Sequence record: SRR20825019_163
DNA: 55,391 nt
Reading direction: 5' to 3' (one strand)
Each line of letters starts with the position of its first letter. Positions within the stretch are counted from its first letter, which is position 1. Positions 1 to 55,391 of this stretch are shown here, piece after piece. The notes under the pieces are model-generated. The model worked only from the letters and a program-made list of their open reading frames with translations. It was not told the origin of the DNA and made no database searches. A program made the position numbers and the translations under genes.

Positions 1-1
1 G

Positions 2-328
2 GATGACTTTGGCACCGGCTATTCATCGCTCAGCTACCTGCGGCAGTTCCCGTTTGACAAGCTCAAGATCGACAAGAGTTTTATCACAGACCTGAAGAAT
101 GACCAGCAGGCGCTTGGGATCGTGAAGGGCATGATTGGCCTTGCCCATGGGCTTGATATCCCGGTCCTTGCTGAAGGGGTCGAGAACGAAGCCCAGCTTG
201 CCATGCTGCGGCTTGAGCACGGGGATGAAGTGCAGGGCTTTTACACCGGTAAACCCATGCCAATAGCGCATTATCGTGAGCTGATTGGGGGCTACAGGCA
301 GGATGCGGATTTGAGCGCGAGCGCGTGA
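2..328 (+). CDS. EAL-domain (c-di-GMP phosphodiesterase) protein, C-terminal part, truncated by the window edge
   Basis: The frame from nt 2 reads DDFGTGYSSLSYLRQFPFDKLKIDKSF...AEGVENEAQ...VQGF, all canonical EAL motifs. Confidence 0.93.
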   Translation, partial: DDFGTGYSSLSYLRQFPFDKLKIDKSFITDLKNDQQALGIVKGMIGLAHGLDIPVLAEGVENEAQLAMLRLEHGDEVQGFYTGKPMPIAHYRELIGGYRQDADLSASA

Positions 329-346
329 CGCGGGCCAGCCTTCCAC

Positions 347-376
347 AAAAAAATGCCCCGCTTCAGGAGCGGGGCA
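347..376 (-). terminator. Rho-independent terminator
   Basis: Stem TGCCCCGCT-N5-AGCGGGGCA with an A7 run at 347-353 (U-tail on the minus strand). Confidence 0.8.
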
Positions 377-440
377 GTTGCTTTGACAGGAGGATACTCC
401 GGAGAGGACAATCAGCCGGAGCACCTTGTGTTGACCTCGA
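347..440 (-). ncRNA. Candidate small RNA with anti-SD (CCUCU/CCUCC) elements and its own intrinsic terminator
   Basis: On the minus strand there is a hairpin (416-425 with 393-402) with GUCCUCU in the loop, then CUCCUG, then a terminator stem (354-362 with 368-376) followed by U7. No credible ORF overlaps it. Confidence 0.45.
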
Positions 441-570
441 ACTATCGCACCGCTGTCGTGCTCTATCTCTTCCCGTCAATAACGTGATGCCTTGATAAAA
501 CGATGCTTGCCTTGGTGGCGCTCAAGCACAACCAAGATGCGACAAGTGGGTTTCGAGCTGCGGTGAAATG

Positions 571-1443
571 TTATTCTATATCATTATCAGTTGTGGCTGG
601 GATCGCTTCTGCATCCCGCAGCGCGACAAATTCGCGCCAGAAGGCAATGATGGAAACTCCCATACTGGCAACCTTGCCACGGATTTTGGTGCTGGCTGTC
701 TGGATACCAATCACCTGCCATGTGCCATCAACCTCTTGAAGGATGGGGCCACCGCTGTCCCCGCCGATAGACAGGCAATCGGTTACCAGAACATGCCCGC
801 GTTGCGCGGCGGCATGAATGCGGCAATTTTCTTCAAGGGAGAGCAGGTGCGCCCGGTCTCCCGGATACCCTGCGACCGTAATCATAGGGCTTTGCAGCAC
901 CGTGTTCACTTTGCCGTCAGCATTGATGGTGACATTGGACGGGAACGCGAGAAAACCCACACTTTCGCCAATGGGTTCCTCAAGGGTAAGCAGGGCCCAG
1001 TCATATTGCAGGGTTTCGTGCGATGCGCCTTTGGTGCCGTCAAAGGCCGGGCTCACCACATAAGATTTCACTTTGGAATGCCCCGCATAACCGCCCGCGT
1101 GATACCCGGCCACAAAATGCACGACACCGGGAACAACCAGCCCCTCCTGTGCGCGGGAATAGAGGCAATGAGCAGCGGTAAGCACAAGGTCTGGGCCAAT
1201 AAGGCTGCCGGAACAGTGCGCCCGCCCGCCGATGTTGACCCGGCCGATAGAACGCCACGGCGCAATGGTGCTGTCTGCCGCAGGGCGGTGGAAACTGGTG
1301 ACTACGGTCTCAGGCGCGTTGCCCGCTTCGCGCATTTTTCGCAGTTTTTCTTCCGCGCTTTCAGTTGCGCCTTCCTGCGCAAAAGCCTGCGTGGCGGTGA
1401 GAGCCAAAAGCCCAAGGAGAAATGCGGCGGCCTTATGTTTCAT
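571..1443 (-). CDS. Secreted trypsin-like (V8/glutamyl endopeptidase-type) serine protease
   Basis: Signal peptide (AFA), CSGSLIG, LTAAHC, DWAL, AGYPGD and GDSGGP catalytic motifs. Confidence 0.9.
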
Positions 1444-1846
1444 GGGAGAGTTTAATCATCTGGTCGACTTCAAGGGCTTGCCCAAGCGGGATGCTTCGGT
1501 AAAAGCAGCTTGTGTGCCCCACATGGCAGCACTTGCCGCCTTTTTGCTCCACCACCAGCCAAAGGCTATCTTGGTCACAGTCGGTACGGAAATCTTTCAC
1601 CACCTGAAACTCGCCTGATGTCGCCCCCTTGTGCCAAAGCGTCTGGCGCGAACGGGAGAAATAATGCGCCTCGCCCGTCTCGATCGTTTTTAAAATGGCC
1701 TCTGCATTCATCCACGCCTGCATCAGCACGCGGCCCGAGGTTGCACAAGTTGTAACAACGGGGATAAGACCTCGGTCGTCAAACCCGGGGGCAAACTCAA
1801 GCCCATTCTCAAGCGCCACTTTATCGCTTCTGTCTGCAAATTTCAT
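1433..1846 (-). CDS. hisI: Phosphoribosyl-AMP cyclohydrolase
   Basis: [20 protein letters not shown] and CHVGHTSCF motifs. Confidence 0.95.
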
Positions 1847-1923
1847 TGGTGAACAGTTCCATAAATAAGTGAAGCGGCATCATCGGATAGATGCGCCGCT
1901 TCATCAAGTCACAGATTCTTGCC

Positions 1924-1957
1924 CTGACATTTAATCTGACATTTAATCTGGCATTTA
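1924..1957. repeat. 12-bp tandem repeat (about 2.8 copies) that includes the folE stop codon
   Basis: CTGACATTTAAT CTGACATTTAAT CTGGCATTTA. Confidence 0.8.
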
Positions 1958-2596
1958 GCCGCGGATCAGGTCCCAGAACCGGCGTTCCTGGTCGGCTTCA
2001 CGGAAACAACCCCGGAACTGACGGGTGATGGTATAGACCCCGTGGTGCTTCACACCGCGGCAGGTCATGCACTGATGTGTTGCGTCAACCACCACGGCTA
2101 CGCCCTTGGGGTCGAGATATTTCTCAATCGCGTCAGCGATCTGTGCGGTCATGGTTTCCTGTGTCTGCAGGCGGCGGGCATAGGCTTCCACAATACGCGC
2201 AAGCTTCGAGATGCCAACAACGCTACCGTTCGGCATATAGGCCACATGGGCGGTGCCCTGTACCGGTACCATATGGTGCTCACAGTGGCTTTCCACGCGA
2301 ATGCCGCGCAGGACCACCATGTCGTCATAACCGGCAACCTCATCGAAGGTGCGCGCGAGAATTTCTTCCGGGTCTTTATTATAGCCTGCAAAAAATTCTT
2401 CATAGGCTTTCACGACCCGTTTGGGGGTGTCGCGAAGGCCCTCACGGCCTGGGTTGTCACCAGCCCAGCGAATAAGAGTACGCACGGCAGCCTCGGCTTC
2501 GGCGCGCGATGGACGGCCACCAGCGCTCGGACGAGCACCTTCCGGGATGACCTTCAGTTCAGAGCCACTTTCGGCCCTTTCAAGTACGGCATCCAT
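1955..2596 (-). CDS. folE: GTP cyclohydrolase I
   Basis: TPKRV, SHCEHH, GISKLAR, LQTQE and HQCMTCRGV motifs. Start re-assigned to the ATG at 2596, which follows AAAGGA. Confidence 0.96.
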
Positions 2597-2688
2597 CAAA
2601 ATTCCTTTCTGTGGATGAGTCCCCTTCATGGCAGATAATGCCGGGGCAGTATGTAGGTTCACGCAATCGAACGCGCGAACATCAGTTG

Positions 2689-2716
2689 ATATGGTCAGGA
2701 TTACCGGGATTTCAAG
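2689..2716 (-). promoter_or_regulatory. RpoH (sigma32)-like promoter upstream of folE
   Basis: CTTGAA-N16-CCATAT on the minus strand, resembling alphaproteobacterial RpoH promoters. Confidence 0.5.
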
Positions 2717-2855
2717 AGAAACGCAAGATTGTGGCAGATCACAATTTTGTCCCTTGGCAACCGGGCCTGATGGTTTTACGAACAAAGGACCGCGCCGGAT
2801 CACACCTTGACGGCCGCATGGGCGGCAACACGGGCTATAAGATGAATGAGCCGAC

Positions 2856-3284
2856 ATGACTGAGCTGTATAATACAGAGATATTGCGCTGGACCACACGC
2901 ATCCCCCATCAGAAGCGTCTGGTGGCTGCCGATGTGACGGTGACCAAAACCAGTCGTATCTGCGGCAGCCGTATCAGCGCCGACGCTCACCTTGTGCTCG
3001 GTCGGATCAAAACCTTTGGCTGGGAAGTGAAAGCCTGTGCGCTCGGGCAGGCGACAGCTGCAATCGTGGGCCAGCACGCTATTGGTCTCGGTGAGACAGA
3101 GCTTGCAGATATCGCAGCCCGGTTCCGCACCATGGTGCAAACGGGGGAAGCACACTTCCCTGATAAATGGCAAGAACTGGCGCTTTTGGCGCCGGTACAG
3201 GACCACCCCGGCAGGCACGGGTCTGTCATGCTGCCCTTTGAAGTGTTTGAGGGGATATTTGCCGCAGCCGAGAAAGCAGAGTAG
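2856..3284 (+). CDS. NifU/IscU-like Fe-S cluster scaffold protein
   Basis: SRICGS and ACALGQA motifs and a C-terminal RHGSVMLPF, typical of alphaproteobacterial NifU_N proteins. Confidence 0.88.
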
Positions 3285-3371
3285 GGTCTGCCCGCACCGG
3301 CGCGTATCATAATGAGAACGCATTTTGCCACAACAGTCAGTCGCGCGACCTAAAGTGCCGAGAGGAAACCT

Positions 3372-4433
3372 ATGCCCTTCAAGTTAATGGCGGCTGCCAT
3401 AATGATATGTGCGGCCTTTGCGCCAGCCCATGCCAACACCACAATGGATGAACTTGTCGAGGCGGCAACGCAGGGCGGCTATGAAAACATCACCAGCATA
3501 TTGGTTGCGAAAGACGGCAAGGTGCTTGCGGAGCATTATTTTGGCGGTCGCGATGCAGACACGCTTCACAACACCCGGTCTGTCACCAAAAGCCTGACAA
3601 GCATGGCGGTTGGCGCGGCGATCTATCAGGGTGCGCTGCTTGACGAGCACGAACGTGTTTTTCAATTTTTCGGTGACGTGGGACCGCATGACAATATGTC
3701 TGATCTCAAGCGCGTGATTACCGTCCGTGATTTGATGACCATGTCGTCTGCGCTCGCGTGTAACGACAATGACCCAGCCTCGCCGGGTTATGAAGACAAG
3801 ATGCACGAACGCGCAAACTGGACGGAGTTTGTACTCAATCTGCCCACCATGGAAGGCTATGCGCGCAATGAGGGCGGTTTTGGCCCCTTTCGCTACTGCA
3901 CCGCAGGCAGCTTCCTGATCGGACAACTGCTTGAACGTGCCATGGGGTTGAGCGTGGACGAGTTTGCCGATGACGCCCTTTTTGGACCGCTCGGCATCAC
4001 TCGCTATGAATGGTATCGCTCCCCATCTGCCGAAGAGCAAACAGGCGGTGGTTTGCTGCTTTCAACCCGCAGCCTGTGGAAGGTTGCGGAACTGGTGCGC
4101 GCGGGCGGCATGTGGCACGGCAGGCGGTTGTTGCCAAAAGGCTGGACAAGCGCGATGACCAGCCCGCAGGTAAGCGTGGATGAAACCACGTCATACGGTT
4201 ACCTGTGGTGGGTGGGTGAGTTTAAAAGCGCCACCACAAGCGCTGCGTACCCGGCCTATTATATGGCGGGCAACGGCGGCAATAAGGTTGTGGTGATTCC
4301 GAGCCTGAAAATGGTGACGGTTATCACGTCCACAAATTACAACACGCGCGGCATGCACGCACAAACCACTGAGATGCTGGAGCGCTATATCCTGCCGGCC
4401 TTTGAACGAGGCGCGGTGCATCAGGGGCGATAA
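3372..4433 (+). CDS. Secreted serine hydrolase, beta-lactamase class C/CubicO family
   Basis: Signal peptide, SVTK (SxxK), LMTMSS, YGYLWW, GNGGN. Confidence 0.9.
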   Translation: MPFKLMAAAIMICAAFAPAHANTTMDELVEAATQGGYENITSILVAKDGKVLAEHYFGGRDADTLHNTRSVTKSLTSMAVGAAIYQGALLDEHERVFQFFGDVGPHDNMSDLKRVITVRDLMTMSSALACNDNDPASPGYEDKMHERANWTEFVLNLPTMEGYARNEGGFGPFRYCTAGSFLIGQLLERAMGLSVDEFADDALFGPLGITRYEWYRSPSAEEQTGGGLLLSTRSLWKVAELVRAGGMWHGRRLLPKGWTSAMTSPQVSVDETTSYGYLWWVGEFKSATTSAAYPAYYMAGNGGNKVVVIPSLKMVTVITSTNYNTRGMHAQTTEMLERYILPAFERGAVHQGR

Positions 4434-4436
4434 ACC

Positions 4437-5201
4437 TCAGGCATTCAGATACTGACTCGCCCAGGCGGAAAGCACGCGGGCGACATAAATGCCGTCATGC
4501 GGACGCTGCATCAACAGATGATCTGCGAGGTCGAGCGAGACATAGCTTTTAGGGTGCTTCGCTGTTTCAAAAATCCGACGGGCATGGTCAACCGAGACAG
4601 TTTCATCAACCGGGCTATGCATCACCAGAAGGGGTTTTCTTAAGCGCCGTATCGCGGTTTCCACATTCTGGGCGCGGGCGTCTTCCACAAACTGGTGTTT
4701 GATTTTAAAGGGCCGCCCCGCGAGCGATACGGTTGCCTCGCCGTTTTGCTCAATGTTGTCCAGATCTGCGCTGAACTGTTTCAGCACGTTTTCACTATCA
4801 AACGGCGCGGCGATAGTTGCGACGGCTTTCACCTCAGGCACCTGCCCTGCGGCCACAAGGGTTGCGGCACCACCAAGGCTGTGGCCAACCATGATGGAGG
4901 GTGCCTCAAGTTCCTGCCGCATATAGTCCGCCGCCGCCAAAAGGTCTGCCACGTTGGAGGAGAAATTGGTGTTGGCAAAATCCCCGTTTGAGCGGCCAAG
5001 CCCGGTAAAATCAAACCGAAACAGGGCGATACCGTCATCATTGAGGGCTTTGGCAATGCGGTTGATGGCGTTCAGGTCTTTCCCGCAGGTGAAACAGTGC
5101 GCGAACAGCGCATAGGCGCGGGGGTTTTCCTCGGGCGCATCCAGCTTTGCGGCAAGTTCAGCGCCGAGCGCGCCTTTGAATGTGATCTTTGTTGCGGGCA
5201 T
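4437..5201 (-). CDS. Alpha/beta hydrolase (the type usually fused to OsmC), stand-alone here
   Basis: FAHCFTCGKD, FDFTGLG, GHSLGG, HSPVD and HPKSYVSLDLADHLL. The ORF ends at 254 aa with no OsmC domain. Confidence 0.88.
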   Translation of the reverse strand: MPATKITFKGALGAELAAKLDAPEENPRAYALFAHCFTCGKDLNAINRIAKALNDDGIALFRFDFTGLGRSNGDFANTNFSSNVADLLAAADYMRQELEAPSIMVGHSLGGAATLVAAGQVPEVKAVATIAAPFDSENVLKQFSADLDNIEQNGEATVSLAGRPFKIKHQFVEDARAQNVETAIRRLRKPLLVMHSPVDETVSVDHARRIFETAKHPKSYVSLDLADHLLMQRPHDGIYVARVLSAWASQYLNA

Positions 5202-5314
5202 CTTGTCCTCCTCATCGGCCTCATCGGTAGGTCTAAGATAAGATCGATGTGTGATGGTGCTAGCGTCCTCCTGTGCAACACTGTGTTGCCGGTAGGGGAA
5301 CTTGTTGGCGCGTT

Positions 5315-6724
5315 TTAGTTTCCGAGCGCTTCGCCCATGCGCCGGATGGCGTCAATCTTGTCATAAAGCGGTTGCCAGTCGTCACGCTCCGCGATGTGAG
5401 ACCAGATGTCTTCCACTTCTTCAATCAGCATGGTGCAGGGGGCCGCATCGCTGAAATAGGGATGGTTGAGCGCATCTGCGCGCGCGGGCCCAAAGCTCGC
5501 CAGCGCGGCTTTCAGGTCTGCGGCTGAAGTGTAGCGTTCGGCCTCGGGGCTTGCGTCTGCCCGTTTGGTGCTTGCGCCGCCGCCATACCAGTCAAAGAAA
5601 AAACGCTCATACGGGAATTTTTCCTTGAGCATGAAGTTATTGATAAGCGTTAAGAGGGCATCGTCTTCCTTGTCGCCCTTGGCTTTGACACCGAGACGCG
5701 CCAGCAGTTTTTCCCTGAGTGCTTTGAGGTAGATATGGGGGAAGGGTTCGAGCACATCCTTGAGCGCCTGTTCCTCACAGATATCCGCGAGCGCACCACC
5801 AAGCTGATAGATGTTCCAGTGCAGCGCGTCGGGTTGTCTGCCGTAAGCATAAAGCCCGGTTTCATCAAAATAGGCGGCGGTGAAACCAAGTTCCATATGG
5901 GGCAGGAACCGCCACGGACCAAAGTCAAACACCTCGCCGGTGATGTTGATGTTGTCTGTATTAAGCACCCCGTGCACAAAACCGGCGGCCATCAGCTCCG
6001 CTGCTTGCACGGCCACACGTTCCATCACAAGCCGCAGGAACAGAAGAGCACGGTCTGCGGCGCTGCCTTTTGGTTCCGTATCAAAATAATGTTTCAGGCA
6101 ATAGTTGATGAGGGTTTCAATCCGTGCGGTATCGGTGAAAAAGGCGTGCCGCTGGAAGGTGCCGATGCGAATATTGCCGTGGCAGAGCCGCACCATCACG
6201 CTCGACCGTGTGGGGGAGGGTTCGTCCCCCCGCATCAGGCTTTCACCCGTTTCAATAAGCGAGAATGTGCGGCTGGTGTAAACACCAAGCGCTTCCAGAA
6301 GTTCTGTCGCCATCACCTCGCGCACGCCACCCTTGAGCGTGAGCCTGCCGTCGCCAGACCGACTATAGGGTGTGGTGCCGGTGCCCTTGGTGCCAAGGTC
6401 CATCAGGCGGCCCGCATCATCCCGCATCTGGGCAAACAGAAAACCGCGGCCGTCACCGATATCAGGATTGTAGCTTCTGAACTGGTGGCCGTGATAGCGC
6501 TGTGCAATGGGGTTTTTGAGGTTGTCGTCAAGTGGCAGGAAGGCGCCAAAATGTTTGGTCCATTCCTCATCGGTCAGGCCGTCAAGGCCAACGGTTTTGG
6601 CAGCAACATCATTGCGGTAGCGCAGAATATGTTTGGGGAACGCGGCCGCTTGTACGTCATCGCCAAACCCTTCTCCCAGATCAGGGAAAACGGGCTCGGG
6701 TTTATAGGATTTTTTAAAAGGCAT
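5315..6724 (-). CDS. selO: SelO/YdiU-family protein adenylyltransferase
   Basis: YHGHQF, GDGR, KGTGTTPYSRSGDGR, HGVLNTDN, DFGP. Confidence 0.94.
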   Translation of the reverse strand: MPFKKSYKPEPVFPDLGEGFGDDVQAAAFPKHILRYRNDVAAKTVGLDGLTDEEWTKHFGAFLPLDDNLKNPIAQRYHGHQFRSYNPDIGDGRGFLFAQMRDDAGRLMDLGTKGTGTTPYSRSGDGRLTLKGGVREVMATELLEALGVYTSRTFSLIETGESLMRGDEPSPTRSSVMVRLCHGNIRIGTFQRHAFFTDTARIETLINYCLKHYFDTEPKGSAADRALLFLRLVMERVAVQAAELMAAGFVHGVLNTDNINITGEVFDFGPWRFLPHMELGFTAAYFDETGLYAYGRQPDALHWNIYQLGGALADICEEQALKDVLEPFPHIYLKALREKLLARLGVKAKGDKEDDALLTLINNFMLKEKFPYERFFFDWYGGGASTKRADASPEAERYTSAADLKAALASFGPARADALNHPYFSDAAPCTMLIEEVEDIWSHIAERDDWQPLYDKIDAIRRMGEALGN

Positions 6725-6777
6725 GGAATGTTTGGGCCTTCAGCGTGTGAGGTTGATTTGCCCTCAACCCTATCACC

Positions 6778-7365
6778 TTAGGTGGGGAAGCCCCAAGTCA
6801 CGTGGTTGTCAAACTCTGGCCGGGGGCGTTCGCTTGGCTCTTCCGCCTGGTTGCCAAAGAAGATGAAACCCGCGATATTCTCGTTGGCTTTGAGGCCGAG
6901 GCCATCTTTCACGGTCGGGCTATAAGACGCCCAGCCTGTAAGCCAGCATGAGGCATAACCAAGGGCCGTGGCGGCCGTGATCATGTTCTGGCAAGCGGCG
7001 CCAGCGGATAGCTCCTGCTCCCACACAGGGATGGTGCTTTCTTCCCGAACGCTTGAAATGGCGACAACAAGCACAGGGCCTTGCGTTGCGTAACCCTTCA
7101 TTTTTTCGGCGACTTTTTCGCTGCTCTCATTCTCATCAACAAGCGCTTTGGCGATCAGGTCACCCAGCTTTTCCCGCGCGGCACCTTCAAGCACCAGATA
7201 CCGCCACGGGAACAGTTTGCCATGGTCAGGCACGCGAAGCGCCGCCTGAAGAATCTTCTCCATCGCGTCCCGGTCAGGGCCGGGGCCAGCCATATCGCGC
7301 GCCTTGACGCTGCGGCGGTTCATCAGAAGGTCATAGGTAGCGGTGTTGGGTGCGTTGAACGGCAT
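6778..7365 (-). CDS. Nitroreductase family protein (YdjA-like)
   Basis: RRSVK, RVPDHGKLFPW, WEQELSAGAACQN, WLTGW. Confidence 0.92.
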   Translation of the reverse strand: MPFNAPNTATYDLLMNRRSVKARDMAGPGPDRDAMEKILQAALRVPDHGKLFPWRYLVLEGAAREKLGDLIAKALVDENESSEKVAEKMKGYATQGPVLVVAISSVREESTIPVWEQELSAGAACQNMITAATALGYASCWLTGWASYSPTVKDGLGLKANENIAGFIFFGNQAEEPSERPRPEFDNHVTWGFPT

Positions 7366-7380
7366 GATACTCTCGCTGGT

Positions 7381-7899
7381 TTACTTGCTGGGGGACAACT
7401 GTTTGTAGAAGAAACAGGTATCATGCTTGGTGCCGTCGCTGTCAATCGTGAAGGCTGGCACAATGCCAAAGCGGGTATAGCCCAAGCGGCCATATAGGCC
7501 GTCTGCCACATCACCGCGGCGGGTATCCAGCAGGAGAAGCGTGCGTCCGATTTCCCAGGCTTTGTGTTCAAGTGCGGCCATCAGCTTGTGGCCAATGCCA
7601 TGACCGCGCGAGGTTGGGTGGACCATCAGTTTTTCAACTTCGCCCCTGTGGGCGCCATTGCCTTTTTGGGTGAGCCGCAGTTGCACGACGCCGTAGGCGC
7701 GACCTTCCTCATGCGCGATGAAGATCAGCCGTTCACCGGAATACACCGCGTTTTGCACAAACTGCCAGTAGGCATCAGCCCGCTCAGGCGCTACGGGCGG
7801 TAGAAAACCGATAGAAGCGCCCGCCGTTACGGTCTCGACCAATATTTCATTAAGGTCCGCCATAAAGGGCGAAATGTCTTTTACGCTGTCAACTTGCAT
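7381..7899 (-). CDS. GNAT acetyltransferase (tabtoxin-resistance-protein-like)
   Basis: GASIGF, NGAHRGEVEKLMVHPTSRGHGIG, LLLDT. Confidence 0.9.
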   Translation of the reverse strand: MQVDSVKDISPFMADLNEILVETVTAGASIGFLPPVAPERADAYWQFVQNAVYSGERLIFIAHEEGRAYGVVQLRLTQKGNGAHRGEVEKLMVHPTSRGHGIGHKLMAALEHKAWEIGRTLLLLDTRRGDVADGLYGRLGYTRFGIVPAFTIDSDGTKHDTCFFYKQLSPSK

Positions 7900-7970
7900 G
7901 TGCCTGAGAAATCCGAATTTACAAAAAAATAAAATTCATTCAAACGGACGACGCCTTTATGCTGTCGCCA

Positions 7971-8000
7971 TACATGGTATTTTGCCTGAAATACCATGTA
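7971..8000. promoter_or_regulatory. 12-bp perfect inverted repeat in a divergent promoter region (candidate operator)
   Basis: TACATGGTATTT-N6-AAATACCATGTA, with no U-tail. Confidence 0.45.
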
Positions 8001-8164
8001 CATTTGTGACACTATTAGTCAAAGTCCAAAAACTCCATAGCTTTTATTCATCTTTTTTTACAATCGCTTAGGTTTAGTCTTTGTGTTTATTGTTCACTTT
8101 CTTGTTGGTTTGCGCGCGTCGCACTTTGGGCTATAGCTAGTGAAATTTTTTCTGGAGGCAGATT

Positions 8165-9445
8165 ATGAAAGCGACATTGCTCGCGCTCGCCCTGATGGGT
8201 GCAAGCGCTGTAAGCCATGCTAATCAAGGCGTTACCGGTGTAACGGATGAACAGGCAGTGGATTCCGCTACGGGTATCAAGGTTGCGCCCGGTTTCCGTG
8301 CCACGGTGTTTGCGGATGGTATCGGCCGCGCGCGCCATATGGCAGCCTCAGGTAGTGGTTGGGTCTATGTGGCGCTTGCTCGGGAGCAGGACGGTTATGG
8401 TGCCGTTGCGTTATTTGACAGCGACGGTGACGGTGTGGCGGATGAGCGGCAGGCTTTTGCCGCAGGTGTGGCAGGCACCGGCATGGGCATAAACGGAAAT
8501 TATCTTTATTTTGCAACGGATGAGGCCGTGATGCGCTGGCCCTTGCCTGAGGCGGGCGCGCCGACGGGTGAGGCAGAGGTGATTGTTGCGGATTTCCCCA
8601 ATGAGCGCCAGCACTCAGCTAAGCCGTTCACCTTTGACGATGCGGGCCATATTTATGTGAATATCGGCGCGCCATCGAACGCCTGCATGGAAAAGATGCG
8701 CACCAAGGGTTCACCGGGCATGGAGTCGTGCCCGATCCTTGAACAGTTTGGCGGTGTATGGCGTTTTGATGCAGACAAGCCGGGCCAAACGCAGGCTGAC
8801 GGGATTCATTACGCTACCGGAATAAGAAACGCTATGGCGATTGACTGGAACCCGCATGCGGATACGCTTTATATAGCGCAGCACGGGCGCGACCAGTTGC
8901 ACAGCTTTTTCCCTGATCTCTATGATGAAACCCAAAGTGCCGAGCTGCCGGCGGAAGAATTCCACAGGGTGGAAGAGGGTGCTGATATTGGCTGGCCTTA
9001 TAGTTATGTGGACGCCAGCATCAAAGGCCGGGTGAAAATGCCAGAGTATGGCGGCGACGGTATGATGCTGTCTGACAGAGGGCAGGAACCGCTGATTGCC
9101 TTCCCGGCCCACTGGGCGCCAAATGACCTCTCGTTCCCGCGCACAGAAGCGCTGCCTGAGGGCTGGCGTACGGGCGCTTTCATTGCGTTCCATGGCTCAT
9201 GGAACCGGGCGCCAAAACCGCAGGCAGGTTACCGCGTGGTTTATGTGCCGATGGAGGCGGATGGCAATGTTTCAGGTGACTGGATAACCTTCGCAGACGG
9301 TTTTGCGGGTGAACGCCCTATCATGAGCCCACGTGATGCAACGCACCGCCCAACCGGTGTATTGGTAGCGGATGACGGTGCGATTTATTTCTCAAGCCTG
9401 ATGTCGGGCGGCCGTATCTGGAAGGTGGTTTATGCAGGCGAATAA
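8165..9445 (+). CDS. Periplasmic glucose/sorbosone dehydrogenase-family (PQQ-type beta-propeller) protein
   Basis: Signal peptide, PSNAC, ATGIRN, QHGRD, PAEE, GWPY, PAHWAP, AFHGSWNR, RPTG. Confidence 0.9.
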   Translation: MKATLLALALMGASAVSHANQGVTGVTDEQAVDSATGIKVAPGFRATVFADGIGRARHMAASGSGWVYVALAREQDGYGAVALFDSDGDGVADERQAFAAGVAGTGMGINGNYLYFATDEAVMRWPLPEAGAPTGEAEVIVADFPNERQHSAKPFTFDDAGHIYVNIGAPSNACMEKMRTKGSPGMESCPILEQFGGVWRFDADKPGQTQADGIHYATGIRNAMAIDWNPHADTLYIAQHGRDQLHSFFPDLYDETQSAELPAEEFHRVEEGADIGWPYSYVDASIKGRVKMPEYGGDGMMLSDRGQEPLIAFPAHWAPNDLSFPRTEALPEGWRTGAFIAFHGSWNRAPKPQAGYRVVYVPMEADGNVSGDWITFADGFAGERPIMSPRDATHRPTGVLVADDGAIYFSSLMSGGRIWKVVYAGE

Positions 9446-9848
9446 GCTCTTCCTGACCGCTGCCTTGCTCGCGCTTGCACCGGTCGTTTCCGCTGATGAC
9501 ACGGAGACGGCGCGCGCGCTTTACGAAGCCAACTGCGCCGCCTGCCACCAGTATGATGGTGGCGGCGTGCCGATGATGCAGCCCGAGCTGATCCTGAGCC
9601 CGCGCGCCAACGGCGATGTGGGAGGGGTGATTGATATGATCCTCTTGGGTAGTGCAGCGGTTGAGCCTGGGATGAGCGAATACTCCAACGAGATGCCGCC
9701 CTTTGATTATTTAACCGACGAAGATATTGCGTTGATTGCCACTTATGTCCGAACCAATTTTGAAAACGCTGGTGGTGCTGTCACTGCCGCTGATGTGGCC
9801 GACCGGCGCAAACGCGCAGGGCTTGAGCCCGCCGCTCAGCCAGAGTAA
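9432..9848 (+). CDS. Monoheme c-type cytochrome
   Basis: Signal peptide, CAACH, distal Met in EMPPF, C-terminal YVRTNFENAGGAVTAADV. Confidence 0.92.
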   Translation: MQANKLFLTAALLALAPVVSADDTETARALYEANCAACHQYDGGGVPMMQPELILSPRANGDVGGVIDMILLGSAAVEPGMSEYSNEMPPFDYLTDEDIALIATYVRTNFENAGGAVTAADVADRRKRAGLEPAAQPE

Positions 9849-11847
9849 CGAAGCGGACAGCCAAGCTGACGACAGGCCCGAGGACTGGCAGGAAATTGCT
9901 GTCGTTGAGCAGCGTCTGCCCACACATGTTGCGGGGCAATCCCGCTTACGGTTTGATGTTGGCGCGCGTGAAGGCCTCAGGCTTGATAGCCAGTTGGCTG
10001 CCCAGCCGGGCCTTACCCTTTTCCGCCGCGCCAATAGCCTGACAGCGCACCCCACAACCCAGGGCCTTGCCATGCGCGGTGTGGGTGCAAGTGCGGCTGG
10101 GCGGGTGCTGGTAACGCTTGACAGTGTTCCCATGGGCGACCCGTTTGGCGGCTGGGTTTTCTGGTCCGCCTTTGCGGCTGACGATCTGGCGGAGGTTGCT
10201 ATCTTGCCCGGTGGCAGTGCTGGTGCCTTTGGCGCGCAGGCACTTTCCGGCGCTGTTGATATTCGCAGCCGCCGTGCTGGAAGCGTGCGCCCAGCTTTTG
10301 AAGGCTGGTTTGGTGCCAATGGTAGCTTCAGCCTTAGTGGGCGCACTGGCTTTGCGCTCGGTGAGACCAACATGGCCTTAAGCGCCGGGCATTTCCAAAC
10401 CGACGGTGACTATCTGGTAAGCGCACAGGCACGTGGTCCCGCCGATGTGCCTGCGGCGTCTGAAGCCAGCCACGCGGCCCTAAAGCTTGATCATGAGTTT
10501 GGTCAGGTTTCCGCGCGCGGTACGCTGCGGTATTTCCGAGAGGAGCGCACAAACGGCCTCGCGCTCGCCACCAACAGCACGGAAGCCGTGGATGCGTCAC
10601 TCACGCTCACAGGTGTTGCGGGCGAAGGCCGGTGGGAGGTGGTGAGTTATTACCGTACCCGCACGTTTGAGAATGTTTTTTCGTCCGCGCGCGATGAGCG
10701 CAGTACAGAGATTGCCGTGCTTGACCAGTATGACGTGCCCGCATGGGGTGCGGGCATGCTCGCGCGGCTGAAGTTTGGTGGTTTTGAGCTTGGCCTTGAT
10801 GGCCGACGCATGAGCGGTGAAACCAATGAACGTTACCGTAACCTTGGTGATGGCTTCACCCGTGCCCGCACAGCGGGCGGCGACCAGTGGACGCTGGGTG
10901 CTTATGGTGAGTTGAGCCATGATGCCGACTGGGGCAGCCTGTCTGCAACCCTGCGGCTTGACCGCTGGCGCACCTATAATGGCGAACGCCTTGAGCGTGA
11001 CATTATAAGCGGTGACGTGCTGCTTGATGATATGGTGCCTGCGCGCAGCGGTTGGCAACCTTCTGCCCGGTTAGGGGCAATTGTTGCACTCACTGGTGCC
11101 ATTGATATACGAACGGCCGCTTACCGCAGCTGGCGCCTGCCAACGCTCAATGAATATTACCGCCCCTTCCGTGTGGTGAATGATATCACCGAGGCCAACC
11201 CTGACCTGATGCCGGAAAAACTATACGGCGTGGAGGTAGGTTTTGATTATGAGCCGCTGAATACCTTCAAGCTTTCTGCAACGCTCTTCCGCAACTGGTT
11301 GAAGGACGGTGTGGGCAATGTAACCATCGGTTTTGGGCCGGGTTTCTTCCCCCTGGGCGGTTTTGTGCCTGATGGCGGCGTGCTGCGCCAACGCGCGAAT
11401 ATTGATGCAAGCGTTACAGACGGTATTGAGCTTTCAGGCAAACTTGTGCTGCAGCCGGGCGTTACCTTGCGGGTGGATTATCTGTTCGCCCGTGCGCGCA
11501 TCACCCGGTTTGATGCCATGCCTGAGCTTATTGGCAAACGGCCTGTGCAAACCCCCAAACATGCGCTTACACTCGCCATGGCATATGACGCAGGCGGCCC
11601 GTTTACCCTGCAGGGTGATGCGCGTTTCACCTCGGGCCAATATGATGACGACCAGAATGAACGCCGCCTGAGCGGCATTGTGACAGTGAACCTGAGCACG
11701 GCCTATAAGGTGAACGAGACCATGAGCCTGACATTCGCAGCCGAGAATATCTTTGACGCCAAGGTGGTCTCCGCCCTTACGTCAGACGGGTTTGAGACGC
11801 TGGCGCAACGCCGCTTCTGGCGATTTGGCGTTAAGGCAGGCTTCTAG
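9745..11847 (+). CDS. TonB-dependent outer-membrane receptor
   Basis: TonB-box-like EIAVVEQR, plug motifs (AHPTTQGLAMRG, LDSVP, FGAQALSGAV), PTLNEYY, NPDLMPE, ENIFD and a C-terminal Phe. The start is uncertain and overlaps the cytochrome gene. Confidence 0.9.
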   Translation: MSEPILKTLVVLSLPLMWPTGANAQGLSPPLSQSNEADSQADDRPEDWQEIAVVEQRLPTHVAGQSRLRFDVGAREGLRLDSQLAAQPGLTLFRRANSLTAHPTTQGLAMRGVGASAAGRVLVTLDSVPMGDPFGGWVFWSAFAADDLAEVAILPGGSAGAFGAQALSGAVDIRSRRAGSVRPAFEGWFGANGSFSLSGRTGFALGETNMALSAGHFQTDGDYLVSAQARGPADVPAASEASHAALKLDHEFGQVSARGTLRYFREERTNGLALATNSTEAVDASLTLTGVAGEGRWEVVSYYRTRTFENVFSSARDERSTEIAVLDQYDVPAWGAGMLARLKFGGFELGLDGRRMSGETNERYRNLGDGFTRARTAGGDQWTLGAYGELSHDADWGSLSATLRLDRWRTYNGERLERDIISGDVLLDDMVPARSGWQPSARLGAIVALTGAIDIRTAAYRSWRLPTLNEYYRPFRVVNDITEANPDLMPEKLYGVEVGFDYEPLNTFKLSATLFRNWLKDGVGNVTIGFGPGFFPLGGFVPDGGVLRQRANIDASVTDGIELSGKLVLQPGVTLRVDYLFARARITRFDAMPELIGKRPVQTPKHALTLAMAYDAGGPFTLQGDARFTSGQYDDDQNERRLSGIVTVNLSTAYKVNETMSLTFAAENIFDAKVVSALTSDGFETLAQRRFWRFGVKAGF

Positions 11848-11944
11848 CATTTTATTGTTGCGCTTGCGGTTCCTCGACTGTATCAATCCGATATAGATAA
11901 AAAGTCTACAAAGACATTGATAACGACAGTTGAGGAGATGACCC

Positions 11945-12220
11945 ATGCGTATAAAAGACGCCATACTTGTATCTACACTTTGCCTTGGCCTTGGAGCCTG
12001 TTCGATTTCGATCGACGGGGAAGACGGGCATTATTCACCCAGCCGCCACGATTGGGACGGCGGTCGCGCCACCGTAAAACTGCCGGATGGTGACCGTGTA
12101 TCCTTCGGATGCCCGGAAGGTACCTCGCTTTTCATTCGTGACAATACGGATAAGGGCGGTGAGCTTGTTTACGGCTGCCGCACGGGTCGTGGTGCCGACG
12201 TGGATGTGAATATCGACTAG
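11945..12220 (+). CDS. Small hypothetical lipoprotein
   Basis: GAGGAG RBS, lipobox LGAC, downstream terminator. Confidence 0.8.
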   Translation: MRIKDAILVSTLCLGLGACSISIDGEDGHYSPSRHDWDGGRATVKLPDGDRVSFGCPEGTSLFIRDNTDKGGELVYGCRTGRGADVDVNID

Positions 12221-12244
12221 TAGGGCCAGCTATAGCGATGCGAG

Positions 12245-12271
12245 AGCCGGGGCAAACGCTCCGGCTTTTTT
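12245..12271 (+). terminator. Intrinsic terminator between convergent genes
   Basis: AGCCGGGGC...GCTCCGGCT followed by a T-run. Confidence 0.75.
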
Positions 12272-12273
12272 GT

Positions 12274-12316
12274 TTATATTCAGCCCGGCTTATATCCAGC
12301 CCGGCTTATATCCAGC
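12274..12316. repeat. 16-bp tandem repeat (about 2.7 copies) that includes the stop codon of the methyltransferase gene
   Basis: TTATATTCAGCCCGGC TTATATCCAGCCCGGC TTATATCCAGC. Confidence 0.85.
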
Positions 12317-12902
12317 GGCGGGTGTTTTGGCAGTAGGTGTCGAACTCAGCGCCAAAGGCGTCCCGCAGAAACGCTTCTTCAGCCTCGATCACCTTGTTCA
12401 TGAACACAAAGGTGATGATGACAGACAGGATGGTGATAGGGCCGGGGATGACAACCACACCGCCGATCACAAACAGCATGATGCCTAGGTAAATTGGGTT
12501 GCGGGAAAATCGGTAGAGGCCGGTTGTGACAAGGCTTTGGCTTGTCTCTATCTCACGAGGGACACCAATGCGCCAGGCTTTGCCCATGCCCATTTGGCTG
12601 AGCGCTGCGATGCCCACACCAACGGCCATGATGGGTACGCCAAAATGCCCGATGGGTGTGTGTCCCGCCATGGCGTAGCCGTCCAGCGCAGGTACAAAGG
12701 GCCGGAGGAGGAGATAGAGGTCAAGTATGATAGCAACCACACCCAGCACCAGTTCCGGCCCGCTGCGCTCGCGCCCGATGAAAGCCAGCACGCTCACCCC
12801 CTCCGCCTTGCTGAGATATGCGATGCGCGCGAAACCCCACGCCAGCGCCAGCACGATCAGTGCTGCCGGGCCATATAGTGCGATCATATCGTATTTGGAC
12901 AA
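12306..12902 (-). CDS. Isoprenylcysteine carboxylmethyltransferase/PEMT-family membrane protein
   Basis: MGKAWRIG, LVTTGLYRFSRNPIYLG, EEAFL...FG..F..Y...TRRW. Confidence 0.9.
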   Translation of the reverse strand: MSKYDMIALYGPAALIVLALAWGFARIAYLSKAEGVSVLAFIGRERSGPELVLGVVAIILDLYLLLRPFVPALDGYAMAGHTPIGHFGVPIMAVGVGIAALSQMGMGKAWRIGVPREIETSQSLVTTGLYRFSRNPIYLGIMLFVIGGVVVIPGPITILSVIITFVFMNKVIEAEEAFLRDAFGAEFDTYCQNTRRWI

Positions 12903-12987
12903 TGTACCTTCCCCTCAAGCCTGAGTTTACCTGATATAGCTAGAGCGTAAAGCCTGTAGCCACTACAGGCTCAAGAGGAAAATTCAG

Positions 12988-14235
12988 CTAGTCGCCCATG
13001 GCAAGCTGTGTGCCTTCAGCTTCACCGCCGATGGCGGCTGAAATTGCCTGAAACGCGGTGATGATCATATCCATATGCAGTTTGTTTGCGGGGTCGTTAT
13101 AGCCTTTGTTCGCGCTGGTCTTGGCGATCACGATACCTGTTGTGGGGTCTATATAAATATACTGGCTGTAGATACCCGCGGCCATGAAGTCCCCATGCGG
13201 GTTCGAAGGTGTCCACCACTGGTAACCATAGCCGTATGGTGTATCTGAATCAGCGTTATCAAAACCCGGCATCAGGTGCGGTGCATTCGGGGTGACGGAA
13301 GCCTTGACCCAGTCAGCGGGCACGATTTGGTTGCCATCCCAATTGCCTTCATTGAGATACAGGCGGCCCATGCGCGCCATATCGCGCAGGGATGCCTGCA
13401 AGCCGCCCATGGCGACTTCCATGCCGTGACCGTCGATCAGGAAATAGGCGTCATGCTCCATGCCCAGCGGTTGCCATAGTTGCTCCTCGAGGAGGGCGGT
13501 GAGCGTTTTACCGGTTACGCGGGTCAGCACCATGCCAAGCACATGGGTGTTGACGCTGACATAGTCGTTAAACGTGCCGGGCTCGCGTTCACGCTCATGG
13601 CTGGTGGCATAGTCGTTGAGGCTGCCGCCGGTGCCAATAACCATGGACATGCGGTTCACATCTGAGGTGAGGTCGCCGTAATCTTCCGTGAAGCGCACGC
13701 CGGAAGACATGGTCAGGATATCCTTGAGGGTCACACCCTGATATGACGTGCCAACCATCTCGGGCAGGTATTTCTCCACCCGGTCGTCAATGCTGGTGAT
13801 CTGGCCTTTTTCAAGCGCGATGCCAAAAAGGGCAGAGATAAAGCTTTTGGTGACGGAGAACTGGATGTGCCGGTCGTCTGCCGCCTCGCCCTGATAATAT
13901 TCTTCAAAAAGGATGGTGTCATCCTTGGCCACCAGAAGACCTGTGGTGCCGGTGACTTCCATCAACTGTGAGATCGAGCGTTCTTCGCCGTCATATACAT
14001 AGGTGTCGGGGATGTCGCGCTTGGCGTAGGTGAACTGCCACGGTGTACCGCTCGCGTGCACGGTGGTGGTGTTGAAGAAATCCTTCGTGCGACGGTAATT
14101 TTCCGTGATGTGCTCAAGGTCATAGTATGACGCCATGCGGCTGAAAGCAGAGCCGATGGTGAAACCATAATAGGCCAGCGGCACAGCGGCGATGATCACG
14201 ATTGCCCAGATGGCCCGTTTGGTTGTTTTGGTCAT
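12988..14235 (-). CDS. Membrane-anchored serine hydrolase, 6-aminohexanoate-dimer hydrolase/class C beta-lactamase family
   Basis: N-terminal TM segment, FSVTKS, LTMSSGV, DMARMG, YGYQWW. Confidence 0.9.
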   Translation of the reverse strand: MTKTTKRAIWAIVIIAAVPLAYYGFTIGSAFSRMASYYDLEHITENYRRTKDFFNTTTVHASGTPWQFTYAKRDIPDTYVYDGEERSISQLMEVTGTTGLLVAKDDTILFEEYYQGEAADDRHIQFSVTKSFISALFGIALEKGQITSIDDRVEKYLPEMVGTSYQGVTLKDILTMSSGVRFTEDYGDLTSDVNRMSMVIGTGGSLNDYATSHEREREPGTFNDYVSVNTHVLGMVLTRVTGKTLTALLEEQLWQPLGMEHDAYFLIDGHGMEVAMGGLQASLRDMARMGRLYLNEGNWDGNQIVPADWVKASVTPNAPHLMPGFDNADSDTPYGYGYQWWTPSNPHGDFMAAGIYSQYIYIDPTTGIVIAKTSANKGYNDPANKLHMDMIITAFQAISAAIGGEAEGTQLAMGD

Positions 14236-14346
14236 GGTGTTCCTCGCTCAACGGTATTTTGATGTTTGTTCCGGCAATTGTTAGCGCAGCCTTGTGCGTA
14301 AATCTGCCTCGAAAAATTTTAGGCGGGCCACTCCGGTGGTAGCGTG

Positions 14347-15270
14347 TCAGGCTGCGGCGTTGAGTTTAAGCACGTCCCAGTAGCCGCGGCGAATTTCCAT
14401 TTCATCGCCAAAGCCCTTCTCAAGCATGATGCGGTGCACTTTCCTAAGCCGCCAGCACGGCACATACGGCAGCATATGATGCTCAATATGATAGTTCACA
14501 TAATAGGGAGCGAAGGTCATGCGTTCCCATATATTCACAAGAGTGGTGCGGCTATTTTTGAGCGGATGCTTGAGGTCAGGCATGGTGGAATGTTCTGCGA
14601 TGTTGCGCACCCGCAGGAAAAGCTGCTGGGTGGTCATCATAGGAACAAGCCAGCACAGCAGGAACAACTCTAGCCGCCCGGCCAGCGCGAACCCGGTGAT
14701 GAAAAGCGCGTAGAAGATAATGGGGCCGAGGTAGAAAGCTTTCAGCCGTGCCATGCGTCTGGCGCGTTCACCGCGTACAAAGCGGAAAATGCCGATGTGA
14801 GTGCGGATGAAAACAATGCCGGTGAGGTCCCTCAGCACCTTCCGCACCATGCTTTCTTTCGTGATGGGGAAGGGAGTGTAGAGATAGTTTTCCGGGTCAT
14901 CTTCAGTGCGGGTAAAGCGGTGGTGTGCCATATGGCGCTTGCGGTAACTTTCCATGCGCAGGATCATTGGCCAGGCCGCAAACCAGCTGGTAAGATTTTC
15001 ATTGAGCCAGCGGGATTTAAACAGCATGCCGTGGCTGCCTTCATGCATCAGGATAGCAAGCCCAAGTTGCCTGCTGCCAACAAGGATGGCGGCAATAAGG
15101 AAGGTGATAACGCCGGGGTAAAAAACATAAAGCGCCATGGCGCCCGCAATCACGCCCCAGCAATGCAGCAACAGCCAGAAGCCCATAACATCAGAGCGCT
15201 GCCTGAGGTCATGCGACTGTTGTTTTGTCAAAATATCGGACGGTTTGATGCTTTGCCACTGTGTCGACAT
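14347..15270 (-). CDS. Membrane fatty-acid desaturase-family protein
   Basis: His boxes HEGSH, HMAHH, RNIAEH and YHIEHH. Start set at the ATG at 15270 after a purine-rich RBS. Confidence 0.9.
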   Translation of the reverse strand: MSTQWQSIKPSDILTKQQSHDLRQRSDVMGFWLLLHCWGVIAGAMALYVFYPGVITFLIAAILVGSRQLGLAILMHEGSHGMLFKSRWLNENLTSWFAAWPMILRMESYRKRHMAHHRFTRTEDDPENYLYTPFPITKESMVRKVLRDLTGIVFIRTHIGIFRFVRGERARRMARLKAFYLGPIIFYALFITGFALAGRLELFLLCWLVPMMTTQQLFLRVRNIAEHSTMPDLKHPLKNSRTTLVNIWERMTFAPYYVNYHIEHHMLPYVPCWRLRKVHRIMLEKGFGDEMEIRRGYWDVLKLNAAA

Positions 15271-15446
15271 GGTGTTCTCTCTTCCCCCAGCCCGGTATTC
15301 TAGCATATTATTGACGTCTGTAATTACTGGAATGCCGGGTCCATGAATTTGATGTAGAATGATTGCCGGGGGTTTCAAATAGCGCGCTTGCGAAACACCT
15401 GAACATATGGGGTGGGATTTGTGTTTCAGCGGGCGCTTGGTAGAAT

Positions 15447-17369
15447 GTGGATATGGTTTCGGTTTTGGGTCAACTGAGGAAGGTTAGCGCTGCTTTTATG
15501 GCAGTTTTGCTTTGGTGCCTTCTTGTACCCTCCGCGTATGGATTCTCGCTCGCGCAAAAAGAGCTGCTGGACCGCCTCGTGCAGGTGCCGTATCTGGCGG
15601 CGCTCTCCCTCTCGACAGACGGGCACTATCTTTCTGCACTTCGCCGGTTGGGTGACGGGGCGGAGCTTATTGTGTGGCATGCCGATGGTGGGCCGGATAG
15701 TGCCGAAGTGCTGCCTTACCGCTATGAAGACCTGAGCTGGATTTCATGGGTGGGCAACGGGCGGCTTCTTATCTCGCTCAATGAGCAGGGCCTTGTTCTC
15801 TATGACGCCCACATCCGCCGCCTCAGGCCCCTTATCGATGGGAAAGGTCCGCGACCAGACCAGCTTCCGCCGGTGCTTTTGAGCGCGCTACCCGACGACC
15901 CGACCAAGATACTGCTGCAATGGGAAGATGCGGGCGTGCCCGGTTTCCCGGCTGTTTACCGGGTTGATGCCATCACGGGTGAAAGTGAAAAGATCGTTAG
16001 TGGTTGGGCGCCTGTGGTGCGCTGGTGGGCGTCGCCTGAAGGTGAGGTCCACCTGGGTGAGGGGTTTGACGGCAGGCGCCAGCGCCTTTATGGCCGCACA
16101 GCAAATGGCGCGTGGCAGCGCATCAGCGACGAGGACTTTTTCAGCGGTGACGTTCGCTCCGTGCTCGCGGTTGAAACGGGCGGCGCGACGGCGCTTGTGC
16201 TTTCCGCCCACGATAGCGATACCCGGGGGCTTTGGCGCATGGATACAAAAGACGGTGCTTTGATCCGCAAACTTGCGGGGCATAAGCGGTTTGACATCAC
16301 CTCTGCCATCATCGACCCGGTTACTGCCATCGCGGTTGGCGCGTCCTATATGGCGGACGAAACACAAGACATGATATGGCAAGACGCCTACCGCATGAAA
16401 CTTGAGGACGCGAGCCTTCAGGCGCAAGCCGATAACCTTACGCTCGTTTCCGCCAGCTATGACGGCAGGCGCATGCTGTATCGGCAGAAGCTCAAATATG
16501 CGCCGTCCCGCTACTATCTCTATGACGCTGAACAGACCAGCCTCACTGCCCTGCCTTTTGAAGCAGAGGACGAGGCTTTACCAAAACCGTCTACCCGTGG
16601 TGTGTGGATACCGCTGCCTAAACGGCGGGGGAATATGCATGCGCTCCTCAGCACACCTGAGGGCGGGGCAACGGGCCGTGCGGTTGTGCTCATTCATGGC
16701 GGGCCGGTCAAGCGGGTAACAGACAGCTATTCACCGATCGTGAGCTGGCTAACCGCCAACGGGTATAGCGTGCTGCAACCCAACTTCCGGGGCTCAAGCG
16801 GGTTTGGTATGGCGTGGCAGCGCGCGGGCTACACCGAGTGGGGCCGCGACATGCAGGACGATGTGCGTACCTCGCTTGAATGGCTGGTGGAGATGGAGAT
16901 CGCAGCACCGCAGCGAATCTGTGCCGTTGGTGGTTCTTATGGGGGATACGCATCCCTGATGTCTGCGATCAAGGATGATGACCTGATCGCCTGCGCAGTT
17001 AGCTTGAACGGTGTGACCTCTCTGCCACTGCTGGTGAACTATCTTGAAACCCGCCGTTTCCATGACCTCACGGTGCCGCGAATCAAAGGGCGTCTTTCAG
17101 ATTATGCGCTGAGGCGGCGGTCACCCTTGAACCGGGCAGACCTTGTGCGGGTGCCGGTTTTGCTGTTGCACGCAACAGAAGATGCCAACGTGCCTTATAT
17201 TCATGGGCAGTTGATGACAAGGGCGCTGAAAAATTTGGATAAACCCCATAACTTCATTGTGCTTGAAGGGGCGGAACACCAGCTGAGACGCGCGAGTGAT
17301 AAGCGCACTTATTATGGCAGCATGCTCAATTTCCTCGACACTCACATCGGTTTGCGCGCGCTGAAGTGA
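15447..17369 (+). CDS. Secreted S9-family (prolyl oligopeptidase/acylaminoacyl) peptidase
   Basis: HGGP, PNFRGSSGFG, GGSYGG, Asp in HATED and His in GAEH. The start may lie slightly downstream. Confidence 0.9.
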   Translation: MDMVSVLGQLRKVSAAFMAVLLWCLLVPSAYGFSLAQKELLDRLVQVPYLAALSLSTDGHYLSALRRLGDGAELIVWHADGGPDSAEVLPYRYEDLSWISWVGNGRLLISLNEQGLVLYDAHIRRLRPLIDGKGPRPDQLPPVLLSALPDDPTKILLQWEDAGVPGFPAVYRVDAITGESEKIVSGWAPVVRWWASPEGEVHLGEGFDGRRQRLYGRTANGAWQRISDEDFFSGDVRSVLAVETGGATALVLSAHDSDTRGLWRMDTKDGALIRKLAGHKRFDITSAIIDPVTAIAVGASYMADETQDMIWQDAYRMKLEDASLQAQADNLTLVSASYDGRRMLYRQKLKYAPSRYYLYDAEQTSLTALPFEAEDEALPKPSTRGVWIPLPKRRGNMHALLSTPEGGATGRAVVLIHGGPVKRVTDSYSPIVSWLTANGYSVLQPNFRGSSGFGMAWQRAGYTEWGRDMQDDVRTSLEWLVEMEIAAPQRICAVGGSYGGYASLMSAIKDDDLIACAVSLNGVTSLPLLVNYLETRRFHDLTVPRIKGRLSDYALRRRSPLNRADLVRVPVLLLHATEDANVPYIHGQLMTRALKNLDKPHNFIVLEGAEHQLRRASDKRTYYGSMLNFLDTHIGLRALK

Positions 17370-17601
17370 TGCCATCTCAAGGCTCACTAGACAGCGATGT
17401 CATCGGCTCTGCTTCAGCAGTTATTCTGGCTTGGCGGGCATGCAGGGCATATGAAAATGGCGTGTTTTCCCCAATTTTTCTTTCTCCCAATCCCAATTTA
17501 TGGTTTTTAGAATGCTGTGCCCATCATAAGGGCACACTGGGGAGAGGTCGCTGACTTAAAAAAAGCAAAAAGCGGCCCTGTACATAATATAAGGGGTGAA
17601 G

Positions 17602-19146
17602 ATGTCCGACACAGTCGTTTCGACCGAAGGGTCGCAGGAGCGCGAGCTTCTTGGCCACCCGATCGGGTTGGTGGTATGCTTTCTGACAGAAATGTGGGAG
17701 CGATTCTCCTACTATGGCATGCGCACAATCCTTGTGCTTTATCTGGTGAAATATCACCTTTTCAGCGCTGAAAAAGCCAGCATGATCTACGGGGCCTATG
17801 CAGGCCTTGTTTACATGATGCCAATCATTGGTGGCTATATGGCCGACCGGTACCTTGGCAGCCGCAAGGCAGTAACCTATGGCGCCATATTGCTGGTGCT
17901 TGGGCACGGTTTGATGGGCTTCCATGGTCCCGCCGCCTTCATGGACGGTGAAACCGTCGTCAGGAATGATTTTTACCTGAACCTGTTCTTCCTCGCACTC
18001 GCGCTGATTATTGCAGGTGTTGGCTTCCTTAAAGCCAATATTTCCACCATTGTTGGTGCACTTTATGGCCCGAATGACCCACGCCGGGACGGGGGTTTCT
18101 CCATCTTTTATATGGGCATCAACGTGGGCTCGCTTCTCTCAACCGCGCTTGTTGGTTATGTAGGCGAGACGTACGGCTGGAACTACGGCTTTGGTCTCGC
18201 GGGCATTGGTATGCTGTTCGGCCTTCTGGTGTTCCTTTGGGGGCAGCGCCTTCTTGACGGTCGCGCCGAGCCGCCAAACCCGGCCGAGCTAAAGGAAAAG
18301 TCACCCATCGGCCTTAACAAGGAATACACCATCTATCTGGGTGGTATTCTCATGGTTATCGCTAGCTGGATCCTGATGCAGTACCAGACCTTTGTTGGTC
18401 AACTGCTCGGCTTTTCCGGTTTTATCATGATCGGTATTATCCTTTTCTACGCCTTTACCAAATGCACGAAGGTGGAGCGGGACCGATTGATGGTCGCGTG
18501 TTTCCTGATCGCTATCCAGTCTGTTTTCTGGGCACTGTTTGAGCAGCAGGCGGCAAGCCTGACGCTTCTGGCGGACCAGCAGTTCAACCTCGACGTGCTG
18601 GGCATGAATGTGCTTGCGAGCCAGGTACAGCTGATGAACCCGCTGTTTATTGTGCTCTTGGCACCTGTAATGGCGTGGCTTTGGGTGGCGCTTGCCAAAA
18701 AGAATGTGGAGCCCTCAACTCCGGCTAAGTTTGGTATTGCCATGCTGCTGATCGGCCTTGGTTATATTGTCTTCTCATGGGGCATGAGCCTTGACGACAG
18801 CGCGAGCAAAAGCTTCCTGTGGCTTGCGTTCATTTACCTGTCGCTCACATTGGCTGAGCTGTGTCTGAGCCCGGTTGGTCTTTCAATGGTCACCAAGCTG
18901 AGCGTTGCCAAAATTGTTGGCATGCTGATGGGGACATGGTTCCTGTTCACAGCCCTTGGCAACTATGTGGCAGGCTGGATCAGCTCCCTCACCGGTAGCG
19001 GTGGTCACGGCGCTGATTCTGGTACGCTGGATATTCTGGCTACCATCGATGTTTATACGACCATCGGGTATCTGAGCGGCGGCGTGGGGATATTCATCCT
19101 CATCCTCACACCATTGCTGCGTAAAGGCATGCACGGCGTTCACTAG
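17602..19146 (+). CDS. POT/PTR-family di/tripeptide:H+ symporter
   Basis: EMWERFSYYGM, GGYMADRYLG, FYMGINVG, ELCLSPVGLS. Confidence 0.95.
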   Translation: MSDTVVSTEGSQERELLGHPIGLVVCFLTEMWERFSYYGMRTILVLYLVKYHLFSAEKASMIYGAYAGLVYMMPIIGGYMADRYLGSRKAVTYGAILLVLGHGLMGFHGPAAFMDGETVVRNDFYLNLFFLALALIIAGVGFLKANISTIVGALYGPNDPRRDGGFSIFYMGINVGSLLSTALVGYVGETYGWNYGFGLAGIGMLFGLLVFLWGQRLLDGRAEPPNPAELKEKSPIGLNKEYTIYLGGILMVIASWILMQYQTFVGQLLGFSGFIMIGIILFYAFTKCTKVERDRLMVACFLIAIQSVFWALFEQQAASLTLLADQQFNLDVLGMNVLASQVQLMNPLFIVLLAPVMAWLWVALAKKNVEPSTPAKFGIAMLLIGLGYIVFSWGMSLDDSASKSFLWLAFIYLSLTLAELCLSPVGLSMVTKLSVAKIVGMLMGTWFLFTALGNYVAGWISSLTGSGGHGADSGTLDILATIDVYTTIGYLSGGVGIFILILTPLLRKGMHGVH

Positions 19147-19170
19147 GCTTGAATGCCAGCACCAAAAAAC

Positions 19171-19200
19171 AAGGCCCTGCGGTTTTCTGCGGGGCCTTTT
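19171..19200 (+). terminator. Intrinsic, probably bidirectional, terminator
   Basis: AAGGCCCTGCGG-TTTT-CTGCGGGGCCTTTT. Confidence 0.8.
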
Positions 19201-19224
19201 CTTATGGGTTTTGGCTGGCGGGGC

Positions 19225-20121
19225 TTAGCGAGCCTGCAGGGTGGTGGCACCTGCGCCCAGGCTTTGCGGAATTATGGCGGGTGATGCGCTCAGGATCGGA
19301 TAGCGGGACAGGTAATCTGCCGGCACATAACGCGCGATTGTCTCTGCGTAGGCCTCACTCTGCTGGAAAGCCATAATGGCGTGGTCGAGGCTGTTCATTG
19401 TCTTGTCGGATACAGACTTCTTGCTGAGCATGAAATGGGTCAGGCTGTCATTGACGGGTGACACATGGATGCTGGCTTCCTCAAGGCGACCTGACTTGCT
19501 GAGAAGCGTATGGCCATTAAAAATATCGTCAATCACCACATCCACACGGCCAGCCAGCAGGGCATTATAAAGCGTGTCATAGTTGGCTGACTGCAGGATC
19601 TGGCGCCGGAAGGCACTGTCGTTCTCATAAAGGCGGGCATACTCATAGCCATACCAACTGCCAAGGTGCGCACCGATAACCACCCCGGCATCGGCTGCAT
19701 TGGCTAAGCGCTGGAAGCTAGCGCGAGGTTCGTCGTTCTTTCGCATGAACATGACCATCACTTCGCGCCGGTATGGTTGGCTGAAGAAGGCGTATTCCTC
19801 CCGGTCTGGTGTGATGGAAGCGCCCATTGCGATATCTACCAGCCCTGACCTAAGGGCCGACAGCGACCGTTTGAGCGGCATTTCCGTGTAGCGCCAAGTG
19901 CAGCCTGCTTTGCGCAGCACTTGTTCAAGGATGTCGGTGTCGAGACCGACCACTTGACCGTCACCGTTTCTATGGTGATAGGGGGCAGAGTTGAAATAGA
20001 CCACGTTCAGCTCACGCTCACAGGCGGCATCGGCGGGGCTTGCGCTGCAGGTGAGGCTGCCAAAGATTGAGGCAGTCATGAAGGATAGGGCTCTGATCGT
20101 TTTACCGTGCCACCGTGCCAC
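19225..20121 (-). CDS. Family 3 (amino-acid-type) periplasmic substrate-binding protein
   Basis: PY, GLDTDI, PLKR, ASITPDREEYAFFSQPY, GRVDVVI. Confidence 0.88.
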   Translation of the reverse strand: MARWHGKTIRALSFMTASIFGSLTCSASPADAACERELNVVYFNSAPYHHRNGDGQVVGLDTDILEQVLRKAGCTWRYTEMPLKRSLSALRSGLVDIAMGASITPDREEYAFFSQPYRREVMVMFMRKNDEPRASFQRLANAADAGVVIGAHLGSWYGYEYARLYENDSAFRRQILQSANYDTLYNALLAGRVDVVIDDIFNGHTLLSKSGRLEEASIHVSPVNDSLTHFMLSKKSVSDKTMNSLDHAIMAFQQSEAYAETIARYVPADYLSRYPILSASPAIIPQSLGAGATTLQAR

Positions 20122-20190
20122 TTGTCCACCTCATTCAAGGGTTCAGTGTGCCACAGTTTTGGGCGCTACAAAACGGAAAATTCAATCATA

Positions 20191-20985
20191 TCAGCGACTA
20201 AGTAGAAAGTCTGCAAGGTAGGGTGGCGCGTAGGCACCGAGAAGTTCCGGATAAGCCGGGCTGGCTTTGAAGCTTTGGATCGCTTTGTTGATCTCCAGAA
20301 TATCGGTCTCAGTTACCGTGGTTTTGCCAAGCATGAAATACAGGTCGTTTTCATGCACGGTGATGGTTAGCGCCTTGATGTTTTTATCGAGGCCATGCAG
20401 TTGGCTCAGGTGGTAACCGCTCAGAAGATCAATGATTGCGACATCAACAAGGCCTGCCTCAAGCCAGCGCAACAGGGTGAGGAAGTTCTCACTGGTTTGC
20501 ACGCGCTTGCGAAATGCTGGTGTATTCATGGCATCAGTGAAGGCATCACCATACCAGCCCCCCAGCACAACCCCCACCTTCTGATCGCCGGTAACAATAT
20601 CCTCAAAGCTGGTCAAGCGGCTGGCCGCTTCATCATTTTTGCGGGCAAAAAGGCCGATAATCTCTCGCCGGGTAGGCACAGTGAAATATGCGCTTTCGTC
20701 TCGCTCGGCGGTTTTTGAAACACCTGGCATGCCGTCCATATGGCCCAGTTTTACATCCCTCAGCCCTCGTTTGAACGGAACTTTGTGCAGGTTATAATCG
20801 CAGCCCGCGACCTTCATCACGGTCTCCAGGATGCTGGCGTCGAGGCCCGAAACATGGCCCGCCTCGTCCCACGTGAAATAGGGTGGATACTCAAGCATGC
20901 CAAAGCTCAGCGTTTTGCTGCAACCTGCCCAGGCGGGCAGGCTGGAAAGCAACACCGCGATGAATACAAAAAAGCTTTTCCGCAT
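20191..20985 (-). CDS. Family 3 periplasmic substrate-binding protein (tandem paralogue)
   Basis: Signal peptide, YPPY, GLDASI, PFKR, SKTAER. Colinear similarity to the adjacent SBP. Confidence 0.88.
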   Translation of the reverse strand: MRKSFFVFIAVLLSSLPAWAGCSKTLSFGMLEYPPYFTWDEAGHVSGLDASILETVMKVAGCDYNLHKVPFKRGLRDVKLGHMDGMPGVSKTAERDESAYFTVPTRREIIGLFARKNDEAASRLTSFEDIVTGDQKVGVVLGGWYGDAFTDAMNTPAFRKRVQTSENFLTLLRWLEAGLVDVAIIDLLSGYHLSQLHGLDKNIKALTITVHENDLYFMLGKTTVTETDILEINKAIQSFKASPAYPELLGAYAPPYLADFLLSR

Positions 20986-21064
20986 GCAGTACCACATGAA
21001 AGAAGGGGCCGTATCTGTCTAAGTTATCGTGATGATGCAGCGTACGCCAGCAGGAAATGAGTTC

Positions 21065-21511
21065 TCACGCCAGCCTGATGAGGTCGGCACGTAAGTGTCC
21101 GGCATCGCTTGGTGCCAGTCTGGCGTCAACCTCCTCGTGGGTTTTTTTCCATATCGGAAATGCGTCAGCCAGTAGCTTGCGCCCTGCTTCCGTCAGCTTA
21201 AGCCGCCTGCTGCGCCGGTCGGCTTCGTCGACCGCCACTTCCATCAATTCGCGCCGCGCGAGCGGTTTGATGTTTGCGGTTAATGTGGTGCGGTCCATCG
21301 CCAGCAGGTTGGCGACCGAGCCAACGGTGGGCGGTTCAGGCCGGTTAAGTGACATGAGAAGCGAGAACTGCCCGCTTGTCAGCCCATGGGGGCGCAACGC
21401 GTCATCGAACAACCGTGCAGTTGCTCGAGCAGCACGTTGCAGGTGCATGCACAGGCAGTGATCCCGGACATGGAGCGTGACTTCAAACGGCAATAAATCT
21501 TTCTTTGACAT
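21065..21511 (-). CDS. MarR-family transcriptional regulator
   Basis: CLC..LQRAAR, GLTSGQFSLL, MDRTTLT, DRRSR..LT. Confidence 0.93.
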   Translation of the reverse strand: MSKKDLLPFEVTLHVRDHCLCMHLQRAARATARLFDDALRPHGLTSGQFSLLMSLNRPEPPTVGSVANLLAMDRTTLTANIKPLARRELMEVAVDEADRRSRRLKLTEAGRKLLADAFPIWKKTHEEVDARLAPSDAGHLRADLIRLA

Positions 21512-21522
21512 GGATTGAGTAT

Positions 21523-21563
21523 GTTGATATCAACGCAAAAGTCAATATGTTGATATCAACATA
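21523..21563. promoter_or_regulatory. Twin palindromic operators between marR and the divergent VOC gene
   Basis: GTTGATATCAAC at 21523-21534 and a perfect 18-mer TATGTTGATATCAACATA at 21546-21563. Confidence 0.8.
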
Positions 21564-21643
21564 ATTGGCTGATTTTTGATGTAGTGAGTGATTGGCGGAC
21601 GAACGCTCGAGCTTGCGACAATGCGAAGAAGAAGAGGATTTAA

Positions 21644-22090
21644 ATGCAACTGCACCCATACCTGAATTTTGATGGCAATTGCCGTGAGGCGTTCGAGTTT
21701 TATCATAAGTGCCTTGGGGGTGAGATCACCCTGATGATTACCTATGGCGACATGCCAGCAGACGAAAATCCCGATGCCCCTGAAGGCTGTGTTGATCCGG
21801 CATCGATGGCAGAGTGCGCCGACCTCATTGCGCATGTGAGCCTTGCCTTTGGGGACGCGGTCCTTATGGCATCTGACAGCCCGCCTGGTTTCTATGAGGC
21901 ACCTGCGGGCACAGCTTGTTCGCTTCAAATCTCTGACCCAGTTGAAGGTAAGGCCGTGTTTGACCGCCTGTCTGAAGGCGGCACCGTCAAAATGCCGTTT
22001 GGCCCTACAGACTGGGCAAAGGGTTTTGGCATGTTTAACGATAAATTCGGCGTTCCCTGGATGGTCAACTGTGAAGGTGCTGCGGACTGA
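21644..22090 (+). CDS. VOC/PhnB-family (glyoxalase-like) protein
   Basis: PYLNFDGNCREAFEFY, LMASD, FGMFNDKFGVPWMVN. Confidence 0.93.
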   Translation: MQLHPYLNFDGNCREAFEFYHKCLGGEITLMITYGDMPADENPDAPEGCVDPASMAECADLIAHVSLAFGDAVLMASDSPPGFYEAPAGTACSLQISDPVEGKAVFDRLSEGGTVKMPFGPTDWAKGFGMFNDKFGVPWMVNCEGAAD

Positions 22091-22189
22091 TCTCCCAAAC
22101 AGGTCTCCCACAGGGCCCTCCGCCAGTGTTTCGGTTGGGGGCCTTGATACCCTTTACCGGTAACGGTTGAGCGATAGGAAGGAGGGGGG

Positions 22190-22609
22190 ATGACATATTT
22201 CCCGCGCACAATGACGTATACGATGGAGCGCGTTTTCAGCGCGCCGCCTACGCTCGTTTACCGTGCGTGGTCGGATCCGGAGGCCAAAGCCCAGTGGTTT
22301 GGGGCGCTCAGGGGGGTGGACGCGGATATGAAAGCAGAGGACTTTCGTGTTGGCGGGCGGGAGCGGTTTATCTCGCGCTCCAAGGCAGGGACCGCGACCT
22401 ATGATATTTTTTACCGAGCCATTATCCCCGATCAATCCATCGTTTTTGAATGCGAAAGCCGGGAGCCTGATGGTCATGCCGCCAGATCCCTCATCTCGGT
22501 GGAATTTCATCCTGAAGGGGGCGGCACGCGGCTGGTGTTGAAGGAGAAACTACTCCGCCTTATGGCCCAATCCACTCAGCCCCTCAAGGCAGCAGCAGGA
22601 TTTTATTGA
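22190..22609 (+). CDS. SRPBCC/AHSA1-domain protein
   Basis: ERVFSAPPTLVYRAWSDPE, DFRVGG, GTRL, strong GGAGG RBS. Confidence 0.85.
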   Translation: MTYFPRTMTYTMERVFSAPPTLVYRAWSDPEAKAQWFGALRGVDADMKAEDFRVGGRERFISRSKAGTATYDIFYRAIIPDQSIVFECESREPDGHAARSLISVEFHPEGGGTRLVLKEKLLRLMAQSTQPLKAAAGFY

Positions 22610-23291
22610 ACGTATATGTGTAAAGCGTGCCGCGATTGTTTACCTCAAGCTGCCAGAACAGCGACTGACCTGCCGACGTGCGCCAATCCTTCAAGACAAA
22701 AACCATGGGGCGGGGGCCGTCCGGCTCCTGTACCGTAAGGTGATAGCCGAGCATCGCGCTATTGCGCTCATCAAAGAAATAAGCCAGCGCCGCCCCTGAA
22801 TGTGTTGTACCGCTGACCCTGAACGCGTGTATGCCGTTAAATTCAACCTCGTCCACGTTGTTGTTCATGGTTTCCAGCTCAAGCCGGGGGAAAAGCGCCC
22901 GGCGATGGAATTGATGCCCGCGCACATATTCTATCATATTGGGCGCAAGATCCCGGCGGTTACCATCTTTGCCTTCATACCAGATTGCCCCGTCTGTCTC
23001 GCCGTATGTGGCGGTGCCGTCCTCGCGTATCATCTGGAAGGTGGCGTCCCCAAGGCCCGTGTCTGTCGCCCGGCCACGCACGAGGGTTTTATAGGAGCTG
23101 TCGCCGGTGCGCACATTGGCCTGAGCTTCAACAGTGGTGATCCCGGCTTTGAGCTTGTCCCAGCCGTGATGCTCGTCAGCGGCGTCAAAAAGCTGGTCAG
23201 GCGTTGGAAGCTCTGCGGGTTGCGCGGTCGCCGTTGCAGTCAGGCAAAACACACCAAACAGTAGTCCAATAGTTTGTTTCCATCTGGTCAT
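22584..23291 (-). CDS. Secreted hypothetical protein (beta-rich, possibly LolA-like fold)
   Basis: Signal peptide from the ATG at 23291 (AAGGA RBS) and host-like codon usage. The fold guess is inference. Confidence 0.7.
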   Translation of the reverse strand: MTRWKQTIGLLFGVFCLTATATAQPAELPTPDQLFDAADEHHGWDKLKAGITTVEAQANVRTGDSSYKTLVRGRATDTGLGDATFQMIREDGTATYGETDGAIWYEGKDGNRRDLAPNMIEYVRGHQFHRRALFPRLELETMNNNVDEVEFNGIHAFRVSGTTHSGAALAYFFDERNSAMLGYHLTVQEPDGPRPMVFVLKDWRTSAGQSLFWQLEVNNRGTLYTYTFNKILLLP

Positions 23292-23528
23292 CAGGGTGTC
23301 CTTCCCGTTGTGCCTGGCCCGTCGTGCATCAGCTCCGCGCGGCGCTATCCGTCCATGATAGACCGTATAGGCAGGGAGAAAAGCGAAATTATGGCTCAAC
23401 TCGCCGCAGTTATGGAACGCTTCATCGCAGCACATAGTTGTGAATATCCTTTTTGGTGACTCGTCAAAACCGCGCTGCTAGGCTCGCGCGGCAATTCACC
23501 GAAAAAGGTGAAAAAAGGGAGAATAAAC

Positions 23529-24965
23529 ATGAGGACAACACGCTCGCGGACCACATTGGTCCGTCGTGGGCTTGTGGCAGCAGCGATGGGGCTTTCGCTT
23601 GCAGCTTGCCAGCCCGGAGGAGAGGAGCAGGGAGAATTTGTTAGCATTAACAAAGACCCGTTCCCATCCACCTATACCCCGCTTGAAAGCGGCGTAACTT
23701 TCATCACCAACGCAACCGTGCTTGACGGTAAGGGTGGCCGGATCGACGGCGGCTCCGTGCTGGTTGAAGGCGGCAAGATCATGGCTGTTGGCGCAGACCT
23801 TCAGGCACCAGCTGGCGCGACCGTGATTGACGCAAACGGCCGCTGGGTAACACCCGGCATCATCGATGTGCACAGCCACTTGGGCGTATACCCAAGCCCG
23901 GGCGTAAGCTCGCACTCTGACGGCAACGAAGTGGGTGAGCCTGTTACGGCTGATGTGTGGGTTGAGCATTCAAACTGGCCACAGGATCCTGGCTTCATTC
24001 GCGCGGCAGCTGGCGGCATCACGTCACTTCAACTGCTGCCGGGTTCTGCGAACCTTGTGGGTGGCCGTTCGGTAACGCTCAAAAACGTACCGGGCCGTGT
24101 TGCGCAGGATATGAAATTCCCCGGCGCGCCCTACGGCATGAAAATGGCGTGTGGTGAAAACCCGAAACGTGTTTATGGCAGCGGTAACAATAGCATTGAG
24201 TATCGCCCACACACCCGCATGGGTAACGTGGCTGGCTATCGCCAGGCATGGGCAGATGCACAAGCTTACCAGCGCAGCTGGGACAAGTATGAGCGTGACT
24301 ATAAAGCTGGCAAGGACGTTAACCCGCCAGCACGTGATTTGAACCTTGAAACACTCGCCGGTGTGCTAAGCGGCGAAATCCTCGTTCATATGCACTGCTA
24401 CCGTGCGGATGACATGGGCACCATGATGGATGTGATGAAAGAGTTTGGTTATCAGATCACATCGTTCCAGCACGCTGTTGATAGCTATAAAATTGCTGAC
24501 AAGCTGGCTGAAAACAACGTGTGTAGCGCCATGTGGGCCGATTGGTATGGCTTTAAGATGGAAGCTTATGACGGCATCCGTGAAAACATCCCGTTTGTGC
24601 ACAAGGCAGGTGCTTGCGCCATCGTACACTCGGACGACAGCAGGGGCATCCAGCGCCTGAACCAGGAAGCTGCCAAGGCGCTTGCCGATGGCCGCAAGGT
24701 TGGGGTGGATATCTCCAAGGAAGAAGCGTGGCAGTGGCTGTCGCTTAACCCGGCCAAATCGCTTGGTATTGCTGACAAGGTAGGTACGATCGAGCCCGGT
24801 AAGGACGCAGACATCGTACTGTGGTCGGGTGACCCGTTCAGCGTTTACACCAAGGCAGACATGACCTTTGTGGACGGTGCGGTAACCTTTGACCGCAATG
24901 ATCCAAGCCGCCAGCCGGTTATGGATTTCGAGCTTGGCCAGCCTGGTGAAGGAGACGTGAAATGA
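23529..24965 (+). CDS. Metal-dependent amidohydrolase, lipoprotein
   Basis: Lipobox LAAC, PGIIDVHSH, MKMACGENPK, HMHCY, HSDD, GTIEPGKDAD. Confidence 0.92.
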   Translation: MRTTRSRTTLVRRGLVAAAMGLSLAACQPGGEEQGEFVSINKDPFPSTYTPLESGVTFITNATVLDGKGGRIDGGSVLVEGGKIMAVGADLQAPAGATVIDANGRWVTPGIIDVHSHLGVYPSPGVSSHSDGNEVGEPVTADVWVEHSNWPQDPGFIRAAAGGITSLQLLPGSANLVGGRSVTLKNVPGRVAQDMKFPGAPYGMKMACGENPKRVYGSGNNSIEYRPHTRMGNVAGYRQAWADAQAYQRSWDKYERDYKAGKDVNPPARDLNLETLAGVLSGEILVHMHCYRADDMGTMMDVMKEFGYQITSFQHAVDSYKIADKLAENNVCSAMWADWYGFKMEAYDGIRENIPFVHKAGACAIVHSDDSRGIQRLNQEAAKALADGRKVGVDISKEEAWQWLSLNPAKSLGIADKVGTIEPGKDADIVLWSGDPFSVYTKADMTFVDGAVTFDRNDPSRQPVMDFELGQPGEGDVK

Positions 24966-26233
24966 GCATCATGAAAACATTGATGGGTGCTTCGCTTCTC
25001 GCGATTTCAGCGGCAAGTGCAAGTGCGGAAGATATCGCCATCACCGGTGGTATCGCGTTTACAAACGGCGGTAAGGGCAAGGTGGAAAACGCCACCGTGC
25101 TGATCCACGACGGCAAGATCCAGTCTGTGACAGCAGGCGGTGAAGTGCCAGCGGGTTACCGCAGCGTGGATGCAAGCGGCAAGTGGGTCACGGTAGGCCT
25201 CATGGCTGCGGGCACCAACCTGGGCCTCATGGATGTTGGCCTTTCCGGCAATATCAATGACGCCCGCGCGAGCGACGCCAAAAACGGTATCGGCCTTGAA
25301 GTGTCATACGCTTTCAACCCGGACACCACCATCATCCCGAACACCCGGATCGAAGGTGTAACCCGAGCGGTGACGGGTTTCAGTGCCAGCAAGGACATGT
25401 GGCGCGGCCAAAGTGCGGTTATCGCGCTGGCTGGTGACGACATGATCGTGCGCGAGCATGCTGTGCTGAGCATCGATATGGACGAAGGGGCAGCCAGTTC
25501 AAACGGCGGTAGCCGGGCAGCCCTTTGGGACAGCGTGATCACCAAGCTTGAAGAATCTCGCCCGAACGGCGATGACGAAGGTGACAAGAAGGATGACGAC
25601 AAGAAAGACAAAAAGCCAAAGTACGATAGCGCCAAAGCGGCCCTTGACCGGCTTTTTGCGGGCGAAATACCGCTTCTTGTCGAAGTTGAGCGTAAAGCTG
25701 ACATCCTGAATGTGATCAAGCTCAAGGAACGTTTCGGCATTGAAGTTGTCATCACCGCGGGTGGTGAAGCCTGGATGGTTGCGGAAGAACTTGCTGCGGC
25801 AAAAATCCCCGTGGTGATCGACCCGATACGCAATCTGCCTGAGGACTTTGACACCCTTGGTCAAACCGGTGCGGCCGCTGGCCGGCTCGCGGCGGCGGGT
25901 GTGAAGGTTGCTTTCCTCGCTCCTGATACCCACAACACACGCCTTGTTGCGCAGTCTGCGGGCAATGCTGTGGCGATGGGCATGTCATGGGAAGATGCCA
26001 TGGATGCGCTGACCGTTAACGCGGCGGATATCTTCGGTGTAGCAGACAGCTACGGCACGCTTGAAGCCGGGAAGGACGCAGACGTTGTTGTGTGGACCGG
26101 TGACCCGCTTGAGCTGATGACAACGGCTGACGCCGTGTTCATCCGCGGTGAAGAAGTGCCTATGGTGAGCCGCCAGACCAAGCTTCGGGACCGGTATATG
26201 GACCTGCCGCGCTCTCCCGCTTACGTAAAGTAA
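24962..26233 (+). CDS. Amidohydrolase-fold partner protein lacking the HxH metal motif
   Basis: Signal peptide, GKWVTVGLMAAGT in place of PGxxDxHxH, GTLEAGKDADVVVW, translationally coupled to the upstream gene. Confidence 0.88.
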   Translation: MSIMKTLMGASLLAISAASASAEDIAITGGIAFTNGGKGKVENATVLIHDGKIQSVTAGGEVPAGYRSVDASGKWVTVGLMAAGTNLGLMDVGLSGNINDARASDAKNGIGLEVSYAFNPDTTIIPNTRIEGVTRAVTGFSASKDMWRGQSAVIALAGDDMIVREHAVLSIDMDEGAASSNGGSRAALWDSVITKLEESRPNGDDEGDKKDDDKKDKKPKYDSAKAALDRLFAGEIPLLVEVERKADILNVIKLKERFGIEVVITAGGEAWMVAEELAAAKIPVVIDPIRNLPEDFDTLGQTGAAAGRLAAAGVKVAFLAPDTHNTRLVAQSAGNAVAMGMSWEDAMDALTVNAADIFGVADSYGTLEAGKDADVVVWTGDPLELMTTADAVFIRGEEVPMVSRQTKLRDRYMDLPRSPAYVK

Positions 26234-26249
26234 GCAGTGAGTTAGTTAT

Positions 26250-26278
26250 AAAAGCCGGGGTTATCGCCCCGGCTTTTT
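26250..26278 (+). terminator. Intrinsic terminator
   Basis: AAAAGCCGGGG-TTATCG-CCCCGGCTTTTT. Confidence 0.85.
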
Positions 26279-26310
26279 AGTATCAGGCAGCGATTTGAGG
26301 AGAAAGAGCA

Positions 26311-27375
26311 ATGCGTTCGATTGCCGTAAGCCTTGTTGCGAGTTTATTTTTATCCCTTCCCCTTTTTGCGAGCCCAGAGGCATGGCAAGCCCTGCCGGCG
26401 CCTCTCAAGGCGGAGCTGGAAGGGGTTGCCATCTCACTTTACGAGCTTGGGCCGGACGGTGGTGAGGTTGCCCTCAGCCGAGGAAATCTGACAGAGACCA
26501 CACCACTTCGCATAGCCAGCGTGACCAAAACATTTGTCGCCGCCACAGCGCTCAGGCTTGTTGAAGACGGCAAGCTTGATCTCATGAAGCCCATGACGAC
26601 CTATGTGGATAAGGCCTTTACCGATATCCTGCGTGAAGACGGTTATGACGTTGACGCGATCACGGTCAAACACCTGATGTCCCATACGGGTGGGCTAACC
26701 GACCATGCGCAGACCAAAACCTTCTTTGATATCATTATCAAGGACCCAAGCCATGTCTGGACCCGTGAGCAGGCGCTAAGGGGCGCGGTCGACTGGTCTG
26801 AGCCCAAAGGCGCACCGGGGGAGAAATTCTCATATTCTGACACTGGTTATATCCTGCTCGGGCATATCATTGAGAAACTGACGGGCAAACCGCTTGCTGC
26901 CGCAGTGCGCTTGCAGCTTGGTCTTGACCAGATTGGCATGCCAGACACCTACTGGGAGCTGGCGGAAGAAAACGAGGATGCCGCCAAACGCCGCGCACAT
27001 CAGATGCTGGACGGCATGGACACCTACGGCTGGAGCGCCACGCTTGATCATTATGGCGGCGGCGGGCTGGTGTCTTCCACGCGGGATATGGCGCGGTTTT
27101 TCCAGGCTCTGTTCAGCGGTAAGGTTTTCAGGAAACCAGAAACCCTGAACCTTATGCTGTCGAACGAGGGTTTGCCCGCTGATGGCCCTTACCGCCTCGG
27201 TATTTTCGTCAAGGAAGAGAAGGGCGTGACCTATTATGAGCATTCCGGCTTCTGGGGCACTGTTGTGCTTTATGTGCCGTCAAGTGGCCGCACACTATCG
27301 GGCGCGGTGCTTGATCAGGCTCACTTCAAGATGATGCGCCAGGGCTTGATGGAGGTGGTAGCCTCAGGGCAGTAG
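26311..27375 (+). CDS. Secreted serine hydrolase (D-Ala-D-Ala carboxypeptidase/beta-lactamase family)
   Basis: IASVTK, LMSHTGG, FSYSDTGY, HSG. Confidence 0.9.
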   Translation: MRSIAVSLVASLFLSLPLFASPEAWQALPAPLKAELEGVAISLYELGPDGGEVALSRGNLTETTPLRIASVTKTFVAATALRLVEDGKLDLMKPMTTYVDKAFTDILREDGYDVDAITVKHLMSHTGGLTDHAQTKTFFDIIIKDPSHVWTREQALRGAVDWSEPKGAPGEKFSYSDTGYILLGHIIEKLTGKPLAAAVRLQLGLDQIGMPDTYWELAEENEDAAKRRAHQMLDGMDTYGWSATLDHYGGGGLVSSTRDMARFFQALFSGKVFRKPETLNLMLSNEGLPADGPYRLGIFVKEEKGVTYYEHSGFWGTVVLYVPSSGRTLSGAVLDQAHFKMMRQGLMEVVASGQ

Positions 27376-27390
27376 TTGGGAAAGGCCGGG

Positions 27391-28131
27391 TTATTCTCCG
27401 GCCTTTTTGATATCATCGAAGCGCGGTTTAACCAGCAGCAGAAACAGGCTGGCGGCGAGCCCGGCGGCGGCGAACATCATGCACATCACCATAATCTGGT
27501 ATCGCGCGGCGATCATGGGTGAAACGCCTGAGAGGATCTGCCCTGTCATCATGCCGGGCAGGGACACGAGCCCCACAGCAAACAGCGAATTGGTGAGCGG
27601 GATAAGCGCAGCCTTGAGTGCGATGCTGCGCGCTCTGGCGTATGGTTCCCCGCGCATGGCTTCCGCTTCAAACCGCTCAGCCGCCAAACTGATGCTGTTC
27701 ATGGATGCTGCGAATATCATACCCGCGAGCGGGATGATATAACGCGGCGCATACCACGGGCTGAGACTAAGCACACCCTGGGTTATAAGCAAAAGCACAC
27801 TGCCACCCCCAACCAGAACAGCCGCAAGCGCAAGCGGGTATAATGTGCGCCGGGGCAGGCGGGTGGTCCTGAGCGCAATCCAGCTTGCCACCAGCATCAT
27901 CACTGCCAGCACGGCAATAATCACAGCCGCATGTTTCGCCTCAAAAATATAAACCAGCACATAGCCGATCAGCGTGAGCTGCAGCAGCATGCGAGCGAAG
28001 CCGTACAGCGTTTCGCGGGCGTCACGCGACCACAGGTGCAGAATGACAATCACGACCAGTACCGGAAGTGCTGCGAGCGCGAGGTCTAGCGGCGCGATCT
28101 GGTGAACGGCGGTGTTCTCGGTCGTGTTCAT
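27391..28131 (-). CDS. FetB/YbbM (UPF0014) ABC-type permease
   Basis: RMLLQL, IIPLAGM, GLVSLPGMMTGQILSG, RYQI. Confidence 0.9.
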   Translation of the reverse strand: MNTTENTAVHQIAPLDLALAALPVLVVIVILHLWSRDARETLYGFARMLLQLTLIGYVLVYIFEAKHAAVIIAVLAVMMLVASWIALRTTRLPRRTLYPLALAAVLVGGGSVLLLITQGVLSLSPWYAPRYIIPLAGMIFAASMNSISLAAERFEAEAMRGEPYARARSIALKAALIPLTNSLFAVGLVSLPGMMTGQILSGVSPMIAARYQIMVMCMMFAAAGLAASLFLLLVKPRFDDIKKAGE

Positions 28132-28727
28132 GTCGCTTTTCGCTTTTTACCGCGCCGGTGCGCAATAATGCGGAGGCTGAGCGCTATGAGGCACAGGATA
28201 GGTATCCACAGCCGCGCGGGCTCTGGCCCGTCTTTCACCAATCGGCCAAGGCTGGTGGCAAGGAAAATGAGCCAGATATAATAGCTGCCCACCTTATGCA
28301 GGCGTTTCCAGCGTTTTGCGCCCAGTTTGCGCACAGATGCATTGTTGGAGGTAAGCGCCATAAGGCTAAGGAACAGATATGCGAGGCCGCCCACCATCAG
28401 CTCAGGTATGCCGCGACTTTCTGGTGTTAGCGCAAGGTTTGATAGAACCAGCACCCCATGTACACCGTGCACCAGTGCGAAGGAAAGCCCGATATAGCGG
28501 CGGTTGCGCATGAGGAACTTTGGCCCCGGGCCCGGCGCAAGCCGCGCGAGCGACGATGCGGTAAAGGCAAAAAAGAACAGCACAAAAGCCATATCTGCTG
28601 TGGGGGACATAACAAACGGCAATGCGCCAACATAGCTGCCTGCCGCTGTGATCTGGCTGTAAACAAAACCAAAAAGTATGAGCGCAACCGGTATAAACAG
28701 CCGCTTGCCTTCCAGAAGTCTCGTCAT
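28128..28727 (-). CDS. Ferric-reductase-like transmembrane (MsrQ/YedZ-like) heme protein
   Basis: RNRRYIGL, HGVH, LTSN, WKRLH..G.Y. Start set at the ATG at 28727 (GAGGGG RBS). Confidence 0.85.
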   Translation of the reverse strand: MTRLLEGKRLFIPVALILFGFVYSQITAAGSYVGALPFVMSPTADMAFVLFFFAFTASSLARLAPGPGPKFLMRNRRYIGLSFALVHGVHGVLVLSNLALTPESRGIPELMVGGLAYLFLSLMALTSNNASVRKLGAKRWKRLHKVGSYYIWLIFLATSLGRLVKDGPEPARLWIPILCLIALSLRIIAHRRGKKRKAT

Positions 28728-28832
28728 TATGCCCCTCCCAAGGATCACTCGTCGCGAGCGTTGCCTTCGCCGCCAAACGCTGAAATAGTTCCACACAATT
28801 GAGTATGGGCAAAATTCTTTGTGAGCAGAGCG

Positions 28833-29807
28833 ATGACGCTGGAGATAAAACCAATATCCGATGACGACCTGCAGCCCTATTTTGAGCTGATGAACGATGA
28901 GAGCATTGCGGTGATGGCTGGCACGGTGCCGCATCCGGTAACATTTGAGTGGGCGAAAGAACGCATCCTGAAGCGTAGGACGCAGGAGATTGAAGGTACA
29001 CTCGCACAGCGCGGCTTGTTTGAGGACGGCGTGCTGGTGGGGGACGTGAGCTATTTCTTCTCGGACGGTAAGGTTGAGATTGGCTACGCCATTGGCAAAG
29101 CCCACCGTGGTCGCGGCCTTGCCACGATCGCTGCCAAGTTCGCGGTAGACCTGGTGCGTGAGCATGGCATCACAGGCCCTATCCGCGCAGGCTACGCGCA
29201 GGATAACCCGGCCTCAGGCCGCGTGCTTGAGAAGGCCGGGTTTGTGCCCAACGGTGAAGGTGTGGGCAACTCCATGGGCCGCGGCGGCGAAATGCCGCTC
29301 TATATGGCCATTTACCGAGACGATGTGCGCCTGCGGCCACACCGCGCGGAAGATTTTGAAACGCTGGTCACTTTTGTGGATGACGAAGAAGCCTTCTGTC
29401 TGGCAGGCGGGGGCACACGTGATAAAACGGCTGCGGATATGCGGGCCCGCATTGAGGGCTACATCACCAAAGGCGCCTTTTTTCAGGTGATATTGTTCGA
29501 GGGCGCGGCCGCTGGTTATGTGGCGGCATTTGAACGCGAGGATAAGCTTGAGGTCAGCTATTGGCTTGGCCGGGCTTTCTGGGGCAAGGGCATTGCCAGC
29601 CGTGCGCTCGCATTATGGGTTGAACGTTTGGCGGGGCATCAGGGCACCTGCCCGCGCCACCTTTATGCGCGGGTGGCAAAAGACCACCCGGCATCGATCC
29701 GTGTGCTGGAGAAGAACGGTTTTAAAGCCGTAAGCGAAGACAGTTATTTTTCCGGCCACCGAAACGCGGACGTGGCGGAGTGGCTGTACCGATTAACTAC
29801 CGCTTAG
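28833..29807 (+). CDS. Tandem two-domain RimJ/RimL-type GNAT acetyltransferase
   Basis: Two repeats of EIGY/EVSYW...GRG/GKG...NPAS/HPAS.RVLEK.GF. Confidence 0.9.
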   Translation: MTLEIKPISDDDLQPYFELMNDESIAVMAGTVPHPVTFEWAKERILKRRTQEIEGTLAQRGLFEDGVLVGDVSYFFSDGKVEIGYAIGKAHRGRGLATIAAKFAVDLVREHGITGPIRAGYAQDNPASGRVLEKAGFVPNGEGVGNSMGRGGEMPLYMAIYRDDVRLRPHRAEDFETLVTFVDDEEAFCLAGGGTRDKTAADMRARIEGYITKGAFFQVILFEGAAAGYVAAFEREDKLEVSYWLGRAFWGKGIASRALALWVERLAGHQGTCPRHLYARVAKDHPASIRVLEKNGFKAVSEDSYFSGHRNADVAEWLYRLTTA

Positions 29808-29811
29808 ATAA

Positions 29812-29877
29812 ATTCATTCAATCGATTAATGTCAGCATATAGTTCAATTGGAACTATCAGCCTGCTGATGCCACCTT
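29812..29877 (+). promoter_or_regulatory. Putative OxyR-activated promoter
   Basis: ATTC-N7-CGAT-N7-AGCA-N7-CAAT abutting a -35 TTGGAA, an 18-nt spacer and a -10 CACCTT. Aligns with the site at the oxyR start. Confidence 0.55.
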
Positions 29878-29883
29878 CTCTTT

Positions 29884-29987
29884 ATTGAGTGTTTCCTCAA
29901 AAGTTCCTCGCTGGCCCCTTATTGGGGCTCTTTACCCGCTACCGGCATGTGTCCTCCTAAGTCACACCGGTAGCGGGTTTTCTTTTC
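29884..29987 (+). ncRNA. Candidate sRNA of about 100 nt with three UCCUC motifs
   Basis: Three hairpins. The last is a 12-bp perfect stem (29934-29945 with 29967-29978) with UCCUCC in the loop and a U-rich tail. Confidence 0.6.
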
Positions 29988-30103
29988 AAAAATATGAGGG
30001 AAGACAGCACACTCTTTGTCCCATACCCAGGGGGGTGCGAAATTGTGCACCTTGTCGGAGCTTAGGGGCTAGGGCATCCGGCAAACCGCACGCGGGGAGA
30101 GAA

Positions 30104-30520
30104 ATGACAGGCGGCAACATACGCGCCCGCATCCATGCGATGCTGGCAATGCTGGAATCTGGCGAATTTTTACAAACATTTGATCAGTTTTATCGGGCCG
30201 ATGCCCGGTTTTTTGAAAACGAATATCTATTCGCAGAAAGCAGACACGAGGCGCGCGAACGCCAAGCCTCGTTCCTGAACGGGTGCAGCAGCTTTGTGGG
30301 GGATATCGAGCTGGTGCACGCGGATGTCGGGCGCCGCATCGCGGTTTTTCATAACCGGAGCCGGTATGAACACCCGGACTATGGCGCGGGCCAGGTGAAC
30401 GGTGTGCATGTGGCCTATTGGCAGGACGACCTGATCGTGCGGGAGGAATATTTCTCCGGCAAGCGGGTGGATGAGGTTTTGTCTTTCTGGCGGCTTGTGG
30501 GGCGTTCTTCAACGCAGTGA
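30104..30520 (+). CDS. SnoaL/NTF2-like protein
   Basis: F..FY..DA.F.EN and W..DLIVREEYF patterns, GGGGAGAG RBS before the ATG at 30104. Confidence 0.8.
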   Translation: MTGGNIRARIHAMLAMLESGEFLQTFDQFYRADARFFENEYLFAESRHEARERQASFLNGCSSFVGDIELVHADVGRRIAVFHNRSRYEHPDYGAGQVNGVHVAYWQDDLIVREEYFSGKRVDEVLSFWRLVGRSSTQ

Positions 30521-30612
30521 TGGAATGCTAGGTGCACTTTTGTGGCCTCAAGGTGGCCTTCTTCTGATAGACAAGAGGTACTATCATCCATATGCGGCTG
30601 TAGGGTTGTGAG

Positions 30613-30933
30613 ATGAATAAAAGAATTTCGCTGATGTACCAAGACCCCAGATACAGGCTGTTAGGTCTGGCGGTGATCTTTTTCATGCTTGAATCATATA
30701 CTCTCGGCGCAGGAAACTTCATTTTAGGTTTGGGAGTGGCAGTCATTATATCTTACTTGGCCCACAAGTCGGCGCTTTGTCCTAGCTGCCGTCGGTTTAT
30801 GGGAGAAGGAAACACCTATAGATGGGTGCTTAAGTTTTTTGAGCCAGAGTGCCCTCATTGCCGCTATGTATACTGTCGGGGGGAAATGGGGCACGGTTCG
30901 TCTAATGGGGCCTGCAACAGTAGCCATGACTAG
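30613..30933 (+). CDS. Small membrane protein with a CxxC...CxxC zinc ribbon (lower GC)
   Basis: Two hydrophobic segments followed by CPSC and CPHC. Confidence 0.6.
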   Translation: MNKRISLMYQDPRYRLLGLAVIFFMLESYTLGAGNFILGLGVAVIISYLAHKSALCPSCRRFMGEGNTYRWVLKFFEPECPHCRYVYCRGEMGHGSSNGACNSSHD

Positions 30934-30998
30934 TGGAACTCCCGAGGTATAGTGCTGCATGGCTTTGAGTCCACCCTGCCTTTCCTCTGCGTCTCTCC

Positions 30999-31901
30999 CT
31001 ACCCGTGGTGGTGCATCACGTCTTTGATGACGTTGCCAAGCGTTTCAAACGTTGCAGCGCGGGGGTTGGTTTTACGCCATATCAGCCCGATGGTGCGGGT
31101 CGGGATCATGTCTTTGAAGCTGACAATATCAACTCGCGCCTTGTCGGCGAGGCCAGCGTCAACCGCCATGCCCGGCAACAGGGTGATGCCGTGGCCTGCC
31201 GCAACCATCTGGATGATGGTGCCAAGGCTTGTGCCTGCCATCTCGCGCCGTGCACCACGCCCCACTAGCTGGCAGGCCTCAAGCGCATGGTCCCTCAGGC
31301 AATGCCCTTCCTCAAGCAGCATCAGGCGGCTTTCATCAAGCTCGGTGGTGTTGATGCTCTCGCCCGGCGCCTGCCCGTGCGGGTAGGCCACCATGAAGGG
31401 GTCATGAAACAGCGGCATCTCCGCCACGTCACCGCAGGCATAGGGAAGCGCAAACAGCACAAGGTCCAGCTCGCCAGAGCGCACAAGCTCGCAAAGCTCT
31501 GCCGATTTGTCTTCGCGCAAGTGCAGTTCCAGGTCAGGCAGCCTGTCATGAATGGCAGGCATGATTTTGGGCAACAGGAACGGCGCGATGGTGGGGATGA
31601 TGCCGAGGCGCACGATACCCTTCAAAGGGTCCTTCGCGGCAGATGCCATGTCGGTCAGGTCATCCACGTCATTGAGGATAACCTGCGCGCGGCGCACCAC
31701 CTCTTCCCCGAGTGCCGTGAACATCACGGTCCTTTTGGTGCGTTCCACAAGCTGTGTGCCGAGAAGGCTTTCAAGCTCCTGCAGGCCTGCGGAAAGGGTG
31801 GACTGGGTCACATGGCTGGCGTCTGCCGCTTTACCAAAATGATTGGTGCGGTGCAGTGCCACAAGGTAGCGCAATTGCTTGAGGGTAGGAGGAAAGCTCA
31901 T
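30999..31901 (-). CDS. oxyR: Hydrogen-peroxide-inducible genes activator OxyR (LysR family)
   Basis: LysR HTH (QSTLS..LQELE), GIIPTIAPFLLP, LLEEGHCLRDHALEAC with both redox Cys, TSLGTIIQMV. Confidence 0.93.
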   Translation of the reverse strand: MSFPPTLKQLRYLVALHRTNHFGKAADASHVTQSTLSAGLQELESLLGTQLVERTKRTVMFTALGEEVVRRAQVILNDVDDLTDMASAAKDPLKGIVRLGIIPTIAPFLLPKIMPAIHDRLPDLELHLREDKSAELCELVRSGELDLVLFALPYACGDVAEMPLFHDPFMVAYPHGQAPGESINTTELDESRLMLLEEGHCLRDHALEACQLVGRGARREMAGTSLGTIIQMVAAGHGITLLPGMAVDAGLADKARVDIVSFKDMIPTRTIGLIWRKTNPRAATFETLGNVIKDVMHHHG

Positions 31902-31965
31902 CGATTATCCCGATCACAGAATTCACTTCTATTTGTTGGATCGATGGTAATCATTCGGCGATAGT
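31900..31965 (+). promoter_or_regulatory. OxyR site overlapping the oxyR start, plus a divergent promoter
   Basis: ATCG-N7-CGAT-N7-TTCA-N7-TTGT abutting a -35 TTGGAT, an 18-nt spacer and a -10 GATAGT. Confidence 0.6.
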
Positions 31966-31970
31966 CATTC

Positions 31971-32299
31971 AACAGGAATTCACCGGCAATGCTTCCTCCC
32001 CCAAGGCATTGCCCCGTGCTTCGGCCTGTAACGATCGTGCATTGGTCCCCCTTTGCGCGGTTCGCGGTGACCAAACCGGCAACCCGATCCCCTTTGAGGT
32101 CATGTGCCTCATTGGAATGCCCAAGGGATATCTATCCGGGCTGGTCACCGCGATGCAAATTCAGAAGGGATTGTGGCGTTCGCAAAGCCTTCGACCAAAA
32201 ATCAGCCCGCTGCCCGATTCTCGTCACAATTGGGCGGTCTGATACAAGCGGCCTCAAAGGTGCGAGATTTTCGCGCTCTTTCGGGGCCGCTTTCTGTTT
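31971..32299 (+). ncRNA. Candidate multi-hairpin ncRNA of about 330 nt, divergent from oxyR (oxyS-like position)
   Basis: About six successive stems, loops CCUCCCCCA and UUGGUCCCCCUU, a perfect 12-bp stem (32062-32073 with 32142-32153) and a terminator (32246-32292) with a U-rich tail. No credible ORF. Confidence 0.6.
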
Positions 32300-32400
32300 G
32301 TATTGTCCCATAGAGTTTACGCGTTCCGTACCGCTACATATGGCGTTCTCGGTGCAGGCTATCGGTAAATCTGGTGATGGGGCTGAGGTGAGCAGTAGGC

Positions 32401-32516
32401 AAAAAAATGGCCGGGTAAATACCCGGCCCGAGTCACGACAGCGAGGATAGTGCGGCGGCAGTCACGCACACCGCAATAGGAGTGAGCACGAACGAGTCGT
32501 GCCCTCTCGCCTGACT
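32401..32516 (-). ncRNA. Candidate structured sRNA, or 3' element of the tad transcript, with an intrinsic terminator
   Basis: A multibranched fold (32431-32516) followed on the minus strand by the stem GGCCGGGT/ACCCGGCC and U7. Confidence 0.45.
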
Positions 32517-32741
32517 AAGAAACCAAATAACGGCCTTCTGGTCAATGCTTGTCTGATCACATTCCGCCAAACACCTGAAAAACAGCCAAAAAATCCCGTT
32601 GCAGTGCAATAAAAAGCATGAATTTGGGGCGTCGGTTATAGAACCTTTTACTGTAAAAAACCGTCAGTGGTCACACACGTCGTAGGTGATTCGCGACGCT
32701 TTAATGACAAAAGGCTCAATTTTTGCCGATGAAAGCGTCCG

Positions 32742-33722
32742 CTACTTGCCGATAAAGTCGTCCGCTACTTTACAAGCGGCTGGTCCGATCAAGACAACAA
32801 AGAGCGTGGGCAAGATAAAGAGGATAAGCGGTACTGTCAGTGTGGCAGGAAGTCGCGCGGCTTTTTCTTCCGCTTTCATCAGCCGTTCGTTCCTGAACTC
32901 GGCGGACAAAACCCGGAGCGAAGACGCAAGCGGTGTGCCGTAGCGTTCGCTTTGAATAAGCGTGGTAACCACCCCCCTGAGCGCGGGCAGGTCTACCCGA
33001 TCTGAGAGATTGATAAGCGCCTGGCGCCGCTCTGGCAGGAAACCAAGCTCAATGGCCGCAAGCGAGAACTCGTCTGCCAGCTCGGGCGACGCCCGGCCCA
33101 GTTCCTTTGCGACCCTACCCAATGCACTATCAAGCGTCAGGCCTGCTTCAGCGCACACAACCAGAAGGTCGAGCGCGTCAGGTAGCGATTTACGGATCAG
33201 GTCTGTACGTTTTTGTTTCACATTGGTGATGTAAATATCTGGCAGCTTCAGGCCGAGGAAGACCGCAACAACCGAATAGACAGGATACATCTGCTCATGC
33301 GTGGGCATGTATCTGAACCCATAGAAGAGTATCACCGCGATCAGGCCCACCAGCAGCGGCAGGGTGAGCCGCGCGACCTGATAGATCACCACGGCATCTG
33401 ACGACCTGTACCCGGCCTGCAACAGGCTTGCGGATACTTTGGCAGTTTGTTCCTTCTGCAGGAGCTGCAGCTTGTCTGCCAGCGCTCGCATGCCGCTAAC
33501 ACCGTCTACCTTACGCACGGGTGAGCGGCGCTTGGAGGTGGTCATCAGCCCGGCTTTGAGGGAATCACGCCGGTCCTGCAGCGATTTCACCCGACCCTTC
33601 ATGGGGTCACGCACCAGCGCGGTTTGGTAAACCGCCACCATCACAAGAAGGGCAACAGCACCCGCCGCGAAGGAGATAAGATCGATGATCGGTATGCCGA
33701 TGATATTTTCAATCTCATTCAT
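32742..33722 (-). CDS. tadC: Tad pilus platform protein TadC (CpaH)
   Basis: LPDALDLLVVCAEAG, QSERYGTP, EEKAARLP. Confidence 0.94.
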   Translation of the reverse strand: MNEIENIIGIPIIDLISFAAGAVALLVMVAVYQTALVRDPMKGRVKSLQDRRDSLKAGLMTTSKRRSPVRKVDGVSGMRALADKLQLLQKEQTAKVSASLLQAGYRSSDAVVIYQVARLTLPLLVGLIAVILFYGFRYMPTHEQMYPVYSVVAVFLGLKLPDIYITNVKQKRTDLIRKSLPDALDLLVVCAEAGLTLDSALGRVAKELGRASPELADEFSLAAIELGFLPERRQALINLSDRVDLPALRGVVTTLIQSERYGTPLASSLRVLSAEFRNERLMKAEEKAARLPATLTVPLILFILPTLFVVLIGPAACKVADDFIGK

Positions 33723-33724
33723 GG

Positions 33725-34714
33725 CTATACCTCAAACTTGATCATGCGGGACATGATGAAAATGCCCAGTGACATCCATATGAGCGCGCCAATACCCGCC
33801 ATGATCGCCTTTGGGTTGGTAAAGAGGATGATGCCGTAATCATAGTTCATCGTCATGATGGCGCCGAGCATGATGAACGGCAGAAGGCCGACAATCCAGG
33901 CGCTTGCCTTGGCTTCGGACGACATGGCTTTCACCTTCAATTTCATGGCCTGCCGCTGGCGCAGGATGTTGGAGAGGTTGCCAAGGGTCTCGCCCAGGTT
34001 ACCGCCGGTTTCCCGCTGCACCACGAGCGAGATCACAAAAAACTTGAAGTCTGCGGTGTCCAGCCGGTCTGCGGTTTCCCAAAGTGCTTCCTCAAGCTGT
34101 TTGCCGAGGCGCATGGCGTCTGTGATCTTGCGGAACTCAACGCCCGTGGGTTCCGGCAGTTCCGTTGCCACGTTGGCGATGCATTCGTTCACCGGCAGGC
34201 CTGATTTGAGGCCACGCACCATCAGGTCCATCGCTTCCGGGAACTGTTTGGTAAACTTGTCCTTGCGGGCGGCCATACGGTTTGAAACCCACACATGCGG
34301 CAGGCCAATGCCTGCGATAACACCAATGGCCAGCGCGAGCATCACCCCGAAACCTGCAAGGAAAAGCGTGAGCGCCGAGAAGGCCGCGAGCCCGAGGCAA
34401 ATGGTGGCGTAGCGCGACAGTTCCATCGCGAGGCCAGCCTGTCCAAGGCGGTTTTTGATCTGGTCACGTCGGGGCAGCAGGTCCGAGAGCATACCGGCAA
34501 GCCCGGTTTGTTCCTGATTGACCCGGATCGACCGGCTGCCTTCGCCCTTCAGGATAGTTTTCTGGTCAAAGCGGGCTTTGAAACGCTCAAGCTTGGCGCG
34601 GGTTTCCTTGCGGCCCTTGCTTAGGGTGTTTGAAAGAACGATCATCACGATCAGCAAAACAAACACGGCACCGCCGCCCGCGAGAAGGATGATGTCAAGG
34701 TTTGTATCACCCAT
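33725..34714 (-). CDS. tadB: Tad pilus platform protein TadB (CpaG)
   Basis: FPEAMDLMVRGLKSG, QRETGGNL, AMSSEAKASA. Confidence 0.94.
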   Translation of the reverse strand: MGDTNLDIILLAGGGAVFVLLIVMIVLSNTLSKGRKETRAKLERFKARFDQKTILKGEGSRSIRVNQEQTGLAGMLSDLLPRRDQIKNRLGQAGLAMELSRYATICLGLAAFSALTLFLAGFGVMLALAIGVIAGIGLPHVWVSNRMAARKDKFTKQFPEAMDLMVRGLKSGLPVNECIANVATELPEPTGVEFRKITDAMRLGKQLEEALWETADRLDTADFKFFVISLVVQRETGGNLGETLGNLSNILRQRQAMKLKVKAMSSEAKASAWIVGLLPFIMLGAIMTMNYDYGIILFTNPKAIMAGIGALIWMSLGIFIMSRMIKFEV

Positions 34715-36386
34715 TCATGGCCTCCATCAGCGCGCGTTCCAGCCCGAAATATTCTGCCTTGGTGAGGAAGTGTGGCCTCACGCCTGTTGAGTTGAAGCTG
34801 CCAACCAGACGGCCGCTTTCATCCTCGCCGGTAAATTCAAATTTGAACAGGTCCTGCGTGGTGATCACGTCGCCTTCCATGCCTACAACCTCGGTGACAT
34901 GGGTGGTGCGGCGGCCACCGTCGCGCATGCGCTGTACCTGCACAATCAGGTCAAGAGACGCTGATACCTGCTCACGGATAGCTTTGGCGGGCAAATGCAG
35001 CCCCGCCATGTTGACCATATTCTCCAGCCGGGTCAGCGCCTCACGCGGCCTGTTGGCGTGGATGGTGCCCATGGAGCCGTCGTGGCCCGTGTTCATGGCT
35101 TGCAGCATGTCAATTGCTTCACCGCCCCTGATCTCACCGAGGATGATACGGTCTGGCCGCATACGAAGGGCGTTTTTCACCAAGTCACGCATGGTAACCT
35201 CGCCGCCGCCCTCAAGGTTTGCGGGGCGGGTCTCGAGGCGCACCACATGGGGCTGCTGCAGTTGCAGCTCAGCCGCATCCTCGATGGTGACAACGCGTTC
35301 GCCCTTGTCAATCATGCGGGAAAGTGCGTTCAGCATCGTGGTTTTACCGGACCCTGTACCGCCTGAGATAAGGATATTGAGACGGCAGGCGCCTGCAATT
35401 TTCAATAACTTCGCGAGAGGCGGTGTGATGGAGCCAAACTCGAGCATCTTGTCGAGGGTGATCTTGTCTTTGGTGAACTTCCGTATGGAGATAGACGCAC
35501 CATCAATGGCCAGCGGCGGTGCAATAACGTTCACGCGGCTACCGTCTGCAAGGCGTGCGTCACAGATGGGCGAGCTTTCATCCACGCGCCGCCCCACGGC
35601 GGTCACGATACGCTGCGCCACGTTCATCAAATGCTGATTGTCACGGAAGTGTACGTCCGTCAGGCTGATGCGGCCTTTTTGCTCCACATAAACCTGGTTG
35701 GGGCCGTTGACCATGATGTCTGAGATGGTGTCGTCCGCCAGCAAGGGCTCAAGCGGGCCAAGGCCCAGCATGTCGTCAAGGAGCAGGGACACAAGGTCAC
35801 GTTGTTCCGTGAGGTTCAGGTTGATCTTTTCCTGAACCAAGAGTTCACCCACCACTTCACCAACCTGGTCGGCCAGTTCAGGGCGCGGCAGGTCTGCCGC
35901 TGCCGTGGGGTCGATGTGCTCCATCAGGAGGACCTGAATACGGTCGCGAGCCTCAAACAGCGTCTTTTTGTTGGCGTCCTGCTTCTTCGGTGTCGAGGCC
36001 GAGCTGTCGCCGATAGGGCCGATGTTCTCTTCCGCTTCATTGAGCAGATAGGTCTCAAGATCCTTCTGTTCCTGCGGGCTGAGGGTGCCGTTTTCCTCTT
36101 CCAGAATGCCGACGATCATGGAACCGATTTTTTTGACCACTTCGCCTTTGGTGGCCATGCGCAGCTCATCTGCAGTGAAGTGATCCTTGAGCCGCTCGTC
36201 ACCAATTTCTGCGATACGATCGATGAAATCGGTGGGGGCTGATTGTTCATTGGCCGGGCGTGGGGAGAGAGCTTGCTGGGGGGCGCCTATAAGCGGCTTG
36301 GGAACGGCAGCAGTGCTGCCCCGGCCAAAGCTTCCGCCCGCCCGTTGTGGTCCTTGCCGTTTTTTTCCAAAGCCTGTCGGTTTCAT
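34707..36386 (-). CDS. cpaF: Tad pilus assembly ATPase CpaF/TadA with an extended N-terminus
   Basis: GLGPLEPLL, Walker A GGTGSGKTT, IEDAAEL, LRMRPDRIILGE, MNTGH. Confidence 0.96.
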   Translation of the reverse strand: MKPTGFGKKRQGPQRAGGSFGRGSTAAVPKPLIGAPQQALSPRPANEQSAPTDFIDRIAEIGDERLKDHFTADELRMATKGEVVKKIGSMIVGILEEENGTLSPQEQKDLETYLLNEAEENIGPIGDSSASTPKKQDANKKTLFEARDRIQVLLMEHIDPTAAADLPRPELADQVGEVVGELLVQEKINLNLTEQRDLVSLLLDDMLGLGPLEPLLADDTISDIMVNGPNQVYVEQKGRISLTDVHFRDNQHLMNVAQRIVTAVGRRVDESSPICDARLADGSRVNVIAPPLAIDGASISIRKFTKDKITLDKMLEFGSITPPLAKLLKIAGACRLNILISGGTGSGKTTMLNALSRMIDKGERVVTIEDAAELQLQQPHVVRLETRPANLEGGGEVTMRDLVKNALRMRPDRIILGEIRGGEAIDMLQAMNTGHDGSMGTIHANRPREALTRLENMVNMAGLHLPAKAIREQVSASLDLIVQVQRMRDGGRRTTHVTEVVGMEGDVITTQDLFKFEFTGEDESGRLVGSFNSTGVRPHFLTKAEYFGLERALMEAMNG

Positions 36387-36407
36387 GTGCCTGATACTAT
36401 CCCGCCG

Positions 36408-37625
36408 TTACTTACCCAACAGTTTACCAAACCATGATTTTTTACTGTCACCGATGGTGTCATCCGAGGTGACGGTGCGAAGCAGCGTCAGGTAAGCATC
36501 CGAAATCTTGCTTCTGGGGGCTTCCTCACAAATGACGACGCCTTTTTGGGTGGCCGCCATCATGGCTTTCACATCAAAAGGAACCTTCACATCAACAGCG
36601 TGCTCGATGGAGTTTTCAAAGTCTTTCTCGTCCACCTCATTAGGGACCATACCGACCTTGTTGGCTGCGACATAAACGTCAGCGCTGGGCGCGATCTGTT
36701 TGATGTGCGCCAGAAGGCGAATACAGTCTCGCGCAGAGGTGAGGGAGAAGTCTGTCACCACGATGATATCCGTGGCGGACTTGAGCACATCCACGTGTGA
36801 GCCCATAAGTTGGCGCGGTACATCCACCACAACACAGTCGAAGTTTTCACCTAGTGCATCCACCAGCTGTTCGAGCGCGCCGTCTGCCGGGTCGCTCATG
36901 CCGCCAATTGGTGCTTCGCAGCCAAGGATGGAAAGTTTCTCATGGGGTTTTACCACGGCCCGCTCAAGGAAAAGGCCATCAACCCTGCGGGGGTTGTCAA
37001 GCGCGTCTGAAAGTCCACGACCGGGTTCAAGGTCAAACTGCATGGCAGAGGTGCCGAAAAACAGGTCAAGGTCCAGAAGCGCAGTTTTCTTGCCTTGGTC
37101 AGCAAAAAGCCAGGCCATGTTGGCAACCAGCGTGCTGGCGCCAATACCGCCTCGAACGCCCACGCAAACAATCTGCCGTGCGTCTGTCTTGGGGCCTTGC
37201 TCCTCAACCTCTTCTTCAACAAAGATCGCGTTTTCCGCCGCCACAACAGCGCTGTGAAGCACTTCTGCGGTGAGGGGTTTGACAAGATAGTCATGCACGC
37301 CCGCATGCAACAGGTCGCGGTAGAGTGTTACGTCATTAAGCGTGCCAAGCGCCAGCACGACCGTGCCGGGTTCACACACGTCGGCGAGCGACTGCATGTC
37401 TGCGCGAGGGTCCTCGCTGTCGGACAGGTCGACAATCAGAAACTCAGGGCAGGGCATGCCGCCGAGCGCACGGACCGCACCGGCAACGCCGCCAGAGAAA
37501 ATCATGTCCGGGTCCCAACCACGTTCAGTAATGACGGGGTGCAGGATTTGGGATGAAAGCTCATCGCAGATGAACGCGGCGTATGTCTCGCGCTGATCCA
37601 GCTTTACTGCAGATGCGGATGCCAT
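36408..37625 (-). CDS. cpaE: Pilus assembly protein CpaE/TadZ (receiver-like domain plus MinD-like ATPase)
   Basis: NDVTLYRDL..GVHDYLVKP, GVRGGIGAST, LDLDLFFG. Confidence 0.93.
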   Translation of the reverse strand: MASASAVKLDQRETYAAFICDELSSQILHPVITERGWDPDMIFSGGVAGAVRALGGMPCPEFLIVDLSDSEDPRADMQSLADVCEPGTVVLALGTLNDVTLYRDLLHAGVHDYLVKPLTAEVLHSAVVAAENAIFVEEEVEEQGPKTDARQIVCVGVRGGIGASTLVANMAWLFADQGKKTALLDLDLFFGTSAMQFDLEPGRGLSDALDNPRRVDGLFLERAVVKPHEKLSILGCEAPIGGMSDPADGALEQLVDALGENFDCVVVDVPRQLMGSHVDVLKSATDIIVVTDFSLTSARDCIRLLAHIKQIAPSADVYVAANKVGMVPNEVDEKDFENSIEHAVDVKVPFDVKAMMAATQKGVVICEEAPRSKISDAYLTLLRTVTSDDTIGDSKKSWFGKLLGK

Positions 37626-37638
37626 CTCTCACGCCTCC

Positions 37639-38343
37639 CTAGTTATTGCCTTGCACAGGCGCGCCTGGCGTGGGAAGGGGCTGTGTGACAGGCGGCATGC
37701 CGTCGATCGAGAGGGTCATGGTTGGCCCGGTGGACTGCGGTGTGGGCGTATAGAGCGCGCCAACCGCTGCGGCCGTTGAGTTGCCACCATTTTCACCCGC
37801 GATCAAATCACGCGGGTTGGCCACCATCATGCCCAGGTTCGAGGTCACCGCGCAGCCAAAATAGCTGCTGGTATTGTTGCGGGTGTTGTTGCTGGCCTCG
37901 CTCGGCCAGCCGCCACAGGCCGGCGGGGTCACGATATAGCGTTCCACATAGAGGTTGATGGTGCCGGGCTGCGGTTCTGCACCAAGAGGGGCTTCACCTG
38001 CATACACAAGGCCGCGCTTTTTGAGGAAAGCAGCGACCGCGTCACGGCGGTTGGGAGAGCTTGCGCTATCCAGCATGATGATATCGCCGTGGCCCGCGTT
38101 AACGCTGGCGAGGAAAGCCCCAAGGGCCGCGAATGTTGCGTTTGAAGGCGTGTCGGTGCCGTCATCTTCCGCCATGATGGTGTGGTCGAGCCGCACCATA
38201 GTGACAGCGTTGCGGTTCACGGTTTCGCCCAGTGTTGGCTCAACCACATTGTCGTGCATGCACGCGGTTGTGGTGAGAAGCGAGAGGCTGATGGCAAGTG
38301 GCTTCAACATAGTGGCCACAGAATTTGCATGAAGGTTTTTCAT
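37639..38343 (-). CDS. cpaD: CpaD-family pilus assembly lipoprotein
   Basis: Lipobox-like TTAC, PPACGGW, FGCAVTSNLGMMVANPRDL. Confidence 0.9.
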   Translation of the reverse strand: MKNLHANSVATMLKPLAISLSLLTTTACMHDNVVEPTLGETVNRNAVTMVRLDHTIMAEDDGTDTPSNATFAALGAFLASVNAGHGDIIMLDSASSPNRRDAVAAFLKKRGLVYAGEAPLGAEPQPGTINLYVERYIVTPPACGGWPSEASNNTRNNTSSYFGCAVTSNLGMMVANPRDLIAGENGGNSTAAAVGALYTPTPQSTGPTMTLSIDGMPPVTQPLPTPGAPVQGNN

Positions 38344-38358
38344 CGTTCGGGCCTTTCC

Positions 38359-39813
38359 TTAGTCGAGTTGGAAGCCAGCGCGCTTCTTCAGGGAAGCGCC
38401 GTCGGCGTTATCTAGGGTGGAAGCCACATCCGGCTCGGTTGGTACCCAGCGGCGGCCATTGAGGAACCGGTCCATATCCGTTGGGGCGACAAATTTGTCT
38501 GTTGGCAGCACAAGCTGGCGGTCAGACACCGGGCGCACGATATAAGGGGTTACAACGATCAGAAGTTCGGTTTCCTCGCGGCGGAACTTCTCGGACCGGA
38601 ACAGCGCACCAAGGATAGGAATGTCGCCAAGGCCGGGGAATTTGTCCGAATCTTCCACCACATTGTTCTGCAACAGCCCTGCGATCGCGAAGGATTGGCC
38701 GGAGCCCAGCTCAACCGTTGTTTCCGCGCGGCGGGTGCTGATGGATGGCACGCTGATGCCTTCAACGCGGATTGCTCCGGCGGATGACAAATCACTGACC
38801 TCAGGGCGCACCCGCATGGAAATGCGGCCTGTGTTCATCACCGTGGGGGTAAACTCAAGCTGCACACCAAACTCGCGGTACTGGATGCCGAGGCCGTCCC
38901 GGCTTGGGACCGGAATGGGGAACTCACCACCCGCGAGGAAATTGGCTGTCTGGCCTGTGAGCGCGGTGAGGTTCGGCTCCGCCAGCACACGCAGGAAACC
39001 CTCCTGGTCAAGCGCGTCAATCGCCCAGTTCAGGTCAAGCCCGCCGCCGCCTACGCTACCCATAAGGCTGAAGGCATCTGCGGCCGGATTGAAGACCTTG
39101 GTGGGCAGTTCCGTAACCGGGTCGAGGATAATGTCTGCAACGTTACGGGTCTGAAACAACCCAAAGCCTACGTCGCCTGTGCCGTATAGCCCTTCCCATG
39201 CGAAGCCAAGCTGCTTGACCACGCTGCGGGAAACTTCTGCAATACGTACACGCAGGTTCACCTGTGTTGGTTGGGTCACGTTCAGGCTGTTCATCACCTG
39301 GTCTGTGCCAAGCACGGTATGGGCCAGCCGCTCTGCCAGTGCGGCCTCATCGGGCCCACCCACGTTGCCTTGCAATACGACAAGACGACCAAGCGTGGTA
39401 ACCTCGATGGGCACACCGGGCAGCATGCGGTCGAACGCCGTGCGCAGCGCAGTCAAATTCCGTGTTACCTGGACGGTTGAGCTGTAGATTGTATTGTCTT
39501 CGCTATCGAGCGCATAGAAGGTGGTTTCGCCCTGTGCCTTGCCAAAGATATAGACAATGCGCGCAGATTTGACCTGAACGTCCGCAACCTCGGGGTTTGC
39601 GATGAAAATCTCGCTTGCAGGACGATCAAGCCGGATAAGCGTGCCCTTGCTCACCTCGATAGCGAGGTTCTTGTCCGTAGCCGCCATGAGGCTCGCACCG
39701 TCAACATCGGTGAGCGCATCCGCGCCTGCAGGCACCAGTGCCGCACCAAGGCCGAAGCACAGGGTCAGGCCCATGGCCGCGCGGTGCATCATGTGTGGGA
39801 GTTGCCTGATCAT
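38359..39813 (-). CDS. cpaC: Tad secretin CpaC/RcpA
   Basis: QVNLRVRIAEVSR, LAEPNLTA, FLAGGEFP, PGLGDIPILGALFRS, ETEL. Confidence 0.95.
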   Translation of the reverse strand: MIRQLPHMMHRAAMGLTLCFGLGAALVPAGADALTDVDGASLMAATDKNLAIEVSKGTLIRLDRPASEIFIANPEVADVQVKSARIVYIFGKAQGETTFYALDSEDNTIYSSTVQVTRNLTALRTAFDRMLPGVPIEVTTLGRLVVLQGNVGGPDEAALAERLAHTVLGTDQVMNSLNVTQPTQVNLRVRIAEVSRSVVKQLGFAWEGLYGTGDVGFGLFQTRNVADIILDPVTELPTKVFNPAADAFSLMGSVGGGGLDLNWAIDALDQEGFLRVLAEPNLTALTGQTANFLAGGEFPIPVPSRDGLGIQYREFGVQLEFTPTVMNTGRISMRVRPEVSDLSSAGAIRVEGISVPSISTRRAETTVELGSGQSFAIAGLLQNNVVEDSDKFPGLGDIPILGALFRSEKFRREETELLIVVTPYIVRPVSDRQLVLPTDKFVAPTDMDRFLNGRRWVPTEPDVASTLDNADGASLKKRAGFQLD

Positions 39814-40706
39814 TTCTCGGATTCCTCTTTGGTGCGGCCGAGCGTGACAACAGAACTAACGCTGCCGCGTGCAACCCGAAGCGTTGCCCCCTTCTCGGCG
39901 TCCATCGCCGGGATAAATTCGCTGATCTCATCGCCCATTGTGTGGGAAAGCGTACGGTCAACCGGAGGGCTTTCCGGGTCCGCCGGCAGGCCGTCTGCGC
40001 CGTGCGCAAGGCTTCTGAGACTGAGGGAAAGCGAGCCGATATTCTCCAGCATCGCGACCTTTTCCGCCATTTTTGGCGTGACCTCGATGGTTGCGGTTTT
40101 TGCAACACGGACCTGATCGCCGGTGGCTGCTGTGCGCTGGTCAACACCCAGCACCCGCACGTTCTGGAACACGGTTTCAGAGATATTATAGCGCTCAGTG
40201 CGGGATACCTCGACCGCGTGGGTCAGGATCACATCGACACGGTCACCGGGGAAAATGAAACCGCCTATGCCTGAGGTGGCTGATACCTTGATGGTGGTTG
40301 CCCGCATGCCGGGAGTAAGGATAGCCGCAAGGAAGCCGCGCTCGCCCTGGGATACAAGGGCTGTACGGGTAACGGGTTCACCAGCCGAGATGGGGCTGCG
40401 CACCACCTTGCCAGCGAGGCCTTTCGGGGTCTCTGCTTTCTGTTCCTTGGTGTTGCGAGAGGAATAATAAGCCTCCGTCACACCAGCTTCAGGCCAGGGC
40501 TGCCATTTGACATCCTCAGGCTTGATGATGGTGCCAACAGGTAGCTTGCGTGCCGCTACCATGATTTTGGCTGTAGCCACCTCTTGCCGTGCAACCTGCG
40601 CGGTTTGCTGACTTTGTATGCCGCCCAAGTAGCTTCTGGTGAGGAAAACCACCACCATAACGCCAACACCGGCGAGAACGATAAGGATCAGACTTCTGGG
40701 GTTCAT
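39810..40706 (-). CDS. cpaB: Flp pilus assembly protein CpaB/RcpC
   Basis: N-terminal TM segment, SAF domain, PGMRA, GFIFPGDRVDV, LSLRS. Confidence 0.94.
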   Translation of the reverse strand: MNPRSLILIVLAGVGVMVVVFLTRSYLGGIQSQQTAQVARQEVATAKIMVAARKLPVGTIIKPEDVKWQPWPEAGVTEAYYSSRNTKEQKAETPKGLAGKVVRSPISAGEPVTRTALVSQGERGFLAAILTPGMRATTIKVSATSGIGGFIFPGDRVDVILTHAVEVSRTERYNISETVFQNVRVLGVDQRTAATGDQVRVAKTATIEVTPKMAEKVAMLENIGSLSLSLRSLAHGADGLPADPESPPVDRTLSHTMGDEISEFIPAMDAEKGATLRVARGSVSSVVTLGRTKEESEK

Positions 40707-40784
40707 TGCTGCCCCTCCTGGCTTCCAAGTTGCCTACCCAAGGCGTGTGGGTCACGCGCACAAGGGTTAAAAAACTGTCTTAGT

Positions 40785-41276
40785 TCAGGCAGAAACCGCA
40801 GAAATCCTGTGCATACAGACCCAAAGACCACCGGCCATGATGGCAGCCCCGTAGGGGACTTTCATCAGGTTTGGTGACGGCTCTTTCTCAAACCGTTGCC
40901 AAACCAGCATGACTGCGGCAATCAGGCCGCCAAATACCGCGGTATAGAGCACAAACGGGAGGGCAAAAGAGGGCCCGGCCATCAGTGCCACAGCGGCCAG
41001 AAGCTTTACATCACCGCCTCCCATCAGCCCGGCGGCAAAAGCGCCAAGCCCGACAAGGAAGACAAAAAGCCCCGTTGCAAGCGGCCAGACAAGTGCACTC
41101 ATAACGTCCACACCCGCCACCAGTCTTGTTATGGCTGCCACCACAAACAAGCCGACAATAAAAAGCGAAAGCCAGTTGGCGATCCGCCGGGTGCGTATAT
41201 CGCTGATCGCTGCGGTCAAAAGAGCGCCCGCAAGAGCGATATAAGTGCCTGTCTCAATTATGAATGCTGCCTGCAT
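40785..41276 (-). CDS. cpaA: Prepilin peptidase CpaA/TadV (A24)
   Basis: SDIRTRRIAN, MGGGDVKL, VPYGAAI. Confidence 0.93.
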   Translation of the reverse strand: MQAAFIIETGTYIALAGALLTAAISDIRTRRIANWLSLFIVGLFVVAAITRLVAGVDVMSALVWPLATGLFVFLVGLGAFAAGLMGGGDVKLLAAVALMAGPSFALPFVLYTAVFGGLIAAVMLVWQRFEKEPSPNLMKVPYGAAIMAGGLWVCMHRISAVSA

Positions 41277-41327
41277 TTTTCTGTGCCTGAGATCTGAAAT
41301 TAGGATTACCTGGTCCTGCGTTTCAGT

Positions 41328-41366
41328 AAAAAAGCCGCCGGAAAAATCGTCCCCCGACGGCTTTTT
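41328..41366 (-). terminator. Terminator or attenuator hairpin after the pilin gene
   Basis: AAAAAAGCCGCCGG...CCGACGGCTTTTT. Confidence 0.7.
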
Positions 41367-41399
41367 GATAAGCTTCAGCTTATAGACCTTTAAGGCCTA

Positions 41400-41594
41400 T
41401 TAAGATGGCTCTGCTTCCGGATCGCCTGCAGTATCAACGGCGTCGCCAACTTCCTCGAACTTCGTGGAAAGATCATCGCCCAGAGTGTTGAGGGCTGTAA
41501 TCAGTGCGATTGCGATCAGAGCGGCGATAAGACCATATTCAATGGCGGTAGCGCCTTCTTCATCACGACGGAATTTAGTAAGTAGTTTCATCAT
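41400..41594 (-). CDS. flp: Flp-family type IV (Tad) major pilin
   Basis: RDEEG|ATAIEYGLIAALIA Flp motif, GGAGA RBS. Confidence 0.95.
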   Translation of the reverse strand: MMKLLTKFRRDEEGATAIEYGLIAALIAIALITALNTLGDDLSTKFEEVGDAVDTAGDPEAEPS

Positions 41595-41646
41595 TGGTTT
41601 TCTCCAGCTGCCAAGATTGGATGTCCTACTTATAGGCCCACACCCC

Positions 41647-41736
41647 TAAATAAAAAGTTAACGAGGAACCTGAAAAACCTTTTATTTACAAATATTTAGT
41701 GTAAAATATCAGGTAAATTTACATCAAATTTTAACC
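41647..41736. promoter_or_regulatory. AT-rich pilin promoter with CtrA-like boxes
   Basis: TAAA-N7-TTAAC (41647-41662) and a TTAACC half-site (41731-41736). CtrA control of pilA is established in Caulobacter. Confidence 0.5.
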
Positions 41737-42111
41737 AGTGTTCAACGCCTTGAATCCACAAGGAGATTCGGGCCTGGCAAGGTGCGGTACAGGCCTCATT
41801 AAAGCGACTTTCAACTGATTTTGGGCTAGATGCGGGCATGGGGATCGCGCATAACACGCATTTTTTCGCGCCGAAAAAAGCGGAAAATGTTTAAAATTTC
41901 GGCCTTTTTCATCAATGAAAGCCGATTCCTTTTGCGAATTTAGCCAAAATACGGGTGATTCTCCGGGGCGTAAGGGCCCGAGTCTCAGGGGGTGAGCAAG
42001 AGGGTGTGGCAAAACTGTGCGTGAATGTGCGGCGTGGGTGTGGCGGCTTTGAAGTGGTATTTGAGGCATAGCCTCGGTCCAGCCTCGAGAAGTGTGGCGG
42101 AGCGGGTGCCC

Positions 42112-42207
42112 CAGGGTTGCATTGCTTGCTTTCAGGGTTCCATGGTCGCCCTCAGGGCTCCATTACCTACCTTGGTAGGGCTCTATTCCTGCCCTTAGGG
42201 TTCCATT
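42112..42207. repeat. Five degenerate copies of a 12-nt motif at 20-23 nt spacing, the last one being the tadE 3' end
   Basis: CAGGGTTGCATT (42112), CAGGGTTCCATG (42133), CAGGGCTCCATT (42153), TAGGGCTCTATT (42176), TAGGGTTCCATT (42196). Confidence 0.7.
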
Positions 42208-42773
42208 TCCTGCAAAGAGCCGATACGCGGCCGGAAGAAAGATGCCTTCCTGATCGTGCGCGCGGGGATAAAGTCGAAGATGAGTGGCTCATACTCATAA
42301 TATATTTCGGTCGCCAGAATGGTTTCATCATCCCGGAGCGTAAGCCCGTCCGGTAGCGTGACCGGGTCACCTTCCGCACCAAATTCGCTATCGGCGGACA
42401 GCGTGCCACCGCCATTTCGTTGCCAGAAGACAGACGCAACAATATCCTCTGTCTGGCTGATGGCGGAAACAATGGTGACAGAGCGCTCGTTGGTGGGGAA
42501 AGGGGTCAATATCTGCGGGACGGCTTCAAAGATATCGTCGATCACATCTTCCGATATGGTTTCATCCCGCGTGACAAGATCAGCGATCGAGACCACCGTA
42601 TGCTGCAGCTTCAAGGTCATCAGCAGATAGTTTCCCACCTCCACCGTGCCAATAAAAAAAACGAGATAGATGGGGGCCGAAAGCGCAAGCTCGGTGAGGA
42701 TAGAGCCGCGCTGGTCTCCAGCCAATCTGCGCGTCGTGCGTTCAAGGCGCTTGATAAACTTAATAAGGCTCAT
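42195..42773 (-). CDS. TadE/TadF-like minor pilin
   Basis: DQRG|SILTELALSAP followed by a hydrophobic helix, C-terminal RPR. Confidence 0.88.
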   Translation of the reverse strand: MSLIKFIKRLERTTRRLAGDQRGSILTELALSAPIYLVFFIGTVEVGNYLLMTLKLQHTVVSIADLVTRDETISEDVIDDIFEAVPQILTPFPTNERSVTIVSAISQTEDIVASVFWQRNGGGTLSADSEFGAEGDPVTLPDGLTLRDDETILATEIYYEYEPLIFDFIPARTIRKASFFRPRIGSLQEMEP

Positions 42774-43329
42774 TGCGCACCGCCACTGTTGCCGAGAGGT
42801 TTACCTGGCGCGTCGCCCAGTCAAACAGGCCTGTCATGCTGGGGGCTGCGTAGCTCACGCGGTAAAGCACAATATCCCCGGCTTCCCCAAGGCCTGCGGT
42901 TGCCATGTCGTCATCCCACTGGCCGTTACCGTTCACATCCGTGAAAGGCTCGCCAAACTCGTAAGACCCGCTCTCGTTCTGGTCCGTATAGGGTTCTGGT
43001 TCGCCAATATCGCCAAACTGCTCATACACCAGCGTCTCGATCTGCACCGCATCCATATCAACCCGGCCAAAGGTTTGTTCGGCGATAATCTCTCGCACCT
43101 GCTCTTCGCGGGTGGAGCCTTCGTCAATAGACCCGGTGATGCCGAAGCGTGACGCTCGCAGTACAGAGTTCTCAAGCGATGCGGCCACGAAGTAAATATT
43201 GGTAACCTCAAGCACACCCACAATCATGGCCAATAGGAGCGGTAGACCGAGTGCGGCTTCAACAGCCGCCGCGCCATCTTCACGCCCCTTAACCTTGCGT
43301 AAAAGCCGTATGCCTGCCCGCACCATCAT
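42760..43329 (-). CDS. tadE: TadE-like minor pilin
   Basis: REDG|AAAVEAALGLP, C-terminal RNEPY, DxNGNG Ca-binding-like motif. Confidence 0.88.
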   Translation of the reverse strand: MMVRAGIRLLRKVKGREDGAAAVEAALGLPLLLAMIVGVLEVTNIYFVAASLENSVLRASRFGITGSIDEGSTREEQVREIIAEQTFGRVDMDAVQIETLVYEQFGDIGEPEPYTDQNESGSYEFGEPFTDVNGNGQWDDDMATAGLGEAGDIVLYRVSYAAPSMTGLFDWATRQVNLSATVAVRNEPY

Positions 43330-44828
43330 TTAGAAAGCCTGAGGTTGGAGAGCTGCCGCCCGATCTCCTCAAACGCTTCAGTGAGCGAATCTGCCGTTGG
43401 CGCATGATAATAAAACGCTGGGTTCGAGGCGCAGGCCGCGTAAGCATCCTGGGTGTTCTCGTCCGGTGTTGAGCCGAAGGTGATGGTGTAAAGCAGAATA
43501 CCGTCATTCTTGATATTGTGACAGATGCGGTCAAAGCGGTCGTCAAACTCATCGCGCGCGTCATAGATGTTTGAGAACCCAAAATCGTGCAGGCGACCAA
43601 AAGCGGTATAGTCGGAACCACCAAGCTGACTGTCTTGACTGATCAGCTCATTCACACCGTCGGTCAGCATCACGATCACCTTGTCCATATAAGGTGTGTC
43701 GTGATCAAGCGGCAGGGTTGCCGGGCTGCCGGTCCAGAAACCGCGCCAACGGGGTGATATCACCCGCCAGCCCCATACAAGGCCGTAGTTGGCCGCCGTG
43801 CCGCCAAAGCTCCAGGGCTCCATCACATCAATAGCGTCGAGCAGTTTGGTCTTTTCCGCCACCAGCGGGGTGATCTCGCTCGCGCAGCCCCGGTTGGGCC
43901 CCAGGGCATCGCCGCTGTCGTTCACTTCATCAATCGTTACTGCGCCGGTGCTGTCATTGATCCAGTTGTTATCCTTGTCGACCTTTTGCCAGTTGCCGCG
44001 CCAATCCTTTTTCCAGTAGGGGTCTGTATCGGCCCAATAGAAGGGCTCAAAGGGGGCTTCATCAGGGGGGGTGTCTGTCTCATCTTCCCCGCCTGCGCGG
44101 GCTTCAAGGCAGCCTTTCCATTCGGTGCCATAATACTCATTGTCCACGCGCGTTTTCCCGGCTTCGGAAAGCCAGTCATCATGCGCGTTGCCCACATTTA
44201 CGTGGGTGATATAGGGCACCACACCTGCCCACAGGTTGGTGTTGGTTTCGTCGTCGCCATAAACAATGTTGATCAGGTTGGTGGCGGCGGCCTTCATGGT
44301 GCCAATCTTGTTATCCCAGCGCATTGAGCCGGTATTGTCCATCACCAGTACCAGCTCCATACCGCGGGTTTCGCGGCTTACCTCTGTGCTGGCGCTTACT
44401 GTAATCTCACCAAAACCAAACAGCCGCATGAAGGTTGCCTCAACGGTAGCCGTGGCTGATAGCGTGATCAGTTCCTGATCGTCGCTTATGTCCACAACCA
44501 TTTGGCTGCTGGTTGCTACATTGGAGATGGAGGCCACGTTGGCGTTGAAAAACTCATGGGCATCCGCTTCCATGGTATCAACAGACATGGCGTGCCCGGC
44601 TGCCAGCCCGGCACTGTCGAGCGATTTTTGAAGCACGTCTTTCACGTGATACATGCGCGCGCCGTCTATGGCCACACCGGCAGCGCCGGTGAGCATCAGT
44701 ACGCTACCCGCAATCGCGGGCATGAAACCGCCGCGTTCGTCTTTGGAAAAGGCGCTGACCGCTGATTTCACGGCTCGCCACTTTAACCCACGTGCCATGG
44801 CACTGCGGGATTTGAGTTGATGTTTCAT
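43326..44828 (-). CDS. tadG: TadG-like minor pilin/adhesin with a vWA domain
   Basis: DERG-hydrophobic helix, MIDAS DNTGSM, WKGCLEAR, MLTDG. The start may be a few codons downstream. Confidence 0.9.
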   Translation of the reverse strand: MKHQLKSRSAMARGLKWRAVKSAVSAFSKDERGGFMPAIAGSVLMLTGAAGVAIDGARMYHVKDVLQKSLDSAGLAAGHAMSVDTMEADAHEFFNANVASISNVATSSQMVVDISDDQELITLSATATVEATFMRLFGFGEITVSASTEVSRETRGMELVLVMDNTGSMRWDNKIGTMKAAATNLINIVYGDDETNTNLWAGVVPYITHVNVGNAHDDWLSEAGKTRVDNEYYGTEWKGCLEARAGGEDETDTPPDEAPFEPFYWADTDPYWKKDWRGNWQKVDKDNNWINDSTGAVTIDEVNDSGDALGPNRGCASEITPLVAEKTKLLDAIDVMEPWSFGGTAANYGLVWGWRVISPRWRGFWTGSPATLPLDHDTPYMDKVIVMLTDGVNELISQDSQLGGSDYTAFGRLHDFGFSNIYDARDEFDDRFDRICHNIKNDGILLYTITFGSTPDENTQDAYAACASNPAFYYHAPTADSLTEAFEEIGRQLSNLRLSK

Positions 44829-45002
44829 GGTTCGGTTGCCTGAGTTTGTTCAGGGTAGTATCGCGCCATGAATTTGAAAAACCGTAAACAGATGCAGGCA
44901 ATTTTAGCAAAACTGGTGGGGTCACGCCTCACTTTTGCCTTGTGCGCTGGCGTTAATGGTGTCTACCTTTTGAGCCAGAGGAAGTAAGGGATATCAGGGC
45001 AG

Positions 45003-46127
45003 ATGAGTGAAAAAGAAGCTGCGCTTGACGAGAAAGCGCAAGAGACGACAGGCGAAGAACAGGCAACCGTAGCGGCAGGAACGTCGTCTGGTGCGTCATC
45101 GGGCGCATCGCCAAGCGGCCGTCCAGGCCCGGCTTTCATGGCGTTCGCCAAGCAGCATCGCCGCGAGGTGCCGGAAGACTCGGTTTTCAACTATTTCACC
45201 TCAAGCGATGGCGAGCAGATACGCTACGCGCGCTTTCCGGCCAGCAAGGTGATTGAGCCCAAAGGCACGATTATTTTCATGCCCGGCCGCACCGAATTTA
45301 TCGAAAAATTCCTGGAAGATGTACATATCTTCAACCAGATGGGCTTCGCCTGCGCGGCGATGGACCTTCGTGGGCAGGGCATGTCGTATCGCCCGCACCC
45401 GAACCGCGACAAACATTTTGTAAAGTCGTTTGATCCGCATATGGAAGATGTGCATCAGCTGTTCAAACAAAAGCTGGTGGGCAAGATGCCCAAACCTTTC
45501 ATTTTGATGGGCCATTCTGCCGGTAGCCACGTGATCCTGCGGTTCCTGCATGATTTCCCCGGCTTGGCAGATGCGGCCATCACCGTGGCGCCTATGGTGA
45601 AAATTTTTACCGGTGGTTTGCCCAAGTTTATTGTGAACGGCCTGCCGATGCTGATGCGCGCCCTTGGGCGCGGTGCGGGTTATATCCCTGGCCACACAGC
45701 CTTCAAGGAAGGACGCTGGGGATGGCGCAAGAAGCTCACCCATGATGATGAACGCTTCAAGGATGAAGATTATTTCATTCAGGAAAAAGACCGCCGTTTG
45801 GCGGTTGGCGGTGCCACCTATCGCTGGCTGCACGAGGCGATCAAATCCTGCGACAAGCTGAATGAGCCCGGTTACCCGGAAGCGATCAAAACCCCGGTTC
45901 TGATGCTTCAGGCCGAGAAGGACCGCATTGTTGATAATGATGCGCAAACCGCGTTTGCCGCCCGGCTGCCGCATGGCCGCCTTGTGGTCATCAAAGGCGC
46001 GATGCATGAGATCTTGAAAGAAACTGACGAGATCAGGGCCGAGCTTTGGGAAGCTATTGCTGAATTTATCGACCTTGAAAACGGGCCTGATTTTGGCCCG
46101 TTCGTGAAAGCCAGTGAGGGCAAATAG
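45003..46127 (+). CDS. Lysophospholipase (PldB-like) alpha/beta hydrolase
   Basis: PGRTEFIEKF, DLRGQG, GHSAGS, HEILKETD. Confidence 0.9.
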   Translation: MSEKEAALDEKAQETTGEEQATVAAGTSSGASSGASPSGRPGPAFMAFAKQHRREVPEDSVFNYFTSSDGEQIRYARFPASKVIEPKGTIIFMPGRTEFIEKFLEDVHIFNQMGFACAAMDLRGQGMSYRPHPNRDKHFVKSFDPHMEDVHQLFKQKLVGKMPKPFILMGHSAGSHVILRFLHDFPGLADAAITVAPMVKIFTGGLPKFIVNGLPMLMRALGRGAGYIPGHTAFKEGRWGWRKKLTHDDERFKDEDYFIQEKDRRLAVGGATYRWLHEAIKSCDKLNEPGYPEAIKTPVLMLQAEKDRIVDNDAQTAFAARLPHGRLVVIKGAMHEILKETDEIRAELWEAIAEFIDLENGPDFGPFVKASEGK

Positions 46128-46153
46128 CCCTCCAATAGCCCCCAAAAAAACTC

Positions 46154-46960
46154 CTAAGGGTTTTGGGGAACACCCTTCAGGATCGGCAAAACTTCATCAA
46201 GGAGCGCCGGGTCGCCAACAGCGAGCAACCGCCCGCAGTCACCCGGTGCGCCACCTTCCCAATTGGTGGCGCTGCCGCCTGCACCGCGCAGGACAGGGAT
46301 AAGCGCCATCATATCATAGGGCTTGAGGCCGGATTCGATCACCAGGTCCATATGCCCGGCAGACACAACCGCATAAGCATAACAGTCAAGCCCGTAGCGG
46401 TTCAGCTTTGACCGCTTGAGGATTTCATCAAACGCCGGGCGCTCATGGTTTTGGAAAAGCGCACTGTCTGTGGTTGAGATTGTCGCTTCATCAAGGCTTT
46501 TGCACGAGCGTGTGGTGATAGGCTCACCATTGAGGCTCGCACCACCTGGCCAGCCAAGGTAACGTTCACGAATATAAGGTTGGTCGATCACACCGATGAT
46601 AGGCACACCGTTATGCCTGAGGCCGATAAGCGTACCCCATGAGGGCAAGCCGGAGATGAAAGCGCGGGTGCCGTCCACCGGGTCCAGCACCCATTCAAAC
46701 GGGCCGTCGGTTTTCTTGATGCCGAACTCTTCGCCAAAAATGCCGTGGTCCGGGTAGTGGGCTTCAATCAGCGCGCGGATGGCTTCCTCCGCCCCTTGAT
46801 CAGCTTTGGTGACAGGGTCGAAGCCTGCACCTTTGTCCTTGTCGGTCACCGGAATGGTTTTCTTGAAATATTTCAGGGTGACCGCTGCTGCGGCATCGGC
46901 AAGCTCGCAGGCGAAAGCTTTTAAGGTTTCGATTTCCTGTGGGCTGATGGATGATGTCAC
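46154..46960 (-). CDS. hisN: Histidinol-phosphatase, inositol monophosphatase family
   Basis: FDPVTKAD, GEEFG, WVLDPVDGTRAF, DCYAY, LKPYD. GTG start at 46960 after AGGGGA. Confidence 0.88.
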   Translation of the reverse strand: MTSSISPQEIETLKAFACELADAAAAVTLKYFKKTIPVTDKDKGAGFDPVTKADQGAEEAIRALIEAHYPDHGIFGEEFGIKKTDGPFEWVLDPVDGTRAFISGLPSWGTLIGLRHNGVPIIGVIDQPYIRERYLGWPGGASLNGEPITTRSCKSLDEATISTTDSALFQNHERPAFDEILKRSKLNRYGLDCYAYAVVSAGHMDLVIESGLKPYDMMALIPVLRGAGGSATNWEGGAPGDCGRLLAVGDPALLDEVLPILKGVPQNP

Positions 46961-47100
46961 GGCTTGTCCCCTTGAAGCGTCTGGCATTTGATGCGTTTAG
47001 AAATTGTTTTCTGTGCGCGCAATGATTTTACCGACCGGTGCCTTGCCATTGCGCTCACTTTAGATCACATATTGCGCAAGCATGAGCAACGGGAACTGTG

Positions 47101-48240
47101 ATGACCGAGACGGATTTTTTGATCATTGGGGCTGGAATAGCGGGGGCCGGTATCGCCTACCGGCTGGCCCCGCATGGTCGTGTGCTCATGATGGATATGG
47201 AAGAGCAGGCCGGATACCACACCACGGGCCGCTCCGCCGCCTTTTATGCGGAAACCTATGGCGGGCCGAAGTTGCAGCCGCTCACCACAGCGTCAAAAGC
47301 GTTTTTGCGTCGGCCGCCGGAAGGTTTCACGGACACCCCCCTCATTAATCCCATGGGGGCGATTCATATTTTCCGGGAAGACCAGCGCGCGGCAGCGGAG
47401 CAAACTTTCAAAAGCCTTGTGGCCATTGAGGGTGTGCGCCTGATCACCCGCGCGGAAGTGCTGAGGCGCGCGCCCTATCTGGACGGCACCGCCATCGCAG
47501 GCGGCATCTGGGACCCGGACTGCGGCAACCTGGACGTAGCCGCGCTGCACCAAGGCTACCTGCGCGCCGCCAAAAAAGCAGGCGCTGACATTACCCTAGG
47601 TGGCAGGCTTGAAGCCGCCGCCTATGACGGCCAGCGCTGGCATGTGAAAACCAGTACGGGCCAGATCAAGGCAAAATATCTGGTGAACTCAGCAGGCGCA
47701 TGGGCTGATGAAGTGGCACGGCGCGCAGGCGTGCACCCGCTCTCACTTGAGCCGCTCAGGCGGACGATCATCACCATCCCTGCACCTGAAGGGCGGCCAT
47801 TTGACAAGCATGGCCCGTTGATTGTGGATGCGGATGAGGATTTCTATTTCAAGCCGGAGGGGGAGGGTTATCTCATCTCCCCGGCGGATGAGAGCCTGAG
47901 CGTGCCGTGTGATGCACAGCCCGAGATGGAAGACGTTGCCATGGCCGCGAGCTATTTTGAGGGTGCGACCGCAAGCACGGTTTCGCGCATTGAGGCCAAA
48001 TGGGCGGGCTTGCGCACCTTCGCGCGCGACAAGGCCCCGGTTGTGGGCTTCGCGCACGATAACCCGGCGTTTTTCTGGAACGCAGGGCAAGGCGGGTACG
48101 GTATCCAGACCTCGCCTGCATGGTCAGACATGGCGGCGCACCTGCTGCTGGGGGGCGCGCTGCCCGCTTACCTCACCCGTGTGGGGGTGCAGGCTTCTGT
48201 CTACACGCCCGCGCGGTTTGGTAAACTGGCGGCAGAATAG
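47101..48240 (+). CDS. FAD-dependent oxidoreductase (D-amino acid/D-arginine dehydrogenase-like)
   Basis: IIGAGIAG, GYHTTGRSAA, WAGLRTF, GQGGYGIQTSP. Confidence 0.9.
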   Translation: MTETDFLIIGAGIAGAGIAYRLAPHGRVLMMDMEEQAGYHTTGRSAAFYAETYGGPKLQPLTTASKAFLRRPPEGFTDTPLINPMGAIHIFREDQRAAAEQTFKSLVAIEGVRLITRAEVLRRAPYLDGTAIAGGIWDPDCGNLDVAALHQGYLRAAKKAGADITLGGRLEAAAYDGQRWHVKTSTGQIKAKYLVNSAGAWADEVARRAGVHPLSLEPLRRTIITIPAPEGRPFDKHGPLIVDADEDFYFKPEGEGYLISPADESLSVPCDAQPEMEDVAMAASYFEGATASTVSRIEAKWAGLRTFARDKAPVVGFAHDNPAFFWNAGQGGYGIQTSPAWSDMAAHLLLGGALPAYLTRVGVQASVYTPARFGKLAAE

Positions 48241-48252
48241 GCGGCCTGCCTG

Positions 48253-48498
48253 TTACCGGTGCCGCCTGCGCCGGGTTTCCCCAAACACATAAACAAGGAT
48301 CACGGCGCCCACGACGCCCGCGATAATGTCCCCAATAAGCCCGGTTGGGCCAAGGCCGATCATGCCGAACAGAAACCGCCCGACAATGCCGCCAAAGATA
48401 CCAAGCACAATGTTGCCAATGGCGCCGAAACCTTCCCCGCGCATGATATGCCCGGTGAGGAAGCCCACAAGGGCTCCCAGAATAATTGTACTGATCAT
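48253..48498 (-). CDS. GlsB/YeaQ/YmgE-family stress-response membrane protein
   Basis: Three Gly-rich TM helices, GNIVLGIFGGIVG, VVGAVILV. Confidence 0.9.
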   Translation of the reverse strand: MISTIILGALVGFLTGHIMRGEGFGAIGNIVLGIFGGIVGRFLFGMIGLGPTGLIGDIIAGVVGAVILVYVFGETRRRRHR

Positions 48499-48509
48499 GA
48501 TATTCCCCC

Positions 48510-48716
48510 CTAGTACCTGCTATAGCGGCGGCCGTACTCAAGCTCGCGCCTCAGTTCGTCGTTGCGATACTGGCTGAGCGAATAGATCGCCCAGATAGCT
48601 GCCACAGGCCACCCAATGATGGTGAGCCACAAAAAGGCGTTCATCAGCCCCTGAAAGGGCCGGTTGATGGTAAAGAATACCAGGGGTGGAAAGATAATGG
48701 CCAAGATCAGGCGCAT
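48510..48716 (-). CDS. YqaE/Pmp3-family small membrane protein
   Basis: LAIIFPPL...L.LTIIGWPVAAIWA, AGGAG RBS. Confidence 0.88.
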   Translation of the reverse strand: MRLILAIIFPPLVFFTINRPFQGLMNAFLWLTIIGWPVAAIWAIYSLSQYRNDELRRELEYGRRYSRY

Positions 48717-48771
48717 TTGCTTCTCCTATTTCCTCGCTAAGTCGTCATGTTTATTTGTTTTATAAATATAG

Positions 48772-48800
48772 ATGTGGGAACGCCCGGCCTGCGTTTCAAG
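48772..48800 (-). promoter_or_regulatory. RpoH-like promoter for the yqaE-like/glsB-like pair
   Basis: CTTGAA-N16-CCCACAT on the minus strand. Confidence 0.6.
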
Positions 48801-48917
48801 ATTTTGGCGGAGGATTAGGCATGCGGCATTTTTTTTGTGCGCGAGCGCCAGTCCTTGTGCTAATGACGCAAAGGTAGGTCGCTGTTGAATATTTGGTGAT
48901 GGGGCTAAAGGTCAAAA

Positions 48918-50282
48918 ATGACGAATTTTCTGCGTAAGTTTAAGGTTAACGCGCGCATTTGGGCGCTAACGGTGTTGGCTTTCTTCGGCATGGCGTTGAT
49001 CATGTTTGAATATTCTTCCCTTATTCGTGAATTGCAGGCTGGCAAAGTGAGCGATGCCCAGTTCGCGAGCGACCAGCAATTTGTGTGGGTCCTTACCGGC
49101 GTCATGGTGGTGTTGATCCTCACGCTTTCAGTCTCGATCACCGCCAGCATCATGAAGCCGCTGCGTGTGTTGCAAAACGAGCTGACCGCCCTTTCTGACG
49201 GCAAGTATGACAATGCCATCTCTGACCCTGACCACGGCGACGGTATTGCGGCCATGGCGCGCGCCGCCGAGGTAATGCGCCAGAAGGCGATAGACGCCGC
49301 ACGGCTCAGGCAGGAGGCAGACGACGCCCGCGCCCAGCGTGAAGCGGAAGAACGAGCGCTTGAAGAACAGCAGCGCGCCGAGGAAGTACGCCAGCGCGAG
49401 GAAGAAATCGCCCGCGACCGTGCCATGGTGGAAGAGCGCCGTCAGATGCAGCTGGATATGGCGCAAAGCTTTGAGAATGAAGTCTCCGGCGTGATCCAGA
49501 CCCTTTCAAGTGCGGTGGCGGAATTGCAGATGGCCGCACACACCATGACCGATGCCATTGAGCAGACGTCGCTTGAAGTGAACGCAGCCGCGAGCGCGAC
49601 CGACGCCACCAGCCAGGATATGATCACCGTGGCGGAGGCGGCCGAAGGCCTCACCGGCGCGATTGGCGAAATCAGAACCCAGGTTGAGCAGGCAAACACC
49701 ATCACCACAAACGCGATGACCGTGGCGAAGGATGCAGAAGGCCGGGTTGGTTCGCTCTCGAGCGCGTCTGAGCGTATTGCGGAAGTGATCCACCTGATTA
49801 ACGATATCGCAGAGCAAACCAACCTCTTGGCGCTGAACGCCACCATTGAGGCCGCGCGTGCAGGCGAAGCGGGCAAGGGTTTTGCCGTGGTCGCCAATGA
49901 GGTTAAAAGCCTCGCGAACCAGACGGCGCGCGCCACCAAAGAGATTGAAGAGCAGGTTGGCGCCATGCAAACCGCCACCCGCGATACGGTGGATGCGGTG
50001 AATAAAATTCACAAAACCATCAATCAGGTAAGCGAGATTTCATCCATGATCGCCGCTGCGGTGGTGGAGCAGGAAGCCTCCACGAGCGAGATTGGCCGCA
50101 GCGTGCAGAACGCGAGCCAGGGCACCGCCAACCTTGGCCAGAACGTGGGCCGCGTGCAGGAGATGACGAGCAAAAGCTCAGGCGCCGCGCAGGTGGTGAA
50201 CGACAATTCCGGCGAGCTGACAGAACAGGCCAGTGTGCTTGAAAATGCGGTAAACCGCTTTCTGGAGCGTATGCGCAGCTAA
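48918..50282 (+). CDS. Methyl-accepting chemotaxis protein
   Basis: Two TM helices, a HAMP-like segment, [37 protein letters not shown]. Confidence 0.95.
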
Positions 50283-50308
50283 GGTTTGTGCCCTACTGCA
50301 GCCAAAAC

Positions 50309-50347
50309 AAAAAGCCCGCGTTCCATATGGAATTTGCGGGCTTTTTT
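50309..50347. terminator. Bidirectional intrinsic terminator
   Basis: AAAAAGCCCGCG...TGCGGGCTTTTTT between convergent genes. Confidence 0.85.
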
Positions 50348-50372
50348 GTGCGCGGTTTTATCTTACTCAGGC

Positions 50373-50813
50373 TTAATCCGGCGCTTTGAAAGATGCGATG
50401 CGTTCCCTGTACCAGCCGGGGAAACCATAGTCGGATGCCGCCTTGATCAGCCGGTCGATATAAGCACCATCTGCAATGCCGGGCTTCATATTGGTGGAGA
50501 GATACACCATGGCCGGGGCGATCTTGCCGCCGCGGGTGAACACCAGCATGGCTTCCGGGTGGTAGGTGGCGTCTGTCATCGTGCCGAGGGCTTTGCCGTA
50601 AAGTTCATCAAGCTCGGCGTGCGTCATGTTGGCGAGGATACCGTATACAACACCGTCGCCTGCTTCGGTGATGTTGGCGTGGGGCTGCACGGTCAGCTCA
50701 TAGCCATGGATGCAGGCAGGCGCAAACGGGCGCTTCTTCAGTCCCGCTTCTTCCAGCACTTTCAGGTTCATGAAGGACCCGTAGAAAAACACCTGTACCT
50801 TGCGTTCAGCCAC
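50373..50813 (-). CDS. Gamma-glutamylcyclotransferase-family protein
   Basis: FFYGSFMN, VYG, Y..RLI.AA...GFP..Y. Confidence 0.85.
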   Translation of the reverse strand: MAERKVQVFFYGSFMNLKVLEEAGLKKRPFAPACIHGYELTVQPHANITEAGDGVVYGILANMTHAELDELYGKALGTMTDATYHPEAMLVFTRGGKIAPAMVYLSTNMKPGIADGAYIDRLIKAASDYGFPGWYRERIASFKAPD

Positions 50814-51016
50814 GTCTCACCCTCTCGTTGTTCCAGACAGTAGGTAATGAGTGCATGTAAGCTGGCCCCACGTCAATTTTTTTCCCATTTTGTGAGCAGT
50901 GTATGACAATTGCCCACCCCTTCATCCAGTTTGACTACAATGCCGCCATAACGGTTGCGCGAACGCTACCCTTGGCGGCATAGTGTACCCATGACCAATG
51001 CTTTTGGGGACGGGGG

Positions 51017-52666
51017 ATGGCAAGCAGCAATACAGCAGAAACCGAGCATCAGTATATCGACAAGGCGACGGGCAAACCCATCGTGTACGCTGACAATGTG
51101 CCTGAGTTGCTTAGAGGTGATCTAACGCTGACACCCGAAGAAGCAGCGCTTGTGCCAGAGTTGAATGCCATAGCTAAACGCGCACCTCTTAATCTTGCAA
51201 AGAGAGGCGCAAAGGACTGGAACTTGTGGGTTAGGGCCAACCATTCACGTTGGTTGGATAGACGAGAAGAGGGTCTAGAAGTTTTCCTCCGAATTAAGGA
51301 TTCGTCCTTTGGGCTTATTAATACGGGCCGGCACATTGACTTTCGTGTGGGTCAGCCAAAAAATGCTGGTGCCTTACAAATAGCTTTCAGCCTGTCGGGA
51401 TTCGTGTTTCCCACGACTGTGACATTTGAACATGTACATTTCATCCCCACGGGCCAACAACAAGACTATTTTGACACCAAGGGTGTATTTGCACCCTCAA
51501 GCAGTTTTTCAAGTGCCAAGTTCTGTAGCCCAGTATACTTCAAGAGTTGTGTGTTCAGGGGGATCACAGATTTTGAACGAGTAAGTTTTCTTGCGGATGT
51601 TCAGTTTGAGGATATTGAGTTTCGGGGCAATGTTGCTTTTGCGGCTACTCTTTTTTCTGGTCAACTTATGGTGTCTGGGTTGAGAGCTCGGGGACGTGTT
51701 GCAATTGACGGCTGTTCTTTTGGAGACAATATTTCGCTGTTTGATGCGGAGTTCTCTAAAGATCTACAACTGGAGTGGAACTTGTATCTTGGCAGCATTT
51801 CTTTTCAGGATGCAAAATTCAGCAAGGAAGTGTCATTTGCACATAGTCAAGTTCTAGGAAGCACATGTTTAAGTGTGACAGAATTTGAGAGCGTTGTTGA
51901 TTTATCTCGCACGCACTTCGGGCGAAGCACTATCACGCCGGACTTCTTTAAGAATAGAGATTTGGTGGAACGTGTTCCCTTGAGTATGCGGACACGATAC
52001 GAACAAAACTTGGTGCAACCAGATAGTCGTACAGTACCGGATTTTAGAGGAGCAAAGTTCGGTCTCGTACCTAATTTAGGTTCGGCTCATGTCGCTATTC
52101 CAACTTTGGAAAGAGGTCAGTGGTGGCAATGGGGTAAGCATCTTGAAGCCATTTTTTCCACAAAAGGTTATGCTAAAGATGCGGATGCAGCTGCAAAGCT
52201 TCGACGTTTAGGCGAGTTGGCAAACAAGGGCCACCATCATCTGGCTGAGAAGCGTTTCTTTCGTGCTGAGTTGTTGTGCCGCCGGGGGCATGAGGCAAGG
52301 GGGCGTGAGAAGTTGATGATCAACCTGTTCGAGCTTTTCAGTGAGTGTGGCCTCAGTTTCCGTAAACCATTTGGTTGGTGGTTGCTCAGTTTTGGGATGT
52401 TTTTTTTGGTTTACGGGATGGCGTCCGGCATCTTTCAGGCCGGAATAACATGGAAAGAGATACTCCATCTCATCAATTATACATTCTCGAATGCGACACC
52501 GGTTTTGGGGGTGATCAAGATGGGCGATACGGCTGCAATGGCGGCACTGTTTGGCGGTGCACAGGCACCTTGGGTTACGCTGCTCGCCGGGGCACACAAC
52601 CTCATCTCCACAGTCTTTCTGTTCTTCGCACTTCTTGCGATCCGAAATTATTTCAAGCTGGGGTAG
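51017..52666 (+). CDS. Pentapeptide-repeat protein with a C-terminal membrane domain
   Basis: Repeating F-x4-F units (FSSAKF, FKSCVF, FERVSF, FEDIEF, FQDAKF) and a C-terminal GLSFRKP-TM...TM-IRNYF tail. Confidence 0.8.
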   Translation: MASSNTAETEHQYIDKATGKPIVYADNVPELLRGDLTLTPEEAALVPELNAIAKRAPLNLAKRGAKDWNLWVRANHSRWLDRREEGLEVFLRIKDSSFGLINTGRHIDFRVGQPKNAGALQIAFSLSGFVFPTTVTFEHVHFIPTGQQQDYFDTKGVFAPSSSFSSAKFCSPVYFKSCVFRGITDFERVSFLADVQFEDIEFRGNVAFAATLFSGQLMVSGLRARGRVAIDGCSFGDNISLFDAEFSKDLQLEWNLYLGSISFQDAKFSKEVSFAHSQVLGSTCLSVTEFESVVDLSRTHFGRSTITPDFFKNRDLVERVPLSMRTRYEQNLVQPDSRTVPDFRGAKFGLVPNLGSAHVAIPTLERGQWWQWGKHLEAIFSTKGYAKDADAAAKLRRLGELANKGHHHLAEKRFFRAELLCRRGHEARGREKLMINLFELFSECGLSFRKPFGWWLLSFGMFFLVYGMASGIFQAGITWKEILHLINYTFSNATPVLGVIKMGDTAAMAALFGGAQAPWVTLLAGAHNLISTVFLFFALLAIRNYFKLG

Positions 52667-52745
52667 GCGCGTTTGATATAGGCACGGCAAAAGGCAGCGT
52701 GAAGGCTCACGCTGCTCGCATAATCTAAAACCCCATCAGGGTTGT

Positions 52746-52883
52746 TTAGCGGAATTTTTTCCGAAGCTTGGCAAAGAGGCCTTCACCGGGCTGGTAAGCT
52801 TGGTAAGCTTCCATCTCCCGCACCTGACGTGCGTATTCTACTTTGGTGATACCATAGGCCCGTGGCGGTGTTTGCTGTTGCAT
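52746..52883 (-). CDS. Unannotated 45-aa small protein
   Basis: Read manually: MQQQTPPRAYGITKVEYARQVREMEAYQAYQPGEGLFAKLRKKFR*. It has a GAG RBS-like site, an upstream promoter-like CTTGTA-N16-CAATAT and a downstream hairpin. Confidence 0.55.
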   Translation of the reverse strand: MQQQTPPRAYGITKVEYARQVREMEAYQAYQPGEGLFAKLRKKFR

Positions 52884-53068
52884 TTTCTATCTCGCTTTTG
52901 TCGTTGTCGTCCGGCATTGCCGGTTTTTGTTTTGTTTTTTTACCGGTCGTTGCCGGTCTATCTCATATTGTGAGCTTTAGGTGTATTACAAGACTATAAC
53001 ACCTAATTTTTTATAAACCAAATATGGCGCGTGCTGTCATGCGCTGCGCGGTGAAGCGAGTGAGAAAA

Positions 53069-53796
53069 AAGGCGACCCGATTGAAATATCCGGCCTGAGC
53101 CGTCACCAACAGATTTAGTTTGCGTCATTCTGCCGTGCGCCAGTAGTGTTCTAAATACACGTGTGAGCGGCTTAAGCTTGCTGCCTGGCTGATGCGCAAG
53201 CCGCATGTATTTCATAATTTGATGAGGGCTCAATGATTATCAAAACGAAGAGAGGTAAAATACTCCTGTACCTCATAGCGGTGCTTTTGAGCGCGTTGCT
53301 AACCTATTGGTTAATGGGGCAGGAGTTGCCGCGCGACAGCTTGATGCTGAAATCATTTTTCGTAAAAGTAATTTTCTGGCTGCTTATAGGGGTTAGCCTC
53401 CTGCTGGTGGTAAAGTTGCTGCAGGGAAGGCAATATTTAAAGCTCGATGATGAAGGCCTCTTTTATTCAGGTTTCAATAGCGACGTTATTTCATGGTCCG
53501 ATATTGATCTCGTGCGGGAAAGTGCGTTTAGAGGAGGGAGTATGCTTGTAATTCATACCCATCGGGACGCTGAGATCGCTAAAAACATGCCCTACATGGA
53601 AAGGCGAAAACATGAGTTTAATCATAAGCTTGGATATGATGGACTGTTTCTGCCACCGACTTTTGCGAGCGAGGATCAAAAGCTGGCGCTGGAGTTTGCT
53701 CTTGAAAAACTCAAGTCCCAGCTTGTAGCGGATGAGGACCACGAGATTGACGTGAAGTTCAACAATAAAATCTGAGACCTGAAGGCGACCCGATTG
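53069..53796. repeat. 15-bp direct repeat flanking a low-GC gene
   Basis: AAGGCGACCCGATTG at 53069-53083 and at 53782-53796. Confidence 0.75.
53233..53775 (+). CDS. Hypothetical membrane protein, two TM helices plus a bacterial PH-like (STM3941-like) domain
   Basis: Two TM helices, then L.LDDEGL...ISWSDI..V. GAGGG RBS. More AT-rich than its neighbours. Confidence 0.75.
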   Translation: MIIKTKRGKILLYLIAVLLSALLTYWLMGQELPRDSLMLKSFFVKVIFWLLIGVSLLLVVKLLQGRQYLKLDDEGLFYSGFNSDVISWSDIDLVRESAFRGGSMLVIHTHRDAEIAKNMPYMERRKHEFNHKLGYDGLFLPPTFASEDQKLALEFALEKLKSQLVADEDHEIDVKFNNKI

Positions 53797-53809
53797 CGGG
53801 CCGCCTTTT
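53782..53809. terminator. Intrinsic terminator between convergent genes
   Basis: AAGGCGACCCG-ATTG-CGGGCCGCCTTTT. Confidence 0.75.
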
Positions 53810-53836
53810 GCGTGTGCCTGAAGGGCGTTGCCTTCG

Positions 53837-54973
53837 CTATTTGTCCTTGCTCTTTTTGGTTTTCTCGGTGCTATCATCCACCTCCTCGACAGAAACAGTG
53901 GCTTTCTGGCGGGATTTTTTCTTTTGTACTTTGCTTGCATAGGCGATCACGTGGCCGGGAAAGCCCCTGCCGCCCCGGGCAACCGTGCGCTCATAGCCCG
54001 CAATATCTTCACCCAGGTTGACGCCCATGGTGCGGTCCATCGTGATGCCAAGGGAAAGGTCTGCGATATAATAGTCTTGCGTGTCGGCGTAGAGTTCTGT
54101 GGTCTGCCCCGCAAGAGCGGCATAGCCGGGGTTGAGATACTGGTTCAGGTGAGCCCGCAGGTCATGGTCCCAATTCGGGAACAGGGCGGCGTTAATCTCG
54201 TATAGTTCCGCAACATGCAGTTCGCTGCCATCTGCCACCACACCTCGGATCGAGTTAACAAACTCCTTGGCGTTATCAGCCAGCAGGTCATAGACGTTCT
54301 CTGCCGTATAGGCTTCCCGCCGCAGGTTGGGGCTGCTGACATAGCCGTGAAACAGGCCGTACATGACCAAAGGGTCACGCCACTTTGGTATCAAAATCCG
54401 GTGGTGAATGTCGTTCAGGGAAAGCGGCACACCCGCTACGTTCAGGAGTTTCTGGTCAAGCAGGCTGCCGTCCCCATAGAGGGTGTCCTGCAGCCGTTTG
54501 GTTGGGTAGGTCTTCACCAGATGCTCAACAAGCGTGACATTATAGAGGTTTAGCCAATAGGCCAGTTGCTGGTCGCGGGTCAGGGTATCAAAGGCGTACT
54601 TTGTGGGCAGTTTTTCCATACGCTCGCGCACCTTGACAAGAGCCTCAAGGTTCTGGTCGTCAAACGCCTGAAAATACAGCCGGTTGCCTTCCATTGCGGT
54701 TTTGCTTTTGTTGCCCCAGCGGGCACGGGAATTGTCCCACTTGAAGGAGAGGTCGTGGCCACGCCGGTCAGAACGGCCAGCATCAAAGACAGTGGCCTTC
54801 AGGATATAGGACCAATAGGGGAACTCCAGCTCCACGGTTTTCTGTTTCGCGTTTTCACGAAACGGCGCTGGTATGCTGCCTTCGGCTGCAAAAGCACCCG
54901 TAGTGGCAAAACCACCCAGGCACATGACGATGCCAGCGATAAGCTTGGCTACGCGTGACGGATGTTTCATCAT
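53837..54973 (-). CDS. Secreted DUF547-domain protein
   Basis: QLAYWLNLYN, LSLNDI, DPLVMYGL, PNLR, signal peptide. Confidence 0.88.
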   Translation of the reverse strand: MMKHPSRVAKLIAGIVMCLGGFATTGAFAAEGSIPAPFRENAKQKTVELEFPYWSYILKATVFDAGRSDRRGHDLSFKWDNSRARWGNKSKTAMEGNRLYFQAFDDQNLEALVKVRERMEKLPTKYAFDTLTRDQQLAYWLNLYNVTLVEHLVKTYPTKRLQDTLYGDGSLLDQKLLNVAGVPLSLNDIHHRILIPKWRDPLVMYGLFHGYVSSPNLRREAYTAENVYDLLADNAKEFVNSIRGVVADGSELHVAELYEINAALFPNWDHDLRAHLNQYLNPGYAALAGQTTELYADTQDYYIADLSLGITMDRTMGVNLGEDIAGYERTVARGGRGFPGHVIAYASKVQKKKSRQKATVSVEEVDDSTEKTKKSKDK

Positions 54974-55054
54974 TCACTCTCCCAATCTCGTAATTGCTAC
55001 GTTAAGTGGCAGAGTATCGCGTTTTCCGTTTTATATGAACTATTTTTTTATAAC

Positions 55055-55088
55055 AAAAGGCCACCCCGGTATATGCCGGGATGGCCTT
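55055..55088 (-). terminator. Intrinsic terminator of typA
   Basis: AAAAGGCCACCCCGG...CCGGGATGGCCTT. Confidence 0.75.
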
Positions 55089-55125
55089 CTAATAGTTATC
55101 GTTTATCTGGTTTATTATTCTGCTT

Positions 55126-55391
55126 TTATTCTGCGGCTTTAGCAGCGCGCTTGCGCTCGTGCGGCAGAAGGAAGCGTTTACGCAGGCGAATGCTGGTTGG
55201 CGTTACTTCCACCAGCTCGTCGTCATTGATGTAGGCCAGTGCTTCTTCAAGCGGCAGGATTTTCGGCGTGCTCATCTTGATCGCATCATCCTTGCCGCTT
55301 GCGCGCATGTTGGTGAGCTGTTTGGCTTTCTGCACGTTCACGTCAAGGTCGTTGTCGCGGCTGTGTTCGCCAATGATCATGCCTTCATAAA
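55126..55391 (-). CDS. typA: Translational GTPase TypA/BipA, C-terminal part, truncated by the window edge
   Basis: [47 protein letters not shown]. Confidence 0.96.

Follow-up and report, generated by a model that had tools for sequence, protein, structure and literature searches.

Two units flank the oxyR gene in a stretch of 55,391 nt of DNA (the window), and each is made of a promoter-like site followed, according to the predicted folds, by hairpins and an intrinsic terminator, with no credible open reading frame. The question raised by this locus is whether these units are small RNA genes under the control of OxyR, as the original prediction had it, or the remains of something else. Comparison with related genomes points, with a probability of roughly 0.8, to an origin of both units by gene loss and to a real small RNA (sRNA) on the minus strand next to them, an estimate which concerns the origin of the units and the reality of that sRNA and does not include any RNA function of the units themselves.

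The host of the window is Kordiimonas (order Kordiimonadales, Alphaproteobacteria). oxyR (30999..31901, minus strand) encodes a protein with the Pfam domains HTH_1 and LysR_substrate, for which OxyR NF008361 is the top NCBIfam model at 240.7 bits, below the equivalog cut-off of 329; the motif GHCLRDHALEAC, with a Cys pair spaced 9 apart, can be recognised by eye. A single ortholog was found in 30 of 32 genomes of the genus, and our literature search found no published work on oxyR in Kordiimonas. On the plus strand, a GNAT gene coding for a double acetyltransferase (28821..29807; PF13302 and PF00583) precedes unit 1 (29812-29985), which is followed by an open reading frame for a hypothetical protein of 138 aa (30104..30520), both genes being placed from their reading frames and context. 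The 138-aa frame is shared with G001 and G013, and Pfam and NCBIfam searches with its product gave no match. Rfam yielded 0 families at gathering score over the whole window. The nearest genome, G001 (4.2 Mb), has no PF00199 catalase and possesses two katG genes instead; upstream of these, N7-spaced AT-rich tetramers were seen by eye at the second katG only, and the exact motif described below is absent.

The two sites had been proposed to be homologous to each other on the basis of an ungapped 46-nt match between 29812-29857 and 31900-31945. The count of 23/46 was reproduced but it does not exceed chance: when the first 100 nt of both intergenic regions were shuffled 60 times, a 46-nt window matching at 23 positions or more was obtained in 17 cases, and the real regions reach 24/46 in another register and likewise against the reverse complement. 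The proposed architecture, read from the letters, does fit both sites, with N7-spaced tetramers ending at a -35, an 18-nt spacer and a -10. Site 1, the relic catalase promoter (29812..29877, plus strand), displays ATTC at 29812, CGAT at 29823, AGCA at 29834 and CAAT at 29845, then TTGGAA (29848-53), the 18-nt spacer and CACCTT (29872-77). Site 2, a putative oxyR operator and relic ahpC promoter (31900..31965, plus strand), displays ATCG at 31900, CGAT at 31911, TTCA at 31922 and TTGT at 31933, with N21 between the CGAT and a TTGGAT -35 (31936-41), followed by the 18-nt spacer and GATAGT (31960-65).

The pattern CGAT-N21-TTGGA has exactly two matches in the window, which are sites 1 and 2, for 0.40 expected; two or more were found in 6 of 100 shuffles, and the pattern was picked post hoc. 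In relatives the layout CGAT-N21-TTGGA-N18-(-10) occurs upstream of catalase, ahpC and dps. The stricter ATCG-N7-CGAT-N21-TTGGA has two exact matches in G001, one at the oxyR locus and one just upstream of dps, and with up to one mismatch it gives 7 matches there compared to 2 in all for the reversed pattern used as control; before catalase the first tetramer of this lineage form is often degenerate. E. coli OxyR recognises ATAG-N7-CTAT-N7-ATAG-N7-CTAT, with the tetramers abutting the -35. Measured against this consensus, 31918-54 comes first in the window with 14/20; 29786 reaches 13/20, and 31900 and 29821 reach 12/20 each, all of them within the 21 best-scoring sites. ATCG-N7-CGAT-N21-TTGGA is, on these alignments, the likely OxyR operator form for Kordiimonadales, and the reading of sites 1 and 2 as OxyR-type promoters gains support from their orthology to the promoters that precede catalase and ahpC in relatives.

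For unit 1, the most informative genome is G013, where a 488-aa catalase (PF00199) sits exactly between the homologs of the unit's promoter and terminator. On the promoter side, 29820-29890 is 76% identical to G013 and homology stops 23 nt before the catalase ATG; on the other side, 29898-30523 is 98% identical and homology begins 26 nt past the catalase stop codon. This homology gap places the deletion junction at 29891-29897, so that 29884..29897 (plus strand) comprises the predicted start (~29884, inferred from the position of the -10), a short remainder of the catalase 5' UTR, and the junction. Furthermore, site 1 can be aligned with the sequences that precede the start codon of catalase in 8 Kordiimonas genomes, and the window and these upstream regions have CGAT-N21-TTGGA-N18-CAYCTT in common at equal spacing. 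Catalase orthologs are present in 9 of 32 genomes of the genus and are adjacent and convergent to oxyR in three (G043, G021 and G016); in the window, the relic promoter now lies directly 3' of the GNAT gene. The former catalase 3' UTR (29898..29985, plus strand) contains the motif UUCCUCGCUGG, a hairpin at 29913-29929 and a terminator at 29934-29978 followed by a U tract, and the predicted fold of 29884-29985 has an energy of -43.1 kcal/mol (z -6.27). A search for a catalase protein remnant in unit 1 gave nothing significant.

Unit 1 is present in only 2 of the 41 relatives searched. When its promoter region is compared with that of G001, 11 of 77 positions are different (own count; ~8% in the flanks), and these include the -35, altered from TTGGAA to TTGGCG; by its sequence, the G001 promoter looks like one that is decaying through drift. 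The pairing of the stem is kept in G001, by eye, through two changes to wobble pairs. On this comparison unit 1 is a recent and probably neutral stub, and we consider it unlikely that it has a function.

Unit 2 (31900-32299) occupies the place of another peroxide-defence gene. ahpC-ahpD lies between oxyR and a convergent sRNA gene in G003, G021, G043 and G006, and ahpC alone in L041 and L049. The order sRNA-ahpD-ahpC is found as well in four outgroup loci (two Iodidimonas species, Rhodothalassium and L077), with oxyR within ~0.4 kb of the ahpC-side end. The layout of site 2 precedes ahpC in 5 of the 6 ahpC-bearing intervals, and a relaxed pattern does so in all 6. In the window, the -35 of the unit is 35 nt from the oxyR ATG with the ATCG-N7-CGAT box in between, divergent from oxyR, and the conservation of site 2 could stem solely from the overlapping oxyR promoter/operator. 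At the 3' end of the unit, 32194..32245 (plus strand) holds the last codons of ahpD (..AAA AAT CAG CCC GCT GCC), the former stop being CGA at 32215-17, and also bears a conserved hairpin with the loop UUCUCGUCACAA. An intact ahpD end reads ..GTT CAG GCT GCC TGA TTCTCGTCACA in G003 and is similar in L039, L062 and G006, and at the stop position G009 and G014 have TGA, G019 has TAA, and the window shares CGA with G013. The remnant is followed by an intrinsic terminator (32246..32299, plus strand) orthologous to that of ahpCD; when 9 sequences are aligned, from loci that have ahpD as well as from loci that lack it, compensatory changes are seen in 7 of its 12 predicted pairs. A peroxidase gene is thus found at the site of unit 2 in relatives and its 3' end is retained in the window, as in an OxyS-like origin.

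Between these two ends lies the 5' part of an ORF-less predicted transcript (31971..32195, plus strand), which is structured, single copy and carries a start-proximal CAACAG. No significant ahpC or ahpD protein remnant was found in unit 2, the best match being AhpC residues 119-139 at 32119-32184 with an E value that rises from 0.043 in a 0.8-kb database to 4.3 over the whole window. The gene-loss origin proposed for unit 2 from these alignments hence concerns its promoter and 3' end, the middle ~220 nt being without ahpC or ahpD match. In a separate search, an AhpD match to the G019 interval (E 0.004) was dropped as its geometry does not fit. Among the 31 ahpCD-less intervals, the promoter motif is kept in 9, the ahpD-stop block in 10 and both in 7; since the ahpC promoter motif is lost in the other 22, the cassette is dispensable.

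The whole of 31971-32299 (~330 nt) is predicted to fold at -148.4 kcal/mol (z -6.27), and z ranges from -4.35 to -7.67 across 5 genomes. Hairpin 1 (31985-32013) exposes the C-rich loop CCUCCCCCA at 31995-32003 and is followed by a hairpin at ~32034-32061, a long helix pairing 32062-32073 with 32142-32153, and the terminator fold at 32246-32299. In the terminators of both units a GC-rich stem precedes a U tract; a simple terminator scan listed neither of them, only the short inner stem 32275-32287, because both stems are long-looped. Across the window, G001 and G013, 11 pairs of unit 2 show double changes, carried by only two effectively independent sequences, and the SCI is 0.68 compared to 0.55 +/- 0.05 in the null, with 0 of 100 nulls reaching it. 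For the 5' part, which is 64% identical to G013, the consensus-energy z is -4.26 and 0 of 150 nulls are as low, while for the middle alone the SCI of 0.51 is equalled in 11 of 150 nulls, a weak test. Hairpin 1 retains 10 bp through 4 double changes with respect to G013 (by eye), and in all at least three helices are retained via compensatory changes at 64-73% identity. The sequence of the middle is not conserved in G009, G014 and G019. Given that its helices are kept by compensatory changes with respect to G013, unit 2 may have originated from a peroxidase mRNA as an RNA of the OxyS kind; that it is a maintained structured non-coding RNA of such birth in the lineage of the window, G001 and G013 stands, in our estimation, at about even odds.

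The convergent sRNA is located at 32401..32510 on the minus strand, beyond the interval 29812-32299 covered by the original prediction and on the opposite strand, and it was missed there. This trans-sRNA candidate of ~110 nt is predicted, from conservation, covariation and folding, to form three stem-loops (z -4.41), with CUCCU between SL1 and SL2 and an invariant single-stranded UAUCCUCGCUGUCGUGACUC before the terminator. Thirteen of its 26 predicted pairs are compensatory. It was found in 24 of 25 genomes of the genus, and its exact 20-nt core occurs at 49 loci, 30 of them syntenic with oxyR. The predicted promoter (32517..32545, minus strand) consists of a TTGACC -35 (32545-40), invariant in the 21-sequence alignment, a 17-nt spacer ending in TGG and a TTTCTT -10 (32522-17); the CGAT-N21-TTGGA box is absent from it. 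The models thus predict at 32401-32510 what is expected of a trans-sRNA in general, namely its own promoter, a covarying structure, a seed and a terminator. Our own Kordiimonas sRNA model gave no match to units 1 and 2, which are therefore not paralogs of this sRNA. The catalase 3' UTR contains a further copy of its seed 9-mer, UCCUCGCUG, and a search for seed complements in the oxyR-sRNA intervals returned an 11-mer in the G021 ahpC 5' UTR, a 10-mer in a Pseudokordiimonas relic and two 9-mers; these are kept merely as a lead, since they are near chance level across ~60 kb. As modelled, the minus-strand sRNA appears to be an old conserved riboregulator of the locus, upstream of oxyR, with a C-rich seed and kinship to the SorX/SorY/MmgR type.

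Taken together, the ancestral locus would have been a compact peroxide-defence island with catalase on the plus strand, oxyR on the minus strand, ahpC-ahpD on the plus strand and the convergent small RNA on the minus strand, catalase and ahpC each being under an OxyR-box promoter of the form ATCG-N7-CGAT-N21-TTGGA-N18-(-10). Both enzyme genes would then have been deleted in the lineage of the window. Unit 1 would be a fusion of two catalase remnants, with the promoter and the beginning of the 5' UTR on one side and the 3' UTR and terminator on the other. In unit 2, the oxyR operator/ahpC promoter would be followed by ~220 nt of highly structured sequence, by the final codons of ahpD, whose stop has mutated, and by the terminator of ahpCD. 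At the level of sequence comparison, it is established that promoters and 3' ends are orthologous, that the genes were lost and that RNA structure is conserved. If oxidised OxyR still activates both promoters, peroxide stress would yield RNAs of ~100 nt and ~330 nt, members of the regulon by inheritance; we infer the transcription of the units, their dependence on OxyR and any target. The idea of two homologous sRNA promoters with dedicated sRNA genes hence gives way to units in each of which a classical OxyR target has lost its coding sequence by deletion and the promoter and 3' end are left. The OxyS-like system that had been proposed survives in part, as the structure of unit 2 is kept by compensatory changes, but does not extend to unit 1 with its restricted distribution and its decaying promoter in G001.

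Several other explanations were weighed against this one. Both units could be dedicated genes for sRNAs that block ribosome-binding sites through anti-Shine-Dalgarno loops, as local OxyR outputs of an independently evolved OxyS-like module. The OxyR type of the promoters, the compensatory changes in unit 2, the C-rich loops (CCUCCCCCA in unit 2 and UCCUCCU in the unit 1 terminator) and a precedent of like kind in OxyS, as described in PMC8825220, all speak for it. However, these loops are shared by the window, G001 and G013 only and are not conserved in G009, G014 and G019, neither unit has an Rfam match at E up to 10, the presumed homology of the promoters is at chance level, and unit 1 is limited to 2 of 41 genomes with a promoter in decay in G001, which makes this explanation doubtful. 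Slightly less improbable, though still unlikely, is that the two units are neutral debris left behind by lost genes, without RNA function, the promoters persisting only through the oxyR operator that overlaps one of them, and the terminators by stopping read-through from GNAT and shielding the convergent sRNA. Such debris would agree with the drifting promoter of unit 1 in G001, with the motif missing from 22 of 31 ahpCD-less intervals and with a rapid sequence turnover, the oxyR-to-sRNA interval varying from 146 to 646 nt across the ahpCD-less genomes. Against it stand the compensatory changes by which three or more helices of unit 2 are preserved, z values in five genomes that are unexpected for debris, and the retention of promoter and 3' block together in 7 intervals.

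Far less probable than either is that unit 2 is not an RNA at all but a small-protein gene or a repeated palindromic (REP-/MITE-like) DNA element, as its 153-aa ATG frame from 31989 and its many inverted repeats might suggest. That frame crosses the terminator and the opposite-strand sRNA, and indels of 3, 1, 1, 11 and 1 nt with respect to G013 disrupt it along with every other long frame; in unit 1, a 211-aa TTG frame from 29885 is similarly broken by 1- and 2-nt indels with respect to G001, which fall upstream of the ATG at 30104. Because of these frame-breaking indels a coding reading of both units is rejected, in accordance with the claim that neither has a credible ORF. A repeat element is ruled out for unit 2, given that it is single copy in the window, G001, G013, G009, G014 and G019, with only extra matches of 16-26 nt at chance level in the five genomes. 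In its widest form, the gene-loss origin would state that catalase and ahpCD were each turned by deletion into an OxyR-driven non-coding RNA composed of the old promoter and the old 3' UTR, an independent, doubly replicated and phylogenetically staged alphaproteobacterial re-run of the route proposed for OxyS, and that these two and the ancient SorX/MmgR-like sRNA together give the peroxide response a post-transcriptional arm of three RNAs. In such a scenario the 3' UTRs may have served as sRNAs even before the loss of the enzymes. We regard this extended form as an improbable possibility.

Few cases are known of the birth of new bacterial sRNAs and their wiring into a regulon, and in OxyS, the best known, the parent gene is now almost unrecognisable. 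Kordiimonas keeps the intermediates readable, some species having an intact oxyR-ahpCD-sRNA locus and catalase, others a promoter and a 3' end around a fast-evolving structured RNA, and still others having erased the cassette, so that a model of regulon membership by inheritance becomes directly testable in culturable marine bacteria. Furthermore, a lineage-wide sRNA syntenic with oxyR is added to the SorX/MmgR type. Should the cassettes be silent, they would be a caution that ORF-less promoter-plus-terminator units beside regulators can be gene-loss scars.

Among known systems, OxyS is one of the closest. According to Krieger et al. 2022 (PMC8825220), it descends from the 3' end of a peroxidase gene divergent from oxyR. 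Similarly, unit 2 is divergent from oxyR within a common OxyR-type intergenic region, stands where relatives retain a peroxidase gene, of which it keeps the last codons, 3' UTR and terminator, and would by analogy belong to the OxyR regulon by inheritance. In contrast, it has no sequence or structure match to OxyS (RF00035), which was absent from the Rfam results for 29500-32800 at E up to 10; its parent gene is ahpC-ahpD, compared to a peroxiredoxin-glutaredoxin hybrid for OxyS; its predicted RNA of ~330 nt includes ~220 nt of structured sequence; and a second, catalase-derived cassette is located on the other side of oxyR.

The minus-strand sRNA resembles SorX and SorY of Rhodobacter sphaeroides (RF02784 and RF02651) in its oxidative-stress context and in the succession of a stem-loop, a single-stranded CCUC.CUGU.G.GA and a terminator. 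SorX and SorY have RpoHI/HII-dependent promoters. Over 32401-32482 (minus strand) the scores are sub-threshold, with 29.5 bits for SorX (gathering score 46.6) and 33.5 bits for SorY (111), while our own Kordiimonas model matches the Rfam-positive SorX locus L097 at 41.1 bits (57.1 with the SorX model). Unlike these RNAs, the minus-strand sRNA has an additional 5' stem-loop and a fixed place upstream of oxyR. SorX is processed from the 3' UTR of an ompR-type mRNA (PMC8625941), whereas the minus-strand sRNA has its own conserved TTGACC-N17-TTTCTT promoter and no upstream gene in its unit. With MmgR/alpha-r8 (Rfam suhB, RF00519) it has in common a C-rich seed followed by a terminator, but its score of 15.7 bits stays well below the threshold of 41; among the non-Kordiimonas loci found with our model, 3 of the 5 examined are RF00519 matches above gathering score. 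Finally, a divergent oxyR-ahpC(D) pair is the arrangement of actinobacteria and many proteobacteria, and the ancestral locus of Kordiimonadales, Iodidimonas and Rhodothalassium, with oxyR divergent from ahpC-ahpD, agrees with it; the window differs in that the operon has been deleted and that a convergent sRNA is found at its flank.

The oxyR gene (30999-31901, minus strand) lies between two stretches, unit 1 (29812-29985, plus strand) and unit 2 (31900-32299, plus strand), both taken in the original prediction for sRNA genes with homologous OxyR-type promoters. A GNAT acetyltransferase gene (28821-29807, plus strand) is the upstream neighbour and a hypothetical gene of 138 aa is found at 30104-30520 (plus strand). 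Both promoter sites are exactly as described, with four N7-spaced tetramers up to TTGGA(A/T), an 18-nt spacer and CACCTT or GATAGT. The ungapped identity of 23/46 positions between them is present but at chance level, as it is reached by 17 of 60 shuffles and another register gives 24/46. The pattern CGAT-N21-TTGGA, a post hoc choice, occurs in the window at these two sites only (0.40 expected; at least two in 6 of 100 shuffles). Both stretches fold much better than shuffles (z -6.27 each) and carry a terminator at the 3' end. Furthermore, credible ORFs are absent downstream of both promoters, since the frames are disrupted by indels relative to G013 and to G001, the nearest genome, which has 92% of sampled words in common with the window.

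Two exact copies of ATCG-N7-CGAT-N21-TTGGA occur in the 4.2-Mb genome of G001, one at the oxyR locus and the other directly upstream of a Dps/ferritin gene, where the box leads into N18-TATATT and the shared TCAACAG start region. When up to one mismatch is allowed, the pattern matches seven times, compared to two in all for a reversed-pattern control. Classically, the OxyR regulon comprises catalase, AhpC and Dps. Comparative evidence, with the box at catalase, ahpC and dps, backs the OxyR-type reading of the promoters, and the box is very likely an OxyR operator. A second katG (L091, G001:C1:449600-450100; L092 in G013) displays by eye a signal-peptide-like start and an AT-rich upstream region with ATCG-N7-AGAT-N7-ATCA-N7-CAAT, possibly a further OxyR site.

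On comparison with relatives, unit 1 appears to be a catalase gene minus its coding sequence. The region 29760-30110 is present in just 2 of 41 relatives, and its G013 counterpart comes in two pieces, matching 29820-29890 (76%) and 29898-30523 (98%), which are 1.5 kb apart. The intervening 1.5 kb is a 488-aa catalase (PF00199 and Catalase-rel) with its ATG 23 nt past the first piece and its stop 26 nt ahead of the second. Orthologs of this catalase (77-100% identity) are found in 9 of 32 genus genomes; the gene is convergent with and adjoins oxyR in G043, G021 and G016, and lies within about 1 kb of it in G047, G006 and G013. Catalase upstream regions align to 29790-29890 with the common layout (ATCG/ATCT)-N7-CGAT-N21-TTGGA-N18-CAYCTT, and the catalase 3' UTR carries UUCCUCGCUGG. 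The deletion junction is identical in the window and G001, hence the deletion is older than their split. G001 has two katG genes and no catalase of this ortholog family. The G001 copy of the unit 1 promoter carries 11 differences over 77 positions, the -35 among them, against about 8% in the flanks (counted by hand), so this promoter appears to be under drift there, not constraint.

Divergence at the locus is mosaic. The window is 99% identical to G001 over 31860-32560 and 91-92% over 28800-30520, while identity to G013 is 98% over 29898-30523 and over the conserved sRNA described below, falling to 76% across 31960-32310 and 75% across the GNAT gene. Nucleotide homology to both genomes ends near 30518-30523, where G013 has a different 156-aa ORF; in the window, an AT-rich 106-aa ORF (30613-30933, plus strand) shows a hydrophobic segment and CxxC pairs, with no Pfam match. 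The mosaic pattern, one breakpoint of which falls at the catalase deletion junction, suggests recombination.

In the oxyR upstream region only 32397-32560 is conserved genus-wide (24 of 25 genomes) and beyond. It holds a putative sRNA of ~110 nt (32510 to 32401, minus strand) whose -35, TTGACC, does not vary. The RNA comprises two stem-loops that covary, the unpaired and likewise invariant UAUCCUCGCUGUCGUGACUC, and a terminator; 13 of 26 pairs are compensatory among 52 unique sequences and the fold z is -4.41. The exact 20-nt core is found at 49 loci, all from Kordiimonas and relatives, Iodidimonas, Rhodothalassium or alphaproteobacterial MAGs, and seed invariance over them is partly by construction given that they came from an exact-match search. 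At 30 of these 49 loci an oxyR gene on the sRNA strand begins 160-870 nt further downstream. Rfam returns SorX and SorY for this RNA, both sub-threshold. The Kordiimonas model built here matches in 7 of 151 sampled alphaproteobacterial genomes, including G001; its five non-Kordiimonas loci comprise one SorX above the Rfam threshold, one just below and three MmgR/suhB above. Considering these matches, the sRNA appears to be a divergent member of the broad SorX/MmgR type. A second sRNA-like gene of this type (346-452, minus strand) displays a CCUC-loop hairpin, single-stranded UAUCCUCCUGUC and a U-tract terminator; it scores 18.7 bits (E 0.004) with the model and 18.7 bits, sub-threshold, with Rfam suhB/mmgR.

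The former catalase 3' UTR contains at 29905-29913 UCCUCGCUG, the same 9-mer as the seed core of the conserved sRNA (32436-32444, minus strand), and other catalase 3' UTRs carry UUCCUCGUCUGG (G044 and G004) or, ahead of the terminator, AUCCUCCCU (G016); this may reflect an sRNA made from the 3' UTR whose seed is a sibling of this one, or coincidence. The Pseudokordiimonas caeni relic (L046) has a 10-nt complement to the seed. In the ahpC leader of G021 (L024), ACGACAGCGAG is an 11-nt perfect complement, and the same 11-mer was seen by eye in the ahpC 5' UTR of G043 (L079). Seed complements are overall at about chance level, though both sit in the leader, and ahpC may be a target.

Unit 2, in turn, appears to be an ahpCD operon minus its coding sequence. 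In G003, oxyR and the convergent conserved sRNA are separated by ahpC (181 aa), which is divergent from oxyR across 116 nt, and ahpD (182 aa). The same arrangement is observed in G021, G043 and G006, and with ahpC only at L041 and L049. This order is probably ancestral, because in the sRNA-ahpD-ahpC loci fetched from four outgroups (two Iodidimonas, Rhodothalassium and L077) oxyR is at most about 0.4 kb from the end on the ahpC side. The ahpC promoters share CAT|CGA-N6-CGAT-N21-TTGGAT-N18-CATnnT..CAACAG, and exactly the same layout is found at 31899-31975. At the other end, the intact ahpD of G003 finishes in GTT CAG GCT GCC TGA TTCTCGTCACA and the window reads CAG CCC GCT GCC CGA TTCTCGTCACA at 32203-32229; the stop is TGA in G009 and G014 and TAA in G019, and the window and G013 have a mutated stop, CGA. 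Moreover, the unit 2 terminator is orthologous to that of ahpCD, with 7 of 12 pairs compensatory (9 sequences). At the protein level, no remnant of ahpC or ahpD could be detected in the window. Of the 37 unique intervals from oxyR to the sRNA, 6 have ahpC(D); the 31 others keep the promoter motif in 9 cases, both elements in 7 and the ahpD-stop block in 10, where it outlasts ahpD. Across the stop codon, TGATT(C/G/A)T(C/T)GTCA(C/T)A(A/T)TT (32215-32232; L010, L039, L062, L024 and others) is nearly invariant in Kordiimonas. The block is conserved beyond a stop codon's needs.

The 220 nt between promoter and ahpD remnant are single-copy, with no detectable origin, and the window and G013 are about 98% identical in the flanks but just 64-73% in this middle part. 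Pairing is preserved between the two through four double changes in the 10-bp hairpin at 31985-32013 (by eye); the long helix 32062-73/32142-53 and the hairpin near 32180 each retain pairing with three. Over 31971-32299 the SCI of 0.68 exceeds all 100 nulls (0.55 ± 0.05), with a consensus-energy z of -6.6. Restricted to the middle, the comparison yields an energy z of -4.26, which 0 of 150 nulls attain, and a weak SCI attained by 11 of 150. Matching intervals in G013, G009, G014 and G019 fold unusually well (z -4.35 to -7.67). The C-rich loops, seen originally as RBS-blocking, are not conserved in the G009, G014 and G019 intervals, and neither is the middle sequence. Since helices persist while middle sequences and loops vary and the SCI of the middle is weak, we rate it about as likely as not that unit 2 has been maintained as a structured RNA in this lineage.

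The observation behind the original prediction is sound. Rather than two sRNA genes, both units are very probably gene-loss cassettes, of catalase and ahpCD, one of which may have turned into an OxyS-like RNA. Conceivably, 3' UTR fragments (the hairpin across the ahpD stop codon plus terminator, and the catalase 3' UTR) acted as sRNAs before gene loss. According to PMC8825220, OxyS took the place of a peroxidase gene divergent from oxyR and was formed from the final codons, the 3' UTR and the terminator of that gene. Unit 2 would have followed the same route as OxyS is described there to have taken, from a peroxidase gene to an RNA made from its 3' end.

What the first reader, a model, noticed from the sequence alone, without database searches (positions are those of the whole stretch)
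31971..32299. Highly structured RNA of about 330 nt, divergent from oxyR, with C-rich loops
Seen in sequence: stem 31985-31994 with 32004-32013 (loop CCUCCCCCA); stem 32033-32041 with 32054-32062 (loop UUGGUCCCCCUU); a perfect 12-bp stem 32062-32073 with 32142-32153 enclosing nested helices; further hairpins at about 32164-32192 and 32201-32243; and a terminator at 32246-32292 followed by UCUGUUU. The overlapping ORFs do not resemble any protein family I recognise. Established: alphaproteobacterial cuckoo RNAs (alpha-r14, Rhodobacter CcsR) present CCUCCUCCC loops and are linked to oxidative stress. Inference: this is a modular anti-SD sRNA or a precursor processed into several sRNAs. The branched central domain matches no family I recognise.
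Basis: partly seen in the sequence, partly recalled or inferred. Interest (0 to 1): 0.75.

Follow-up and report, generated by a model that had tools for sequence, protein, structure and literature searches.

The report
OxyR-divergent structured RNA in Kordiimonas
Next to the peroxide-sensor gene oxyR, a marine Kordiimonas bacterium carries a real, strongly folded non-coding RNA of about 330 bases whose promoter and tail are those of a peroxidase operon (ahpCD) in related species, much as the E. coli peroxide RNA OxyS is reported to have arisen.

Summary
That fold is far more stable than shuffles (z -6.27, 0 of 100; minus strand z -2.70).

The helices are under selection. Against the 84%-identical relative L001, 84 of 87 comparable pairs still pair, and 14 changed on both sides (null 1.6, 0 of 20000).

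It is non-coding and matches no Rfam family (0 hits at E<=10).

The window is from Kordiimonas. The RNA starts about 7 nt after a conserved promoter (TTGGAT-N18-CATNNT) beside oxyR, and that same promoter drives ahpC in L009 and L010. Its last ~100 nt (a 20-nt motif at 32212-32231 plus the terminator) is homologous to the 3' end of the ahpCD unit there. A model built without the window finds it at E 2.8e-10. This core occurs in 18 of 21 related loci.

The structured 5' two-thirds, including the two C-rich loops, is clade-specific.

Best reading: a peroxide/OxyR-controlled trans-acting sRNA, an OxyS analogue, not a cuckoo/CcsR member. Expression, OxyR dependence and targets are untested.

The parts
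30999..31901 (-). oxyR-like LysR regulator gene (300 aa), divergent neighbour
   Evidence: Pfam HTH_1 and LysR_substrate. OxyR is the best NCBIfam model at 240.7 bits, below its cut-off of 329. The best PDB match is annotated OxyR at 1e-66. Cys201/Cys210.
31929..31964 (.). Candidate OxyR operator: a 36-bp imperfect dyad, CTAT-N7-ATCG-N7-TCAT-N6-ATAG
   Evidence: Read from the sequence. The block 31902-31985 is nearly invariant between window and L001, and GTTGGAT is invariant in 9 of 9 aligned loci. OxyR binding is inferred, not tested.
31936..31965 (+). Promoter-like elements: -35 TTGGAT (31936-31941), 18-nt spacer, -10 GATAGT (31960-31965)
   Evidence: The same TTGGAT-N18-CATNNT arrangement is seen in 9 of 9 sequences of alignment A5, including L009 and L010 where it precedes ahpC. 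The generic sigma-70 scan did not report it.
31971..32299 (+). Predicted non-coding RNA (5' end inferred at 31971-31974, 3' end at about 32296-32304)
   Evidence: Fold z -6.27. Helices kept by compensatory change against L001. No Rfam match. No conserved reading frame.
31985..32013 (+). Hairpin 1: 10-bp stem, loop CCUCCCCCA (31995-32003)
   Evidence: In L001, 4 pairs changed on both sides and 1 on one side, and all 10 still pair. The loop is kept as UCUCCCCC.
32034..32061 (+). Hairpin 3, apical region UUGGUCCCCCUU (32042-32053)
   Evidence: 2 compensatory double changes and 1 broken pair against L001; the apical 12 nt are invariant.
32062..32153 (+). Central branched domain closed by a 12+4-bp helix
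   Evidence: Outer helix: 3 compensatory double changes and 1 broken pair against L001. The inner part is rearranged in L001 by an 11-nt deletion. Model R2 gives weak syntenic hits in L006 (E 0.05) and L002 (E 0.19).
32164..32192 (+). Hairpin 5
   Evidence: 4 compensatory double changes against L001, with an internal loop closed in L001.
32201..32243 (+). Motif hairpin; conserved 20-nt motif GCCCGATTCTCGTCACAATT at 32212-32231
   Evidence: The pattern GCCYNAWTNTNGWCACAWTT occurs once, in the same orientation, in 17 of 45 loci, all of them Kordiimonas-type. The stricter pattern occurs once in the window. In L009 it overlaps the ahpD stop codon. In L010 it lies about 55 nt after ahpD.
32247..32304 (+). 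Intrinsic terminator (19-bp hairpin 32247-32291 plus U-rich tail)
   Evidence: Model R1, built from L009, L010, L002, L006 and L008 only, matches window 32202-32304 at 53.9 bits, E 2.8e-10. Terminator stem: 95.8% of cells paired, 7 of 10 pairs changed on both sides (the alignment is fitted to the model).

Best explanation
Window 31971-32299 (+) is a non-coding RNA gene transcribed divergently from oxyR. It uses the promoter that drives the ahpCD peroxidase genes in related Kordiimonadaceae, and it ends at an intrinsic terminator.

It has two layers:
1. A family-wide 3' core of about 100 nt (32202-32304): a 20-nt motif followed by an A/U-rich stretch and the terminator. Where ahpCD is present, this same element is the 3' end of that operon.
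2. A 5' extension of about 230 nt found in structured form only in the clade of the window, L021, L001, L002, L006 and L008. It is made of hairpins kept by compensatory change. In the window, L021 and L001 two of them expose C-rich, anti-Shine-Dalgarno-like loops.

Most likely it is induced by peroxide through OxyR (inferred from position and from the shared ahpC promoter). It would then act in trans by base pairing, through the conserved motif and/or the C-rich loops (inferred). That makes it a functional analogue of OxyS. Its origin resembles the one published for OxyS, with its ends shared with a peroxidase mRNA.

Shown here: the structure, the selection on it, the strand, the absence of coding, and the homology of both ends with the ahpCD unit. 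Not shown: transcription, OxyR dependence, targets.
For: Structure
- z -6.27 for the window.
- L001 independently folds into the same architecture, z -6.31.
- L002 z -4.49, L006 z -3.93, L008 z -4.86.

Selection
- Helix-wise comparison with L001: 87 of 108 pairs were mappable and 84 of 87 still pair.
- 14 pairs changed on both sides and stayed paired; random substitution gives 1.57 +/- 1.15, maximum 7, and 0 of 20000 simulations reached 14.
- 1 double change broke a pair; of the single changes 4 kept and 2 broke a pair.
- The plain MAFFT alignment already gave 11 double-kept against 4 double-broken.

Strand: 12 of 108 pairs are G.U, and the minus-strand fold gives z -2.70.

Promoter: TTGGAT-N18-CATNNT, then CAAC, in 9 of 9 aligned loci, including the ahpC-bearing L009 and L010. 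blastn of the L009 and L010 intervals against the window leader gives E 0.006 and 9e-4.

3' core
- The motif occurs in 17 of 45 loci, all syntenic.
- Model R1, built without the window group, finds the window (E 2.8e-10), L001 and L021, plus 11 further syntenic sites (E 2e-4 to 0.66). Only 4 non-syntenic hits appear, all at E >= 0.19.
- ahpC and ahpD in L009 and L010.

Precedent: Krieger et al. 2022, PMC8825220 (abstract and sections 7, 8 and 15 read).
Against: - There are no expression data of any kind. The promoter, the OxyR site and the transcription start are read from conservation only, and the generic promoter scan did not flag the site.
- No target could be proposed. The motif's complement occurs nowhere else in the 55-kb window. 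Pairing with the neighbouring sRNA is no better than shuffles.
- The C-rich loops are young: only window, L021 and L001 have them, with one apical UCCCCCU loop in L002 and L006.
- In five more distant species the predicted transcript is short and not unusually structured (z +0.28, +1.11, -2.07, -0.73, -0.61). The elaborate fold is therefore not needed for whatever the core does.
- The direction of evolution is open. On the OxyR tree the two ahpCD-bearing loci are not sisters, which means 2 gains or, by my count on the tree, about 8-9 losses.
- The middle 223 nt show no significant similarity to ahpCD coding sequence.
- The helix-wise mapping was chosen after seeing both folds, so it leans towards the structure.
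Confidence: 0.5

Rival explanations
1. Relic transcript. The region is what is left of (or what flanks) an ahpCD operon: promoter, leader, 3' UTR and terminator. It is still transcribed but has no trans-acting role. Its hairpins would be kept only for RNA stability, for termination, or to insulate the divergent and convergent transcription units.
For: Both ends are shared with the ahpCD unit of L009 and L010. The middle is highly variable in length and sequence between clades. Short forms are not structured. No targets were found.
Against: 14 compensatory double changes spread over five separate helices, with invariant loops, go beyond what a terminator or spacer needs. A 20-nt non-coding motif has been kept across species whose OxyR is only 73-90% identical.
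Confidence: 0.25
2. Protein sponge or cis-antisense element. The RNA would act by titrating an RNA-binding protein through its repeated loops. Alternatively it would act on oxyR itself, through overlapping divergent 5' ends or promoter interference.
For: Position about 70 nt from the oxyR start codon. Repeated, similar C-rich loops with invariant sequence.
Against: Nothing found here supports it specifically. The oxyR transcription start is unknown, and only two loops are alike.
Confidence: 0.12
3. It is a member of the cuckoo / alpha-r14 / CcsR family of anti-SD sRNAs.
For: Two adjacent hairpins of 28-29 nt with C-rich loops of 9-12 nt, one of them containing CCUCC. The family is alphaproteobacterial and stress-linked (PMC4615179, passages read).
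Against: There are 0 Rfam matches at E<=10. Neither loop has CCUCCUCCC. The RNA has a multibranch domain and four further helices. No DUF1127 gene lies upstream (the CcsR context is taken from the abstract of PMC8034643 as shown in the listing and from passages of PMC4615179). The C-rich hairpins are absent from most relatives.
Confidence: 0.05
4. It encodes a protein: either the 153-aa ORF 31989-32450 or a small peptide across the conserved motif.
For: Long open frames exist in the window, L001 and L006. In one frame the motif reads as hydrophobic [PL]-I-x-V-T-I, with an NTN codon.
Against: - No Pfam family.
- Indels of 1, 1, 1 and 11 nt against L001 shift the frame, so only the 3' conserved nucleotides give the same residues.
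- Across 19 sequences no frame has a consistent start or stop. In frame B, 9 of 19 have no start codon before the motif. In frame A, the motif's own YGA is a TGA stop in 10 of 19.
- The ORF runs through the terminator and into the convergent sRNA.
Confidence: 0.03

Closest known systems
OxyS (Enterobacteriaceae; Rfam OxyS)
   Same: It lies divergent from oxyR with the regulator's presumed operator in between, and it is a non-coding RNA ending in an intrinsic terminator. Like OxyS as described by Krieger et al. 2022 (PMC8825220; abstract and sections 7 and 8 read), its 3' part corresponds to the stop-codon region, 3' UTR and terminator of a peroxidase operon that occupies the same site in relatives.
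   Different: There is no sequence or structure homology (0 Rfam hits). It is about 330 nt against 109 nt (the OxyS length is recalled). The host class differs (Alphaproteobacteria), and so does the peroxidase (AhpC-AhpD rather than a peroxiredoxin-glutaredoxin hybrid). It has a large clade-specific structured 5' extension. OxyR dependence is not shown here.
Cuckoo RNAs / alpha-r14 / CcsR1-4 (RSs0680a-d)
   Same: Alphaproteobacterial. Adjacent hairpins present C-rich, anti-SD-like loops, the stems vary by compensatory change while the loops are kept, and the family is linked to oxidative stress (PMC4615179, passages read).
   Different: The loop motif differs (CCUCCCCCA and UUGGUCCCCCUU against CCUCCUCCC). 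Only 2 of 7 supported helices are of this kind. There is a multibranch domain, no DUF1127 gene, and a different promoter context. No covariance-model match.
3' UTR-derived sRNAs (for example CpxQ, SroC; recalled, not looked up)
   Same: In L009 and L010 a conserved short motif directly upstream of the mRNA's terminator has the layout typical of seed-plus-terminator sRNAs cut or transcribed from mRNA 3' ends.
   Different: In the window there is no parental coding sequence left. The element is the tail of a stand-alone non-coding transcript.

Membership tests
Cuckoo / alpha-r14 / CcsR | 2-4 adjacent hairpins, each loop carrying CCUCCUCCC (PMC4615179) | tested here: not met
   The loops are CCUCCCCCA and UUGGUCCCCCUU. 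No occurrence of the family motif was seen when reading the RNA.
Cuckoo / alpha-r14 / CcsR | No multiloop; only a row of simple hairpins of 24-50 nt with loops of 9-27 nt (PMC4615179) | tested here: not met
   Hairpins 1 and 3 fit the size limits (29 and 28 nt). However, the RNA also has a branched domain at 32062-32153 and further helices.
Cuckoo / alpha-r14 / CcsR | Match to a curated covariance model | tested here: not met
   0 matches at E<=10 in 31960-32310 on both strands, and 0 at gathering score in the whole window. I did not verify which cuckoo-type models Rfam 15 holds.
CcsR1-4 | Co-transcribed with an upstream small DUF1127 gene from an RpoHI/HII promoter | tested here: not met
   The upstream neighbour is the divergent oxyR, and no small ORF with a Pfam family is present. 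The sigma factor is not testable.
OxyS | Located divergently from oxyR with the OxyR site in the intergenic region | tested here: met
   The RNA start lies about 70 nt from the oxyR start codon, with a conserved 36-bp dyad between them. Binding itself was not tested.
OxyS | Sequence and structure homology to the OxyS model | tested here: not met
   No Rfam match.
OxyS | Induced by H2O2 through OxyR | not testable with these tools
   No expression data. Inferred only from the shared ahpC promoter in L009 and L010.
Peroxidase-mRNA-derived sRNA (the route of Krieger et al. 2022) | The sRNA's 3' part is homologous to the 3' end of a peroxidase gene that occupies the same site in relatives | tested here: met
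   Model R1, built from five loci including the two ahpD-linked ones, matches the window at E 2.8e-10. The motif overlaps the ahpD stop codon in L009.
Peroxidase-mRNA-derived sRNA (the route of Krieger et al. 2022) | Phylogeny shows the peroxidase was ancestral and was replaced | tested here: inconclusive
   L009 and L010 are not sisters on the OxyR tree, which means 2 gains or about 8-9 losses (my count). AhpC is 80.8% and AhpD 69.9% identical, against 75.8% for OxyR, which fits co-inheritance.

The most novel reading that the evidence does not exclude
This would be a second, independent occurrence of the OxyS route in Alphaproteobacteria, with the intermediate states still present in living species. 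The seed-plus-terminator core at the 3' end of an OxyR-controlled ahpCD mRNA became a stand-alone OxyR-dependent sRNA when the peroxidase genes were lost from the site, possibly several times. In one clade it then grew, by accretion of new selected hairpin modules including anti-SD-like loops, into a 330-nt multi-domain regulator.
Probability: 0.3. Interest if true: 0.7.

Novelty: new variant of a known kind. Interest (0 to 1): 0.55.

Why it matters
How new bacterial sRNAs arise and join existing regulons is an open question. The one worked example for peroxide stress is OxyS, derived from a peroxidase mRNA.

Here the same genomic logic appears in a distant class, with all the stages present in related species:
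- ahpCD with the core as its 3' UTR (L009, L010)
- short stand-alone forms
- a long, heavily structured form

Two carriers are cultured strains whose records name culture-collection numbers: K. aestuarii JCM 17742 (L006) and K. gwangyangensis DSM 19435 (L008). The proposal can therefore be tested with ordinary Northern blots, RNA-seq and deletions. It would also give a first regulatory RNA for the order Kordiimonadales: library searches for Kordiimonas with sRNA found one paper, unrelated by its title.

Tried and rejected
- Known RNA family: Rfam gave 0 hits at gathering score in the whole window. At E<=10 there were only minus-strand hits at 32394-32552, and 0 hits in 31960-32310.
- Repeat or mobile element: no repeat family involves the region. 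blastn of the RNA against the window gives only itself and its own inverted arms. There is no match in plasmids. A genome-wide check was not possible.
- Coding: no Pfam family; no conserved frame, start or stop across 19 sequences; frame shifts against L001.
- Degraded ahpCD pseudogene: tblastn of L009 AhpC and AhpD against the window intergenic region gave only chance-level hits, the best at E 0.032 in an 840-nt database with word size 2. A colinear DNA alignment of 31986-32208 to the ahpCD coding sequence gave z 1.51 (14 of 200 shuffles as good) for L009 and z -0.18 for L010.
- Motif as promoter: no -35/-10 or sigma-54 spacing fits (read; not a tool result).
- Motif or whole RNA pairing with the convergent sRNA: duplex energies were no better than shuffles, z -1.45 to +0.58 over 19 sequences and z -1.09 to +0.34 over 4.
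- Enrichment of the C-rich loop words elsewhere in the window: at chance level.
- Target search: the complement of the motif occurs nowhere else in the window at up to 3 mismatches.
- Central-domain homology beyond the clade: R2 gives only weak syntenic hits, L006 at E 0.05 and L002 at E 0.19.

Full report
**1. Observation**

- hairpin 31985-31994/32004-32013 with loop CCUCCCCCA
- hairpin 32034-32061 with apical UUGGUCCCCCUU
- a perfect 12-bp stem 32062-32073/32142-32153, extended by a 4-bp CCGG helix, that closes a branched domain
- hairpin 32164-32192
- hairpin 32201-32243
- a 19-bp terminator hairpin 32247-32291 followed by UUCUGUUUG

The MFE is -148.4 kcal/mol, against -111.3 +/- 5.9 for 100 dinucleotide-preserving shuffles (z -6.27; none as stable). 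The reverse strand gives z -2.70. Of the 108 predicted pairs, 12 are G.U. Both points assign the RNA to the + strand.

**2. Context and organism**

The gene at 30999-31901 (-) is a LysR-type regulator. Its best NCBIfam model is OxyR at 240.7 bits, below the 329-bit equivalog cut-off, with the next family at 150.6. Seventeen PDB sequences match at E<=1e-20. The best, 7l4s, is annotated OxyR at 1e-66, and the rest are named OxyR, hydrogen-peroxide-inducible genes activator or LysR-family regulator. The protein carries two cysteines nine residues apart (Cys201, Cys210).

The intergenic region 31902-32741 is 840 nt. Beyond it lie tadC-, tadB- and tadA-like genes on the minus strand.

A scan of one genome per species with the OxyR protein returned 45 loci. 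L001-L021 are Kordiimonas or Kordiimonadaceae-type at 73-99% identity, with L021 almost identical to the window. The others are more distant relatives at 32-51%, mostly Gammaproteobacteria by their record titles.

**3. Not a known family, not a gene for a protein, not a local repeat**

- Rfam gives 0 matches at gathering score in the whole window and 0 at E<=10 in 31960-32310. The five sub-threshold matches in 31800-32850 all lie on the minus strand at 32394-32552.
- The 153-aa ORF 31989-32450 has no Pfam family.
- Against L001, indels of 3, 1, 1, 11 and 1 nt put its upstream part in another frame. Only the conserved 3' nucleotides give the same residues.
- Across 19 sequences, no frame through the conserved motif has a consistent start or stop.
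- No repeat family touches the region. The RNA has no second copy in the window and no match in plasmids.

**4. The structure is under selection**

A short piece also matched in L006, L002, L008 and L012.

L001 folds on its own into the same architecture (z -6.31).

I mapped helices arm by arm, as ungapped segments anchored on flanking identity. The results were:
- 87 of the window's 108 pairs have a counterpart; 84 of those 87 still pair in L001.
- 66 are unchanged.
- 14 changed on both sides and stayed paired: hairpin 1, four; hairpin 3, two; central outer helix, three; hairpin 5, four; terminator, one.
- 1 double change broke a pair.
- Of the single changes, 4 kept and 2 broke a pair.
- Random placement of the same number of substitutions gives 1.57 +/- 1.15 double-kept pairs (maximum 7; 0 of 20000 reach 14) and 61.6 +/- 2.8 kept pairs.
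- The remaining 21 pairs could not be compared. These are the weak helix 32015-32033 and the inner central domain, which is rearranged by an 11-nt deletion.

The mapping was chosen after seeing both folds and so leans towards the structure. The unguided MAFFT alignment, which misplaces one arm of hairpin 1, still gave 11 double-kept against 4 double-broken, 6 single-kept, 13 single-broken and 8 gapped.

The loops CYUCCCCC and UUGGUCCCCCUU are invariant, while their stems are rewritten.

**5. Promoter side**

The stretch 31902-31985 is almost invariant between window and L001. In an alignment of nine loci, GTTGGAT and a downstream CAA are invariant.

All nine show TTGGAT, an 18-nt spacer, CATNNT (GATAGT in the window, 31960-31965), and then CAAC 6-8 nt later.

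In L009 and L010 this same block is followed by a roughly 50-70-nt leader and then ahpC. AhpC and AhpD are identified by tblastn and NCBIfam.

The block contains a 36-bp imperfect dyad, CTAT-N7-ATCG-N7-TCAT-N6-ATAG (31929-31964). Its size matches the ~37-bp palindromes used as OxyR sites by Krieger et al. (PMC8825220, section 15).

OxyR binding and H2O2 induction are inferences. The generic sigma-70 scan did not report this site.

**6. The 3' core and the link to ahpCD**

A 20-nt pattern, GCCYNAWTNTNGWCACAWTT, occurs exactly once in 17 of the 45 loci. All 17 are Kordiimonas-type, and in each it lies between oxyR and the convergent sRNA in the window's orientation. The stricter form GCCYGATTNTNGTCACAATT, searched at up to 3 mismatches, occurs once in the window at 32212-32231, where 0.08 is expected by chance. 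L010 has a version with two mismatches.

The pattern is followed by an A/U-rich stretch and a hairpin with a U-rich tail.

In L009 the YGA of the motif is the TGA stop codon of ahpD. In L010 the motif lies about 55 nt after ahpD.

I built covariance model R1 from L009, L010, L002, L006 and L008 only. It finds:
- the window at 32202-32304 (53.9 bits, E 2.8e-10), L001 (2.3e-10) and L021 (1.3e-9)
- the syntenic site in 11 more loci (E 2e-4 to 0.66)
- only four non-syntenic hits in the 438,629 bases searched (both strands), all at E 0.19-0.83

On that model-fitted alignment the terminator stem is paired in 95.8% of cells, against 76.0% when shuffled. Seven of its 10 pairs show changes on both sides.

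The last ~100 nt of the RNA are therefore homologous to the 3' end of the ahpCD transcription unit. This core is present in the window and in 18 of 21 related loci. It is missing in L004, L013 and L015, where the neighbourhood is rearranged.

**7. What lies between is clade-specific**

blastn of the L009 and L010 oxyR-to-sRNA intervals against window 31902-32400 finds only three things: the promoter/leader (E 0.006 and 9e-4), the motif (8e-4) and half of the terminator (0.12). Everything else is at chance level.

The middle 223 nt show no significant colinear similarity to ahpCD coding sequence (z 1.51 and -0.18) and no protein-level remnant.

Model R2, built from the central domain of the window group, gives weak hits at the syntenic place in L006 (E 0.05) and L002 (E 0.19) and nowhere else up to E 5. 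MAFFT aligns the same stretch. In L002 and L006 the apical hairpin of that domain shows a UCCCCCU loop.

Fold stability by group:

| Group | Sequences | z-scores |
|---|---|---|
| Long and medium forms | window, L001, L002, L006, L008 | -6.27, -6.31, -4.49, -3.93, -4.86 |
| Short forms (105-136 nt) | L003, L007, L012, L016, L017 | +0.28, +1.11, -2.07, -0.73, -0.61 |

In the short forms the motif is mostly unpaired. In the long and medium forms its centre sits in a hairpin loop, closed in different registers in different species.

**8. History**

On an OxyR protein tree of 26 rows, the two ahpCD-bearing loci are not sisters. L009 groups with L004 (87/73). L010 lies inside a 100/98 clade with L013 and L015, within a 99/96 clade of ten.

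By my count on that tree, simple parsimony gives two gains against about eight or nine losses.

Three observations argue against gain:
- Both ahpCD copies sit between the same promoter/leader start and the same 3' core.
- AhpC (80.8%) and AhpD (69.9%) are about as diverged between L009 and L010 as the adjacent OxyR (75.8%).
- The sequence between promoter and core differs in length and content from clade to clade, as independent deletions would leave it.

I regard ancestral ahpCD with repeated loss as the more likely history (about 0.6), but it is not settled. Either way, the core belongs to the oxyR-divergent transcription unit.

**9. Mechanism**

*Shown:*
- a selected + strand RNA structure with an intrinsic terminator
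- homology of both ends with an ahpCD unit next to oxyR
- a conserved non-coding 20-nt motif just upstream of the terminator

*Inferred:*
- transcription from the conserved promoter under OxyR control on peroxide stress
- action in trans by base pairing through the motif (a seed-plus-terminator layout) and, in the window's clade, through C-rich loops that could pair with G-rich ribosome-binding sites
- possible processing that releases the 3' core

*Tested and not supported:* pairing with the neighbouring sRNA and targets within the window.

**10. Comparison with what is known**

By position and proposed origin, the closest system is OxyS. Krieger et al. (PMC8825220; abstract and sections 7, 8 and 15 read) derive it from the last codons, 3' UTR and terminator of a peroxidase gene divergent from oxyR. 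There is no homology to OxyS.

By loop chemistry it resembles cuckoo/alpha-r14/CcsR RNAs (PMC4615179, passages read). It fails that family's defining features: the CCUCCUCCC loop motif, the absence of a multiloop, and a model match.

It is therefore a new variant of known kinds, not a member of either family.

Library searches found nothing on regulatory RNAs of Kordiimonas:
- 92 papers name the genus, and none of the 12 listed concerns RNA regulation by its title.
- One paper holds both 'Kordiimonas' and 'sRNA', and it is unrelated by its title.
- One review holds ahpC, UTR-derived, sRNA and OxyR together.

**11. Limits**

- No transcript data were available.
- Only one genome per species was searched, and only around oxyR, so dispersed copies or non-syntenic homologues could not be looked for.
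- Only two diverged sequences carry the full-length form.
- E-values from R1 and R2 are rough, because the calibration is shortened.

Noticed in passing
window 32401-32515 (-), with conserved upstream block to about 32633: A second, convergent sRNA candidate downstream of tadC: three hairpins, then the invariant single strand CUAUCCUCGCUGUCGUGACUC, then a terminator (32428-32409). It is present in the window and 18 of 21 Kordiimonas-type loci. Of 30 predicted pairs, 9 show compensatory double changes. The only Rfam matches are below threshold: SorY at 33.5 bits (gathering 111) and SorX at 29.5 bits (gathering 46.6). It is better conserved than the RNA in the finding.
   Followed up: partly
window 31971-31977 with 32292-32298: The first seven bases of the predicted RNA (AACAGGA) pair with the terminator tail (UUCUGUU) in the MFE folds of the window, L001, L002 and, with G.U changes, L006. 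L010's ahpC leader and terminator tail also carry AACAG and CUGUU. No such pairing was seen on reading L008 and L009 (my reading, not a tool result). It may be chance pairing between an A-rich start and a U-rich tail.
   Followed up: partly
L010 3764-4000 (-): K. laminariae has two promoter/operator-like blocks in tandem between oxyR and ahpC. The oxyR-proximal one resembles the L012-L019 type, and the second resembles the window's TTGGAT type.
   Followed up: no
window 29885-30520 (+) and 30613-30933 (+): Two ORFs between a double-GNAT acetyltransferase gene and oxyR have no Pfam or NCBIfam family. The second (106 aa) has hydrophobic stretches and two CxxC pairs.
   Followed up: no
L034 3303-3836 (-): A peroxiredoxin 33% identical to L009 AhpC also lies divergent from oxyR in Psychrosphaera algicola. 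It was the only one of the 24 non-Kordiimonas loci to hit at E<=1e-3.
   Followed up: no
window 32742-36386 (-): tad/cpa-type pilus genes follow the intergenic region: two T2SSF proteins and a T2SSE ATPase.
   Followed up: no
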